The notes beneath the pieces are model-generated. The model was given only the letters and a program-made list of their open reading frames with translations. It was not told the origin of the DNA and did not search any database. From Phaeosaccion multiseriatum (lineage: Eukaryota > Protista > Ochrophyta, other classes): a stretch of 64,000 bases of DNA. Made by a program: the position numbers and the translations under genes. Location: the NCBI GenBank assembly GCA_965112735.1, contig OZ218961.1, positions 2,852,001 through 2,916,000 of the forward strand, in the 5' to 3' direction. This document shows positions 1 to 64,000 of this stretch, piece after piece; the stretch's first letter is position 1; every line of letters starts with the position of its first letter.

Positions 1-1327
1 GGCGACGTTCTGCATCACCAACGCCTTCTCCTCCTCCCCCAGGAAGTTTGCTGCAAACGTCAGCTGCGGCTTGCCTTCCCCCCCAAAGTCATCTGCGTAC
101 CACTTGAAGATTTGACTCATCTGCAGGTGCCCACCCTCTTGGATGGGCAGGGCTCGGCAGAAGGCTTTTGTCGCCACGTCCAGTTGGTCGTTCACCTTCT
201 CGCCGCTGTAGAAGCGGATGGGGGGGCAGCTTTTGGCACCGCAATTCAGCGCAAAATGCTGAGGAGGGCAGCAGGGGGGAGAGGAGAGAAGAGAAGAGGC
301 GAGCAGAGCAGAGCAGATGGAACATGAGGTGAGCAGCAGGATGGAGAGAACTAGTCGAGAGGGGAAAAGACATGGGCCAGGAAGGCGCTCAAGCCGGTGC
401 GTTACAGAACACCGAGAAGGAGGGGGGGGAGGGAGAGTATAGTGCAGGGAAGAAGCTCTGATGAGCGTTCTTCCGTGGTCTTCAAGACTTCGTGAGATCA
501 TGCCTGCGGAGCGAGCGCACTCACAATTCTAGGGTCGAGGGTCTTCTGCATAAAGGCCAGGCGCTCGTCTCCCTCCCGGAAGGGGGGCTTGGAGCCCGGT
601 GCCGCACTCGGCTTGTTTCCGCGTAGCACTCCGTTCTCAATGTCATTGAGGCTGTACACCAGTCCGCCGATGCGGTAAGAGGAGAGAGCGTACATTCGTA
701 GACGGTCCTGCATGCCTCCAATGTCGCTGCCCCGGAGGACAATCGCGTGCCAAATGAGGCTGTTGTACGTGTTGAGGAAGAAGGCCTTCCTCTCATCCTC
801 TGAAAGATCCCCGAGCTTCACTGTCTGAAGCATGTCCGTGAGATGAATGTACTCGGCCCACTCTTTACTTTCTGCCAGTCCTTTGTAGTTAACATCCACC
901 CCATCGCTGAAGGAAGCGAAGAGCGTCTTCGTGCTCGACATGAGCCTCTCCGCAATTTCCCCTGCGGGTACATCCTCCTCCGCAGGGCCCTGCGTGGACT
1001 TGGGAGTCTTCCCATTAAGGACCTTCTTAGGCAACCACACTGCACACACAGGGGAAGGGGGATACGGACAAGGTATGGGTTAGAACAGCCCCCCAACCCA
1101 GCCAAAGGGTTCCGTCCGCTTCCCAAGGACTCACATGGGCCGATGACCTGTCCCCATCCGTTCCCAAAGAGCCCCATTGTAAGCGTCGAAGCCCTCCTTG
1201 TTGCTGCTCTTGATCTCTGCTGAGGGACGATCGGGCTCCCAAATACGAATGCTTGTGCTTGACTTACGCGTTGAAAGGATGAAGAGAACAGGGCCAGAAG
1301 ACAGAGTCTCAGCACTCGCGAGTTCAT
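1..1327 (-). CDS. DUF547-domain protein with bipartite plastid-targeting leader (3 exons seen; 3' end runs off the window)
   Basis: Exons 1327-1135, 1039-525 and 258-1 join at GT-AG in frame. Motifs KAFFLNTYNSLIWHA, YSLNDIENGVLRGN, DPRI|HFALNCGAKSCPPIRFY and IFKWYADDFG are typical of DUF547. The N-terminus MNSRVLRLCLLALFSS...AQA-FVF is a signal peptide plus ASAFAP-like site. Confidence 0.88.
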
Positions 1328-1456
1328 GTGTGTGGCCCCTTTCTATTTATCGGCATCCGTCGGGCGACATCTACTGCCATCACCGCCGTCGGAATCGCGA
1401 CGGGTACATTTCCATTTCCGCCTTTCCTTCCCTTCCCCTTGTTCTCTGTCGTCCTC

Positions 1457-3394
1457 ATGAAGAGATCACTGCCACCGTCGGCGGCTAGACCGCAACGCCC
1501 TTATGCAGATGTGGAGCATCTGATCGACCCCCTTCCTCAGCCTTACCGCATGCTTTGTAAGCTGCTGGAGGAGATCCTCGAAGGCGCATGGGGCTCCATC
1601 TTGGAGCGCAACCCACAGCTCAAGACTAGCCCAGCGGACGAAGTGAGAGCTCGCATCGATGTAGATCTGAGCCGGACTGCACGTCCGTCCTACATGTTGC
1701 GGGGGTGGAGACTGACGACGATGGTGTGGGATCCCGCCGGGAAGGCGCTGTTCTCGGGCACCTCGTCTGGGCACTTGCTCGTAGAAACGCCAGAGGAGGG
1801 CAAGTCGGCAAGCCTTCTTGTCTTTCCCGAGGTGTCGCCGGCAGGAGTCACATGCATGTCCAACTCTGTTGATGTTGGCCCTGTGAATCAGCAGCAGGGC
1901 TCGTGTGTGAGACTCGCGGTGGCGGCTATGATCGAGTACAGGGCACCGGAGCCGCCGAAGGAGGAGGAGAATGTTGGCAAGAAGGGCGGCAGCAAGGGGC
2001 CGCCGAAGAAAGCAACAAAGAGTGCAGTGGAGGAGACAAAGGAAGAGGATGATATTGCTGCGGCAGAGAAGGAGAAGGACAGGGAGCCGGCCTTCACTGG
2101 GCAGGTTGTCATTGTCGAGGCCATCCGAGAGAACGACCGGTACTCCCTTCGCACCGTCGCGGAACTGATGCTTCCGTGTCAGCACGGCCTCAACGCTCTT
2201 GGGCTGTCCAGTGACGGACGCTACCTGTCCACCACTACCACGGGAGGAGATTGGGCCATTTGGGCTTTGCCGCCTGCCGCAGAGACGGCTCGCACAACGA
2301 CCGCACCCGAGATTCCTGCAGACACAGCTCTTACAACAACCGCATCCGACATTCCTGGAGGAATGAGGATGCTACCGGAGGAGGACGAGGAGGAGGAAGA
2401 GAGTCGGGAGGGGCAGGAGGAGGAGCTTGTCACAGACAAGAACAACAACGACAACAGCAACATCAATAACAACAACCACGCCAAGACCGCCGGCAGTGCT
2501 GTACCCCAGCTTGGTCCACCCTTACTCTCCACCATGATCTCTGTTCAATCAGCAGATACGACGACCAAGCATGAGACCCGCAGCGACCGGGGCGGTGTGC
2601 CAAGTGTGAACTTTTTGACGACCCCCAGTGCGGGGGGGGGGGCAGCGGTATCAGCCTCTGGCTTCCTACTCTGGCGCCAACACGCGAACGTCTTTCAGAG
2701 GTTTGCGCTTCCCGAGCCCCCTCGGGTGGCCGTATCTACCACCACCACCACCAGCAGCAGCAGCAGCAGCAGCAGCCTTCTCGCCACTGGTCCTGGAGGG
2801 GGCGGAGGAAGTCAGCAACGCGATGAGGAGGAAGGAGCTCCTCCCATCCATGCCGCTGCGGAACCCCCCTTGATGTCGCCCGCCACGCTGAATGTCGGAG
2901 AGTACTTACTGCCCTCCTGTATTGAGGTGTGCACAACGGCGCTCGAGCGAGCCGTCTTTGGGCTTCGAGACGGAGGAGTGGTCATGTTCGACGTCACCTT
3001 GGGCACGCTTTGTCCTCTCGCCCGGCACCAGGCTGCGGTTACATGTGCGGTGTTTGCAGGGGGAGGCAGGCGATACCTCATCACCACGGGGAGCGACGAA
3101 CGCATCCACTTTTACCAAGAGACTCGAGTGCAGCAGCAGAAGCAGCAGCAGCCGCAGCAGCAGCACGAGGAGGAGGAGGCGACGACCGCGGTGCTGATGG
3201 ATCTAGGGCCGTACAGCCTCATGAGCTGCCTGCACGACGTGCTGGGAAAGCCTTTCGTGGCGGTGAGCTGCCTGTCGGCCACACCGCTGGTCTTCGCGCA
3301 AGACATCGAGGGGGGTATGTACGCATACGACTTTGCAAGAGGATGTCTACTCGGAAGCCTGGCCGACACCAAGGAGGACGGAAGGGGGGAGGGG

Positions 3395-3432
<38 letters not shown>

Positions 3433-4327
3433 CAAGCCGCTGCACAACAGAAACCACGCGTCGGCCTCACAGCAACAGCAGCAGCAGGTGGCGAGGGATC
3501 GCCCCCTGCGCCTCATGGCAGCGAGGGGAGAGCAGCTCGCCGTGGTGTCCGGAGGCGCCACAGTAGGGCAAACGCATGGCCGCATGCCCCAGGGCCGGAC
3601 CACCGGAGGAGGAGGAGGAGGAGGAGGAGGGGGAGGAGGGGGAGAAGGGGGAGAAGGAGAGGAAGGTGGAGACGGAGACATTGTTTGTGTCTTTTACAGC
3701 GTCGACGTAATACGTGCGCTCTGCCCGGGCGTGCGAAACGCGTGCAGAGGAGAACAACACGGTGCGACGGGGGGCGGAGACGACGCCTTTGCCGTCAAGC
3801 ATGCTTTCTTCGCTCTCGGCAGCGAAGACAGGCGTAGTCCAGACTTCGCCGCCCCAACGTTCCGACAGTCGCACTCGCCGCATCTCCATCGTCTGCAGCA
3901 GCGGAGCAGCACCAGCAGGGTCGGTGGAGGCGGTGGCGGTCAGCACTCCTCCCCGCTCCCATCAGGAGCGGCCCAGCAGTCAGCCATGAGGGGTAGTGTC
4001 GGTGGGTGCGGGGCTGGTGCAGCTGCTGTTGCTGCCGCTGCTCCTCTGGGCTTCTCCAATCTCACGGAGGAGAATGTGGGCCTGTTATTGGGCAACTTTG
4101 CCGTTGGACATTCATCGGGAAAGGAGCTGGAGGGTATTCGCTACCTCGACCCCGACAAGGCGACCACTGCCGCCATTCTCGGTAGAAGGGCGCCGCAGAC
4201 CCAGAACCACCAGCAGCAGCAGCAGCAGCAGCACCAGCACCAGCAGCAGCAGCACCACGAGCAGCACCAACGTGGGGGCAAAGACCACGCGCAGCAGAGG
4301 CGTCGACGTCTCTTGGCAAGCATGTAG
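1457..4327 (+). CDS. WDR93: WD-repeat protein 93-like (cilium-associated), apparently intronless, with poly-Q/S/G/E tracts
   Basis: Single long ORF with first ATG at 1457. N-terminal DPLPQPYRMLCKLLEEILEGAW resembles the conserved WDR93 LPQPYRM motif. WD-like segments: LSSDGRYL, ARHQAAVTCAVF...YLITTGSDERIHFY. Confidence 0.75.
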
Positions 4328-4681
4328 ACGGAGTACAAGTTGTGCTCGTTCTTCTCTTTTTTTTTCTCTCTCATTGCTGCGTCTTGATAGCACTATATAT
4401 CTACATCCCTACGACGGGTTGCGGGCAGGATAGGCTGTATAGTTTTCCCGTCGGAGCCGAGAAGAACGAGAAACAAGCCCACGCTTCGATCCGCTCCATG
4501 CCACTTCCCTCTCTCCCCACCCCCACCGACGAGGTGCGCTGAAACGAAATACTCCCCCTCCCTTCTCAAAAGCCGAAGGGAAAAAAACAGGCAGAGGTGG
4601 GAGCGGAAGAGGAGCTGAAGACTTCTTCCTTCCACCCTCCCTCTTAAGCTGCCCACCTGCCCACCACCACCACCATCATCC

Positions 4682-4712
<31 letters not shown>

Positions 4713-5118
4713 GACCATCATCCTCATCATCATCACCATCATCAAATTCCATCTTCTCATCGCTTTCTCTATCTATGCATGCCATCTGACGCCATGCATC
4801 CCGAACGGCAACGCACACTCACTCACCACGGGTAGGCGGTGCGGCGGACGCACCCACGTGTGAGAAGAAAAAATAAAAGAGAGGGTGGGCCGGGACCGGA
4901 GCTTTGCTTTCCTTCCCTCGCCTAAGTTTCAGAGCACCTGAAGAATGCATCCCGCTTGTCCTGTCCTGTCCCGCCTAGGCAGAGTTCTCGTGCCGCCGTC
5001 CAAACCAATGTGTCTCTCTTCTCTCTCCTCTCTCTCCTTCCCCCCCCCTCTCTCTCTCTCCCACTCTGCCCTCGCGCTCTCTCTCCTCTCCCACTCTCCC
5101 CCTCTCTCTCTCTCTCTC

Positions 5119-5161
<43 letters not shown>

Positions 5162-5199
5162 CTTTCTCTCTCCCTCTCTCTTGATGTCTTGCTACCTCT

Positions 5200-8100
5200 C
5201 TACATACCCTCCCAGTCGAATTCTTCGTCGTCGTCATCTGCGTCGTCCACATAATTGCTCTCGTCCAGCTGAGCAAAGTCCACCTGCCACCTCAGTATGC
5301 CACCAATGCCCCCAAAGCCGCGCACAAATTGACTGCCCTCCTGCGAGCGGTTGGTAATGAACTCCAAGTTGGTGCCGAACTTTTTGTAGTTGTTGGCCAG
5401 CCACTCCACCAGCGTCTAATGAAAGGGAAGGGGAGGGAGGAGAGGGGTCGGGGGGGAGGGAGGAGAGGGAGGAAGGGAAGGAAGGGATCAGTGGGGGTTC
5501 GGAGAGGAGCGTTTCCGGCACAATTCCACCATGAAAAAGATGGCGTGCAAAAGCATCAGACTTGCTTTGTCTGCCCTCCCGTAGAGACGAGTAACACGCA
5601 CACACGCACACACACTGCGCCCACACAAAGCTTGATGTGAAGAGCCCAACCTGCCCCTCTAGAGCGTCCTCTCGCTCTCTCCAACTGTCTCCCCTCCCTC
5701 CCCTCCCTCCCCTCCCTCCCTCCCCTCCCTCCCCTCCCTCCCCTCCCTCCCGTCCTTCCCCTCCCTCCTCCATGCCACTTCCTCCCTTAGTTTCAGTTTC
5801 AGGGCATCACAGCCTACTCCTACCATCTTACACATGTACCAGCCATCCATCACCACCACCCCCACCCATCCACTGCCATCCACATCCCTCTCACCTGCTT
5901 CTCGGCCACCTCCAGCTGCACGCCTGTTTCCGGGTCGTGGTAATGTGTGTCGTCCTTCTCCTGCTCGGGTGTCAGATGCACGACGCTCTCCGCCCCTGTG
6001 CTCGCGTTGCGCATGTCTATTCTCAGTGTACTGAGATTCTCCCACACCACAAGCGTCTCCACCGCCCCCAGCTCCAGGCCCTTTAGAGTGTCCTCCACCA
6101 TGAAGCAGTACTTGCCTGTGTTGTTAGAGGGGTTGGGGGGATGGGAGGGTGAGTGGGTCGGGTGGGGTGGCCTGTCTTGTTGGAGAGGGAGAGACAACAA
6201 GAGACACACACATACAGAGAGAGAGAGAGCGAGAGAGAAAGAGGGAGAGAGAAAGAGGGATAGAGAACGAGAGAGGGAGAAAGAGAGAGAAAGAGAAAGA
6301 GAAAGAGAAAGATAAAAAGAGAAAAAGAAAGATAAAAAGAGAATTCAAATTTCATCAGCGTATCGTACTCACCAGTGTCTTGGCTGATTTCATCGAAGTA
6401 GGCCTGCAGAAGCTTCTTCTCCTTGACGAGCTTCACCTCCCCCAGCGCCTCCGTTGACAGCTCAATGGCCTGGTTGAAGCCAGCCTCTCTGTGAGACAGT
6501 GGAGTGTATGTGCAGGGAGGGAGAGGAGGGGGTTGAGAAGTGAGAAGGAGTGTGGAGGGGGTGGCGGGGTACAGGCAGGGAGGGAGATGGGGCGTGGGAA
6601 GTGGGTGGAGGGATATGGGCAAGGGAGAGAACGAGTGAGAGCGATGGCAGAAGGGAGGCAGAGGCTTTTATCTTTTCACTTACCCCCCGTAGGACACATC
6701 CACCGTCTTGATGACCGCTTTCCGAAGGCGGGGGTCGAAGAGATCACTGCCCAGCAAGTCGTTCTTGAACTCTGCACTTCCCGCCAAAACCAGCCCCTGG
6801 CAGTTACACTTGTTGTCTGAGATGAACATTTGGGTCGCCAGCTCCGCAACCTGCGGGGGCCGGAGGGGGGGGATTGGGCAGTATGAGTTTGAGTTTAGGT
6901 TTGAGTTTGTGAGTTTTGTTTGTTGTGGGTGCGTGCGTTGCTGCTGGGATGTGGTTACTACAAAACACAGCGAAAGAGCCAACGCGCAGCACTCGGGCCC
7001 GTTCGTGCGTATGCGGCCGTAAGAATCCCATCCCAATGAACACACACACATTCCTTCTCTGTCTCTCTGTATCTATCTCTCTTTCTCTCCCCCCCCTCTC
7101 TCTCTCCCTCTGTCTCTCTCTCTTTCTCTCTTTCTCTCTCCCTCCCCCCCCCCCCCCTCTCTCTCTCTCCCTCTCTCTCCCCTTCTCATCACCCCCCCCA
7201 CACACACACACTCACACACCTTTCGCAGATAGTTGTGGCGCTTCTCCAGACGGAGACGCGCGAAACGCAAGGCGGACTGCCCTCCCCTGCCGTGCTTCTT
7301 GGGCAGCTCCACGCTGAACTTGTGCATGATGTCTCTGGTGTTGCCTTGCACCGTGCCATAGAGACTGCCGTTTCCGTCCATGATGAGGAAGCCGAAGCGC
7401 GCGTCGTCCTGGAGAAGCTCGTTCAGCGCCTGACAGGGGAGGGGGGGAGGGAGGGAGGGAGGGAGGGGGGAAAGAGGAGGGAGGGAGGGAGGGAGGGAGG
7501 GAGGGAGGGAGGGAGGAAGAGAGGGAGGGAGGGAGGGAGGGAGGGAGGGAGGGAGGAGTGAGGGAGGGGATAAGAGGAGGGAGGGAGGGAGGGAGGGAAG
7601 CGAGTCGCGGGGTCACGAGTAATTCATTTGCTAGGTAGTGAGCAGCGTAGCAGCAGTGTCTCTTCCTCCTCCTCCTCCTCCTCCTCACCTCTGTGTGGAA
7701 CTTGTTGTCGCAGAGGTAGAGTGAGGTGTTGATGGGCTTGAAGGGCTCAAAGTCAATGTTCACCTTCTTCTCCTTGCCCTCGTCCGTCAGCACAGTGCCG
7801 CAGTACACCACCAGCCCGTTGGTGGGGATGCGATTGTACAGCTTGAGCCGTTGTTGGGTGGAGGTAATCGCACTCAAGACCGACAGCCTTTGCACGCACA
7901 GACAGGAAAGAGAGGGGGAGAGAGGTAAGAGATACAGGCCGTGTGTTTGCGCTAGCGCTAGCCCATCACGCGATTTCTGCGCTCTGGCTGTCCACAGCAG
8001 CACAGCAAGGGGATTGTTCGACTGGAGGGACTGGGAGGTCGGCTGACTCGCCTGATCTCCCCCCCTCTCCCCTGTGCGTACCTCTGCGCGCCTCTGACCT

Positions 8101-8707
8101 GTCCCCCCTCGTCCCGCCTCTACCCTCCCTCGTCCTGCTCCAATCCTACCCTTACCCTACCCTACCCTACCCTACCTCGTCCTCCTCACCTGTTCACCCT
8201 GGACTTGATGTTGGATGCCGTGCCGTACTCGTCTGCGAGCATCTTCTGCACCAGCGGTACTTGGCCGCCTGGAGGAATCACCAGACTAATCATGGAGGTG
8301 CCATTTCTGCACACGGACAGAGCACGGCGGGGTGGGAGGGGGTGGAATGTGTGTGATAAGCGGTGCACACAGTGAAGACATTGGTCGGGAGCAGGTGCAG
8401 CACAGGCTTTTCGGCAGTCAGGTTCCCGCTCCCTCCGCGGAAGGGTTCCGGACTTGCCTCCGCCCGCATCTCCCCTCCAAGTTATAGCTCATACCCACAC
8501 CCAACCCCTTGGCCCGAGTCTTCCCACGAGTCCCTGTCCCCCCCTCCTCGCCCGCGCTGGTGTCTGATCCGCAGTGGCAGGCCTTGGCCGCATACACCCA
8601 CTCACGACGTACCCTCTGGCCTCCGTCAAGCTCTTGATGAGCTTTTTTACTTTCCAAATCTCCACTTGTCGGTCCTGCTCCTCCTCCTCCTTCGTCTTGG
8701 ATGACAT
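5200..8707 (-). CDS. ETF1: Eukaryotic peptide chain release factor 1 (8 exons)
   Basis: Spliced exons give [57 protein letters not shown] and [19 protein letters not shown]. Start ATG at 8707, stop TAG at 5200. Confidence 0.98.
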
Positions 8708-8926
8708 GTCGGCTTACGGCTGCTAGAAAAGCTCCCTCTCTCCTGTCTTTTTCCTGTTTTTATATTCTTGGCCGCTGAGAGTGAAAGATTCGATATGCTT
8801 CCAACCACGTATGCTTCCACCCAAGCCCTTGATTGCCCTCTTTGGCGGGGTCTCTTCTCTTTCCCTTCTCTTCTACGCCAGATGATGTGATCTTAAGCCT
8901 AGAGGCTGATCACCAGCAGTGATACC

Positions 8927-9336
8927 ATGAGGGCGGAGCTCTTGCTGAAGCCTATCACCCATGGGAAGGGCGAGGGTCAGCCGGAGGAGGAAGAGCGCCA
9001 CGACCAAGCTGCGTCTTCACACGCTCATCCTCCTCCTCCCCCGCCTCCTCCTGTAGGACTGGTGTACACCTGTGTAGCGGCCAATGTATCCCTGGTAGCT
9101 TGCGGCACCAACACTGGGGAGGTGCATGTGTACGGGAGGGAGACGGGTGCTCGGCGTGTGGGCGGCAACAAAGGAGAGTGGCTCAAGCTCTGTAAGATAC
9201 TCCTGCCCACTCGCGATCATCTGGGCACGGATCCACTCTTGGCTCCGTCGGCCGTCACGGCTATTGCTCTTGCGGCCACTCTGTCCGAGAGCTGCGAATG
9301 CTTGCTTGCCGTGGGGACGGCGGAGGGGAGGTACGC

Positions 9337-9400
<64 letters not shown>

Positions 9401-9422
9401 TTCTTTCTTTCTCTCTCTCTCT

Positions 9423-9454
<32 letters not shown>

Positions 9455-10787
9455 CTCTCTCGGTCGTGGCCCTTGTATTTGAACGCGGCTGCGCTTCGCT
9501 GCACTCTATCTCTCTCCCTTACTCGTGTACATAACCCCTTCCGCTGCCGTCGCTGTCGACGAACCACCCCACACGTATCGTCTTTGTTTGCCTTCCCACA
9601 CCACGTGCAGTGTGTGCTTGGTGCAGATCCAACGCTGGAACACGGGCGTGGGCTGGGGAGAGGGCAGGAGCAAAGTGCTGTTCAGGCATCAGGTGGGTTC
9701 GCTTGTGCGAGAAGTGGTAGGAGGTAGTAGCAATGCCGGTGGCGCTTGTATAGCTGTAGCTCCTGCCCCCCCCTCCCCCGTCCCCCCTCCCCCCTCCCCC
9801 TCCCCCCTCTCTCACTCGCTCTGTCTCAGCCCCCCTCCTCCCCTCTTCTCTCCTCCGCCCTCACCCCCCCTCCTCCCCTCATCAGCCGCACCGGGGCTGC
9901 CGGGTGACCTACCTACTCTTCGCAACCCCGCTCGGACGGGCACTGGTCAGCGGCTGTGCAGGGGGGCGCGTGGTGGTCACCCTGCCTCCCGTAACCGTCA
10001 ATCTCGCCAGCGCAATGAGGGGCGCCGCAGGGGGACTCCGGCGCTTATCCTCGTCACTGGTTACACCCCTCCTCAAGGTTGGTTGGCGACGCGCTGCCTG
10101 GATTCGACCTGTAGAGGATGATGCGGCGAGGGGGGGGAGGGGGGAGGACCTGGGGTGGACGTGTATCCCTTCAAGCTCGGGCGGGGTGGATCTAGGGTAG
10201 ATGTATATCTATGTGTATGATGCCTTGGAGGGGTTAGGATGTATGGAGAGGATCACCTTTGCTCTTGAGACCTCGGACTGGATGAGGCAGAGTAAGCTCC
10301 TGCACACAAGCATTACCTACGTTGACGCGCCATCCCCCCCGCCCCTCGCCCTTGACTTACTCCCTTCTATCCTCTCACTTGACTTACTCCCTTCTGTCCT
10401 CTCCCTTGGTTTACTCCCTGCTGTCCTCTGCTTGGACCTGCCCCGCTTTCTGCTCCTTATGCTGAGTCACCTCACACGCCCCCCCCCCTGCGCCGGTGTG
10501 TCTGCTCTCCTCCCCTCCTTCTGTAACGTCTGTTCTCCTCCCCTCATACCTACTTCAGGATCCTCAAAGCTTGCTGCCGCGTGGACCCGAGGGAGTCGTT
10601 GTGGCCCAAGAGGACTCCCCAATCGTGCAGGTACGTAGTATTACGTGTTTGTGCGTGTGTGTGTGTGTATGTGTGTGTGTGCGCACGTGTAAGTGTGTAA
10701 GAAGTACTTCTCTTCCTCCGCCCCTACTTCTCTTTCTCCGCCCCTGCCTAGTCTACTCTACGCTGCTCCACTCTATTTTTTTTCTCC

Positions 10788-10828
<41 letters not shown>

Positions 10829-13800
10829 TTCCCTCCTCCCAGCTCGATCTAGCTCGTGCGGCCGTGGATATACCCGGACTACCAGGCGAGTGCGAAGTGC
10901 TGCTAGTCATGACCCCCAGGCGGGCACTGCTGCTCTACTTCGGGGGGGTCTTGCTGGACGGCGGCGCTCGACTCCGAGCAGGGGCGGCACACGTGTGTAC
11001 CATTGACTTCGCACATGTATCGGAAGATGTGGTGGCCTTCGTGGCAGGAAGAGGGGGGAGGAGGAGGTGGAGGAGGAGGAGGTGGAGGAGGAGGAGGAGG
11101 AGGAGAAGGAGGGGGAGGAAGAGGAGGAGGAGGAGGAGGAGGAGGAGGAGGAGGAGGAGGAGGAGGTGGTGCTGGTGGAGGAGAAGGAGGAGGAGATCGA
11201 GGACCCCTTGCTGCTGCTGCTACTGCTGATTCTGTTGCTGTAGACACTGCGAGGGATGGGCGTCGGCGTGGCAGCGATGGGCAGACCACCGTCGACCACC
11301 ATGGGACACCGACTCGGAATCCTCTCCCCCTGCAGTATGGAGCCTGTCTGTGGGGAGAGATGTACACGCCCATGTCGACGGGGGGAGCAGCAGCGGGACG
11401 CGGACCAGGGGCATGGGCAGGGGAGAGCCGAGAGAGAGTCGACCGAATGGCCACCAAAGTAAGAGTACATAAACGTGACAGTGGATGGCAGTGGATGGAG
11501 GTCTTGAACCTATGTATTGATCGTCTTTGTGATCCTGGCCTCCGTTCCTTCTCGTCCCCTTCCCTTCCCTTCCCTTTCCTTATCTGCTCACTACGGTGTC
11601 GCCTCTCATTTCTCACTGTAACGGTGCACTCACAGGCCCTTGTGGCCCAGCCTGGAGGCAAGCTTTGGTGTGTGACTCTCAAGGATGGAGAGCTTTCCTC
11701 CACTCAGAGACCCCTGCCAGTCCCGGGGGTGGAGGATGGAGCCCTAGGGGGAGGAGAAGGGGGAGAAAGGAAGGAGCTGGGTCTGCTCATGCAGGTGCGT
11801 GCGTGTGTGAGTGCGTGAGCGAGTGCGTGCGTGAGTGCGTGAGTGAGTGCGTGAGTTCGCCATATGATAGGCAAGAGCAAGGTCGGACGTAGCCCCCTCC
11901 ATCCTAGCGCCATCTGCCTCCCTCCACTCCTTTCTCTGTCGTTCCAGTAGAGGAGACGACAGAGGGGCAAACCTCACACACTCACTCACGCATGCACTCC
12001 TCCACGCTCTCTCTCTCTGTCTCTCTCTTCCCCCCCCCTCTCTCCCCCTCTCTGTCACCCTCTCCTCTTTCCCCCCTACCCTCCCCTCTCCCCTCCCTCT
12101 CTCTCTCTCTCCGATGGTGTATCGCTTGCGCCCTCTCCCTCTCCAACAGGTCTATGTGGGGGGCCGCTCCTTGCTCCTGAGCTGGCTGAGCGGTGACATG
12201 CGACTCATCGACCCTTCCACCAACGCTATTCTGAGCTTTCACTCCGCCAGTGAGCTCGAAGGCGTAGTGCACTCAGTGTCACCTACTGTGGTGGTAGGGG
12301 AGAATTACCGACCACAGCCACCGCAGTTAGTCATACCGCAGCGGCAGCAGCAGCAGCAGCAGGGGGAGGAGGAGGAGGAGGAGGAGGAGGAGGAGGAGGG
12401 TAGAGGAGGGGAGGGAGATGTTTATGAGCAGCAGAGCGCGTTGGAGGCAGTTTTTGTGCTCCATTCCTGCCTGGTTAGTCGGCTGCTGCTCGATCAAGAC
12501 CAAAGGGACCTTCGTGTGGTTGGGGTGGGGGAGGGGGAGGCAACCCAACAACAGACGCACATCATGTTGAGCAATTCGTTCGAGCGCTCGAGTAGGGGAG
12601 CCTTGGAGGTGAGTTTAGTTTCAGTTTGTTAGATCTTACCAACTTCAGTAGGCCAAAAATCGTAGGAGATGAGAGGTGTTCACATACAATCTTGCTGCGT
12701 ACCTTCCCCTTGAGGGAGTGGAGGGGGTACGGCGTCGAAACCTCTGGTAGAAGGTGCCTGCTTGCTATTTACGCATGTTGCTGCTCTGTGTATGCCTTGC
12801 TTGGGCGCTGCCCCTCCCTCCCTCCCTCCCCCTCTGTATCACCAACTCCCTCAGGATGCGATGAGTGCGCTGGCGGAGCCGACTCCCCTCCGGCAAGGCA
12901 GGGGAGAGTCATTCGCTAGCGAAAAGGAGGAGGAGGAGCAGGAGGAGGAGGAGGAGGAGGAGGAGGAGGAGGCCGAGGAGGAGGGAAGTGCCTCTTCGGA
13001 AGGGCGGGTTGACTCTGAGGAGGAGCTGGAGACAAGTCTCAAGGAGGCAGACGAGCTCTTGGCACAGGTACGATCGATTACCACACCCCATCCACTGCCA
13101 TCCACCGATTACCACGCCCCACCCACTGCCATCCATCGATTACCACGTCCCATCCATCTACTGCCATCCATTGATTGCGACAGCCCATCCGCTGCCATCC
13201 ATCGATTACGACACCCCATCCACTGCCATCCATCGACTACTGCACCCCATCCACTGCCATCCATCGACTACCACACACACTACCCGTCCTTGTTGCGCAT
13301 CCGATGCTCTTGTTGTCTTTTGTGCTTCATTTCGGTGCTCGTTTCTTTGGAAATTGTTAAATTGGTCTCCTCCTCCTCCTCCCCCTCCTCCCCTCTCTCC
13401 TCCTCCTCCTACTACTACTACTACTCCTTGAACCAGAGCTTCGGCTTCATTGGCAATCATGGCCCACGCAGGTCTCGGTCTCTGTCTCTAAAGGACGACG
13501 CAGCTCCCCCGTCTCCGGATGCCGCTTCTGCGCCCCTTCCTCCCTTCGCTGGGGCATTCCCATTTTCCGACGACAATGCCAATGACAGCGCCCCCCTCAT
13601 AGTGGGAAGGAGTCGCAGCAGTGAGGAGGAGCGTGTGGTGGTTGGAGGCAGGGCAGCAGAAGACTTGCCCTTGCTTCGTGCATGGAGTAGAGAGAGCGGA
13701 AGCATCTCACCCGTAGCAGGGGGGCTCCTCCCGAGTCTCTCTCCAGCAGTTGGTGATACAGCAGCAGCAGCAGCAGCAGCAGGCCCGAACTGGGGGAGGA

Positions 13801-15161
13801 GGGATGGGAGTAACGTGGGGGGGCGCTCGTTGGAGGAGAGGAGCAGGAGCAGGAGCAGGAGCAGGAGTATTGACAGCGGTAGCAGCAGCTCGGGAGACAG
13901 TAGTAGCAGCAGGAGCAGCAGCAGCAGCCCCAGCAACAATCCGAGCAGCACCAGCACCAGCAGCGGTAGCAGTGGCACGATAGCCGCTGCTTTGGTATTT
14001 CCCGAAGCTCGGTGTGTGGAGGGTGTTGGCGCGGAGCAAGAAGAAGAGGAGGAGGGGGAGGGGGAGGAGGAGGAGGAGGAGGAGAAGGCGGGTTCGTCCC
14101 GCCCACCGCCGACACTCGCACGCAGCTCAAACGCGCAAAGTGTACAGCGAAAGCACGCACATCGGTGGAAACGAGACGCCGGTCGGCTAAGGCGTCTCAG
14201 CAGCGCTGACGTCCATGCTGGTGGCTCTTCCAATGCCGCTGGATCATCCGCTGCTGTACCACCAACTGCTGCAGCTGGTGCTTGTGCCATGTCAGCTCTT
14301 CCCACTCATGGAGGAGGATTCGCGGATCTCCCGGCCTCTCCCCTCGACGACGCTTCGCCACTGCTCCCCTCTTCACAGTACCTTGTATGCCTCAGCGTGT
14401 CGCCGGAAGGGCAGTCGCTGGGGCTGGGACTTGCCATCGAGGGCACCAAGGTGGTGGTGACGGGCTTTGTCAATGGCGCAGATGGAGCCAAGGGACCGGC
14501 GGAGCTCTGTGGGAGGATTTCGATAGGCGACACACTCGTGGCGGTGAATGGGTGAGTGAGTGCAAAGAATTTTATTCGGGTTGGGGTTGGGTGGGTTTGT
14601 GTGAGAAACGTACATATATAACAGTATTGTAGTATACGCTTGTACATTGGAAGAACACCAACAGACGAAACCAAGAGGCAGAGGGAGTTGTTCTCTCTCT
14701 TGCCGTGTATGTGAGAGAGAGGGCGGACTGACTGGCTTGACTCCATCCCCCTCCCCCCACCCAGCCCCGACCCCCCTGCTGGCCTCTCTGCTTGCTCGCT
14801 CCAACACCGAAACACTGACTGAAACATCTATGTGTTTTCTTCTCTGCTCTTCCCTCCCCCCCTCCCTCCCTTCCTCCCTCTCTCTCTCCTTCCCTCCCTT
14901 CCTCCCTCCCTCCCTCCCTCCCTCCCTCCCTCCTTCCTGAGTACAGGAAAGACTTGACACTAATGACCTTCTCGGGTATCGTCCGTGAGTTACGATCCCT
15001 CCTACGCATCCCCAACGGGGCAACCCTCAACACGCTTTTGCAGTTCCAGGCCTCAGCCAAGGAGGGGCCCGTCTCCGAGAGAGGCAGCAGCGGCGACCTG
15101 GGGGTTGGCGGGGTCAGCGGGAGTGCTCCCGTCGTACTCACAGAGGTGCGCAATGCAATAC

Positions 15162-15222
<61 letters not shown>

Positions 15223-15319
15223 GGTTGTCTTTGTTGTGTTGTGGTCTAGTTGTAACGGTTGATGGTGGTGGTGGTGGTGGTGATGGTGTTGACGAAGACG
15301 ACGACGAGCGTGATGATGG

Positions 15320-15366
<47 letters not shown>

Positions 15367-18300
15367 GTGATGGTGATGATGACGTGTGCAATGTTTTTAT
15401 GCTGTCTTGTTGACGCTCTTCGCCCCCCCCCCTTCTTCCTTCCCCCTTCACCCTCTTCATCGTCAGCAACGCTCCTCCTCCTCCGCCATGAAGCGGGTCA
15501 ACAGCAGCACCAGCATCAGCATGAGCGGGAATCCGAAACTGAATCTGAATCAAAGTCAGGGTGACATTCTTCGCACAGGGGTCAATGACATTCGCCAGAG
15601 GCTTCGTGGCGACGTGCAAGAGCTGCAGGCCCTAGCCAGAGCAACACTCGTGAGTTTGAGTGTCAGTTTATACAGTCGTGTTTCCTCCCTCCCTCCTCCC
15701 TGTTGTTTTTGTCCTCCCTGTTGTTCTCTGGTCCTGTATTGACCCCTTTTTTGTAACTGTAACTTTCTTTTACAGTGACCGACCGACAATTTCTCTTTTC
15801 ATCTTCCCGCTTTGTTCGTGTGTCTTCATTTTTCCATTTTTCGCCTTTTACCTCCTTTCTTTTTGATAACCCTCTTCCCCCTCCTCCTCCTCCTCCTCTC
15901 TCTCTCTCCCTCCCTCCCTCCCTCCCTCCCTCCCTCCCTCCCTCCCTCTTCCTCTCCCTCTCTTGCCCAGGGGGACAGCACATCAGAGTGGCCCATAGGA
16001 CTGCAGAGGGCAGCGCGGGTGGGCGGATGGGAGGGCTTTCAGGCAAGGAGGAGAAGAAGGAGGATGAAGAGGGCACAGAAAGGCAGAAGAGAAGCGACGA
16101 GTTCAAGGATACCCCCCGTAACGGCCGCTGCGGTTAGGGACCAAGTGCTCACCACAGACGCAACTCTCTCCCTCCACAGGACGAAATTGGACCGTCTAAA
16201 GACACAGGAGGGAGTGGGCGGAGAGGAGGAAGAGGACGAGGGTGGGACGCGGGACGGACCAAGGCTATGAAGGGCCAACTGATGTGGGGAGAGAGCTCCT
16301 CGGACAGCCCTGGGGAAGGGAGAAGCAACATGAGGCTGGATATGACAGGAGAGGAGGCCGCAGAGCAGCTCGCGCTCATTGCAGGTGTGTGTGTGTGTGT
16401 GTGGGGGGGGGGGGGATATTTGTGTTTCTGTGAGTATGTGTGTGAGAGCGTGTGTGTGTGGGTGTGTGGGTGTGCGTGAGTGTGCCACGGCCCAGCAGGG
16501 GGGGACATCACTCACTCCTCTGGAACATCGCTCGCTCCTCCGATCGATCTGTCGCCATCTTTTACATTGATCTCGCCACCCACCCACCCACCCACCTACA
16601 CACACACACACCAACATACACACCCACCCACACACACACACACACCTACACACACACACTAACACCCACACACACCCACACACCCACACACCCACACACA
16701 CACACACACACCCACACACACCCACACACCCACCTACCCACCCACACACACACACCCACACACACCCACACACCCACACACCCACACATACACACACACA
16801 CCCACACACACACACACACACTACACACACACACCCACACACCCACACACACACCTACCCACCCACCCACCCACCCACACCCACACCCACACACACCAGG
16901 AGATGTGCGTGTGCTGTACTGGATCAAGCGTGCCTCCGAGCCGTCGAGGTTCTACGAGGGAAGGGCCGGGACAAGCTTGCTTCTCCACTCCGCCAAGCCA
17001 CCCAAACCTCTCCATCCCACACACGCCTCCTTTTCGCGTGACGGGAGCAGCAGCCGTGACCGCAGGAGCAGGAGCAGGAGAAGGAGGAGCAGGAGTAGGA
17101 ATAGGAATAGGAATAGGAGCAGGAGCAGCGAGGGCAGATGTTCCAGGCGAAGGAGATATGATGGGGAGGTGAAGGAGGATAAAGAGGGGGAGGAGGAGGG
17201 ACAGGGGCAAGAGGAAGAGGAGGAAGAGGGGGAGGGAAGTACACGTGTTTGGGGTGGGGGTCGTCGCCCCTCGCTGGCTGCGGTTAGCGCTCTGGTGGAG
17301 AAGGAGCTCGGACGGGGGCTGAACAAGAAGGAGAAGACCACCACAGAAGGAGGGGGGGGGGGAGGCAGGAGAAGGACGAAGAGGAGGAAAGGGGGCAGCG
17401 CGGCAGCAGCAGCAGCAGCAAAGATGGAGGAGGGCGGAGCGGCGGTCAGCAGGAGCAGTGGCGGTGGTCGAGCAGCCATGGTGACGAAGGAGAAGAAGAG
17501 GAAGAAGAGGAACAGAGAGTGGCGCAATGCTGATGCTGTCATCCCGCGGGCGGAGGTGGTGCTAGAGGCGATGGTAGCGACGGCTCTAAGGCAAGAGGCG
17601 GCGGTGGCAGCAGCTGCCGTGGGGGATCATCCACAGCAGCAGCAGTTGGTGATACAGCAGCAGAAGCAGCACATGGAGATCGGTGCTGAGGGAGGAGGGC
17701 GCACGAGGGATGGCAGTGGTGATGATGAAGATGATGGTGATGATGATGACCATGTCCTGTATGATCTTGACTCGGCTGTTGCAGAGGTGCTCAGGGTCGC
17801 GAGTGGACAGGTGAGACAGCGGGCGGGAGAGTGATGATGTATGAGAGAGAGGGGCAGAGAGTGGTAGTGGAAGAGAGAGGGAGGCGGAGGGACAGAGGGA
17901 GACAGAAAGGGCAAAAGACTTCTTTCCTGTTGGAAATTGCCTCAACGCAGCGCCATGTCATTGTAATCCCCACTCCTCTCCTCTCTCCTCTCCTCCTCTT
18001 CTTGTCTCTTTTGTTGGGTCCTCCCCCCCCCCCCCCAAGTTGAGGTACTTTGAGACGAAAAGCACGAGGACCCTTCCTGCAGGGGGCTCTGGACCGTTTG
18101 GGCTTGGGCCAGAGTTAAGTCGGGCAGCTGCCGCTCCAAGCCCGTCCTGGCCGCCGCTGCACCTGACACTAAGTATCGCCACGGCTCTGGCTCTGGGCAA
18201 TGATTCGGTGTTGACAGCACAGGTGAGGAGGGGGAAAGAAAGGGTCGGGTGGTTGGGTTGGTGAGTTGGTGAGTTGATAGGTTGGTTGGTTGGTTGGTTG

Positions 18301-20588
18301 GTTGGTTGGTTGGTTGGTTGGTGAGTTGGTTAGTTCTTTGGTTGGTTGGTTGGTTGGTTGTTTGTTGGTTGGCTGGTTGGTTAGTTGGTTGGTTGGTTGG
18401 TTAGTTGGTTAGCAGGTTGGTTAGTAGGTTGTTGGTTGGTTGGGTGGGTGGGTGGGTGGTTAGTTGGTCGATTGGTTAGTTGGTTGGTTAGTTGGTTGGT
18501 CATCTGGTTGGTTGGTTGGTTGGTTGGTTAGCTAGAGCTCGGGGAATATACCACCCAACGCACAGATACACAGATCCTCTCTGCCTGTATCTGAGCTTAC
18601 CTCCAGCCCCTCCCTGGCTCCATTCCTCCCCCCCCTCTCTCTCTCTCTTCCTCTCTCTCTCCTTCCTCGTCTCTGTTTGAGATGATCACAGATGGACCAC
18701 GTGCTGCGTGTGTGGAGTCGTCTGTTCACCCCCCTCCCCCCTCCTCAGCGCGCTGTGGTGTGGGCACCGGCGGCAGCCACCGAAGCGGCAGACGGAGGAG
18801 AGGAGGCGCTTCGCAGCAAGCACCACAGACAGCTCACGTGCCAATTGGCTACGCGTTTCATGCAGGTGAGAGCTTCCCTCTGCTGCCATCTGATGCCATC
18901 TACCGCCATCGGTATTACCCACAGAGGAGAGGTTGGCTGGCCCTCATTCCTGAAACTCTGCAGCCGTCCAAACTCTCAAGGAGCAGCTACCCTACCCCAC
19001 CCCACCCTACCCTACCCCACCCTACCCTACCCTACCCTACCCTACCCTACCCCACCCCACCCTACCCTACTCTGCACTACCCTGCACTACCCTCCCCTGT
19101 CCTTCCACAGCCTACCCTACCCTACCCTCGCCCACCTCACCCTCACCCATGGAAGATACAGGCAGAGAAAGAGAGAGAAGAGGGGAGAGAGGCAGACCGA
19201 TGCCACCTTAAGAGTCTCTCACCCACCCCTTCTTTCTCATCCTCCACCACCACCTCCTCCTCCTCCTCCTCATCCTCCTCCTCCTCCTCCTCCTCCTCCT
19301 CCTCCTATCTTCCCTTCTCTTTCTCCCAACCCGTCCGTGGCCCTGTCCTGCGCTACACACTATGCATGACGCGTGTCCATGTGTTGTCTTGTCTTTATTC
19401 AGCTGCACCTCTGTGGGGCCCATCTGGTGCGACAAGGCAAGGTGGAGGGGTCCGTTCCCTCATTGCAAGCGGCGTGGGCCCCTCATCCAGGCCTTTCGTC
19501 CACCCTCCACATTGCTACTGGTAGCGACAAGGCGACAGGCGCGCAGGCAGGGGCGTCTCTCGCTGATCTTCCTCGGTGGTCTGAGGTGCGGTGGCGTGGG
19601 AGAAGAGGACATCGGCGGAGGCGGGGTGGGGTGGGGGAGGGGATGTATAGTTGTCTTTGTTCGCCGGTTGTGAGAGGAACAAAGAGTGGCACCTGGAGGT
19701 TTCTTGCTGCTACCACCATGTGCCCTTTTGTGTCTCTGCTGCTGCTGTACATCACCAACTGCTGCTGCTGCTCTGCTTGCGCGCTGTGTTGTTCATGTGT
19801 TTGCAGGAGGACGTTGGAAAGTACGTGAGAAAGTTTGGGGCGTACTTAAGCTTGGACCATGCAGCTGCAGCGGTGAGTTGTGTGTGTGCAGAGAGCGAGA
19901 GAGAGAGAGAGGGAGGGAGGGAGGGAGGGAGGGAGGGAGAATCAATGATCTGTAACCGTAACTTCTGCCCCGCTCCATCGTACCAAGAGGAAGCCTCATC
20001 ACCCCCTTCCCTCTCCCCCCCCCTTATCCCCTCCGTCCGCCTCTGGTCTGTTCCATCCACTCCACTCCACTCCACTCCACTTCGCTCCACTCCACTCCCC
20101 CCTCCTGCGCTCCGACTCTGCCGCCTCAAAGCTTTGCACAGCGGAGATGCGTAATGAGCTTGCCTCCCTCCTCCTCTTGGCCGCCTTTTCCCCGGCTTTC
20201 GTGCAGCGGCAGCAGCAGCTGGAGGGCTTGGTTGGAGCACCCCTGGGGTTTCCGAGGGCAGTCCGAGCCGCCTCCGGAGAGAGCGTCCACGTGAGGGAGC
20301 TCCTCTCTCCAGCGCCGCAGGTGTGTGGGCATAAGAGTTGGGGGGCGGTGAGGAGAGATGAGAAATAGACTCGGTAGGGCTGCTTAGGCTTGGGCTTCTT
20401 CGTCCTCCTATACATGCCAACTCACTCCTCTCCCGCTTGGACACTTTTCGCCCTCCACCCTTCACCCCTTGGCTCGATCCGTGTTTGTTGTTCACTCCCC
20501 TGAGTCTCACCTTTCTTTCACCTCCCTCTCTCTCTCCCTCTCCGCCTGTCTTGTACCTCAGGAGGGACAGGAGGTAAAAGGGCGCGAG

Positions 20589-20622
<34 letters not shown>

Positions 20623-22084
20623 GTCCTGCCTCTGAGGAGCGCTCTACCCTGTGTCTCCTCTTGTCCCGAATGCCCTTGATTTGGGAGTGGGACGCCGCCG
20701 AAGCCGCTCAACTCTGCAGCTTGCACTTCCCTAATGTTCGGCCTTGGTGTGTGTGGGAAGTGCTGTACGGGGAGCCGGGATGGTGCGGCAGGGGCGGCGG
20801 TGGTGGGGGGGGGGATGGCAGCCAGAGCAGCAGCAGGAGGAGCAGGAGCAGGAGCAGGAGCAGCAGCACGGGGCGGAGCGGGGGACAGGGTCAGGGTATG
20901 GGTCAGGGTCAGAGTCAGGGTCAGCCGGCAATGAGTGAAAGGAGCAAGTTGGAGAAAGACGTATGCTTCCACTTGTATCTGTGGACGGTACTGCAGGACC
21001 ACGCGACGGTCGCTGGGGCCGACCAGCGCCTTGTCCAACGGTGCGCAGAACTGTCCATTAAGCTCGGAGCTCTGTTTAGACGAGTCGAAGTGGGTGAAAT
21101 TACGCTGGCTGCTCTCCACGGTGAAGGAGGTGAAGGAGGTGAAGGAGATGGGGCTGCAGCGCTATCACCTGATGTGAGGAGTGCCGTGCACAAGCTGCTA
21201 CCCTGGCATGACTACGGGCTGTGCAGCAAGGTGCTCGGTGCTGCCACTGCCACCGCCACTTCTGCTGCTACTGGTGATGTTGGTGAGATGGGGGCTTCAA
21301 CAGTTGGTGACGACGACCTTGTGTCCAAGCGATACTTGAGCTGCGTAGCAGAGCTGATCCGGCACCGCCGAGCACCGGGGTGGGACCGCTCCCTCCGGCA
21401 AGAGAGCCTTCCCCTGGGGTGGATGTTGGTCACTAGCAGAGGAGGGAGTATGCTCAGCCGATCGCAACAAGGGAAGGAGGGTGAGGAGGAGGGGGCACAA
21501 GAAGAAGATGATGATGATGATGGCTTTGCAGAGGCAGCTCTCTTAGTTGGCGCAGCCTTCGTGGACAGCTGGGTGGATGGCAGTGGAAGGAGTCTCAGCC
21601 GGGCTGCCCCGAAGGAGGCAGAGGTAGAAGCTGTTAGAGAGGCGCTGGAGGCTGCGGCGAAAGCGGCGTGGCGAAGGAGGGACGGCAAGTTACTGGCCAG
21701 AGCGTTGCAAGAGAGGCATGAGGCAGAGGCGGTGCTCAGCTCCTTAGCTACAGATGTGGTGGGGAAGGCAGACACGCAAGCCCTTGATGTGGTTGCTCAG
21801 CTGGTGCGAGATTTGATTGGTCGGCAGCAGCAGCAGCAGTTGGTGATACAGCAGCAGAAGCAGCAGCCGCAGAAGCGGGAGGAGGAGAGTGCATGGACAG
21901 GCGAAGAAATTGCCCACTGTGTGCTGTCAGGCTTAGGCCCTCAGCTCGCTCTCAAGCTCATCGACGTCGTGCCCGCCTTGGGAGAAGCGCTCGGAGACAG
22001 TGCCTCGAGCTTCTTTGGGCACGTGCTTTCGGCACAAAGGAGGGAGGCGAAGGAGAAGCAGATTGCGCACGCCGTCTTTAGCGC

Positions 22085-22118
<34 letters not shown>

Positions 22119-22595
22119 GCTGCTACTGCTGCTGCTGCGATATCACCAACTGCTACTGCTGCTGCGGCTCCTGCGGCTCCTGCTGCTCCTGCTGCTCCTG
22201 CTGCTGTGTCATCAAGTACTGCTCTGTCGAGGATGGGGTCCGTCGCCTCGGCAGGCTACGCTCCTCCTCCCGCATGGGCAAGTCATCATCATCATCCTCC
22301 TCCTCCTCCTCCGAGTGTCAGCCCCGCACCAGGAGCGCGATGCATGTACTGCGACATGTACTGCCATCCCCCTCGGTCGGCGGCGCCCACCTTCACCTAC
22401 CAAAGCCAAAGAAGCAGCCGGGCAGGGACAGGGGCGGGAGTAGATAATGATGATGATGATGATGATGCTGCTGCTGCTGCTGCTGTCGTGCACACCCTGC
22501 CTTGTGGTCATGTCTTTCACGCCGTGTGCGCAGAGAGCCTCAGCGCTCCACTCAGCGACTGTCTCGAATGCTCAGACCTCTTGGAGGGGTATTGA
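8927..22595 (+). CDS. Large multi-exon HPS5/TECPR2-like protein: N-terminal beta-propeller, central PDZ domain, helical region, C-terminal RING-H2
   Basis: N-terminal [26 protein letters not shown] resembles the first HPS5/TECPR2 blade. PDZ signature [39 protein letters not shown]|KDL at about 14380-15050. RING-H2 CMYC...[11 protein letters not shown]...CLEC at 22341-22571. From about 12150 to 22595 the exons chain in frame via GT-AG; the 5' exons were checked less fully. The exact exon set is uncertain. Confidence 0.62.
13072..13275. repeat. Intronic ~31-bp minisatellite, about 6 degenerate copies
   Basis: Unit approximately CCACACCCCATCCACTGCCATCCATCGATTA, lying just after the donor at about 13068. 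Confidence 0.85.
18245..18530. repeat. (GGTT)n intronic microsatellite, representative of the many intronic SSRs (CT, CA, CCCT, CCT, CCAA, TAG, TTG, GAGT)
   Basis: Directly visible. Comparable tracts at 16580-16897 (CA), 44105-44395 (CCAA), 51463-51710 (CCT), 57600-58100 (CTA/CCT) and 63475-63770 (TAG). Confidence 0.95.
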
Positions 22596-22787
22596 GTGAG
22601 ACGAGAGCAGACGAGAGTGGAAGGGTGGGGGTGCCAGTACTGTGCAGCAAACAGCCCCCCCCCCCAAGTCTGAAATTAAGGTGGAAGCGAAGACGTTTTG
22701 TAGTGGGGTCGGAGGGAATTGGCACCAACAAGGGAAGGTGCACATTGTTTATATTGACGTTGTAAATAAAGTGCCTTCTGACCAATC

Positions 22788-25700
22788 TTACACCGCAGCA
22801 GCTGCGTTCTCGGCTGTACGGCTGTGCTTCTCTCCCTCCCCTGCAGCAAGGGCTTTAAACCTCGCACAGATAGGAGCCAACGCAGACACGCTGTCTGCGC
22901 ACTCGTCCAGAATCGAACCCGCGCCTTGCTCGTCGAGCACGCACACGAGGGCCCCTACTTGCTCCGCCGCCGCCCGCACCTGCTGGAGCAACAGCTCCGT
23001 TGCACGCCCCCTCGGGTGGCACCAGTAGCTACTGATGCTGCTCTTGCTGCTGCTGCTGCTGGTGGTGGTGGTGGTGGTGCTGCTGCTGCTCTCTGCTGTG
23101 TGGTCAGGGGGGTTTGTCTCAGCGCATACGAGGAGGACATTGCAGAGCACTTTGCCGGAGTGTGCGGGCACCCGTGGCCACGTGTAGAGGAGGGCGGAGT
23201 GTAGCGTCGACAGTACCGCCCGACTCACAAGCAGGTCCTTGGTACGGAGTTGCTGTAACAGGCACAAGAGGAGCGGTCGGAGATGTTCGGCCTGAGGGTA
23301 GACGAGGAGAGGGAGCAGGAAGAGGAGCCGGGTCCATAGTGTGAAGGAGGGTGAGGGTAGAGCAGTAGGGAAGAAACAGATGAGCAGGGACGAAGGAAAG
23401 AGAAGAGGAGGCTAGGCGAAAGAGGAAACGCCAACTTCCGACTCTGCCCCGCACGATTTCACACGCAGAGGTGAGCAGTCCTTCCGTCACCCCCTCCATC
23501 CACCCGCATCGTCACCCCGCCCCCTCCCCTCCTCCCCCCCCCGAACTCCTCCCTGGGTCTTGTTGGAGAGAATGCCCTCGTCCAGTCAGCCCCGTAAGTG
23601 AAATAAGCACACACCGTCCACTGCCATCCTCACTGTCTTCTCCATCGTACCAGAGCAAAGCCCCCGTGCACTCGAGGGGAAGCGATGAGCGCATGCAGCC
23701 CTGTCACCATGGCGACCTTGACATCGGCGTTGGTGATTCGCGAGATCCTCTTGACGACGACGGGTACGAGGCAGCGTGCCGCATGCTGCTGAGACGACGA
23801 GAAGGAAGAGCGGGGGCTGGCCTGAAGCAAAGCAGAAACGCAATCGACCCAAGCGTCAAAGGCGGCAGCGTCGCTCAGTCGCTCTGCGTGCCGGCCGAGA
23901 GCATCCCAGAGGAGATCACCGTGCCATGCAATCTCTGTGGGGGTGCCTTCAGCGATGAGGTGTCGGAGGAGGGAGAGGCCTACACACACGCGAGGGACTT
24001 CGTAGTCGTCTGTGGAGGAGGAGGGGAGGGGAGGGGAGAAGACGGTCAGCTTGACGCAGATGGAGTTGAGAATCCCAAAGTTTCTTGTGTACCGAGTGTA
24101 CCGCATGTGAGCGTGTGTGCGACATGCGTGCGTGCGTGCGTGAAGAGAGTGAGCGTAGAGAAGATCCTTCACAGAACAGCAAGAGAGCTTCCACTGCTGA
24201 AGCAGCAGATCTCCGCAACGCTACTGCTGAGCCCAAAAATCCTTTCAAATACCCCGGATAACCCTCTCTCCCTACTGAGCACAAGCAACGAACCTGCGAT
24301 GGGAAGAACGAGTGGCAGCAGCAGCCCGAAATGCTCCCCGCTGAGGTGAGGGAAGCGCACCGCCCTGACCAACGCAGCCACCGAGTGTACCCCTGCGGCT
24401 GAGCACCGGCTGTCTTGGAGGGCGAAGGTGTCGCTGCTCGAGGAGGAAGAGCCTCCTGCTGAGGCGTTGCCTTTGCTGGTCAACCTCAGCTTCTCCCTCA
24501 GACGAGTGGCCATCGCCTGCAAGAGGTCTACGGCCATCTTCTGCTTCTTATGCTTCTTCTTCATGCTGCTGGTGCTGCTGGTTGTGGTGGTGGTGGTGGT
24601 GGTGGTGGTGGTGGTGGTGGAAGAAGTACGAAATAGGTCTTGTGACTGCGCCTGCTGCTGCGGCTGAGAGCGAGGGCTGGTGGCGGCAAAGAGGCTTGCA
24701 AGGTCGTCTACATCCACCCGCCCCTGCTCCTTCTGTTCAAGTACCTCCTCGCTTGACAAGGACCACAAGGCTCGACACACCACGGTCATACAGTCTCTGG
24801 GTAGGGTCGACTTCAGCCTCCATGGCTGGGTCACCCCCTCGGGCAAGACCCGCTGCCGAGAGGGCAAGGCCTGCTTGGTCCCGGTCTTGCTCGTGACCGC
24901 GCAGCAGCAGTGACTACAATAGCAGGGAAGAGGAGCGAGTACGCTGCCACCGCTCCTCCACCTTCCCTCTCCTCCTCTCATCTGCTGCTCCAGCTGCGTC
25001 TGCTGGGCGGCCTTGGCGGCACAAAACTCACCACCGACCCTGTCAGCAGCGAGGGCAGAAGGAGCTTCTGCCCCCAGCCACGGCAGCAGCGAGACTGCCA
25101 CTTCTACCAGCCATGTGGGCATGTTGTCCTTGTCATCTGGAGGAGGGGTTGCCACACCTTCTGCGTCCCCCCCATCCGACGTGCCATTGTACTTCCCCCC
25201 CTCTCCATCTAAGAATAGGAATTCGCCACGTGTCCCGAAGAAGAGCAGCAGGGTATTCCGAGCGCAGGTGAGCAGCACATGCGAGACACCTGCTAGCCAG
25301 CTCTCCAAGACTGATAGCGGCCGCCCATAGTCTTGGGCATTGGACTCTTCCCCTCGAAGGATGGCCCAGGCACGGGGTATGCAGGTCAAGGCCTTTGCAA
25401 GGCTCAGCAGCAACGCTCTTGGGGGAGGAGAAGCTGGGGGCTTTGCCCCTTCCTCTCGACAGTGGGAAGATCCCTTCCCCTTCGCCTCCCCCCCGCCCTC
25501 CTGCTCCTCCTCGCTCTTCTGCCGCTCATCGTGTTGCTTCCCTTGACCATACCCCCGCCCCCCTTCCCCTCCTAAGCATAGAAGCATGACCTCCGTGCAC
25601 AGGCCCTGAGCATACAGCACCTTGAAGGCCTTGATGGCCCTCTCCTGCCCGCTCTTTTCAAGTGCGGGAGCTAAGGACGACAAAGATGCCAGCGACGTGA

Positions 25701-26103
25701 CGGCCCGCCCTAGGTCATCAGAGAAGCGGAGGAAGGAAAGTACCGCTACAGAAAGGCTCTCTCCGTCGCCCCCGGCCGGAAGAGCCGCCACTGACTCGAG
25801 CAGTTGGATGGGAAGCGTCTCCCGCTCCTCGCCGGGTCGAAAAGGTACCTTTCTCATGTACGCCACAGTGCCATCTGCAGATCCAGAAGTAGCAGACGAA
25901 GACGAAGAAGAAGCAGAAGAAGCTGCGGCTCCCGCGGCTAGAGGGCTCGAAGCCCACGTCAGCTCCAGCTCGTCCGGAGAAGGAGGCATGGAGGGCAGAG
26001 AGGTCGCCACAGCATCTTGCACCTCTCTCAGACACGCCTTTGCGTTGACCGGGGTGTCGCGGGCCCTCTGAAGCAGCAGCTTCCACCCATGATCATCTTG
26101 CAT
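22788..26103 (-). CDS. TTI2: TEL2-interacting protein 2 (TTT complex, HEAT-repeat), 3 exons
   Basis: Exons 26103-24294, 24009-~23651 and 23292-22788 give LLPLVLPIA-DDYEVPRVCVGLSLLRHLI, GGFAL-AEHLRPLLLCLL and LYTWPRVPAH, matching the Tti2 DDY and WPRI/V motifs. Confidence 0.75.
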
Positions 26104-26320
26104 TTGTTTTGTCCAAATCCTCTCTTTCTCGCCTTATCTCTCTCTTATCTCTCTCTCCGTGCGGCGGGCGAAGTAGGGATCATTTTTTTTTTTTTTAGTA
26201 GGGATCAAGTAGGAGAACTTTCAATCCACGGTGAGTCACAGATGCCGACGAGACGATAGACATGGACGATCCCTTCGTCCCACCCAGCACCCAGCTCCCT
26301 TTTTAGTTTGGCGTGGTAAT

Positions 26321-28333
26321 ATGGCTAAGAAGAGGGGCCGGAGCAGTAGCACCGCCGCCCCAGTCCCACTCTACCATCATCACCCCCCTCGCCGGCCGTA
26401 CAGTTCGACCGTGCCGAGGCTTCTCCCCTGGCAAGACTGGGAGGAGTGGAGGCATGTGCATTCTTTGCTCTTCTCTTTGGCTCCCGGCGATCGCTGGCAA
26501 GGTGTCGAGCACGTGTCGGTGTGGCGCGCGAGGGAGCGGTTGCCCCAAGCCATAGACTCGACTGCTCACTTGGTGGAGCAGCAGCTCATTGACCAGACGC
26601 CAGTATCAGAGGCAGTAGGGGCAATGGCTCCGAGGAGTGAAATAGAGCGGCGTCTGGCATACTCAGCGGTGATACTCAGATGTGTGAATGGCTTGCTGGA
26701 CGACAAGCAGCAGGGAGTCCACGCGATGTCGATTGCCTCTCTGGCGCGCGGAGTGGGGCTTCCTGTGTGGCTCGTGGATCTTCGTCACCACGCCACGCAC
26801 AAAGATATGCCTAGCTTGAGTACGCTGCAGCTGGCAGGGGCGTCCTTACTCGACTTTATGGCGCAGAACTATTGGGCAGCCCAGCTGGAGCACCTCGACT
26901 TCCTGGCAACGGCCTTTGAACGACTGCTCAAGCCCTACGTCATAGCTGCTACTGCCGCTGCTGCTACCGCTGATGAGAAGAGTAGAAGTGGGATTTCCTC
27001 CTCCAAGCAACCGAAGGGGGCCAGTGCGGCGGCGTTGAGCTGCGCGGCGGACTTGCTGGAGCACACCACTCCAACCTCGCTGCTGCACATTCTCACCCAA
27101 CGCCTGGTCTGGCCGCGATTGGACTTGGGCCTCCTACTCTCGCCCGCTGCTACAACCTCGCTGATGGACAAGGAGGGCGGGCAACAAAAGGGGGGCAGTA
27201 GCAGCAGTGGTATTGGCGGGGACGATGGCAACGGCGAACAAGCCCGTGTGGACGCAGTGTTTCAATCTCTCAAGCCCCTGTACCTACCTCTGCTGTGTAA
27301 GTGCACCGAGAGCTCCTACGGCTTTGGTGCGGCGCTCCTCGTCACCCTGGTGGAGCGGGTACTCATGCAGCAGCAGCAGCAGCAGCAGCAGCCTGAGTGC
27401 TGGCTGGAGTTGGGCCTCTGCCTGCGCTGGGTGCGTCTTTTGCTCAGTAGAGAGTGGATGTTGGCAAACACGGCTGCCTACGGGGAATATTCTGTTGGCG
27501 AGAGGGGCGGGGATGGAAAGGAAGAGGCGCGAAAGGAGAAAGGGAAGGACAACAGCAGCAGTAGCAGTAGCAGTAGCACACCACCAGGCAAGAGGAAGAG
27601 GAGTGAAATGAAGTCATCCTCTGATGGCAACAGTGACGATGACGAAGGCACTTCCGCCCCTCTTGGATTCCTCGTGCAAGTTGCTCACATGGCTGTGCCC
27701 GAGCTGCTGAGACGGTGCTTGGAGACGTTGCATGACACCGGTCACGGCGCGTATGCCTCCATTCCTTCCACATCTGATGGCCACAGCAGCACCGAGTCCG
27801 TTGCCAAGGGAGCCTCCCCCGCACCCCCCGCGGCCCTTCTTGGCCTGAAGCAGGTGCTGTCTGCAGCGTTGGGGGCGGATCTCGCGACTGAAATCGCTGA
27901 GGACGTATCGAGCGCCATGGCTATGCCTTCATCATCATCTTCTTCGACTCCTGTTCCTGTTGCTACCGCTACTCAGTCACTGCTCGGCGATCCGGACCAG
28001 CCTTCTCCTGGGTGTGAAGCGAGTAGGTCATCATCATCATCATCAGTAGCAGCAGCAGGAGGAGGAGAAGGAGAAGGAGGAGGAGAAGGAGGAGAAGGAC
28101 AGGGCTTGTTGAGCCTTGAGGAGATGGAGAAGCTGCTGTTGGAGTCGGACAAGGGGGCGAGTACGACCGTTCCCACACCACAGCCGAGCGAACCTGAGCA
28201 GCAGCAGGAAGGCGGGCGGACAAGCGCCCCCCCGGGGGGCCGTGTGGGGGTGCGCGTGGGATGGGCCAAGTGCGAGAGGTGGACACCGTGTGCCATCGGA
28301 GCTTTGCCTGGGTGGAGCTGCACCCCCCTCTAA
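26321..28333 (+). CDS. LAS1: Las1-like pre-rRNA processing HEPN endonuclease, intronless
   Basis: PRLLPWQDWEEW, VSVWRAR..LPQAIDSTAHL, LAYSAVILRCVNGLLD, GLPVWLVDLRHHATH (HEPN RxxxxH), and C-terminal WTPCAIGALP. Confidence 0.93.
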   Translation: MAKKRGRSSSTAAPVPLYHHHPPRRPYSSTVPRLLPWQDWEEWRHVHSLLFSLAPGDRWQGVEHVSVWRARERLPQAIDSTAHLVEQQLIDQTPVSEAVGAMAPRSEIERRLAYSAVILRCVNGLLDDKQQGVHAMSIASLARGVGLPVWLVDLRHHATHKDMPSLSTLQLAGASLLDFMAQNYWAAQLEHLDFLATAFERLLKPYVIAATAAAATADEKSRSGISSSKQPKGASAAALSCAADLLEHTTPTSLLHILTQRLVWPRLDLGLLLSPAATTSLMDKEGGQQKGGSSSSGIGGDDGNGEQARVDAVFQSLKPLYLPLLCKCTESSYGFGAALLVTLVERVLMQQQQQQQQPECWLELGLCLRWVRLLLSREWMLANTAAYGEYSVGERGGDGKEEARKEKGKDNSSSSSSSSTPPGKRKRSEMKSSSDGNSDDDEGTSAPLGFLVQVAHMAVPELLRRCLETLHDTGHGAYASIPSTSDGHSSTESVAKGASPAPPAALLGLKQVLSAALGADLATEIAEDVSSAMAMPSSSSSSTPVPVATATQSLLGDPDQPSPGCEASRSSSSSSVAAAGGGEGEGGGEGGEGQGLLSLEEMEKLLLESDKGASTTVPTPQPSEPEQQQEGGRTSAPPGGRVGVRVGWAKCERWTPCAIGALPGWSCTPL

Positions 28334-28732
28334 GAGCGCTCCAATAATGTAACGATCGATGGTACTGTATGGCGTGTGAGATGAGAGGGTTTACGGAAGA
28401 GTCATAGGATCGGTGCTGTATTTCGTTTCATTAGAAGCTCGCTTGTGTAATTGAGAAAAAAAAATAAAAATGGAATGTGTGGTGCCGGCACTGCCCCACA
28501 CTTGTGTAACGTATAAACTTGCTTGGAAATGGAAATGGTGCCGCTCTTGGCTTCTTCTCGTTGCGGAAGCAGCTTCACACTGTACACTTCCCTCCCGACA
28601 CATCCTCACTTGTAACGATATGCCCACATCGGGCATCGCCCCGCAAGACTCCCGATGTGCCCATAGGAATGTCCGTGTAGTGGCTGGTGCATTGCCAGGC
28701 CTCGTCCCTCATATCCGAATGTCCCTCTCTCA

Positions 28733-29632
28733 TCATCGCGAAGGGAAGTTCCAGTCATCCGCCGGAGGGGGCAGCCGCCGTGGGGCGTCACACTCCGCAC
28801 ACATGACTGTGCCCGCGCCCTGGCACTCTCCACACTTGGAAGGGCTCACGTCGTCAGTAAAGAGAAAGCCTTTGCCCTTACACGCAAGGCACTTGACCAT
28901 GCCCACGTCGTCGCACATCGAGCAGGCTCGCACCCCGACTGCGGTGCCACTACTTCTACTCTGCTGCTGCCTCGTGGCCACTTCTGCCTCTTCCTCCTCC
29001 TGAACATCTCTCGCTCCCCTCCGTGAGCCAACGGCTGCTTTGTAGAACTCGGACTTCTTCATTCGCCACTTCCCGTCCAACTTCTCCTCTGGGGGCTCCC
29101 ACTGAGGCAGCCCTTGCTCTTCACGTGACTCTGCGCTCCAGCGGATGCCCAAGAAGCCAAATGTGCCCCACACAACCCCGTACACCAAGCAATCGAAGAG
29201 CTGCTGCGCAGTCGGAGCCACAAACTCGAACCCTGACGCCACCATCCTCCTCTGCGTCTGTCGGACTCGCTCGCGTCTGCTCCTGCTCCTGGTGCCCCTA
29301 CTCCTAGTCCTACTGCAACTACTTCCACCTCTCGTCAGTGTCCTGCCGCTCGCCCCACAACCACACCCTCCGTCTGCGTGGCCCATGTTCTCGAAGGTTG
29401 CCCTCGCAGCTAGACCCCCATCTCTTCTGCGCACCCTCGGCGCCAGAGAGGACAGGCCAAGGGCCCCGTCCTCTTGTGCTCGCCCTGCCCTGTTGTTCGC
29501 ACGCAAGACCGCTTGCCGCTGAGGCATTTGGGGCACAAAGGCAGCTACCCCGCACATACTTCCTTGTTGATTGTACTCGCTGCAGCAGCAGGTCATTACC
29601 GCCAGCGCAAAGGGGATTTTGATGTGCTTCAT
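28733..29632 (-). CDS. Plastid-targeted membrane protein with C-terminal DnaJ-type Cys-rich zinc finger (no J domain seen)
   Basis: Single ORF, first ATG at 29632. Signal-like N-terminus followed by VAA-FVP. One hydrophobic segment (LVYGVVWGTFGFLGIRW). Four CxxC(xGxG) units: CSMCDDVG, CLACKGKG, CGECQGAG, CAEC. Confidence 0.75.
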   Translation of the reverse strand: MKHIKIPFALAVMTCCCSEYNQQGSMCGVAAFVPQMPQRQAVLRANNRAGRAQEDGALGLSSLAPRVRRRDGGLAARATFENMGHADGGCGCGASGRTLTRGGSSCSRTRSRGTRSRSRRERVRQTQRRMVASGFEFVAPTAQQLFDCLVYGVVWGTFGFLGIRWSAESREEQGLPQWEPPEEKLDGKWRMKKSEFYKAAVGSRRGARDVQEEEEAEVATRQQQSRSSGTAVGVRACSMCDDVGMVKCLACKGKGFLFTDDVSPSKCGECQGAGTVMCAECDAPRRLPPPADDWNFPSR

Positions 29633-29930
29633 TGGCTCAGTCACCAACACCTTTTAATTGGGCGTGCTCTGCTTCTTTCTTCTCCTTCCTTCACCTTGAG
29701 GCCGAACGAATGGCCAGGTATAGACTGTGGCCAATGAGGGCGTGGTGATGGTAGGAGAAAAGGAGAGAAAAGGAAGAGGGAGTAGTGGGGCCGCTGGCCG
29801 CCCGCATGAGCTCTTCTTTTTTTCTCGAGGCCCTCGACACGTTCCGGCCCGCTCTTTTGGATCCCTTTTTTTTTTGAAAGCTTCTTCCCCCCGTTTCCCT
29901 CTCCTCTCTGCTACACTCCCACACTGAGCC

Positions 29931-31470
29931 ATGGCGAATACGGAGGACAAAGTGGTCGTGGAGGAGACTGAGGGAGGAGAGGAGCCAAAGAAGACCACCA
30001 AGAAGAACAAGAAGAAGAGAGCCGCCCCCGAGGCATCCACCCCCTCATCCGCTGCACCGCCCATTAGCGACGACCTGGTTTGGTGAGTGCGTTATCCGCC
30101 GAGCCTGCTCGTCCCTCCTTGCGTCTTACAGGCTTTCGCGCCCTCGTGATGGAGTGGAGCGGGCCTGGACCTGGCACTCTTGCTCTGATCAAGGGCGGGG
30201 AACTCAACCCTCTTCCCTTCCTCCTGCTTTGATATCCTGCTTTCCTCAGAAGAGAACTCAACGCTCTCCCTTCCCCTTCTTTCAGGTCCATGCCGGCCAC
30301 CAAGGAGGGCAAGAAGGAGATGATGAACGAGATGATCGCCTTGCTGATTAAGCAGGGCGTTAAGGTGGATGCCGACTCTGTCGACCACAAGAGGTCGGTC
30401 ATTGCCCTCTTCGATGCGGAGAAGGACTCAGAGGAGCAGGTGAAAGCCAAGACGCTGGTGCAAGCGGCCGGTGATAAGTTTGGTTATGAGGACGGATTTG
30501 GGGGCGAACGGGAGACCGCCAAGAAGGCGCGTGCCTCGAAGGTGAGGGGGGGAGGTAGCAGGAGGCTCGTCCATCAGTCTTAGACCTCCCTTTTATTTTG
30601 TTTCATTCCGTGGTCGTGCCTTCGTCTTCAATGCTTGCTTTGGAGAAGGAAGTAGACAGATTGATCTTGGAGGATCTTATATCTTCTTGTTGTTGTGTCG
30701 TACTCCTCGCTGTGCTTCGTTCCTTGCTCACGCCCGTCTGTTGTGTTTGTTTGTGTGTTTGGAGAAGGAGTTAGAGGCTGTAGTGGAAGAGAACCTTCCT
30801 ATAGCCCGACTCTTCAAGCTCCTCTCCGACTACGCCTTCAAGACCGGCGACAAATTCAAGGTACGGTCACAGCGTACACGGTGTTTGGTACTTCTCGCGC
30901 CTTCCCCCGGTTCGTTCTTGCTTCGCTCATTTAGGGGAGGGGTGGAGGGTTATTGCTTCATGCACGTGATCGGCACTGTCGGTGGACGTGATGCTTCAAC
31001 GCGCACAAGCTCCAGCCACCTTCTCAACTCCCCTCCTCCTCTCCCCTGGCCTCCCGCCATGCTCTCGGGTCTTTCTATGCCATCTGCCTACGCCAGGGTG
31101 TGACCTACAAGAAGGTGGTGACTGCTCTGTGCGAGCACGAGGAGCCCGTTGACGAGAAGATCAAGCCGGGCAAGATTAAGGGGTTGGGGAAGAGCTCTTG
31201 TACCAAGATCAAGGTGACTTGACGCGCCTGACTCGTTTCGCTGTGCCTTCGGCCCTGCCTTCTCTCCGCTGCATATACAACAAGACACACATCACTTTGC
31301 TCTCTTCCATATTTGCATGCCGCTGCGTCCTAAGCTGAAACTGAAACCGAGACCTCCTTCCCAACCATGTATTCCCTCCCGCTGTTGTACTTCGGCCGCC
31401 TCAGGAGTTCTTTGAAACGGGCAAGATGGAGGCGGCCGAGGAGGCTCGTCAGTTCTTGTCCTCGTGCTGA
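29931..31470 (+). CDS. Stand-alone DNA polymerase beta 8-kDa (HHH_8)-like helix-hairpin-helix protein, 5 exons
   Basis: Exons 29931-30082, 30286-30541, ~30765-30860, 31097-31213 and 31405-31470 give ...ENLPIARLFKLLSDYAFKTGDKFK|GVTYKKVVTAL...KIKGLGKSSCTKIK|EFFETGKMEAAEE, which aligns with the Pol X N-terminal domain. Stop follows immediately. The gene is fragmented in the ORF track. Confidence 0.78.
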
Positions 31471-31531
31471 AGAGCGAGAGAGACGCGGCTTTCTTCGGGT
31501 TGTGCTGATTTGTGAAAACACAGACACACAT

Positions 31532-31564
<33 letters not shown>

Positions 31565-32748
31565 ACATCCGTTGGGGCATTAATAGGGTTTAGTTTAGCT
31601 GAGGGTATGGGTTTAGGCCTAGGGCGGCGTCTTTTTTGCAATGGTTGGGACCACCGGATGCAGGACCTCTCGTTTGCTCTGTAGCTGGTCTGGTGCAGCG
31701 CTCTGTACCTGCTTGGTTGCAGCGGCGGCTTGTTGAAATGTGGCAGTGGCCTGTCGTACTGAAGTGGGCGATTGGCGATGAGAATCGCATGCTACATTGG
31801 TCGTTGACGTTGTGCTTTTTTGTTTCTTTTGTATATTTCTTACAGACTCGAGGATGATAGGATAGCTTAGGGGTGACAGGATACTGTGGAAGGGGAGGGG
31901 GGTGGGGAAGGTCCGCGGAGAGTCAAGCTCTTTATTAATGGGCCCTGCAAGGGAAGGGTTACCTACAAACATGGAAACCCGTGAACCCCACCCACACACT
32001 TTATGGGGAAGGGGCCACCATGGCGCAAAGTCCCTCCCAAGGGCAAGAAAAAAGTTATGGAACTGATTCTACCACTGCCCCTGCGGCCTGTGTTCGTGCT
32101 TCTCGGTAGCCTCCTCTCGACGCTGCTGGGCCGCGAGGGCCTTGCTTGTTCCATCAGGAGGGTTCTTCAACCCTTGGTCCTCGCCTTGCACCGGTAGGGC
32201 CTTCCTTGCGTCGTCGCTGCGTGTAGTCTACACGCTTCAGTTGTCAGTGCTGCCGTGCAGTCTATCATCTTCGTCCTTGACGAGCTGCGCGGGTGAGGGG
32301 GGGAGGGCTCTTTCAAGTGCTTCCGTGTTTGCCCCGCCACCCCTCTCCAGCCTACACTAGATTGATTACGCTCGGTCATCGCGTCGCACAGCATAGGGAG
32401 AGCGGTGTGAGAAAGCACCTGCGCCTTCTCTTTGTGAGACGAGGAAACAACAAGCGGCGCACAGAGAAAAGGAGGGGCGAGTGGCAAGGTGCAGTGGACA
32501 AATGAGCCGCTACTGTCCGCAAACGTCCTGGACCTCACATTGTCTGCGTGTATCACCACGAGATGGATTGTTGGCTCAAAATTACTAGAAACGGTGCCTA
32601 CAGACAAGGCTTGTCTCACTCTCATGTGCCGGGGCAGATACGTCGGTGCAAAGCCTCAAAACGAGGCTCCGCGAGTTGACCACCACCAAAGTTCACTGTA
32701 CCACCCTCGTAACAGACGAGAAAGTGAAATGATGTACCGCCCCCACAC

Positions 32749-32906
32749 AGCTTTAGAAGCAGTGTGGGTGGGCGGTACGCTTTCTCGTCCTGACTTGGAA
32801 TGTGGATGTATCTCATCGACACATATAGCTTTAGAAGCAGTGTGGGTGGGCGGTACGCTTTCTCGTCCTGACTTGGAATGTGGATGTATCTCATCGACAC
32901 ATATAG
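32749..32906. repeat. Perfect 78-bp tandem duplication
   Basis: AGCTTTAGAAGCAGTGTGGGTGGGCGGTACGC...TCATCGACACATAT occurs twice back-to-back. Confidence 0.92.
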
Positions 32907-33538
32907 TTCGCTCGCCTCTCTCCGTCCTCTCCCTCACAGTAATGCCAGATGCGCCCCGACATCCAGACTCACCCAGTTATCCTCCTTGTTCTTGCTGCTG
33001 CGGGTCTTCGACGTGGCCAGGCGCATCATGAGAGAGAGAGGCGGGCCTCGCTGAGAAAGAGACGGGGGCCTCGCTCCCTCCCAATCCAATGAAACTCAGA
33101 GAGAGAAGCGAGTGGAAGCACGGCAGGCCGCCACGGCTATTGATGCGAAACAGCTGCAGTAGGTGGATCCCATCCACCTGTGTAAGCAAGCCCTACATGG
33201 TAAAGAAGAGAGACGCTTAGAGAGAGGTTAGAGAGAGAGGAATTGAGGGAGTGATGGAGAAGATCGCTTGCTTGGGTCAAGGCCCCCAGGAAGGGGCTTC
33301 CCCTCTCCAATTCTCCTCTATCCTCTAAGGGCAAGAGCGCCCTTTCCCTCTCCTTCATTCATATCTGAAGAGCGGCGAAGAGAAGGATCGACAGCAGCAG
33401 ACTTTCAGGGTGCGGCTGGGGCTTTTCACGTTCTCCCGGTGCGAAGAGCGGCTTAACGAAAGAGCAGCCAGCGCAAGAACCCAAGAGCGGAGCATCAGAG
33501 CCGCACGCACGCACCTTTCGTAGGTCAGAGCGGACGGG

Positions 33539-35560
33539 ATGGCGAAAAAGGTGCTGCTGATGGGCAAGTCGGGGTCAGGAAAGACCTCGATGCGCTCCAT
33601 CATCTTCGCCAACTACCTCGCCAGAGACACACAGAGACTCAGCCCTACCTTAGACGTGGAGCATTCGCATGTCAGGTGGGTGCGCGCGACGAAAGAGGAA
33701 GGAGATAACATGTATTGAGAAGGCGGGCCGCTAGTACAGGGCTCGAGGAGCCGATTACGAACTGCGGGTGTGAAAAGAAAGCAAATCGAGGAAAGGAGAG
33801 GGGGTAGCGCGAAATCCGGCCTGATGGAATGATAGGACTGGACCGGGCTCACCCTTCCCACTCCCATCAGTCTCACGTCTCTGGATATGAGTGTTTCTCC
33901 AACTTAGAGCTTCCCTCCCGCCCTCCGCCTCCGCCCCCCCGCCCTCCGCACTCGACGGTGGCGCTTGACTTTATCGATAATCCGGCCTCTTACGATCTCA
34001 CCCTTCCCTCCTCGATACCCGTCTGTCCAAACATCGTGCGCGCGTGCGTGCAGATTTCTGGGCAATTTAGTGCTGAACCTGTGGGACTGCGGGGGGCAAG
34101 ACGCTTTCTACGAGTCGTACTTTGACTCCCAGAGAGACCTGATCTTCAGGGGTGTAGAGGTGATCATTTACGTGTTTGACATTGAGAGCAACGAGCTGCA
34201 GAAGGACCTAACGCACTACAGCGGAGTGCTTGAGGCCATCGAGCAGAACTCTCCAGGTGAGGGAGGCGAAATGGTAAAATGTGTGGGGAGAACTGTCCTT
34301 GGGATGCAGTGTTTGAATGGAGAAGGAGGTGTGTGTGTGTGTGTCGGCAGCACGAAGCTGAACCAATCCCATCCCCCCCCCCCCCTCCTCCCTACGCCAA
34401 CACACACACACGCACACACACACACATGTACACACACACACATACACACACACACATACACACACACACACACACGACCAGACGCGTCCATCTTCGTCCT
34501 GATCCACAAGATGGACCTCGTGGCTGAGGACCACCGCCATGCTGTCTTCTCCGACAGACGGGAGCTCATCCTGGGGCACTCGCGCGGCCTGCAGCCCTCC
34601 TTCTTCCAGACCTCCATCTGGGACGAAACGCTCTACAAGGCGTGGAGCAGCATCGTTTACAGCCTCATCCCCAACATAAAGGTGCGAGGGCGTGGGGCGT
34701 GGGCGTGTGTAGGCGTGTGTGTGCGTGCGTGTAGACAGACGTCAATGGATGGGTGCTCTATGCTTCATCTGATCCGTGTTGGTCCGAAGTGGTGCTTGGA
34801 GTGCGATGCTCCCCGTACGATACGAAGCCTCCCTAAAAGAGAAGAGAGAGAGAGAGTAAAACGGAAGAGAAAGTAAAAGAGGGGTGGTTTCCGAAGAGAA
34901 TGTGGGACGGGTCTGATCGTCTGTCGCCCCCGGGCCCCCACTCCCTCGCCCATGATGTGTATACGTATGCGTACGTGTTCCTCACAGGTGCTCGAGAGCC
35001 ATTTGCAAAACTTTTGCAAGATTTGCGACGCTGACGAGGTGGTACTCTTCGAGCGAGCAACGTTTTTGGTCATTTCACACGCCACGCAAGCCATGCACTA
35101 CGACATCCACCGCTTCGAGAAGATTAGCAACATTATTAAGCAGTTCAAGCTCTCCGTCAGTAAAACTCAGGTGGGGTGGGGCGAGCGAAGCCTTCAGAGC
35201 GAGTGGTGGGTGGTATTCTTAATTCTATTCGGCTCACTGCTCACCTGGGTGGTTGTAGCTTTCCTCACTTTGCCCCCCCTTTCTTCTTCCCTCCTCTCCT
35301 CTCCGTGTTGTCCGCCTGCCCCTGTCTCTGCCCCTGCTCTTTGTCCTTCCCTCCCTTCTTCCTTCCTTCTGCCTCAGGCCCAATTTCAAGGGATGGAGGT
35401 GCGCAACTCGTCCTTTACAGCCTTCATGAACTCCTTCGCCGCCAACACATACATCATGGTCATTCTCTCCGACCCCACCATCCAGACCGCCACCGTAGAG
35501 CTCAACATCAAGGCAGCTCGGAAACACTTCGAGCGATTCGTGCCTCAAACAGCCTCATGA
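33539..35560 (+). CDS. RRAGA: RagA/B (Gtr1) GTPase of TORC1 signalling, 5 exons
   Basis: [69 protein letters not shown] and [15 protein letters not shown]. Confidence 0.97.
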
Positions 35561-35998
35561 TTATGTATGACTGGCCTTGGTCGGCACTTCTGTAAAAAAT
35601 CAAGTAGATTTTCCTTTTTTATTTTATGCACTTCCTTCCCTCTGGCCGCTTCCCCCCCGCTCATAATATGTGGCTAGAGGCAGGGCACTATCGAGGGCCG
35701 GCATGCTTCCTTTGGTCTCCCTCCACACTATACAACAACCCTTGGCCGAAGACGCCAAGCAAATCCATGTACATCGCGGATCAAGTCTTCGGCATGAGCC
35801 CCTCATGAAATGATCGTCCGGGGGGTCGCTCCTCCCCTCCTCCTCCTCTTTCCCGGTTAGGGGGCATCTCCTTGCTGCGGGCCTATGGTCGTGGGTCCCC
35901 CGCTGCTGCCACTGAAAATGAACACGCCCTTCTTGAAGCTGTCACAGTTGTGCCCCTGCTTCTTTGTCTCCGCAACTGCTGGCGGAGTGTTAAACCTC

Positions 35999-36226
35999 TC
36001 ATTTCGTACTAGCCGGTGGTGGGGTTCTCCCCGCGGCGAGGGCATCTGCAGCAGCCTTCTCCTTCGCCGCGAATTCCGCTGATCGCTCTCTACTCTTTTG
36101 GAACCCCCCTATGCTGCTCATCGTCAAGTTGAATGCGCAAAATCCCGTGTACCCGATGAGACCGAGCACCAAAGTCTTGTGGCCCACGTCCATGAGCTTG
36201 TGCGCCGCGCGCCAGGCCTGCGACAT
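35999..36226 (-). CDS. Small single-TM protein, COX14-like cytochrome c oxidase assembly factor
   Basis: 75-aa ORF containing DVGHKTLVLGLIGYT followed by a TM segment and a charged tail, like the COX14 family D-x-G-H/Y-K/R-TM pattern. It is head-to-head with AlaX. Confidence 0.6.
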   Translation of the reverse strand: MSQAWRAAHKLMDVGHKTLVLGLIGYTGFCAFNLTMSSIGGFQKSRERSAEFAAKEKAAADALAAGRTPPPASTK

Positions 36227-36458
36227 GAGAGGGCCTGCTGCCTACGAGTTCGTTCGTCTACCAGCAATCAACGAATCAGAAAGGAGAGGGGATGATGGGG
36301 GAGGGGGTGAAGCAGGGTGAGAGAGGGAGCTAGAGAGATGGCGGGGCGGAGGGAAAAAACGGAGGGGGGATATAGGGCGGAGGCCCCGATGAGTCAGCCG
36401 TCGCCAAAAGTATCACCAACACGCAAATCAAAAAGTACCAAATTTCAAATCGTGTAAT

Positions 36459-37593
36459 ATGGCGGCGTTCGTCTCCCCCCCCCGCACCGTGAAGGAGTAC
36501 TACGAAGACACGTACCGATTTCAGAGCAGTGCTACAGTTCTACATGTTGAGAGGGAAAGGGAGAAAGAGGAAGGAGGAGGAGAAGGAGGAGCAGAGGGGT
36601 GGACGGTTGTGTTGGACAAAACCATTTTTCACCCACAGGGAGGCGGACAGCCCTCCGACTCGGGCAAGATGAAGCTAGATAATCGTCTCTTTGTTGTGGA
36701 GGCTGTGCAAAGCGATCGGAAGAGTGGCATAGTTAAGCACAGCGGGAGATTCAGCTTCGAGGAGGAAGCCGAGACGGAGGCTGGGGCAGAGTTCGCTGTG
36801 GGCGAAACTGTGCAGCTCTTTGTTGACGAGGCGCGTAGGAGGACGAACGCTCGTTTGCACAGTGCAGGGCACCTTTTAGACTGTGCCATGGCCATTGTTA
36901 AGGTATGTCTGCTCTCTCTCTCTCTATGTGTGTGTATCCTCACCTCACAACTCCCACGCTCTTCTCCGAACAGCCAAGCTTGAAGGCCTCCAAGGGGTAT
37001 CACTATGCCGATGGTGCGTATGTCGAGTACCAAGACTCCACCGGCTCATCGCTTGGCACCGGCAAGGGCGGTGTCTTCACCCCGGAAGACAAGGCAGACT
37101 TGTGCAGCATGCTCCAAACGCACATGGACCGACTCGTTGAAGAGGCCATTCCCGTGCTGGTCACATACAGGGATGAATCAGGCCGGCACGTGAGCATTGG
37201 CGAGCAGGACGAAGGCTGCGGTTGTGGAGGAACACACGTCAAGAACTCGTCCGAGCTGGGCAAGGTCGTCCTCGGCAAGATGCAAAAGAAGAAGAAGTAA
37301 GCTTAGTAAGCGAGAGAGAGAGAGAGCGAGAGCGACAGACATGAGGAGAGAGGGACAAACTGGCTGAGGCAGCGAGGCACAGACAGAGAGAACAGGATGA
37401 GACTGCGAGAGGGAGACAGAGAGGAGATATTGGTCGGACTGCTGGCTCAGCCGGTCGACTGCTTGTGGGTATGGCTCACTCTTTCTATCTCCCTTCCCCC
37501 ACCCGCCCTCTCTCTCTTCTCTCTTTCTCGTTCTTTCTCTCTCTCTCTCTCCTCTCTCCCTCTCTCTCTCGCTCTCCCTCCCTCTCTCTCTCA

Positions 37594-37642
<49 letters not shown>

Positions 37643-37711
37643 GTCTGTCTGTCTGTCTCTCCACGCTCTCTCCTCAGTCTCAAGGTCAGATACTCAGTGG
37701 AGAGTGCGTGA
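36459..37711 (+). CDS. AlaX-type free-standing alanyl-tRNA editing protein, 3 exons
   Basis: VLDKTIFHPQGGGQPSD, Zn motifs HSAGH (HxxxH) and CGGTH (CxxxH). Exons 36459-36902, 36974-37296 and 37678-37711 (ending ...KVRYSVESA*). Confidence 0.92.
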
Positions 37712-37754
37712 GTTTACCGCCGAGAGTTTGCTGCCGAGAGAGACGGGGCACACA

Positions 37755-37878
37755 TGGCTACGATCGATCAAGACCTACGGGGGAGAGGTGGCTACGATCA
37801 AGACCTACGGGGGAGAGGTGGCTACGATCAAGACCTACGGGGGAGAGGTGGCTACGATCAAGACCTACGGGGGAGAGG
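37755..37878. repeat. 30-bp tandem repeat, about 4 copies, just 3' of AlaX
   Basis: Unit GGCTACGATCAAGACCTACGGGGGAGAGGT; the first copy carries an extra GATC. A 14-bp duplication GCAAGCTCGGTTAT follows at about 37887-37914. Confidence 0.92.
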
Positions 37879-38615
37879 GGAATGCCGCAAGCTCGGTTAT
37901 GCAAGCTCGGTTATGGGAGCGGCACAGGCGACCGTAGACGGGCCGGGGGGGAGTGGAGGCCCTGTCACTCAACACAAAGAGAGAGAGAGAGAGGGAGAGA
38001 GAGAGAGAGGACCTTCGGGGTGTAGGGCGTTAGGCGAGAGCTGTGGCCCGATGGCAGCTCATGGGAGGCTGCAACCTCTGCTCCAATCGCCCGTGTTCCC
38101 TCCTCCTCAGTCTCGGGACTAGGCCCCACACACTTGTGCCGGACGTGTTCAGAACGGGAGCTTTGTGAGGGCGTGATGAAACTCATTTTGGCGGCCCGTG
38201 TGCGTGGAACCCAAGTGCTGTGAGGGCACTGTGAGTACGGGTGGTGTTGCCGCGCTGCTAATTGCTCACCGAAGCGAAAGAGCATGAGTGGGGCGTCGTG
38301 GCGAAACGGCGCCCCATGTGTTGATACGACTGTATATGATTTCGGAAATCGCGAGGCGCACGCACCCATTCAATACCCATTGTGCTTTACTTCAAACTAT
38401 GAGCCCCCCCCTGTCTTTCGGTAACAAATAGTTTCATTGTAAAGTATGTGTGTATATCCCTTTGATATAATCTTGTACAATACTATATAGTCTGACCACT
38501 CTTTATGTGACTAGACCATACGATACCCATTCATCTGCCTGCGAAATCAGACCCCCAAGTCTTTGGCCATTCTACCCTCCCACCCCCCATCTACACACGC
38601 CTTTCCTCTGACTTA

Positions 38616-41600
38616 CTAGATCATGTCCTTACTGATGTACTGCACCATGTAGGCCGAGCTCTTGTTGGTCAGCGCCCCTCTCTCCCCTACATCGCCTTTT
38701 CGATTGCCTAGAACCTTGCCCCTGCCCATTCCAAACCAAGCCCCCCAACCCCTCCCTTTGCGACGGTCGCCTCCGTAGGCATCCTCGAGCACTGTCTTTT
38801 CGCTCACGGGGAACACGCGATGATCGTCCAGCTTGAACCAGCCCTGAAGGAAGGAAGGAAGGAAGCAAGGAAGGAAGGAAGGAAGGAAGGAAGGAAGGAA
38901 GGAAGGAAGGAAGGGAGACAAGGCCACGGGTTTCAGTTTCAGGGTAGCATACTCTTCCATGTTTCATGGGTGTCAGCAAGTCCGAGCCATGCAGTGCCAT
39001 CCTCGATGGCCATGGGCGATTGGTGGGCGACGAGCTCATCGCCAACCTAAGGTCACCAAGCCAAAGAGGTCACCAAGAACGATGTCATCAATCAAGCACC
39101 AAGCTACTAAATAAGCCATCAAGCACTAAGTCAACAAGATAAGAGGTCGTCACGATCGAGCTACTAAGGAGGTCACCAAGCAATCCACTTTTTCACTTCA
39201 CTCACCTCGGGCGTGGAGGGGTCTGGCCTTACGTACGCGTAGTAGTGGCCCACTTCCGGCCCCCCAACATGCATCACCACCGCGTTGAGCACGTATTCTG
39301 TGCAATCGCCGCTGTCGATGGTCTTGTCGTTCTCATCCTGTGAGTGAGCGTTTCGAAAGGGGAATACGTAACCGCTTGTTAGAGACAGACGGGATCCGTG
39401 ATCTCCCACTCTTTCTCACGTGTGCTTTCCTTCTTCCCCCTCCTCCTCCTCCTCCCTCCCCCTTCTCTCCAGTCGCACCGCACCTTTGCTAACCAAGGCT
39501 TTACGTTAAGCTCTGCTGGGAACTCAAACCTCGAGTCCACCTTGCCCATACTCCCCGTGGCGGGGTCGAATTCGAATCGCTTCAAGTGAAAGTGGAGCAC
39601 GGGTGGAAAGCTCATGAACCTTACTCCTTTCTTTGCATTCTGTAACGCCGAAGCGGCCGGGGGGGGGAGGGAGGGAGGCGTGTGGTGCACACGATACGTT
39701 ATTACGTGAGGTGAGTCGGAGATGGAGATCTTGCTGCACGTAAGTCTTCCATTCTATCCTTCCTTCCGTGGCCTGAATCGTTCCTCTCTTCCTTGCCATG
39801 CACAGCCCCCCCCCTGCCTTACCTGCTTTCCATTCTCTTTGGTCTTCCACTGGTTGTCGCCAGTCAGAAGCTCGGGCGCACAGTATCTGTGAGTCAGAGT
39901 GTGTTTGTGTGTGCGTGTGTGTATGTGTGTGTGCGTGTGTGAGGAGGAGAGAGAGACTTGTAACTCATCCACATACGTGAGCACGACATCGTACATCATA
40001 TGGGAGGGAGCAAGAGTCCACAAGTCCCTCCAAACATCACCAACACGCCTGCACGCACATCGGCAAAGGGGTAATCTACTTCGGGCGACCACCTCTTCCC
40101 CATCCCTTCCTTTCTTTGGCCTGCTTTCATGTCTCTCTCTCAGTCCTCAGCCGCATTTCGCATGCTCTCCCTCTCCACACTCAGGTAGCTAGTTCGCCCA
40201 TGCACCACATTCACTTTCAATACTCAACGAACGCATCCAATCAATCCACTCACGCTTCTATGCTCTTGTCGAGCGTCTTGGTGCCCTTGACGTTAACAGA
40301 AATGTCATAGAAAGGCTCCTCCCACACCATCTCCTCCTTCACGTCTGTGCATCGAATGTACTGCTCCCAGGTGCCCGTGAAGAGCTCCTTCACTGCCTCT
40401 GCCACCTCTGGAGACGGACCAACACCCTCCTGCATGATGCACAAGAGAAAGAGGCGGACAGATGGCAGTCGATGATGAGAGGTGGACAGATGGCAGCCGA
40501 TGATGAGTGGTGGACAGATGGCAGCCGATGATGAGAGGTGGACAGATGGCAGCCGATGATGAGAGGTGGACAGATGGCAGCCGATGATGAGAGAAAGACA
40601 GATGGCAGCCGATGATGTGATTGGTGTAGTACGTTCTCGCACTAAAAACAAACCAAACCACTTGGAGAGGGGGGGGACGGGCTCGAAAGCAGCTAGTGGG
40701 AAGAATGAATCATGAATGACAGCTCAGCCTAGCTCCCCTCCCTCTCTCCCTCCCTTCCTTCCTCTCTCCCTCCCTCCCTCCCTACACCTCTCCCTCCCTT
40801 CCTCCCTTCCTCCCTCCCTCCCTCCCTCCCTCCCGCCTCCCTCCCTCAAGACCTGCCCTCCGCCCCTCCCTTCCTCACCACTTGCTCTCCACCGGCTTCG
40901 GCCTCGAGGTTCATAAACAAGAAGCGCGCAAACTCCTGAGCGTCTTGCTGGAACCGCGGATCGATGCCCATGGCTGCAGTCAGTGCCTCCGTCGAGGCTG
41001 GAGAGCCCTGGGTCTTAAGCTGGTAAAAGACCCGCTGCAGTCCCGTGATGCACACTCCCGGGTTCCTATAATAGCCGGCAGAGAGCAAGGTCTCGGCAAA
41101 GGGCCCTGCATGGAAGACGGTTTGCAGGAGCGAGTTCAGGTAGCAGGTATTACCCTGGTTATGAAGACCCGTGGGCTCTCCTGTCGCACTGCTGCTGCTG
41201 CTGCTAGTGGTGGTGCTGCTGCTGCTTATACTACTGACACTGTCGCTGCCTATACTACTGATACTGTCGGTGCTCATGCCGCTGGTGCTGCTGCTGTCGT
41301 CGTCGGTGGACGGTAGAGAAGACGCAGCTGCTTTCGCCGTTCCCTCGCTTCCTCCCCCGCGTGGCACCGCAAGGACCTCCGTCCTTCTCAGCGGCGCCTG
41401 ACACGCTTCCCCTTCTCTCTCGTTGCTTGCTGAGCATACCCGTGATACTGCCGAGACAGCTGCTGTGGCGCTGATGAACCCTGGAGAGATCTGGCACGCG
41501 CAATGATGGATTGCAACACATTGTTAGACTTCCCGTAGAGCCGTGCCCTGTGGGCAAAGATTAGCCCAACGCGTGACAGGCAACCTTCCTCGCACCTCTC

Positions 41601-41847
41601 CGGCGAGACCCACCCTCCCTACCACCACGAGCATGTCTGAGCTGCAGCCGCAGCCGAATCGTCGAGAACAACAGAGCAAATGCTAGACACATCTACACGT
41701 GTCTTGGCCTTGAAGCTGCACCGCTCAAGCACCTTTACTCACCGCTGCTATGTGGCCCAGCGAGGCATCCCCAAAGAAGGCCTCAGCACTACTCCCCTTG
41801 GAGATCAGGAGCGAGGCAAGGATTGCAACCGCGATCTTCGTCAGCAT
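38616..41847 (-). CDS. Ubiquitin-specific protease (peptidase C19, USP7-like catalytic domain only) with N-terminal signal + transit peptide
   Basis: Cys box GLHNQGNTCYLNSLLQ, QQDAQEF, PPVLHFHLKRFEFD, His box VMHVGGPEVGHYYAYVRP, WFKLDD and SAYMVQY. The predicted first exon 41847-41743 encodes MLTKIAVAILASLLISKGSSAEAFFGDASLGHIAA and ends at a GTGAGT donor. The 5' structure is less certain than the catalytic domain. Confidence 0.88.
40451..40617. repeat. Intronic 28-bp minisatellite, 6 copies (USP intron)
   Basis: Unit GAGGTGGACAGATGGCAGCCGATGATGA. Confidence 0.92.
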
Positions 41848-42183
41848 GGCTGATCTATCACGGAGGAAGACCCTATGCCTCGCCGTCCGCATCGTGTCCG
41901 TATTTCCCCTCTTAATCCCCCCGCAGCTTTGCTACAGCTGCAGCAGTCAGCCAGTAGCCAGGGCCCAATCCCAAGTCAGTATTAGTAAGAAACAGTAAGG
42001 GGAGGGAAGAGGGAAAGAGGGCGATTAGGTATGGAAGGGCATGATTTGATTTTTTTGCCATCCAGTGCCATCCGGAGCCTCAACACCCCACACATTCCCC
42101 CTTCTCCTCTCCTCTCTCTCTCTCTCTCTACTGCTTGCGAGGTCACAAGCTTCCCGTTCGTGCTCCCTCCCGTGGTAGTGATC

Positions 42184-44709
42184 ATGCTCACCTCCACTGG
42201 GGCGTCTCTTATTGTAGCTCTGGTGCTCTCGGGGACACCACACATCGTCAGCTTCACCCCTTTGGGGGGCGTGCTGAGTTTCAGCAGCAGCAGCAGCGGC
42301 AGTCGCTGCTCGTCGCCTCCTTGTTCTCAATCATCCACCGCACTGAAAGCAGTCGTCCTGAAAGACCAGCATAGGCGTAAGGACTTCGAAAGCGAGGAGG
42401 AGTTCGTCAGGACCAAGACACGGACCCAAGAGGCGGTGCGTGAGAGACGGGAGAGGAGAGGCAAAGTGGCAGTAATTGATCCGCCTTGGCCTAATTCTTC
42501 ATCTTTTATCATTACGGGCTCCTCTCTGCTTTCCATACCCTTGTCCTGGCACAGAAATACTTGGAGACGGGAGACTTTGACGCCGTCATCGGGTGCGACG
42601 AAGGTGAGGAAGGAGGGGAGGCGAGGGGTGGAGAGGGGTGAGCGTATCTGGTGAGGAGGGGCAGGGAGGCGTAGAGCTAGTCCATCTACGGTGGTGAAGA
42701 GAGATGGGGGGAGGGACAGGGGTGGGGAGGGGTGGGGAATGTTGGGAAGGAGTAGAGGTGAGGAGGTGGCGGGAAGGGGGGGAAGGGGCAGAGCTATCTA
42801 TGCTGGTGAGAATTGGTGAGGGGGAGCAGAGCCGGCCCATCTGCACGGGTGAGAAGGGGTGCTGGTGTTGCTTGGCAGCGAGACATCTCCCGTCCCCTCT
42901 ACCCTCGGCACACCATCTCTTTTTTGGACGAAAGACCTCACGCCATGTCTCACTCCATCTCGTCCTCTTCCCCCCTCTCGGCAGCCGGAGTGTCCAATCT
43001 AGCCGGGCCTGTGATTGGCGCCGCGTGCTATATCCCCCCCGGAGTACACCTGGACGGCGTGAAGGACTCTAAGCTCATTCGGAGGAGAGAAGACAGATAC
43101 GCTCTCTATGACCAAATTGTGGGCACGGAGGGCGTGAAGTGGGCCACCTTCGCAATCGACCCCGAAAGAATAGACAAAATCAACATCCATCAGTCCGTGT
43201 TAGAGGCGACGAAGGTGAGTGAGTGAGTGAGTGAGTGAGTGAGTGAGTGAGTGAGTGAGTGGGCTAGTGAGTCGGTGAGTGAGCGAGTGAGCTCAGTCCG
43301 TGTTGGAGGCGACAATGGTGGGTGAGTGGCGTCGGTCCGGCGGAAGAGGTCTGGCAATGGATGTGGGGTGCCGGTGGAGAGCACTATGGATAGAGAGTGG
43401 AGAGTGGAGCAGCAGGAGCAGCAGCAGCAGCAGCACGAGCAGCGAGGAGGATCTTCTTTACGGCCCTGTCCGAACGCCAGAGGAGCGGCTGGCAGAGGAG
43501 CTCACAGGTTTTGTTGTTGTTGTCGTAAGAGGGCATGAAAAGACGAGAAGAAAACCCACACACACACACACACATCTTCTTCGCTGACGGTCATGTACGA
43601 CCCACACACATGGCGTTTTGATCCGCGGAAACTCCTGCCCTACCTACACCCACCCCCAATCACACCCCCAACCACACCACCCCGCCTCTCTCAGGGCTGT
43701 GCGCAGGCCCTGGCAGATGAGTTCGAGGGCCAGCGAGTCATGGTGCTAGTGGATGGCAAGTCCCTGCCTCCAGACCTCAGGCGATCGCGTGAGAACATTG
43801 CCGTACGTGCCATTGTGCAGGGAGACTCACAGGAGCTGTGCATCAGTGCTGCCAGGTCAGAGGGAGGGAGGGGGGGAGGGAGGGAGGAAGAGGAGAAGGG
43901 TGGGAGGGAGGGAGGGAGGGAGGAAGGGAGGGAGACTGACGGACAGATGACGCATGGGCCTGGTCTTGCTCGCCTGCCTTTCATTCATTTCACGCGCGAA
44001 CGAACCAGCTCCAGCTGTTGATGTGGGTTGTACGTTGTGTATGGCCCTCGTTTCCGCTTTTGCATTCGGCTGTCGTCTATCTTCTTTCTCCTCCTCTCCC
44101 GACCAACGAACGAACCCAACCCAACCACCCAACCAACCAACCAACTAGCCCAACCAAACCACCCAACACTCACTCATACACACACACGCATACTCACGCG
44201 CCCACCCATACACCCACGCCACCCAACCAACCACCCAAACAACCAAGCAACCAACAAACCAACTAACCGACCAACCAACCATCCACCCGACCAACCAACC
44301 AACCAACCAACCTATCAACCTGCCTACCTACCCACCAACCAACCACCCAATCACCCAACGAACCAACCAACCAACCAACCAACCACCCAACCAAATCAGT
44401 ATCATTGCACGCGTAACGGTGGATCGCATCATGAAGGACTTCCACGAGGAGTACCCAAACTACAACTTTGCCAAACACGTAGGAGCCCCCACTCGGGAGC
44501 ACAAGGACAACATTAAGAGGTACGGAGCGTCGAGGATCCATCGCTTCTCGTACAAGCCCCTCAAGGGTCTCAACAAGGAGTCCTACCTCAAGTGGTGGGA
44601 GGGTGCCGCGGAGAGAGCGAGTTACAAGGGGGAGAGGGTGGGACCGGATGAGGACAACGCGCCAGCGAGGGCTTGGAACGCCGTGAAGGAAAGAAGCGAA
44701 CGAGTGTAG
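42184..44709 (+). CDS. rnhB: Bacterial-type ribonuclease HII, predicted plastid-targeted, atypical substrate-recognition motifs (5 exons)
   Basis: Exons 42184-42436, 42555-42603, 42985-43214, ~43695-43855 and ~44400-44709 give VIGCDEAGVSNLAGPVIGAA, VKDSK, IDKINI, VLVDG, IVQGD..CISAASIIARVTVDRIM, YPNYNFAKHVGAPT and HRFSYKP. Leader is MLTSTGASLIVALVL...VS-FTP. Confidence 0.9.
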
Positions 44710-45221
44710 CGGTAGCGGTGGTGACAGGGGGGGGGGTGGGGCGGCCGTCAAGGAAAGAGAGAAAGGAGTGGCAGGTACATAGCGGCGATGGTTTCGATCG
44801 ATCCGTGGGGCCAGAATAGGGTTTTGTGTACGACGTGTTAGTACCATGTGTAAGAAGTTGAGAGTCTGGACAGGATCTTGACCCGACGCTAGATACGCAG
44901 CCCTCGACGGACCAGACGGACGAAGAACAGGTTGTAACGGAGGCCACAGGTGGTGATATGAATACGTATGGACACGTGTGTGTATGCCATGAAAACAAGA
45001 GAGCTTCAGTGCGCTTTGTCCCTCCCTCTGGGCGGTGCGAGCGTGCCTCCCAACGGGTGTGCTGTATCCCCTCACGTTGACGACCTGAGCTGCGATGGAT
45101 CACAATTTGTCCTTTTAGTATTTCTTACAGTTTTGGTGACAGTTTTAGACTCGCTCATTAGATAGGCATGCAGGGCGAACACGAGCCGCGACTACACTGA
45201 GACTGATGAAGTGTGTTCGAA

Positions 45222-47522
45222 TCAGTCCTTCGGATCTTCCACTCCCACGGGCCCGATGGAGAATTGGCACTCGCTCTCTGCCAGGGTGGGTGAGTCGAAT
45301 ACCTGGCAAATGCGGTTCTCGCCCCGCCCCTTTCGGAATCTTAGCCTTTGTGGAGGAAAGCAAAAAGAACGAGACACAAGAGACAGTAAGAAATAGGAAA
45401 GACGCTATGCCGCCTCGGCCTCGCCCCCCCCCCCCATTAATGACAGAGGACGACGGGAGAGGGGAGCAACCCTTTCCACTCAACACATACATGCCCGCCC
45501 GCCCGCCTGCCCGCCCGCCTGCCCGCCCGCCTGCCCGCCCGCACGTACACACATACACAATACATTCAATTCCCCGGGTGTTGCCACCCTGCCCGCCGTG
45601 TCTCTGTCACCCACCCCACCCCACCTGGTCGTTGAGGCGTGTGCCATGATGTTGCCTCCGATGGGCTTGGTGGCATCTTTGGCGAAGCTCATGCCGTCGG
45701 GGTTGGCCACCACCTGGTTAGTCAGCACCACCGCCACGCCAAACTCCTCCGCCATTCGAGTAAGCTGTCGCAAGAACCTGTGGGGTAAGAAAGGAAGCGC
45801 CAGGAGATAATGAGCAGAAGGAAGGGGTAGCAGCATCGGTGACAGTGTCCTTGGTGCGGGGAGGAGGAAGCAGCAGCAGTATCAGTGACAGCTTCAATGA
45901 TGAGGCTTGGGCGGGAGGGGCGTTGTTGGGGAGCTTCACGAGGAGAGAAAGAACCTTTCACAACAAGCGGCGCGGTACAGAACAAAATGCACGCATTCCA
46001 TGATTCCGGGGTGCACTCACTGGGCAAGTTGCATCTGCCTCTCGGACAGCTCCCCTCGGCCGCTGTAATCTGTGCGGTAGAGCGCCGTGGCACTGTCAAC
46101 CACAATGAGCGCATACCTGGTAGTGGTGGTGGTGGTTGGGGGGGGGGGGTGTCGAAAGCGGGACAAGCGAATTAGAGTGAGGGTAGAGGCAGGCAGAGAG
46201 GTCGACAGAGACAGGAGCGCAGAGCAGAGCACTCGACGCGGACGATTTGAAACACACTCGACCCTTAAAGCAAGCACAGCAGCGGACGAGCCCACCCCTC
46301 CTACCCCCCTTTCCCCCGCCAAACACACGCGTGTGTCGGTGCCTCCCGTCCACCCCCCATGCCGGCCCTGGCGACGCACCTGTCCTCCGCCATCATGGCC
46401 GACGCCATCTTCAAGAGGTCCATCTGCTGCTCCGAGTTGTGGGCCCGAGCGTACGCCACATTATCCATTATGTCATCGCCTGTGCAGCAGTGGGGTCAGC
46501 GACGTCACAAGAGTGAGGCATGGAGGAATGTGATCATCATCATCAAGTGGTCGATGAGTTGGGTAAAGGGCCCACTCGTCAGGTCAACTTCAGCGTGAAG
46601 ATGGTGACCAGTCCAGCCCCTTTCGCCACTCACCGTTGAGTCCGAATCTGTCTGCGATATCCACCAGCCTCTTGGGTCGAAAGGTTCCCTCCGTGTCAAT
46701 GTACATTGCCTTTCCCTCCGCCCCCCCCTGATCCAGCGGCAATTGGCACGTCACGCACAGAGTGTGGCACATCTGCGTCTTCCCCGTGCGAAACTCTCCG
46801 AAAATCTCCGTGAGAGATCCCGTCTCCACCCCTCCTTCTAAGAGTTTGTCCACCTCCTTGGACCCAGTAGAGAGGCGAATCAGATCCTGCCGTTGCAGCA
46901 TGTGCTGAGCGGCGGTGGTGAACCCAATGGGCACCAACTTCTGCACCGTCTCTTTCAATTTCGCTGCTTTCTGCTCGCTGATACCCTTGATGTCTGTAAG
47001 CTTGCGCATCGTAGCGTGGGCAACCTGCTCGGCGGAGAAAGTCGTAGCGGTGAAAGGGTTAGGTGATCCACTCACCGGGGAAAACGCGGGAACTGGGGCT
47101 CTGCCACCGTCTGGCACATGGCGGGAATTTTATTCTTCGGGCATCTCCTGCTCAACTGCCCGCCACGCCCACCCATCGAGTCCCTTACCGCTTCCACCGT
47201 GCAAAGTCCCGCCTCCGAGAGCCGCTGGACGTCGTTGGCATTGAAGCCGTGAGCCTCGAGCTCCGTGACGTGGTGGAACGCCTGCATAATCTGTGGGGAA
47301 GCACCCGCGGACGAGAAGGCTATTGAGGACTCCAGAGCTTGAATGGGAAAGCCCCTCTTTGTCCATCAAAGCCTTTCCCCGCGAGCTCCTCCCGCGTCAG
47401 CTACCTCTCTCCGATACGGAGATGCATTTTGAACTCACCTCCATCTCCTGGTCTTGCTCGCTGCCTTGTTGCTGCTCATTTGGGGCTTGATTCTCCTGAG
47501 ACTGCTGCATAGCAGACGCCAT
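45222..47522 (-). CDS. RAD51: RAD51 recombinase (7 exons)
   Basis: [49 protein letters not shown] and [14 protein letters not shown]. The GGNI and ATALYRTDY residues are RAD51-type rather than DMC1-type. Confidence 0.96.
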
Positions 47523-48019
47523 ATCTCTTCCTCCGGCTGTTGCTCTGCCAACCTATGCTTTGCTCTCTCACTACTGCTCCTGCGGGTCTTTTCAAGCTGG
47601 GCCGTTGGTTCCTCACCCAGACTGCTCTTACCGCAGGTCCCGTGAGCGCACCGGATGATTAAAATCCTCGGCCACAACGGAAGGGATACAGGGGAGAACG
47701 GTGTGATATAGCGGTGACGGTGGAGCTGCGTAAAATGTAATGGTAGTGGTCGGTCGTCCCGCCAAGAGTCGAGGGGGAAATCCAACAGGTGGCGAGCGCT
47801 GAAAGTATAACCAACTCGTCCAGCTGTAACGACGATATCCAGCTTTTTCTTCGATCTTTGGCTTCCTCTACATTCTCTGTGTACTCATTCCCTCTCAGCG
47901 GCTCCGAGTATCTTTAAATCACTCTATACTTCGATCTGTCGGCTTCGCTCCTATGGATTTACTCCCCTGGCCAATCTGAACTACTTCTGTATTTTTACTA
48001 GTACAAGCTGATTTCAGAG

Positions 48020-49703
48020 ATGGCGGATGTGCAATGCAAGCTCGTCCTGGTGGGGAACGGAAGCGTGGGCAAGACCTCGATCATTGGCCGTTTTGTGGAG
48101 GACGGCTTCCACCCCATGTACAAGCAAACGGTGGGGGTAGATTTCTTCGAGAAAAGGCTGCACCTCAAAGGGGACAGCATACGGATGAAGCTGCAGGTGC
48201 GCGAACAGATCAGCTTGCGATCTCGCGTTTAATCTCGTCCTCCTACCTTTTCTCCTCGTCTCTTTGCATGGCCCCAGCGTACACTGTGAAGGGCCAAAGT
48301 TTGTTCATGTCGCTCCGCCCCCCCCCTCCGATGCCGCGCGCAGGTGTGGGACATCGGTGGGCAGAGCATCAGCAGCAAGATGCTGGCCAAATACCTCACT
48401 GGAGCCAGGGTAGTGTTCCTCTGCTACGACATCACAGACCCACAGTCCTTCAGCGATATTGTACGTCCCTCACCGTAGGATGCACCCCGGAGGTTTTTTT
48501 CCATTGGAAAGGAGTGGGGTGGGGGCGGGGGAAATCACTCCACTCAAACTTGTAGCCTTTGGAAAGGCTTTCAGCAAAAGGTTGCCCTGTCCTCTCCTGC
48601 CTACTCCATCCTGCAGTCCATTCATTCTCAGCCCCTCATATCTCGACCGCCCCTCCTCCCCCCCCCCGATCCGTACGGCATGCAGGAAGACTGGCTGGAG
48701 ATGGTCAAGAAGGCGTTTAGGGACAAGCAAACAGGAAAGCCGGACAAGCTCCCCGCCATCTACCTGCTGGGCAATAAGCTGGATTTGCTGCACTTGAGAC
48801 GGATATCAAATGTCAGTACCCCCTTTTCATGATGCTCGTTTGTGCTTTCACACCCCTCACCCTGTTCTGTACGTTAGTTACCCGGCCTCTCACGCCCGCT
48901 ATACTCAAACGGCCCTCTCCTGTCCCATTGCCCCCCCCGCAGTTGACCCACGACCGCTTCATAGAGAGTAACGGGCTCCAAGGCGGATGCTTTTGCTCGG
49001 CCCAGAGTGGCGAGAACGTGCTCCGCTCCTTCTACACGGTGGGTGAGCTGGTGTTGCGTTGGACAAGCGAAGCAGAGTGTGAGGGAGTGCCGTGCCTTGC
49101 TAATCCTCCTCCTTTCTGCTCGTCAGCGGCCCTTTTGATGAACAACGAGCGATTCATCGCAACCATGAGGAACTGCTGTACTGCCCTTGGTCGCTCTGGA
49201 GAAGGGGAGAGACCATATGGGAAACACTCTCCTGTTCCTCCTCACCGCTACGTGCTTGTACCTCTCATCACCGCCCCTGATCTTCCTCCCCTCCCTTTTC
49301 CTCTCTGTTCCTGAATCGAATCGCTCTGTTTCTTTTGTCATTCAACCTCTCATATGTACCGCTTCTAAAGGTGGCGGCAGCAACGGCAAGTGTATCCCTG
49401 TCGGAGTACGACCTCGCCTTTTACGACAAACCTCTGGCAGTTTCAGTACCGGGAGGAGGGGGAGGAGGAGGAGGAGGAGCGGCAGCAGGAGGAGGAGCAG
49501 GAGGGGGGGAAAGGACAGCGACGGCCACCCCTTCGGGGGCGACTCCGGGAGGGGACGGTAGCGGCGGCTTCACTCACGCCTACCCCGAGGAGGGCAGGAC
49601 GGCAAACGCCGACGCCATCGAGGCCGAGGATAGAGCCTTAGAAGAGGCCAAAAGGAACAGAGAGAGGAGAAAACTTGCCTCGCCTGGGTGCTCGTGCATG
49701 TGA
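48020..49703 (+). CDS. RAB28: Rab28 small GTPase (5 exons), C-terminal prenylation motif
   Basis: [32 protein letters not shown] (the WDIGGQ motif typical of Rab28), [14 protein letters not shown]; ends ...GCSCM*. Confidence 0.9.
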
Positions 49704-50244
49704 AACTGGTGGAGGGGAGGAGAGGGGGGGCGGGCTTCTTTCTCCCGCCGAAACCTCTCTTCTCTTCCTCTTCTCTGTTTCCCCCCTCTCTCTCTCCCCC
49801 TTGAGACTAACCCTTGCAAACGAGAAACCATCAATCGCACTTGGCCTGTGCCTGGCTGCTGATGAGAGAGAGCATCAAAGGGCCGCTATGGAAGGCGATA
49901 TCGTGCGTCATGTATGCAAAGAATGCGTTTCTTTCCCTCTTTCTCTAGTGTTTACGGCATGAGGGCGGGTGCTTCCTCGCCTCTATGCCTTGGGCCTTGC
50001 CTTGCCTTGGCGGTCAGGGCCAGTATTGTAGTTCAAGCAGCAAATTGTGTATATTGAAAAAAATTAAACGTAACCAATTCTTTCTATAAAATTAAAAAAA
50101 TAAAATAAAACAGCGTCCACGAGACATATTCAGGGGCACCATCCAACGACACCTGCTGGCTGGATTCATGTGTGCTCCATGGAAATCTCACGTAAAATTG
50201 CCCTTCCTCCTCCCCCCCCCTTCCCCTTGCTCTCCTCATGATCC

Positions 50245-52740
50245 TCAGGCTTGCCCGCTCGCCGCCTGTCCCTCCTTCTGCTTCTTCTCCCTCGCCTCCT
50301 TGACGTCCTTCGTTCGCTGCAGCTGCGCCTTCACTCGAGGGTCTGCCAAGATCCTCTGCTTCTCCTCTTCCGTCACCTGCGTATGTTCATACAAAGAGAG
50401 TGGGTTGTTGACGTTCCAGTTCCAGTTTTTGACAAGGTCACACAAAACAGCAACACAACAACACTATCATGAACATATCCACATCACATCACTAACCGGC
50501 GGGGGCGCGTCCTTGGCCTGTGGGAAAGGCATCATGCCCTCCGTGCTTCGCTCGTTGTCGGGCACCAGACGCCTGTACAGCGCGGTGAAGTCCGTGCCGC
50601 TGCGCATAGTACTTCCACCTTCACCTGTTTTGGGTTGGGGTGGGGTGAGAGGGAGGGGTGGGACGGGATGAAGGGGGCAATGGAGAGAAGGACTTGGTCG
50701 GTTGGTTGTTCGGCCATGAGCAAAATCATACATTCCCATCGTGAATCGGAGGAGGAGGGCGGTGGTGGTATTGGTGGTGGTGGTGGAGGAGTAGGAGGAG
50801 GAGGGGTAGGAGGGAGGGAGGGAAGGGAGGAGGAAGACAGAGAGGGAGCGAGGGACGAAGGGAGGGGAGGAGAAAGAGGAGGAGAAGGAGGAGGAGGAAG
50901 GAGGGAGGGGAGTAGGAGGAGTAGGAGGAGGAGCAGCAGCAGCAGGAGGAGGAGGAGGAGGAAGGGGAGGAGGACCAGCCGGAGGAGGAGCCGGACCAGG
51001 ACGAGGACGAGGACTTGTCGATGGACGGCTCACACTCACTTTCGTCTCTCCTAATCTCGAAGGTGGTGCCCGTGGCGGAGGGACTGTCGAGGGCCGCGGC
51101 CACTGCCGATCCCACCTCCTTGCGAGACATACGCCCGCTGATGATGTCTTGCTGGCCCACCTACGCCAGCACCAAACGGTGTGTCGCACCCAGGAGGAGG
51201 AGAGGAGAGGGGAGGAGAGAGAAGAGCGTGTTGGTTGTACAGCACCGTTAGTCCATGCTCATTACACAGCACACAAGCACACACACATCACATTGGGCGT
51301 TCATCACCACCAGATGCTCCCTCTTCGCCTCGAGCTCGAATAGCTTCGATACAATATACAATAGTCTCAATGGCTCCGTCAGAAGCCACTGAAAAGCAAT
51401 CCTCTGACATGCGTTACATGATAGAATCAGTCCGTAACTCAGCTGCCTCCTTCCTCGCATCTCCTCCTCCTCCTCCCCCCCCCCCCCCCCCCCCCCCCTC
51501 CTCCTCCTCCTCCTCCTCCTCCTCCTCCTCCTCCTCCTCCTCCTCCTCTTCTTCCTCCTCCTTTCTCCTCTTCCTCATCCTCCTCCTCCTCCGCCTCCTC
51601 CTCCTCCTCCTCCTCCTCCTCCTCCTCCTCCTCCTCCTCCTCCTCCTCCTCCTCTTCCTCCTCTTCCTCCTCGTCCTCCTCTTCCTCCTCCCCCTCCTGC
51701 TCCTCCTCACCTCCAGAGGCCGCTCCTCCTCTGTGTCAGGCCCCACTGGCAGCAGCCCTGTCGCTCTGAAGATGGTGTAGGGCACGCCGCTCAGGCGCAT
51801 CGCGTTCTCCGCCTTGTACTTCCAAGAGAGCACGCCTGAGCAGCAGCAGCAGCAGTTGGTGATACAACAGCAGCAGTAGCAGTTGGCGATACAACAGCAG
51901 CAGCAGTAATTGGTGATACAGCAGCAGCAGTAATTGGTGGTATAGCAGCGCTTGGATATACAGCAGTAGCAGGAGCAAGGAGAGAGTGGCACAGTAGTAA
52001 CAGCAGCAACAGATGCAGCAATAACACTTCGGGATACAGCAGTAGCAGTTACCGATAGCGGCAGCACCACTTGAGACATAGCACTAAAAGCAGCGAGTAT
52101 TGCATGGTATGCCAAGACATCCCTCACTCCCTCCGTCCCCTCCCTCCCTCCACCTCCTTCCTCCCTCTCTCCCCTCCCTCCCTCCCTCCTTCCCTCCCTC
52201 CTTCCCTCCCTCCCTCCCTCTCTCCCTCCCTCGCTCCCTCTCTCCCTCCCTCCTTCCCTCCCTCTCTCCCTCCCTCCCTCCCTCCCTCCCTCCCTCACCT
52301 TGCGGGTTGAGCTGTACGATGGGAATATCGCACATACGCTGCGCCACAGAGAGTCTATTGAAGCGCTCCGTACCGGCGCTTGACACCATGAGCAGCGAGG
52401 GACGCTCCTTCTTGTACAGAGAAATGTCAAGCACCTCCAGACGGAAATCCCCGGGGGTACAGCGCGGGTTGGGCAGCTCGTTGAACTCGAAGCGGCTGAA
52501 GACGATTCCGAGGGACGCCATCTTGCCTGATGAGCGACATCGAGTGTCCATCAATCCGGTGCAATCAACAACAGCAGTAGCAACAACAACAACAACAAAC
52601 GACAACAACAGAAACAAAAATAAGTAGCAGCAACAACAACAACAAAATGAAGGAAAGGGTCATTGATCGCTTCGACTCTGTGCTTTCCTTCTTTGCTGCA
52701 GTTGCAGCGACGACATTTCATCCCTACATCCTCCTCCTCC

Positions 52741-52775
<35 letters not shown>

Positions 52776-53482
52776 CTCCTCCTCCTCCTCCTGCTCCTCC
52801 TCCTCCTCCTCCTCCTCCTCCTCCTCCTCCTCCTCTTTCTCCCCCTCCTCCTCCTCCTCCTCCTCCTCCTCCCCCTCCTCCTCCTCCTCCTCTTTCTCCT
52901 CCTCCTCCTCCTCCTCTTCCTCTTCCTCCTCCTTCTCTTCCTCCTCCTGCTCTCTGCTTCATGTGTTCCGCCACACGCGCGCACCTGCTCCGTCTCCCTC
53001 GTGAACCTTGGGAGCATCGAATATGACGTCATTGCGCCTGAAGAGGAGAGAGAAGAGAGGGAGAAGAGAGGGAGAGGGAAGAGAGAAAGAGAGGAGAGAG
53101 AAGCAAGAGAGAAGACACGGAGGGGAAGAGAAGAAAAGAGGATAGAGAGGGGGGGGTGGGGAGGGAAGGAGAAAGAGAATGCAGATGGGGAGAGGGTAGA
53201 GGGGGAGAGAGAAAGAGAGAGAGGTAAGCACGGAGCAGTACGTACGTACGTACGTCATTGATGGTAGCTCACTGAAGTCAGCGCTGCAAGACGTGCAGAG
53301 AGAGCGCTGCTGAGTGTAGTCTGTTCTTGCCTGACAGCGACAAAGTTGTCGAAGGGCAGGTCCACCTCTTGCCAGTCGGCTGCCCCTGCCTCTGCCTTGC
53401 GAGTGTTGAAGGGGGCCTGGTACTGGTACTCGTTCGCGTTGGCCATCTCTTGCGGTTTGAGGCGGAACTGGAGAGAGAGAGA

Positions 53483-53542
<60 letters not shown>

Positions 53543-55090
53543 AGAGAGAGGGTGTGTGAGAGAGAGAGAGAAAGAGAGAGAAGGCAGGACAGAAAAAGCA
53601 AAGTCATGTCAAGCGAACAAGCAGGCCAAGCGATGGAAGAAGACGCAAGAGAGGACAAAAGGGAGGGAGGAAGGAAGGAAGGAAGGCAGGCAGGCAGGAA
53701 GGAGGCCACCATGCAGTGTCCACCCCCCCTCCGGCGCAATGCTCGGTACCTCACCCTCTACCCTACCTTGTAGCGGTTGCCGTCCCCTCTGACTCTCACA
53801 CGAATCCCGTCGAAGCCCTTGCCGTCGAAAGACACATCCTTGACGACTGTTCCACAGAAGCCTCCTCCCTCCACCCTCAGCACACCTGACCACACTCCAC
53901 CCTGCCCCTCACCAGCCGGTGCCTTCCAAGCACTGACCGACTGCCCTCCCATGATGCGATCGTCGAGGCTCGCCCACTGGTCTACAGACTGCACAACCGC
54001 CGCTGCTTCTCCCCCGCTAGCGCCGTCAGTGCCGTCACTCTCCCCTCCCGTGAAGGTGACAACCGGGGCCTCTTTCGCTTTGGTTCCTTCGTGCCCCACG
54101 AGGCCGGCACTTTTCACTGCACTAATCGTCTTGAGTGCCCCTTGGTAGTCCACCTGCCATGCAACAAAGAGGGGGGCATTTTGGAGGCGGACGATCGAGG
54201 GGAGGAGTGAGGCCTTGCAATGAGGAATCGCCACATGAGGAGGACGAAGAAGGACACGGCGCACCTTCTCGGACGTCATTTCTGGCTCCCCAAAGAGCGG
54301 GCCCGTTGCGATGACTACTTGGCTGACTCCCTCAAAGACTCGGGGGGGCAGAGCCTCTTCACCGGAGTCTACTCGAGCACGATGACAGGCGAGTTAGGTG
54401 GAGATGCTCCTAATCAAGTCTCACACAGAGCACAACGAGTTTGACGCCGACCATGGAGCGCTCTATGTATGCGTAATACATACCTGCGGTCACGTCGCAC
54501 CCTGCCTCGAGGCGAAACGCCGGGGAGGATAGGATGTCCGTCCCCAGAGCCTCATCTGCCTGTTTGGTTCCACAGAGCATTTATAAAGAGGGTGAGTCAG
54601 CAGTGTGAGTCAGCACAACGGGGAAAAAGAATGTTCATGTCAAGGCAGAGAACCGCACCTTCTCTTGCGTCCTCACAGCTCCGACAACACTCCTCCCACT
54701 AGCGAGGCACGCCTCCACCACCGCCTTGCCCGTCTTTCCCGTGGCGCCAACAACTAGCACGGCGTCTTTCAGGGCCGGCACCTCCGGCTCGGTCTTCTTG
54801 GCCTCGGGGCCCTTCGCCTTGCCGTCGTTCATGGGGGCGAGGCCAAAGAGGTTGGCGAGCCAGCTCAGAGGATTCTCACTCTCGTTCGAGTCGCCTGCAC
54901 CTCTCAGCTCCGTGACAATCCTCCTCTTGCGCGATGAGGCAGTCGTGTGTGAGGCAGAGCCACCCCGGGTGCTGCCGCTGTTTCCTCTTGCTCCTGCGAC
55001 CGAGCTGCTGCAAAACGAGCCCGAAAAGGCAGATGCAAGGACGTGATGCTGAGCAGCGGCAACAGTGAGCACCAAGTGGCTTGTCCTCAT
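50245..55090 (-). CDS. Plastid-targeted NAD(P)-binding (atypical SDR) protein with inserted CIA30 domain (At4g18810/HCF173-like architecture), multi-exon
   Basis: Leader with ASA-F. VLVVGATGKTGKAVV (Rossmann), VDYQG, CIA30 motifs WASLDDRIMGGQS, GGGFCG, FDGIRVRVRGDGNRYK and FSRFEFN, then LMVSSAGTER, WKYKAENAMRLSGVPYTIFRATGL and ISGRMSRKEV. Confidence 0.88.
51841..51965. repeat. Intronic array of 4-5 CAGCAG(T)TGGTGATACAGCAG-type units (24-27 bp)
   Basis: Tandem copies of the motif that also occurs dispersed at 13744, 14251, 17634, 19741, 21825 and 22131. Confidence 0.8.
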
Positions 55091-55363
55091 TTTGTTAAAG
55101 GGGTCTTGAGGAATAAAAAGGCAAGGCTTCCAAGCCAGAGATCCAGTTTGAGTTCCAAGAAGGAGGGGTCATGATGGTCTCGATCTCCCTGGATACTCTC
55201 CCGCCGCTTCTAAGTTCCGTGCTTGCGCTTTTTATTGCTGGCCCAGGGGCGAGAACAAACCTACATCCGGTCTCGTGCTCTCGTGCTCGTGGAGTACGCT
55301 TGCACGGGTTTGATCAGAAGAGATTGTGGCCTTCGGGAGGGGGAACGAGGGCCGAGGTTGAGA

Positions 55364-56560
55364 ATGGCGAGAGGAGGCTTATGGAAGAGACAGAGGGGAG
55401 ACAGGGACAGTGTGGACAGCCCGCTTCTGCAAGGTTCAAAGCACCCGTCAGGTAAGAGCACAAGTGATTGGCGCGGTAAGGCTGGCACCTCTTGTCCCGT
55501 GGGAAGTAAACGTTTGGCGCTGTATGCTCTCCTCCTTCAATCTTTCGTCTCTTTTGCTCTTCCATCCCTTGCCCTCCTCCGGCTGCTGACGGCAAATTAC
55601 TCCCCATCACGGACCTTCTCACCGTTCCATTTTGATTTGAAGCCAATATCTGCGCGTCCCCCCGCCCTCTGACAAGTACTCCTCGTCCCACCCATACCCT
55701 CCCTCTCCTCTCCTTCTACCGTCTCTTCGGTAGATCAAGGTGGCGATCTTTCCAACTCCATGTACAGCGAGGACGACGGAGGCTGCTCAGGTGCGCTCGA
55801 AGGATGCATGCTTCTCCTGCAGACAAGGCGGGGCATGCACTTTTTGTTTTAATTTTTTCGGACTCCATGAGTGCGAGGGAGGAGGAGCAAGAGTAATTGG
55901 AGGAGGAGGGAGAGGAGGAGGAAGAAAAAGAGTGAATGGGTATGGGAAAGAAAGAGAAAAACGCTCGAGGCTGTGCCCTTTCTTGCAAGCGAGCCGGCCG
56001 GGCTATGTCTCTCCTCTGTGCGCCTTCCCCCTCCCTCAAGCCCTCCCTCCCTCACCTACCCAAACCTTGCCCGCGCCACCCACCCACCCACCCACACACT
56101 CACTACAAAAAGTCACTGCAGACAGTGTCATATCCCAATCGAGTGGACACCCCGGCTTCAGCTCGACTCAAAAGATCGACCGATGGAACAAACTCCTCAA
56201 GCTCAAGCAGCAGAGGAACAGGAAGCACCGCATGGTAGACCGGGATGCCTCTTTCAAACAGTCCTACGGGCGATGGAACATCCGCAGGACCAGGCAGAAC
56301 ATCGAGGGTCTGCAAGCCCTCTTTGACTCAGACACCTTCCACAGCGTTGTCAACATGGAGACCTCTTCCATCCTGCTCATCGTCATGTCTTTCTACGTTT
56401 TCATAGTGTCTTTCTTTGGCTCCATTTACCTCGTCATCGCGCTGGCCAGCGATTGCAATCTCGGTAAGTGCATCGGTAGTAGACGCATGAGCTTGGGGAG
56501 CAACCTTGAAACCCCTCTGCAAGTCTATGAATGGTGGAGGGACTTGTTCTTCTTGTTGTT

Positions 56561-56612
<52 letters not shown>

Positions 56613-57657
56613 TCGCTCAAAGGCACAAGCCCTCACTCTCCCAAAAGACCCCTCTCGTATTCATCGACGAAAGCCCCCCCCTCCTTCTTGCGAAGACTCA
56701 CTCAACCTTTCACGGATGAGTGCCGGTCTGTTGGTGTTGGTGTGTGTCTTGAGTACGTAATAGGGTGAGTGACTCTTAACACCCTCCCGATTTGTTCGAT
56801 CGTCTGTCATGGACAGGCATCACGAACATACAAGGCGCTCTGTACTTCTCCCTGGAAACCATGGTACGTAAGGGGTACGTAAGCAGGCAAGCAGGGAGGG
56901 AGGGAGGGAGCGAGGACCATTTCAGACCCAAAACATCACAAGCTCAGAAGCAAATTGTCAATCGTCAGAGGCAGATTGCAATAAGTCGAGCATGTCGTAA
57001 GAAGGAGGAAGCCCTAACTGTTGTATACACTAACTGAGCCAAGCACATCTATCCCCTCGTATCCCATCCTTGTGCCCTCTTTGCTCCTCCGTCCTCGAGC
57101 TCCCTTTGCGTCGCCCTCCAAGGTTCGATTCTCACGCCTGTGTGTCACACTTCACCACTGTCCACACTTCCCCCGCACCACCCCGCCCCCTCCTCCGTCA
57201 CGTCTCTCTCTCCCTCTCGCTCTCTCTATCCCTGTCCCCCCCCCCCCCCCCCTTCTCCTCCTCCTCTCTTTCCCTCCCCCCCTCCCCCTCAACCTCCCTC
57301 TCTTGCAACAAGACGACCGTGGGGTACGGCACCAAAGACGTCTTCTTCGGAGGGTGCTGGAGCGTCCTCATCACCGCCTTCATGCAAGCCTTCATCAGCA
57401 TCGTCACAGACGCCGCCCTCATTGGACTCCTGTTCGCCCGCCTCAGCAGACCGCAGACACGCGCCAGCACGGTGGTGTTCAGCGACAAGGCGGTCATCAG
57501 GAGGGTGAGGGGAGAGGCCTACTTCATGTTCCAGGTGGGTCAGGAGCCCTCTGCTACCATCCATCATCCATCCATCCATCCCTCTGCTGCCATCCATCCA
57601 TCCCTCCTCCTCCTCCTTCTACTACTACTACTACTACTACTACTTCTCCTCCTCCTG

Positions 57658-57694
<37 letters not shown>

Positions 57695-57903
57695 CACTAC
57701 TACTGCTGCTGCTGCTACTACCATTACTACCACTACTACTTCCACTACCACCACCACTTCTCCTCCTCCTCCTCCTCCTCCTCCTCCTCCTCCTCCTCCT
57801 CCTCCTCCTTTTACTACTCCTACTACTACTACTACTACTACTACTACTGCTACTACTACCACCACCACCCTTTCTAGTACCACTACTTCTCCTCCTCCTC
57901 CTC

Positions 57904-57952
<49 letters not shown>

Positions 57953-60900
57953 TTCTACTTCTACCACCACCACCCTTCCTAATACCACTTCTTCTCCTCC
58001 TCCTTCTCCTCTTCCTCCTTTCTCCTCCTTCACCTCCTCCTCCTCCTCCTCCTCCTCCTTCTCCTCCTCCTCCTCCTCCTCCTCCTCCTCCTCCTCCTCC
58101 TACCTCATCTATACCAAACAAACAAACAAACAAAGGTGGGTGAGTTACGCAAGCACCAGTTGCTGGAAGCGCATGTCCGCTGCTACGCCGTACGGCACGA
58201 TCGCACCATCCCCATCGGTTACGGAGATGGATCGGACCCAGCGTGCCAGTCCGAAGTCGTTTGGTACCAGGTGAGAGGCATATGGTGTGAGACGTAAGCC
58301 TTTCGCGCTGTGATACCTCCCCACATGTTTAAAACAGTGGATAGGTACCAGGCTGGCAAGAGGGCTTCTTCTCAGAGCGGGGAGGGGGAGGAGGGAGGTG
58401 CCGAGGAGGAGGAAGAGAGAGAAGAGGGGAGAGGGGAGAGGGGAGAGGGGGGATAGTGTCAGTCTGTGTCCGACGCTGTGTGTACATAGCTCTCGGCACT
58501 CCCCACATGTCATACTTTCGCTGTCCTCCCCTCCCCTCACCTTCCCCCCCCCCTCCCCGCCAACCCTCTCTCCTCGTGGGTATGGCATGACAGACTCATA
58601 CAATGCGTTTACAGCACCCGGACGACGAGCTCGGCTCGAGCCTCTTGCTCGTGACGCCACAAGTGGTGGTGCATCGAATGGATGCCTGGAGCCCCATGAT
58701 GCCTCCTCCCCGATGGATGAGCTCCCACGGTATAGTTACGTGGGGGCTACATGAGGATCAGACGTATGTCAAGGCCCCTTGGGAAGAGGCGACAAAGGCG
58801 GCTTTTGCGCAGAAGGAGGAGGAGACGCATCAGAGGCAGGAGGATGCCCGGCGGAGGGAGGCCGAGGTTGTGGAGGAGAGGGAAAGGGAAGAGCGGGAGA
58901 GGAAGCCGCGTGTGTCTATGATGCCGAGTTGGGGGAAGGGCAGCAAGGAGGTGCCCCTAGCTGCGACGCACTACGGATCGACCGACGAGATTGGGGGGGG
59001 GCAAGTTGTGGAAGAAGGACAAGGACACGGTGGAGGGGGAGAGAGCGAAGGAGACGAAGAGAATGGTCTGACGCTGCAGCAGCACGACTACGAAGATGAC
59101 GACGCCGAGAGGGAGGAGGCACTGGATTCTCTCACCCCCTTCAGCGGCCTTCCCGACCCTGTAACTGGCTTGGTGCCTAGCCCTTCGCGATCCTTGAGGT
59201 TGCCAAGCATGAGTCGAAGGAGCGGCAGTGTGGGGTCTGTGGAAGAAGGATCGCATCTGAGTGACCCAATGAGCGACAACAGTCCGGGGATACTCTCCAA
59301 GCGAGACAGTCAGTACTGGAATGCGGACACCAAGGCAAAGGCGGCAGGAGGCGTATTCCCCGACGGGGCGTTTCAGAAGGAAGATTCGAAGGCGGAGGAC
59401 GATCGGAAGGGACCGGGCTACGTGTACAGGTGAGTGAGATGGATGTAGAGGCATATGGGTTGCATCTCCCTGTCCGTGTCTGTGTGTTGGGGGTGTATAA
59501 TGGGACTCGAGGCCCGTGGAAGTGGGGGTCCGGGGGGTCCCAAGTCGTTGTAGTTGATGAGAGGTGGGGGTAGGGGTGTTTGCCTATAAGGTCTAGCCAT
59601 ACTTGGCCGCTGCCGCTGGTCTGTGTGAGTGCGCGCGCGGTCGCTTGCTTATCTCGTTAGTTTACGTAATCTTTTAGAAGAAGGAGGAAAGGGGTTCATC
59701 ATCATGGGGGCAGGGGTGTTCTGCGTGTGAGGTAGGAACGTCTCGGCGGAGCGGAGGAATAGAGATGTATATATACTTCGTAGTATTACAATTACTGTAT
59801 ATAGGCCAGAGATAGAAGAGAGAGAAGGAATCCTTTTGGAGCAGACGACACACATACACACCCACTCACACCCACACGCACACACACCCATACATACATA
59901 CACACATACACACACACTCTCTCTCTCACACTCACTCACTCACTCGCACAGATTCCCCGACCTTCTGAAGAGGTGGGATGACGTGGACGGCGACCGCGGA
60001 ACTTGGTACGAACGCATGAAGCGCCGAGTGCTATCGATGGAACGATCGAGGAGGGAGAGCACCACAAAGAAGAGGGAGAAGCTAGAGCGAAAGGTGAGGT
60101 GCTTGGCGTTACGGAACAGTCAGTTACATAACATTTACTTGTAATGGGTTACTGGCTGGAAAGGAGGATGAGGTTGTGCAAGAAGGGAGACACGCAAAAG
60201 GTGTTCCACCCTATCCTCTTTCTTACATGAACGGAAATGATTGATTGACTTCCTGGCACCCCCAACGATCAATTCACCCTCGCTCTAACCCTCCATGCCC
60301 CTGTTTCCACCCACCCACCACCACCACCACCACTTCGACGACTGACTCCCGTAGCCCTCTCTGCTCGTGCTCGACTCTCACCTTTTGGTCTTCCCCTCCT
60401 TTTGCTTCCGCTCCGCTGCCGTTCTACCCCTCTGCTCCTCCACTCCCCGCCTTTGCCTCCTCTGCCCCTCTGCTTTCCCCTCCCCCCCCCCCCTCCCAGG
60501 CCTTGCAAAAGAGCCGCGGTCTCATGCAGGTGCCCGTGCCTGTCGGCGGCTGCCCCGGGGAGCAGGCCAGCTGGCCTCCCCGCTCTCCCGGTGACGATTC
60601 AGCAGACGCCACCGTGGTGCGTATGAAGAAGAGACGGCTGAAAAGACGGAACGAAAGTTTTTTTTTCGGTGCTTCCCTCCTACCGAGCCCTCTTTCTTAC
60701 ACTTGCCAGGGTTTGGTGCGTGGCCTCACCGTGGCTTCTTGCCGTCCTTTCTCCTCCCCTCTCACCTCTCCACCCCCCCCTCCCCCGCCGCATGCTCCCG
60801 CCTCAACTCCCCAAAACTCAAACTCCTCAAAACTTACATAACATTACATAACAGCCGGCCTCTTCTGAGACGAGTGGCGGTACAAGCTTTGGTGAGACGT

Positions 60901-61205
60901 ATGACGTTGGCATGGGCCCCGACGAGTGGCTCGCACTCTCAGAGAAGCAAGCCGTCAAAGCCTTCATGCTTGACCGCGAGCTGGAGGTGGTGGTGCTCAT
61001 CGAGGGAATCGATACTTCGACAGGCTCCACTGTGCAGGCCCGGCACAGCTATGCCGCCGCGGACATTCGGTGGGACGCCGCCTTTGCTCCAATGGTGGAG
61101 AAGGGCCCCGAGGGGGAGTGCGTGGTGGACTTTTCCAAGTTTCACGACGTTACCACGGCGCCAGCCGACAGCATGGACTTTGGCTTCATCCAGAGCTACG
61201 CGTGA
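55364..61205 (+). CDS. Inward-rectifier K+ channel (Kir) with a long cytoplasmic insertion, multi-exon
   Basis: M1 helix, YFSLETM|TTVGYG selectivity filter, M2 ...GLLFARLSRP..RASTVVFSDKAVI, GELRKHQLLEAHVR, VVVHRMDAWSPM, EVVVLIEGIDTSTGSTVQARHSY and VVDFSKFH. The 5' exons (55364-55451, ~55734-55790) are inferred from in-frame GT-AG joins. Confidence 0.92.
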
Positions 61206-62038
61206 GGAGGAGGAGGAGGAGGAGGAGAAAGGATTTTGAGGGAATTTTGAGGTAGGGGGGGAGGAGGGGAGGGGGCGGGATGAGGAGGCTGAGACGCCCC
61301 AACCATCCATGTATATAGACTGGGAGGTGGAGGAGAATGGGCGTACCATTCGAGGAAGGTCAACCAGTGGTGGTGGTGGTGGTGGAGGAGGAGGGGTGGG
61401 GGCGAAACCACGTCGGTTTATTGGAGCACGGTGTGATTGCATATAGTTTAGGCACGTGTGGGGCTGTTTCGCGGTTGGCGAGAGGAGTGTAGCGGTACGA
61501 TATCGACTCCATTTATCGTGTTCGATATTGATAAGGTCACAAAGACTGAAAACTGGAAACGGAGAGTGTAGGGGAAGGGGAGTTTGTTAGGGAAGAGGGG
61601 ACATTCATTGGCTTAGTTGGAACTACGTATGTGTGTGTGTATTGGGAGAGGATACACCCAAGAGAAGATGTGGGAGGTGGGCTCGAGAGAAGGACGGATA
61701 TGGATGGCACTGCATGTAGTTTGAGAAAGCACCACTTTTTTGCTGAGTCTGAAGGGTCTACGGGCCCCCATTGGCTGTTCATCTAAGATAGCCCCGTCCG
61801 GGTCCCGTCCGGGTCCCGATCGGGCAAAAGCCTGGTCAGTCAGATTGAGGCTGCGGGGCTTATTGTTAGCTAAACTGAACTCGTGAGGGCCTGCACCTAC
61901 AAAGGGGGGGGGTTACCGAGCACGAGACTGTGGGGATGTTCAAGCCACCCCTCCAATTAAATTAAATATTTGGTTTTTGAATTGCGCCAAGAACAGCCAC
62001 TAATGACATCATTTATGCTGGGGCTTATGCCTTATCTT

Positions 62039-62535
62039 TCGGCCCCGTGCACGCCTAGCGGCCTAGGCTCTAGGCCGCTAGGCCGCTCGGCCTTCGGCCG
62101 AAATAGGCCTAGGCCGGCGGCCTCCGGCCGCTCTAGGCCGCTCACTTTTCAGCCCTAGGCGGTCTATAGCCCGCCTCTAGGCAGGCAGCCTCCCAGTGAC
62201 CGTGGGCGCGTGCGTGGTGCCGCCCAGCCAGTGGGTAGCAGCACACCTGTAGGCCTGCACTCCTCGTAGGGCCAGCGAGGCGGAAAGAGACAACACGAAC
62301 CAAGTCAAGTCTACTCCTCCCTTTTCCTTAACATTTGCTTAAAACTGACGACACTTGGGCGGGTTCCGGGCCAGCCCAGGGGCATATAGTTGGCGTCTCC
62401 CCTAGGCCGCGGGCCTCCGGCCCCCGCCTAGGCCGCCGTCTAGGCGGTCTACAAATAGGCCGAGGGCCTACGGCCCTCGCTAGGCCGGGCAATTTTCCAA
62501 AATAGGCCTAGGCCGCTAGGCGTGCACGGGGCCGA
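62039..62535. mobile_element. Non-autonomous DNA transposon (MITE), 497 bp, perfect 30-bp TIRs, 7-bp TSD
   Basis: Left TIR TCGGCCCCGTGCACGCCTAGCGGCCTAGGC (62039-62068) is the exact reverse complement of 62506-62535. TTATCTT flanks both sides (62032-62038 and 62536-62542). Many subterminal (C)TAGGCC(G) motifs; no transposase ORF. Confidence 0.9.
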
Positions 62536-62639
62536 TTATCTTGTTGGGGGGGGGGAGAGGAAGACCCAAAAGCGTCAAGGGCGAATGAGCTGAAACTGAA
62601 ACTGAGATGGCGCCTTACAGCGAGCATTTCTGTATATAA

Positions 62640-63476
62640 ATGCCGATTGGGAAGAGGAAGCGCCCGATCGAGGTCGATAACGACGATGAGGATGAGGACG
62701 ATCAGCAGGAGCAAGAGGGGCAGGAGAAGGAGGGGGAGGGAGAGGTGAGAGACCGGAAAAAACGGAAAAAAATTCCCGCGCTGCTCTCCCTCTTGCTTTC
62801 TCTCTCTCTGACGTTCTCCGTATTTTGCGCATGCTTTGTGCTTCTTATCGCTTCCCCTGCGTTCTGCCATCGCAACTCACAGCCTCGAGGAGGGAGAGCA
62901 AGAAGGAAGAGCACGCAGGGAATGGCATCGTTGAAAGATCTGTCCTCGTCCTCGTCCGACGAGAATGATAGTAGCGATGAGGACGACGAGGATATGGTGA
63001 GCAGCAGCGGTGGGAAGGGGGAAAAGGGTGCAGCAGCAGCAGCAGCAGCATCAGAAGAAGAAGAAGAAGAAGAAGCCGGGGGTGCCGCCGGCAAGGGTAG
63101 GAATAAGGGGAAGGGCAAGGGCAAGGCTAAGGCTGTGCCAAAAAAAGCCAACAACCGAAAAGGAATGGCCCCCCACTCTAAGACAAGTCTTACTCCAGCT
63201 CAAGTGCTCAAGGGCCTCCGAGGCCTCAAAGCAGAGATGCGAGCCAAGTCCGGAGCCACCGCGCCGACCATGCTGGAGCTAGGGCTGACGGGCACTGTGA
63301 AGGAGGTGAAGGAGATGACCAACTCCGCCGTGGCGCAGGAGATTGAGCGCGTCGCCGTGCAGGTGGTGCGGAGCATCCTCGCAGGCAAGGGCTTCTCATA
63401 CGAGGTAAGTCCGTTCGACAACTAGTGGTGGTAGTTGGTGAGAGTAGTAGTTGTCATGTCATGGTGGTGGTAGCAT

Positions 63477-63536
<60 letters not shown>

Positions 63537-63669
63537 GAGTAGTAGTAGTAGGAGTAGTAGTAGTAGGTAAGTAGTTGGAGTAGTAGGAGTAGTAGTCGTA
63601 GTAGTCGTAGTAGTAGTAAGAGGAGTAGTAATAGCACTAATGGTAGTAGTAGTAGTAGAAGCAGTAGTA

Positions 63670-63700
<31 letters not shown>

Positions 63701-64000
63701 GTATTAGTATTAGTAGTAGTAGGAGTAGTAGAAGAAGAGGTGGTGGTAGTAGTAGTAGTAGTGGTAGTAGTAGGCCTCTCCCTCTCTCCCTCCCTCCCCC
63801 CCTCCCCCCGTCCCCGTGCCGGCTCTGACGTGTCTGACTGCCTGACTGTCTGCCACTCAGGTGCCCACCCGCTCGTCCAGCAACCAACGCTACGTGCCCG
63901 AGGTTGATCGCATAGTGCTGGGCGACAAGGTGACCCACAGAACATTCATCAGCACAGCAGGGGTACGCAAGACCGCCATCACCACAAGAGTCATGCAGTG
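62640..64000 (+). CDS. TOP6A: DNA topoisomerase VI subunit A (SPO11-3/TOP6A type), 5' part only
   Basis: SILAGKGFSYE|VPTRSSSNQRYVPEVDRIVLGDKVTHRTF...VRKTAITTRVMQ matches the plant SPO11-3/RHL2-type N-terminal region. Long charged N-terminal extension; continues past the window. Confidence 0.88.

What the first reader, a model, noticed from the sequence alone, without database searches (positions are those of the whole stretch)
42184..44709. Plastid-targeted RNase HII that looks like a natural 'RED' (ribonucleotide-excision-defective) enzyme
Seen: the four acidic catalytic positions (GCDE, VDG, GD) and the DSK motif are intact. The DEAGRGP motif, however, reads DEAGVSN (codons 42987-42998), and the HKGY(P/G)T motif reads HVGAPT (Ala codon 44485-44487); AKVxRD reads ARVTVD. 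Established: the GRG motif and this Tyr (T. maritima Y163, human Y210) recognise the 2'-OH at RNA-DNA junctions. The engineered RNase H2-RED mutant (human P40D/Y210A, yeast P45D/Y219A) changes exactly the Pro and Tyr that are Asn and Ala here, losing single-rNMP incision while keeping RNA:DNA hybrid cleavage. Inference: a neofunctionalised organellar RNase HII with RNase HI/HIII-like (R-loop or primer) or new specificity. The changes fall in two separate exons of an intact ORF, which argues against sequencing error or decay.
Basis: partly seen in the sequence, partly recalled or inferred. Interest (0 to 1): 0.85.

Follow-up and report, generated by a model that had tools for sequence, protein, structure and literature searches.

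The report
RNase HII missing its ribonucleotide sensor
An unsampled golden-brown alga has an intact gene for a bacterial-type DNA-repair nuclease (RNase HII) that keeps its cutting centre. It has replaced the residues, otherwise invariant, that let this enzyme family find a single RNA letter in DNA, so it probably works differently, but nothing has been tested at the bench.

Summary
A five-exon gene (42184-44709, + strand, 333 aa, all introns GT-AG) encodes a bacterial-type RNase HII. The catalytic D-E-D-D residues and the DSK motif are intact. GRGP reads GVSN, AKVTRD reads ARVTVD and HKGYPT reads HVGAPT.

- **Rarity:** about 365 informative homologues all keep the Tyr, and GRG is nearly invariant. 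That includes the other 33 rows of the well-supported ochrophyte clade that holds this protein.
- **Not an error:** each sensor codon differs from any ancestral codon by at least 2 bases. DNA contigs from four runs of one sample agree with the window.
- **Selection:** the ORF is intact, and clade-conserved columns changed far less (25%) than variable ones (67%). The gene is therefore under selection, although its branch is about three times longer than its relatives'.

The lost residues are the RNA-DNA junction sensor: Tm R22, G23, Y163 and the supporting R141. The closest natural analogue is RNase HIII, which has Ala at the Tyr position, no central Arg and a polar residue after the loop. That is a closer match than the engineered RED mutant.

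Loss of single-ribonucleotide incision is likely. Retained hybrid cleavage is plausible but unproven, because the equivalent T. maritima double mutant is inactive with Mg2+. No RNA data, no close orthologue and no paralogue survey were available. Plastid targeting is inferred only.

The parts
42184..42435 (+). Exon 1: predicted N-terminal leader. A hydrophobic core TGASLIVALVLSG (42196-42234) is followed by IVS|F and a Ser-rich stretch, then a basic/acidic linker.
   Evidence: Kyte-Doolittle 2.36 over residues 5-15. Diatom homologues P0337 and P0340 start similarly. The start codon is not verified: an in-frame ATG at 42031 has no stop before 42184.
42555..42603 (+). Exon 2: KYLETGDFDAVIGCDE with catalytic Asp99 and Glu100 (GCDE at 42591-42602). 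The Ala101 codon is split across intron 2.
   Evidence: The frame has no ATG upstream, so the exon must be spliced to exon 1.
42985..43214 (+). Exon 3: altered sensor loop G-V-S-N (42987-42998) in place of G-R-G-P, then LAGPV and an intact DSK (43065-43073). The helix reads NIHQSVLEAT where the family has NILQATLEAM.
43695..43855 (+). Exon 4: catalytic Asp197 (VDG, 43749-43757) and Asp221 (QGDS, 43818-43829). Gln219 replaces the phosphate-binding Lys (Tm K122). There is a 5-aa insertion relative to the clade.
   Evidence: An alternative in-frame acceptor 12 nt downstream (43707) is possible and would remove only GCAQ.
44400..44709 (+). Exon 5: ARVTVD (44407-44424; K235R, and R238V = Tm R141), HVGAPT (44476-44493; K258V, and Y260A = Tm Y163), retained IHR (Tm R182) and KP (Tm P187), then a 47-aa non-conserved tail and the stop codon.

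Best explanation
This is a real nuclear gene under selection. It belongs by descent to the ochrophyte clade of the bacterial-type, organelle-associated RNase HII found in algae and lower plants. On this lineage the RNA-DNA junction sensor has been dismantled: the central Arg and second Gly of the GRG loop, the following Pro, the Arg that props the loop (Tm R141), the Lys of HKGY and the otherwise invariant Tyr (Tm Y163). The two-metal catalytic centre (D99, E100, D197, D221) and the DSK loop are kept.

Shown: the gene structure by homology, the substitutions, their rarity, the clade placement, the long branch and the intact ORF.

Inferred: without the Tyr and the GRG geometry, the enzyme can no longer deform and recognise a single ribonucleotide-DNA junction, so it has lost the incision step of ribonucleotide excision repair. 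If it is still catalytic, it most likely acts like RNase HIII or the RED mutant, cutting stretches of consecutive ribonucleotides in RNA:DNA hybrids (primers, R-loops). The Ser104 and Asn105 side chains would take the 2'-OH contacts that Asp103 makes in B. stearothermophilus RNase H3. Catalysis may depend on Mn2+ rather than Mg2+. The signal-peptide-like leader with an IVS|F junction suggests delivery to the complex plastid.
For: - **Gene model and motifs:**
- **DNA confirmed:** four runs agree with the window.
- **Homology:** BLASTP E = 1e-58 to P0193, which itself passes NCBIfam RNase HII with 214 bits. The spliced protein scores 228 bits against a family HMM built without it.
- **Placement:** inside a 98% SH-aLRT clade with diatoms, Triparma and MMETSP sequences.
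- **Rarity:** Tyr 347/347 and GRG 286/294 in homologues. The window differs at 12 of 59 family-conserved columns. Four of the six a-priori sensor residues of Rychlik 2010 are hit (hypergeometric p = 0.013), while none of the 7 catalytic or DSK residues is hit.
- **Age of the changes:** all six sensor replacements need at least 2 nucleotide changes per codon.
- **Selection:** clade-conserved columns changed 25%, against 67% for variable columns. In a substitution-only neutral simulation reaching 25% amino-acid change, only 0.75% of runs stayed free of stops. GC3 is 0.71 against GC2 0.45.
- **Literature:** Tyr plus GRG form the junction sensor and R141 stabilises GRG. RNase H3 has Ala at the Tyr position, a GTGD loop and no central Arg. 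Yeast P45D-Y219A keeps hybrid cleavage but loses single-rNMP cleavage. Mn2+ relaxes the need for the Tyr-induced phosphate deformation.
Against: - No transcript evidence exists: no RNA run holds the locus.
- No close orthologue exists, so there is no dN/dS and no proof that the variant is conserved.
- T. maritima Y163A is essentially dead, and C24D-Y163A is inactive in Mg2+.
- The second Gly of the loop is kept even in RNase H3, but here it is Ser. Bst H3 D103N has reduced activity.
- Further conserved residues have changed (E135R, L169H, M176T, N199K, K219Q), and the end branch is 1.34 against about 0.4 for relatives. Broader loss of nucleic-acid binding is therefore possible.
- Retention of the 7 catalytic residues is not significant on its own (p = 0.18).
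- Localisation is untested.
Confidence: 0.5

Rival explanations
1. A pseudo-nuclease or very weak enzyme. The protein is kept by selection for a non-catalytic or barely catalytic role, such as binding hybrids or a partner protein. Loss of Tyr, the GRG geometry, R141 and K122 would have abolished productive substrate positioning.
For: Tm Y163A is undetectable with Mg2+ and Tm C24D-Y163A is inactive with Mg2+. Yeast Y219A has less than 0.1% activity on all substrates. Three to four basic residues of the binding face are lost. The protein lacks the RRSxRL motif that most eukaryotic homologues carry. It sits in the 8th percentile of family HMM scores.
Against: All four metal-binding carboxylates and the DSK motif are kept across a branch on which 25% of clade-conserved columns changed. 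The polar Ser-Asn pair at the loop mimics the RNase H3 solution.
Confidence: 0.25
2. It is still a junction (RER) enzyme. A remodelled loop (Ser104, Asn105) senses the 2'-OH in a new way, so single-rNMP incision persists.
For: Tm R22A hardly affects activity. Some homologues tolerate GYG, GCG, GAG or GTG loops. Ser and Asn side chains can hydrogen-bond a 2'-OH.
Against: All those loop variants keep the Tyr. Tyr stacking on the +2 deoxyribose is what selects the RNA-DNA junction and sets up metal A. Every Tyr substitution tested abolished RpD cleavage.
Confidence: 0.08
3. A gene in early decay: a redundant paralogue drifting after duplication, with a canonical copy elsewhere in the genome.
For: It has the longest end branch in its clade (1.34) and three times more hits at conserved columns than any relative. 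No expression data exist.
Against: The 333-codon ORF is intact and all eight splice sites are canonical. Neutral simulation gives 0.75% stop-free outcomes at this divergence even when indels are ignored. Conserved columns are still protected, at 25% changed against 67% for variable columns. There is coding-type GC3 bias. No second copy lies in this window.
Confidence: 0.07
4. An assembly, sequencing or gene-model artefact.
For: The exon joins rest on prediction only. X3 and X4 contigs show homopolymer-type indels at 42776, 42970 and 43034.
Against: The motif codons are identical in contigs from four runs. Both altered motifs lie inside exons, contiguous with conserved flanks. At least 2 nt changes per altered codon exclude single miscalls. 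The exon order and junctions match homologues residue for residue.
Confidence: 0.03

Closest known systems
Bacterial-type organellar RNase HII of algae and non-seed plants (for example Cyanidioschyzon merolae CMT626C; diatom, Triparma, oomycete, Marchantia homologues)
   Same: Same family by descent: 40-48% identity over the whole catalytic domain, the same domain order and an N-terminal extension. The window protein nests in the ochrophyte clade. The family is proposed to remove primers in organelles.
   Different: All sampled members keep GRGP, AKVTRD and HKGY. This one has GVSN, ARVTVD and HVGA, lacks the upstream RRSxRL motif, and evolves about 3 times faster.
RNase HIII (for example B. 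stearothermophilus RNase H3, PDB 2D0B)
   Same: A type 2 RNase H fold with Ala at the junction-Tyr position, no central Arg in the loop and a polar residue right after the loop. These enzymes cut runs of ribonucleotides and not single rNMPs.
   Different: RNase HIII keeps both loop glycines (GTGD), uses a DEDE tetrad and has an N-terminal substrate-binding domain. The window protein has Ser at the second Gly, Asn instead of Asp/Glu/Ser, and a DEDD tetrad. It has no such domain and no hit to the NCBIfam rnhC model. The resemblance would be convergent.
Engineered RNase H2-RED (yeast Rnh201 P45D-Y219A; mouse RNase H2A P40D-Y211A)
   Same: The same two positions are altered: Pro after GRG, and the junction Tyr to Ala.
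   Different: RED is a heterotrimeric eukaryotic enzyme with GRG and the Arg props intact and Asp at the Pro position. The window protein is monomeric bacterial-type, and the same design in T. maritima RNase H2 gave no Mg2+ activity.

Membership tests
RNase HII (type 2 RNase H, Pfam PF01351 / NCBIfam NF000595) | Significant sequence homology across the catalytic domain | tested here: met
   BLASTP E = 1e-58 to P0193. 228 bits against a family HMM built without it. Exon pieces hit only RNase HII models.
RNase HII (type 2 RNase H, Pfam PF01351 / NCBIfam NF000595) | Curated equivalog score cut-off (NF000595, 167 bits) | tested here: inconclusive
   Only exon pieces could be submitted: 41.7 + 20.5 + 61 bits, with exon 2 not scored. 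The sum is below 167, whereas P0193 reaches 214.
RNase HII (type 2 RNase H, Pfam PF01351 / NCBIfam NF000595) | DEDD catalytic carboxylates and DSK loop | tested here: met
   D99, E100, D197, D221 and D128-S129-K130 all match columns conserved at 99% or more.
RNase HII (type 2 RNase H, Pfam PF01351 / NCBIfam NF000595) | GRG 2'-OH-sensing loop | tested here: not met
   The loop reads G-V-S. R is V (1 of 273 homologues) and the second G is S (0 of 273).
RNase HII (type 2 RNase H, Pfam PF01351 / NCBIfam NF000595) | Invariant junction Tyr (Tm Y163) | tested here: not met
   Ala260 aligns under Tm Tyr. 0 of 273 aligned and 0 of 347 motif-scanned homologues lack Tyr.
RNase HII (type 2 RNase H, Pfam PF01351 / NCBIfam NF000595) | Two Arg that stabilise the GRG loop (Tm R141, R182) | tested here: not met
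   The R141 equivalent is Val238 (0 of 273 homologues). The R182 equivalent, Arg279, is kept.
RNase HII (type 2 RNase H, Pfam PF01351 / NCBIfam NF000595) | Cleavage 5' of a single ribonucleotide in duplex DNA | not testable with these tools
   Needs an enzyme assay.
RNase HIII | No junction Tyr (Ala) and no central Arg in the loop | tested here: met
   A260 and V103. The family traits are taken from Chon 2013 and the 2026 review.
RNase HIII | Both loop glycines kept, followed by Asp/Glu/Ser (GTGD type) | tested here: not met
   The second Gly is Ser and the next residue is Asn. Bst D103N has reduced activity.
RNase HIII | DEDE tetrad, N-terminal substrate-binding domain, match to the rnhC model | tested here: not met
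   The fourth carboxylate is the RNase HII-type Asp in GDS. The N-terminus has no domain hit. There is no TIGR00716 hit, and the tree places the protein inside RNase HII.
RNase H2-RED design | Tyr to Ala plus an acidic residue at the Pro position, with the GRG loop otherwise intact | tested here: not met
   Tyr to Ala is met. The Pro position is Asn, not Asp or Glu, and GRG is not intact.
Ochrophyte complex-plastid import substrate (bipartite presequence) | ER-type signal peptide, with an aromatic residue at +1 of the cleavage site and a hydroxylated transit-peptide-like region | tested here: inconclusive
   A hydrophobic core at residues 5-17 (KD 2.36), IVS|F at 21-24 and a Ser-rich 30-50 region. 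P0337 is similar, with TAS|F. No predictor was available, the start codon is unverified, and there is no localisation data.

The most novel reading that the evidence does not exclude
A naturally evolved separation-of-function RNase HII. Inside the RNase HII lineage, a plastid-directed copy has converged on the RNase HIII solution: no Tyr, no central Arg, and polar side chains at the loop. It would remove primers and R-loops but leave single embedded ribonucleotides in plastid DNA. That would imply that this plastid genome tolerates or uses rNMPs and has no RER.
Probability: 0.35. Interest if true: 0.75.

Novelty: new variant of a known kind. Interest (0 to 1): 0.55.

Why it matters
The junction Tyr and the GRG loop are treated as invariant hallmarks of RNase HII/H2. 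A 2026 review calls the Tyr invariant. The separation of RER from hybrid removal has so far been studied with engineered RED alleles and with the distinct RNase HIII family.

A selected natural RNase HII that has dropped the sensor while keeping the catalytic centre would do three things:
- It would give a natural test of which residues suffice for hybrid versus junction cleavage in the monomeric bacterial-type enzyme.
- It would show whether RNase HIII-like specificity can arise repeatedly from RNase HII.
- It would bear on why organelle DNA carries many unrepaired ribonucleotides.

If the protein turns out to be inactive, it is instead an example of a conserved-fold pseudo-nuclease. That is of narrower interest.

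Tried and rejected
- **Transcript evidence:** no RNA run holds the locus. The four holders are DNA contigs of one sample and show no spliced joints.
- **Close orthologues for dN/dS:**
  - The representative-library search with exon 5 gave at best 59% identity over 58 aa.
  - Two profile searches, each using a scaffold homologue plus the window exons, found only canonical proteins at 46% identity or less.
  - A fragment-length search with exon 5 found nothing.
  - The metagenome scan gave six bacterial-type loci, all canonical.
- **Second RNase HII in the window:** none in six-frame HMM scanning. The rest of the genome could not be searched, and notes from the earlier scan mention none.
- **Alternative exon or frame restoring GRGP:** rejected. 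GVSN is contiguous with LAGPV, the other frames give no GRGP, and no RRSxRL-coding piece lies on the + strand at 40500-44800.
- **Copy of the exon-3 end in intron 3 (D7):** it cannot serve as an alternative donor, because a stop lies in the (GTGA)n array.
- **C-terminal tail:** not conserved in the two homologues compared, which had given longer matches.
- **Structure prediction of the spliced protein:** not done. Residue roles were therefore mapped through the sequence alignment to T. maritima and the published contacts.
- **Direct alignment to RNase HIII sequences:** not possible, because none could be fetched. RNase HIII traits are taken from papers.
Full report
**1. What is in the sequence**

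Reading 41900-45000 and joining open segments at canonical GT-AG sites gives a five-exon gene on the + strand: 42184-42435, 42555-42603, 42985-43214, 43695-43855 and 44400-44709. It is 1002 nt and 333 codons plus a stop.

The joins are fixed by homology. Exon 2 ends in VIGCDE and exon 3 continues with (A)GVSNLAGPVIGAACYIP. The nearest homologue, P0193, reads [27 protein letters not shown] at the same place. The exon 4/5 join gives CISAAS|IIARVTVD, against CIAAASILAKVTRD in P0193.

Exon 2 has no ATG in its frame upstream (open only from 42495), so an upstream exon is required. AGVSNLAGPV is contiguous in the genome, and HVGAPT lies in the middle of exon 5. Neither altered motif therefore depends on a splice decision.

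**2. Is the DNA right?**

Four public runs (one sample and one study, possibly the assembly's source) hold 88-96% of the stretch's words. Their contigs lie on the exons, and on introns up to the microsatellites, with no differing letters at the motif codons. They show introns and no spliced joints, so they are DNA. No RNA run was found, so expression and splicing remain untested.

Each of the six sensor-related replacements needs at least two nucleotide changes from any codon of the ancestral residue, and K235R needs three. This excludes miscalls and shows that the changes are old and multi-step.

**3. Family and position**

- The exon pieces hit only RNase HII models in Pfam and NCBIfam, and no RNase HIII model.
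- HMMER against PDB sequences aligns exon 5 to T. maritima RNase H2 (3O3G, 3O3F, 4HHT, 2ETJ; E = 3e-11). Window ARVTVD falls under AKVFRD, and HVGA under HKGY. Exon 3 aligns to E. coli RNase HII.
- The spliced protein scores 228 bits against an HMM built from 273 homologues without it. That is the 8th percentile; the median is 285.
- Three large searches gave 367 homologues. The best is an MMETSP transcript, P0193, at 46% identity over 216 aa.
- In a maximum-likelihood tree of 134 rows, the window protein falls in a clade of 34 rows with 98% SH-aLRT support. The clade holds Thalassiosira, Skeletonema, Attheya, Triparma and several MMETSP sequences. Green-algal, bryophyte and oomycete copies lie just outside the clade, and chlamydial sequences further out.
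- This matches the published picture of a bacterial-type, possibly Chlamydiae-derived, organellar RNase HII that is conserved in algae and lost in angiosperms. The C. merolae enzyme is mitochondrial by GFP fusion.

**4. How unusual are the substitutions?**

Column-by-column results come from the 273-sequence alignment.

| Measure | Window protein | Comparison |
|---|---|---|
| Columns conserved at 85% or more | keeps 47 of 59 | — |
| Columns conserved at 97% or more | departs at 5 of 30 | 229 of the other 273 rows show no departure and only two show five or more |
| Clade-conserved columns changed (leave-one-out, 34-row clade) | 17 of 68 (25%) | median 3%, maximum 8.7% in the other 33 rows |
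| Variable columns differing from the majority | 67% | 44-61% among the rows listed |
| End branch length | 1.34 | mostly about 0.4; the longest other clade branch is 1.02 |

- The 12 differing columns are R103V, G104S, P105N, V111I, L169H, A171S, M176T, A228S, K235R, R238V, K258V and Y260A.
- Five of these window residues occur in none of the 273 homologues.
- The Tyr is present in 347 of 347 motifs found by pattern. It is also present in all but two of the 20 sequences that the pattern missed: one fragment lacks the region and one is a broken gene model. GRG is present in 286 of 294.
- The rare loop variants (GYG, GCG, GAG, GTG, GSG, GVE) all keep the Tyr.

The protein is therefore an outlier in a specific way, on top of a generally faster rate.

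**5. What the changed residues do (literature)**

Rychlik et al. 2010 describe the T. maritima complex:
- Backbone amides of G21, R22 and G23, together with the hydroxyl of Y163, bind the 2'-OH of the junction ribonucleotide.
- The Tyr ring stacks on the +2 deoxyribose. This deforms the backbone so that the +2 phosphate helps to bind metal A.
- R22 lies in the minor groove and steadies E19.
- K47, K122 and K138 bind phosphates.
- R141 and R182 stabilise the GRG loop.

Mapped through the alignment, the window protein has V for R22, S for G23, V for R141, A for Y163, Q for K122 and R for K138. It keeps G21, K47 (DSK), R182 and P187. Four of the six a-priori sensor residues are hit, when 12 of 59 conserved columns are hit overall (hypergeometric p = 0.013). 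None of the seven catalytic or DSK residues is hit, but that alone is not significant (p = 0.18).

**6. Comparison with RED and RNase HIII**

Chon et al. 2013 report the following:
- Yeast Y219A has less than 0.1% activity on all substrates.
- Adding P45D, copied from Asp103 of B. stearothermophilus RNase H3, restores 40% activity on poly-rA/poly-dT but less than 0.1% on a single rNMP.
- RNase H3 has Ala at the Tyr position and a GTGD loop. Its D103N mutant has reduced activity.
- T. maritima Y163A is undetectable with Mg2+. T. maritima C24D-Y163A is inactive with Mg2+ and only partly active with Mn2+, and it loses junction selectivity.

The 2026 review states that RNase HIII lacks both the invariant Tyr and the central Arg. 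The window protein shares those two hallmark losses and has a polar residue (Asn) at the Asp103 position. It differs from RNase HIII in four ways: Ser at the second Gly, a DEDD rather than DEDE tetrad, no N-terminal binding domain, and its phylogenetic position. It differs from RED by its altered GRG loop, the lost R141 and its monomeric bacterial-type scaffold.

The bacterial-enzyme data warn that activity, at least with Mg2+, cannot be assumed.

**7. Is the gene alive?**

- The ORF is intact over 333 codons, with eight canonical splice sites.
- A substitution-only simulation that drives the CDS to 25% amino-acid change leaves only 0.75% of replicates free of stops. At 10% change the figure is 19%. 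Indels and splice-site loss were ignored, which makes the test conservative.
- Conserved columns are still changed much less often than variable ones.
- Codon positions show GC3 0.71, GC1 0.57 and GC2 0.45.

Together with the multi-step codon changes, this indicates that the sensor was lost long ago and that the protein has been kept since. I read this as selection for a product. Selection for catalysis specifically is not shown.

**8. Targeting**

The predicted start MLTSTGASLIVALVLSGTPHIVS|FTPLGG has a signal-peptide-like hydrophobic core (mean Kyte-Doolittle 2.36). It has a small residue at -1 with Phe at +1, followed by a Ser-rich stretch. Diatom homologues P0337 (…SAKTAS|FTF…) and P0340 begin in the same style.

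This fits the bipartite plastid presequence of ochrophytes, but several things remain open:
- No predictor was available.
- An in-frame ATG at 42031 is not excluded.
- Many homologue models are N-terminally incomplete.
- The only localised family member is mitochondrial.

I rate plastid delivery as plausible, at about 0.6, and not shown.

**9. Verdict**

Most likely (0.5) this is a selected, organelle-directed RNase HII that has lost RNA-DNA junction sensing, and therefore RER incision. If it is active, it behaves like RNase HIII, possibly with a preference for Mn2+.

The rivals are:
- a selected but essentially non-catalytic protein (0.25);
- retained RER through a new sensor (0.08);
- early decay (0.07);
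- an artefact (0.03).

It is a new variant of a known kind. Interest is moderate to high for RNase H and organelle-genome specialists. It is limited by resting on a single genome with no transcript, no orthologue and no paralogue survey.

Noticed in passing
Homologues P0193, P0337, P0340, P0084, P0202, P0216, P0151, P0166, P0275, P0283 and others; absent from window 40500-44800 (+): Most eukaryotic bacterial-type RNase HII proteins with an N-terminal extension carry a short basic motif [RK][RQK]SxR[LIFV], typically RRSARL, RRSSRL or RRSPRL. It is found in 129 of 187 such proteins and in 22 of 33 in the ochrophyte clade. It lies 65-146 aa upstream of the catalytic domain, across stramenopiles, Cercozoa, green algae and bryophytes. 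The window protein lacks it. I know of no described function.
   Followed up: partly
window 43190-43225 and 43293-43328: A 36-nt copy (89% identical) of the end of exon 3 plus its donor site sits 103 nt downstream inside intron 3. The two copies are separated by a (GTGA)n array that begins exactly at the donor GT. The copy cannot be used as a donor without reading through a stop codon.
   Followed up: partly
window 43855-43943 and 44103-44398: Intron 4 is built almost wholly of a G-rich (GGGA)n-like array at its 5' end and a C/A-rich (CCAA)n-like array of about 300 nt at its 3' end. Logan contigs break at these arrays.
   Followed up: no
window 42031-42183: An in-frame ATG at 42031 lies 51 codons upstream of the chosen start, with no stop between them. 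The stretch crosses a (CT)n tract at about 42110-42130. If it were used, the hydrophobic segment would be internal rather than N-terminal.
   Followed up: no
window 45480-45836 (-): The ORF translation contains a RecA/Rad51-type segment (…[36 protein letters not shown]…). A Rad51/Dmc1-like gene therefore lies just downstream on the opposite strand.
   Followed up: no
P0009 (667 aa), P0018, P0116, P0074, P0099 (representative library): A few, mostly short and probably bacterial, RNase HII relatives have non-Arg loops (GVES, GYGA, GAGS, GTGT) but keep the Tyr. P0009 is extremely divergent, with an end branch of 7.6 and 27 departures at the 59 conserved columns.
   Followed up: no
Tree: Simkaniaceae and Rhabdochlamydiaceae RNase HII sequences form a well-supported group within the large group that also holds the eukaryotic algal, plant and oomycete sequences. 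That fits the published suggestion of a Chlamydiae-like bacterial origin for this organellar enzyme.
   Followed up: no
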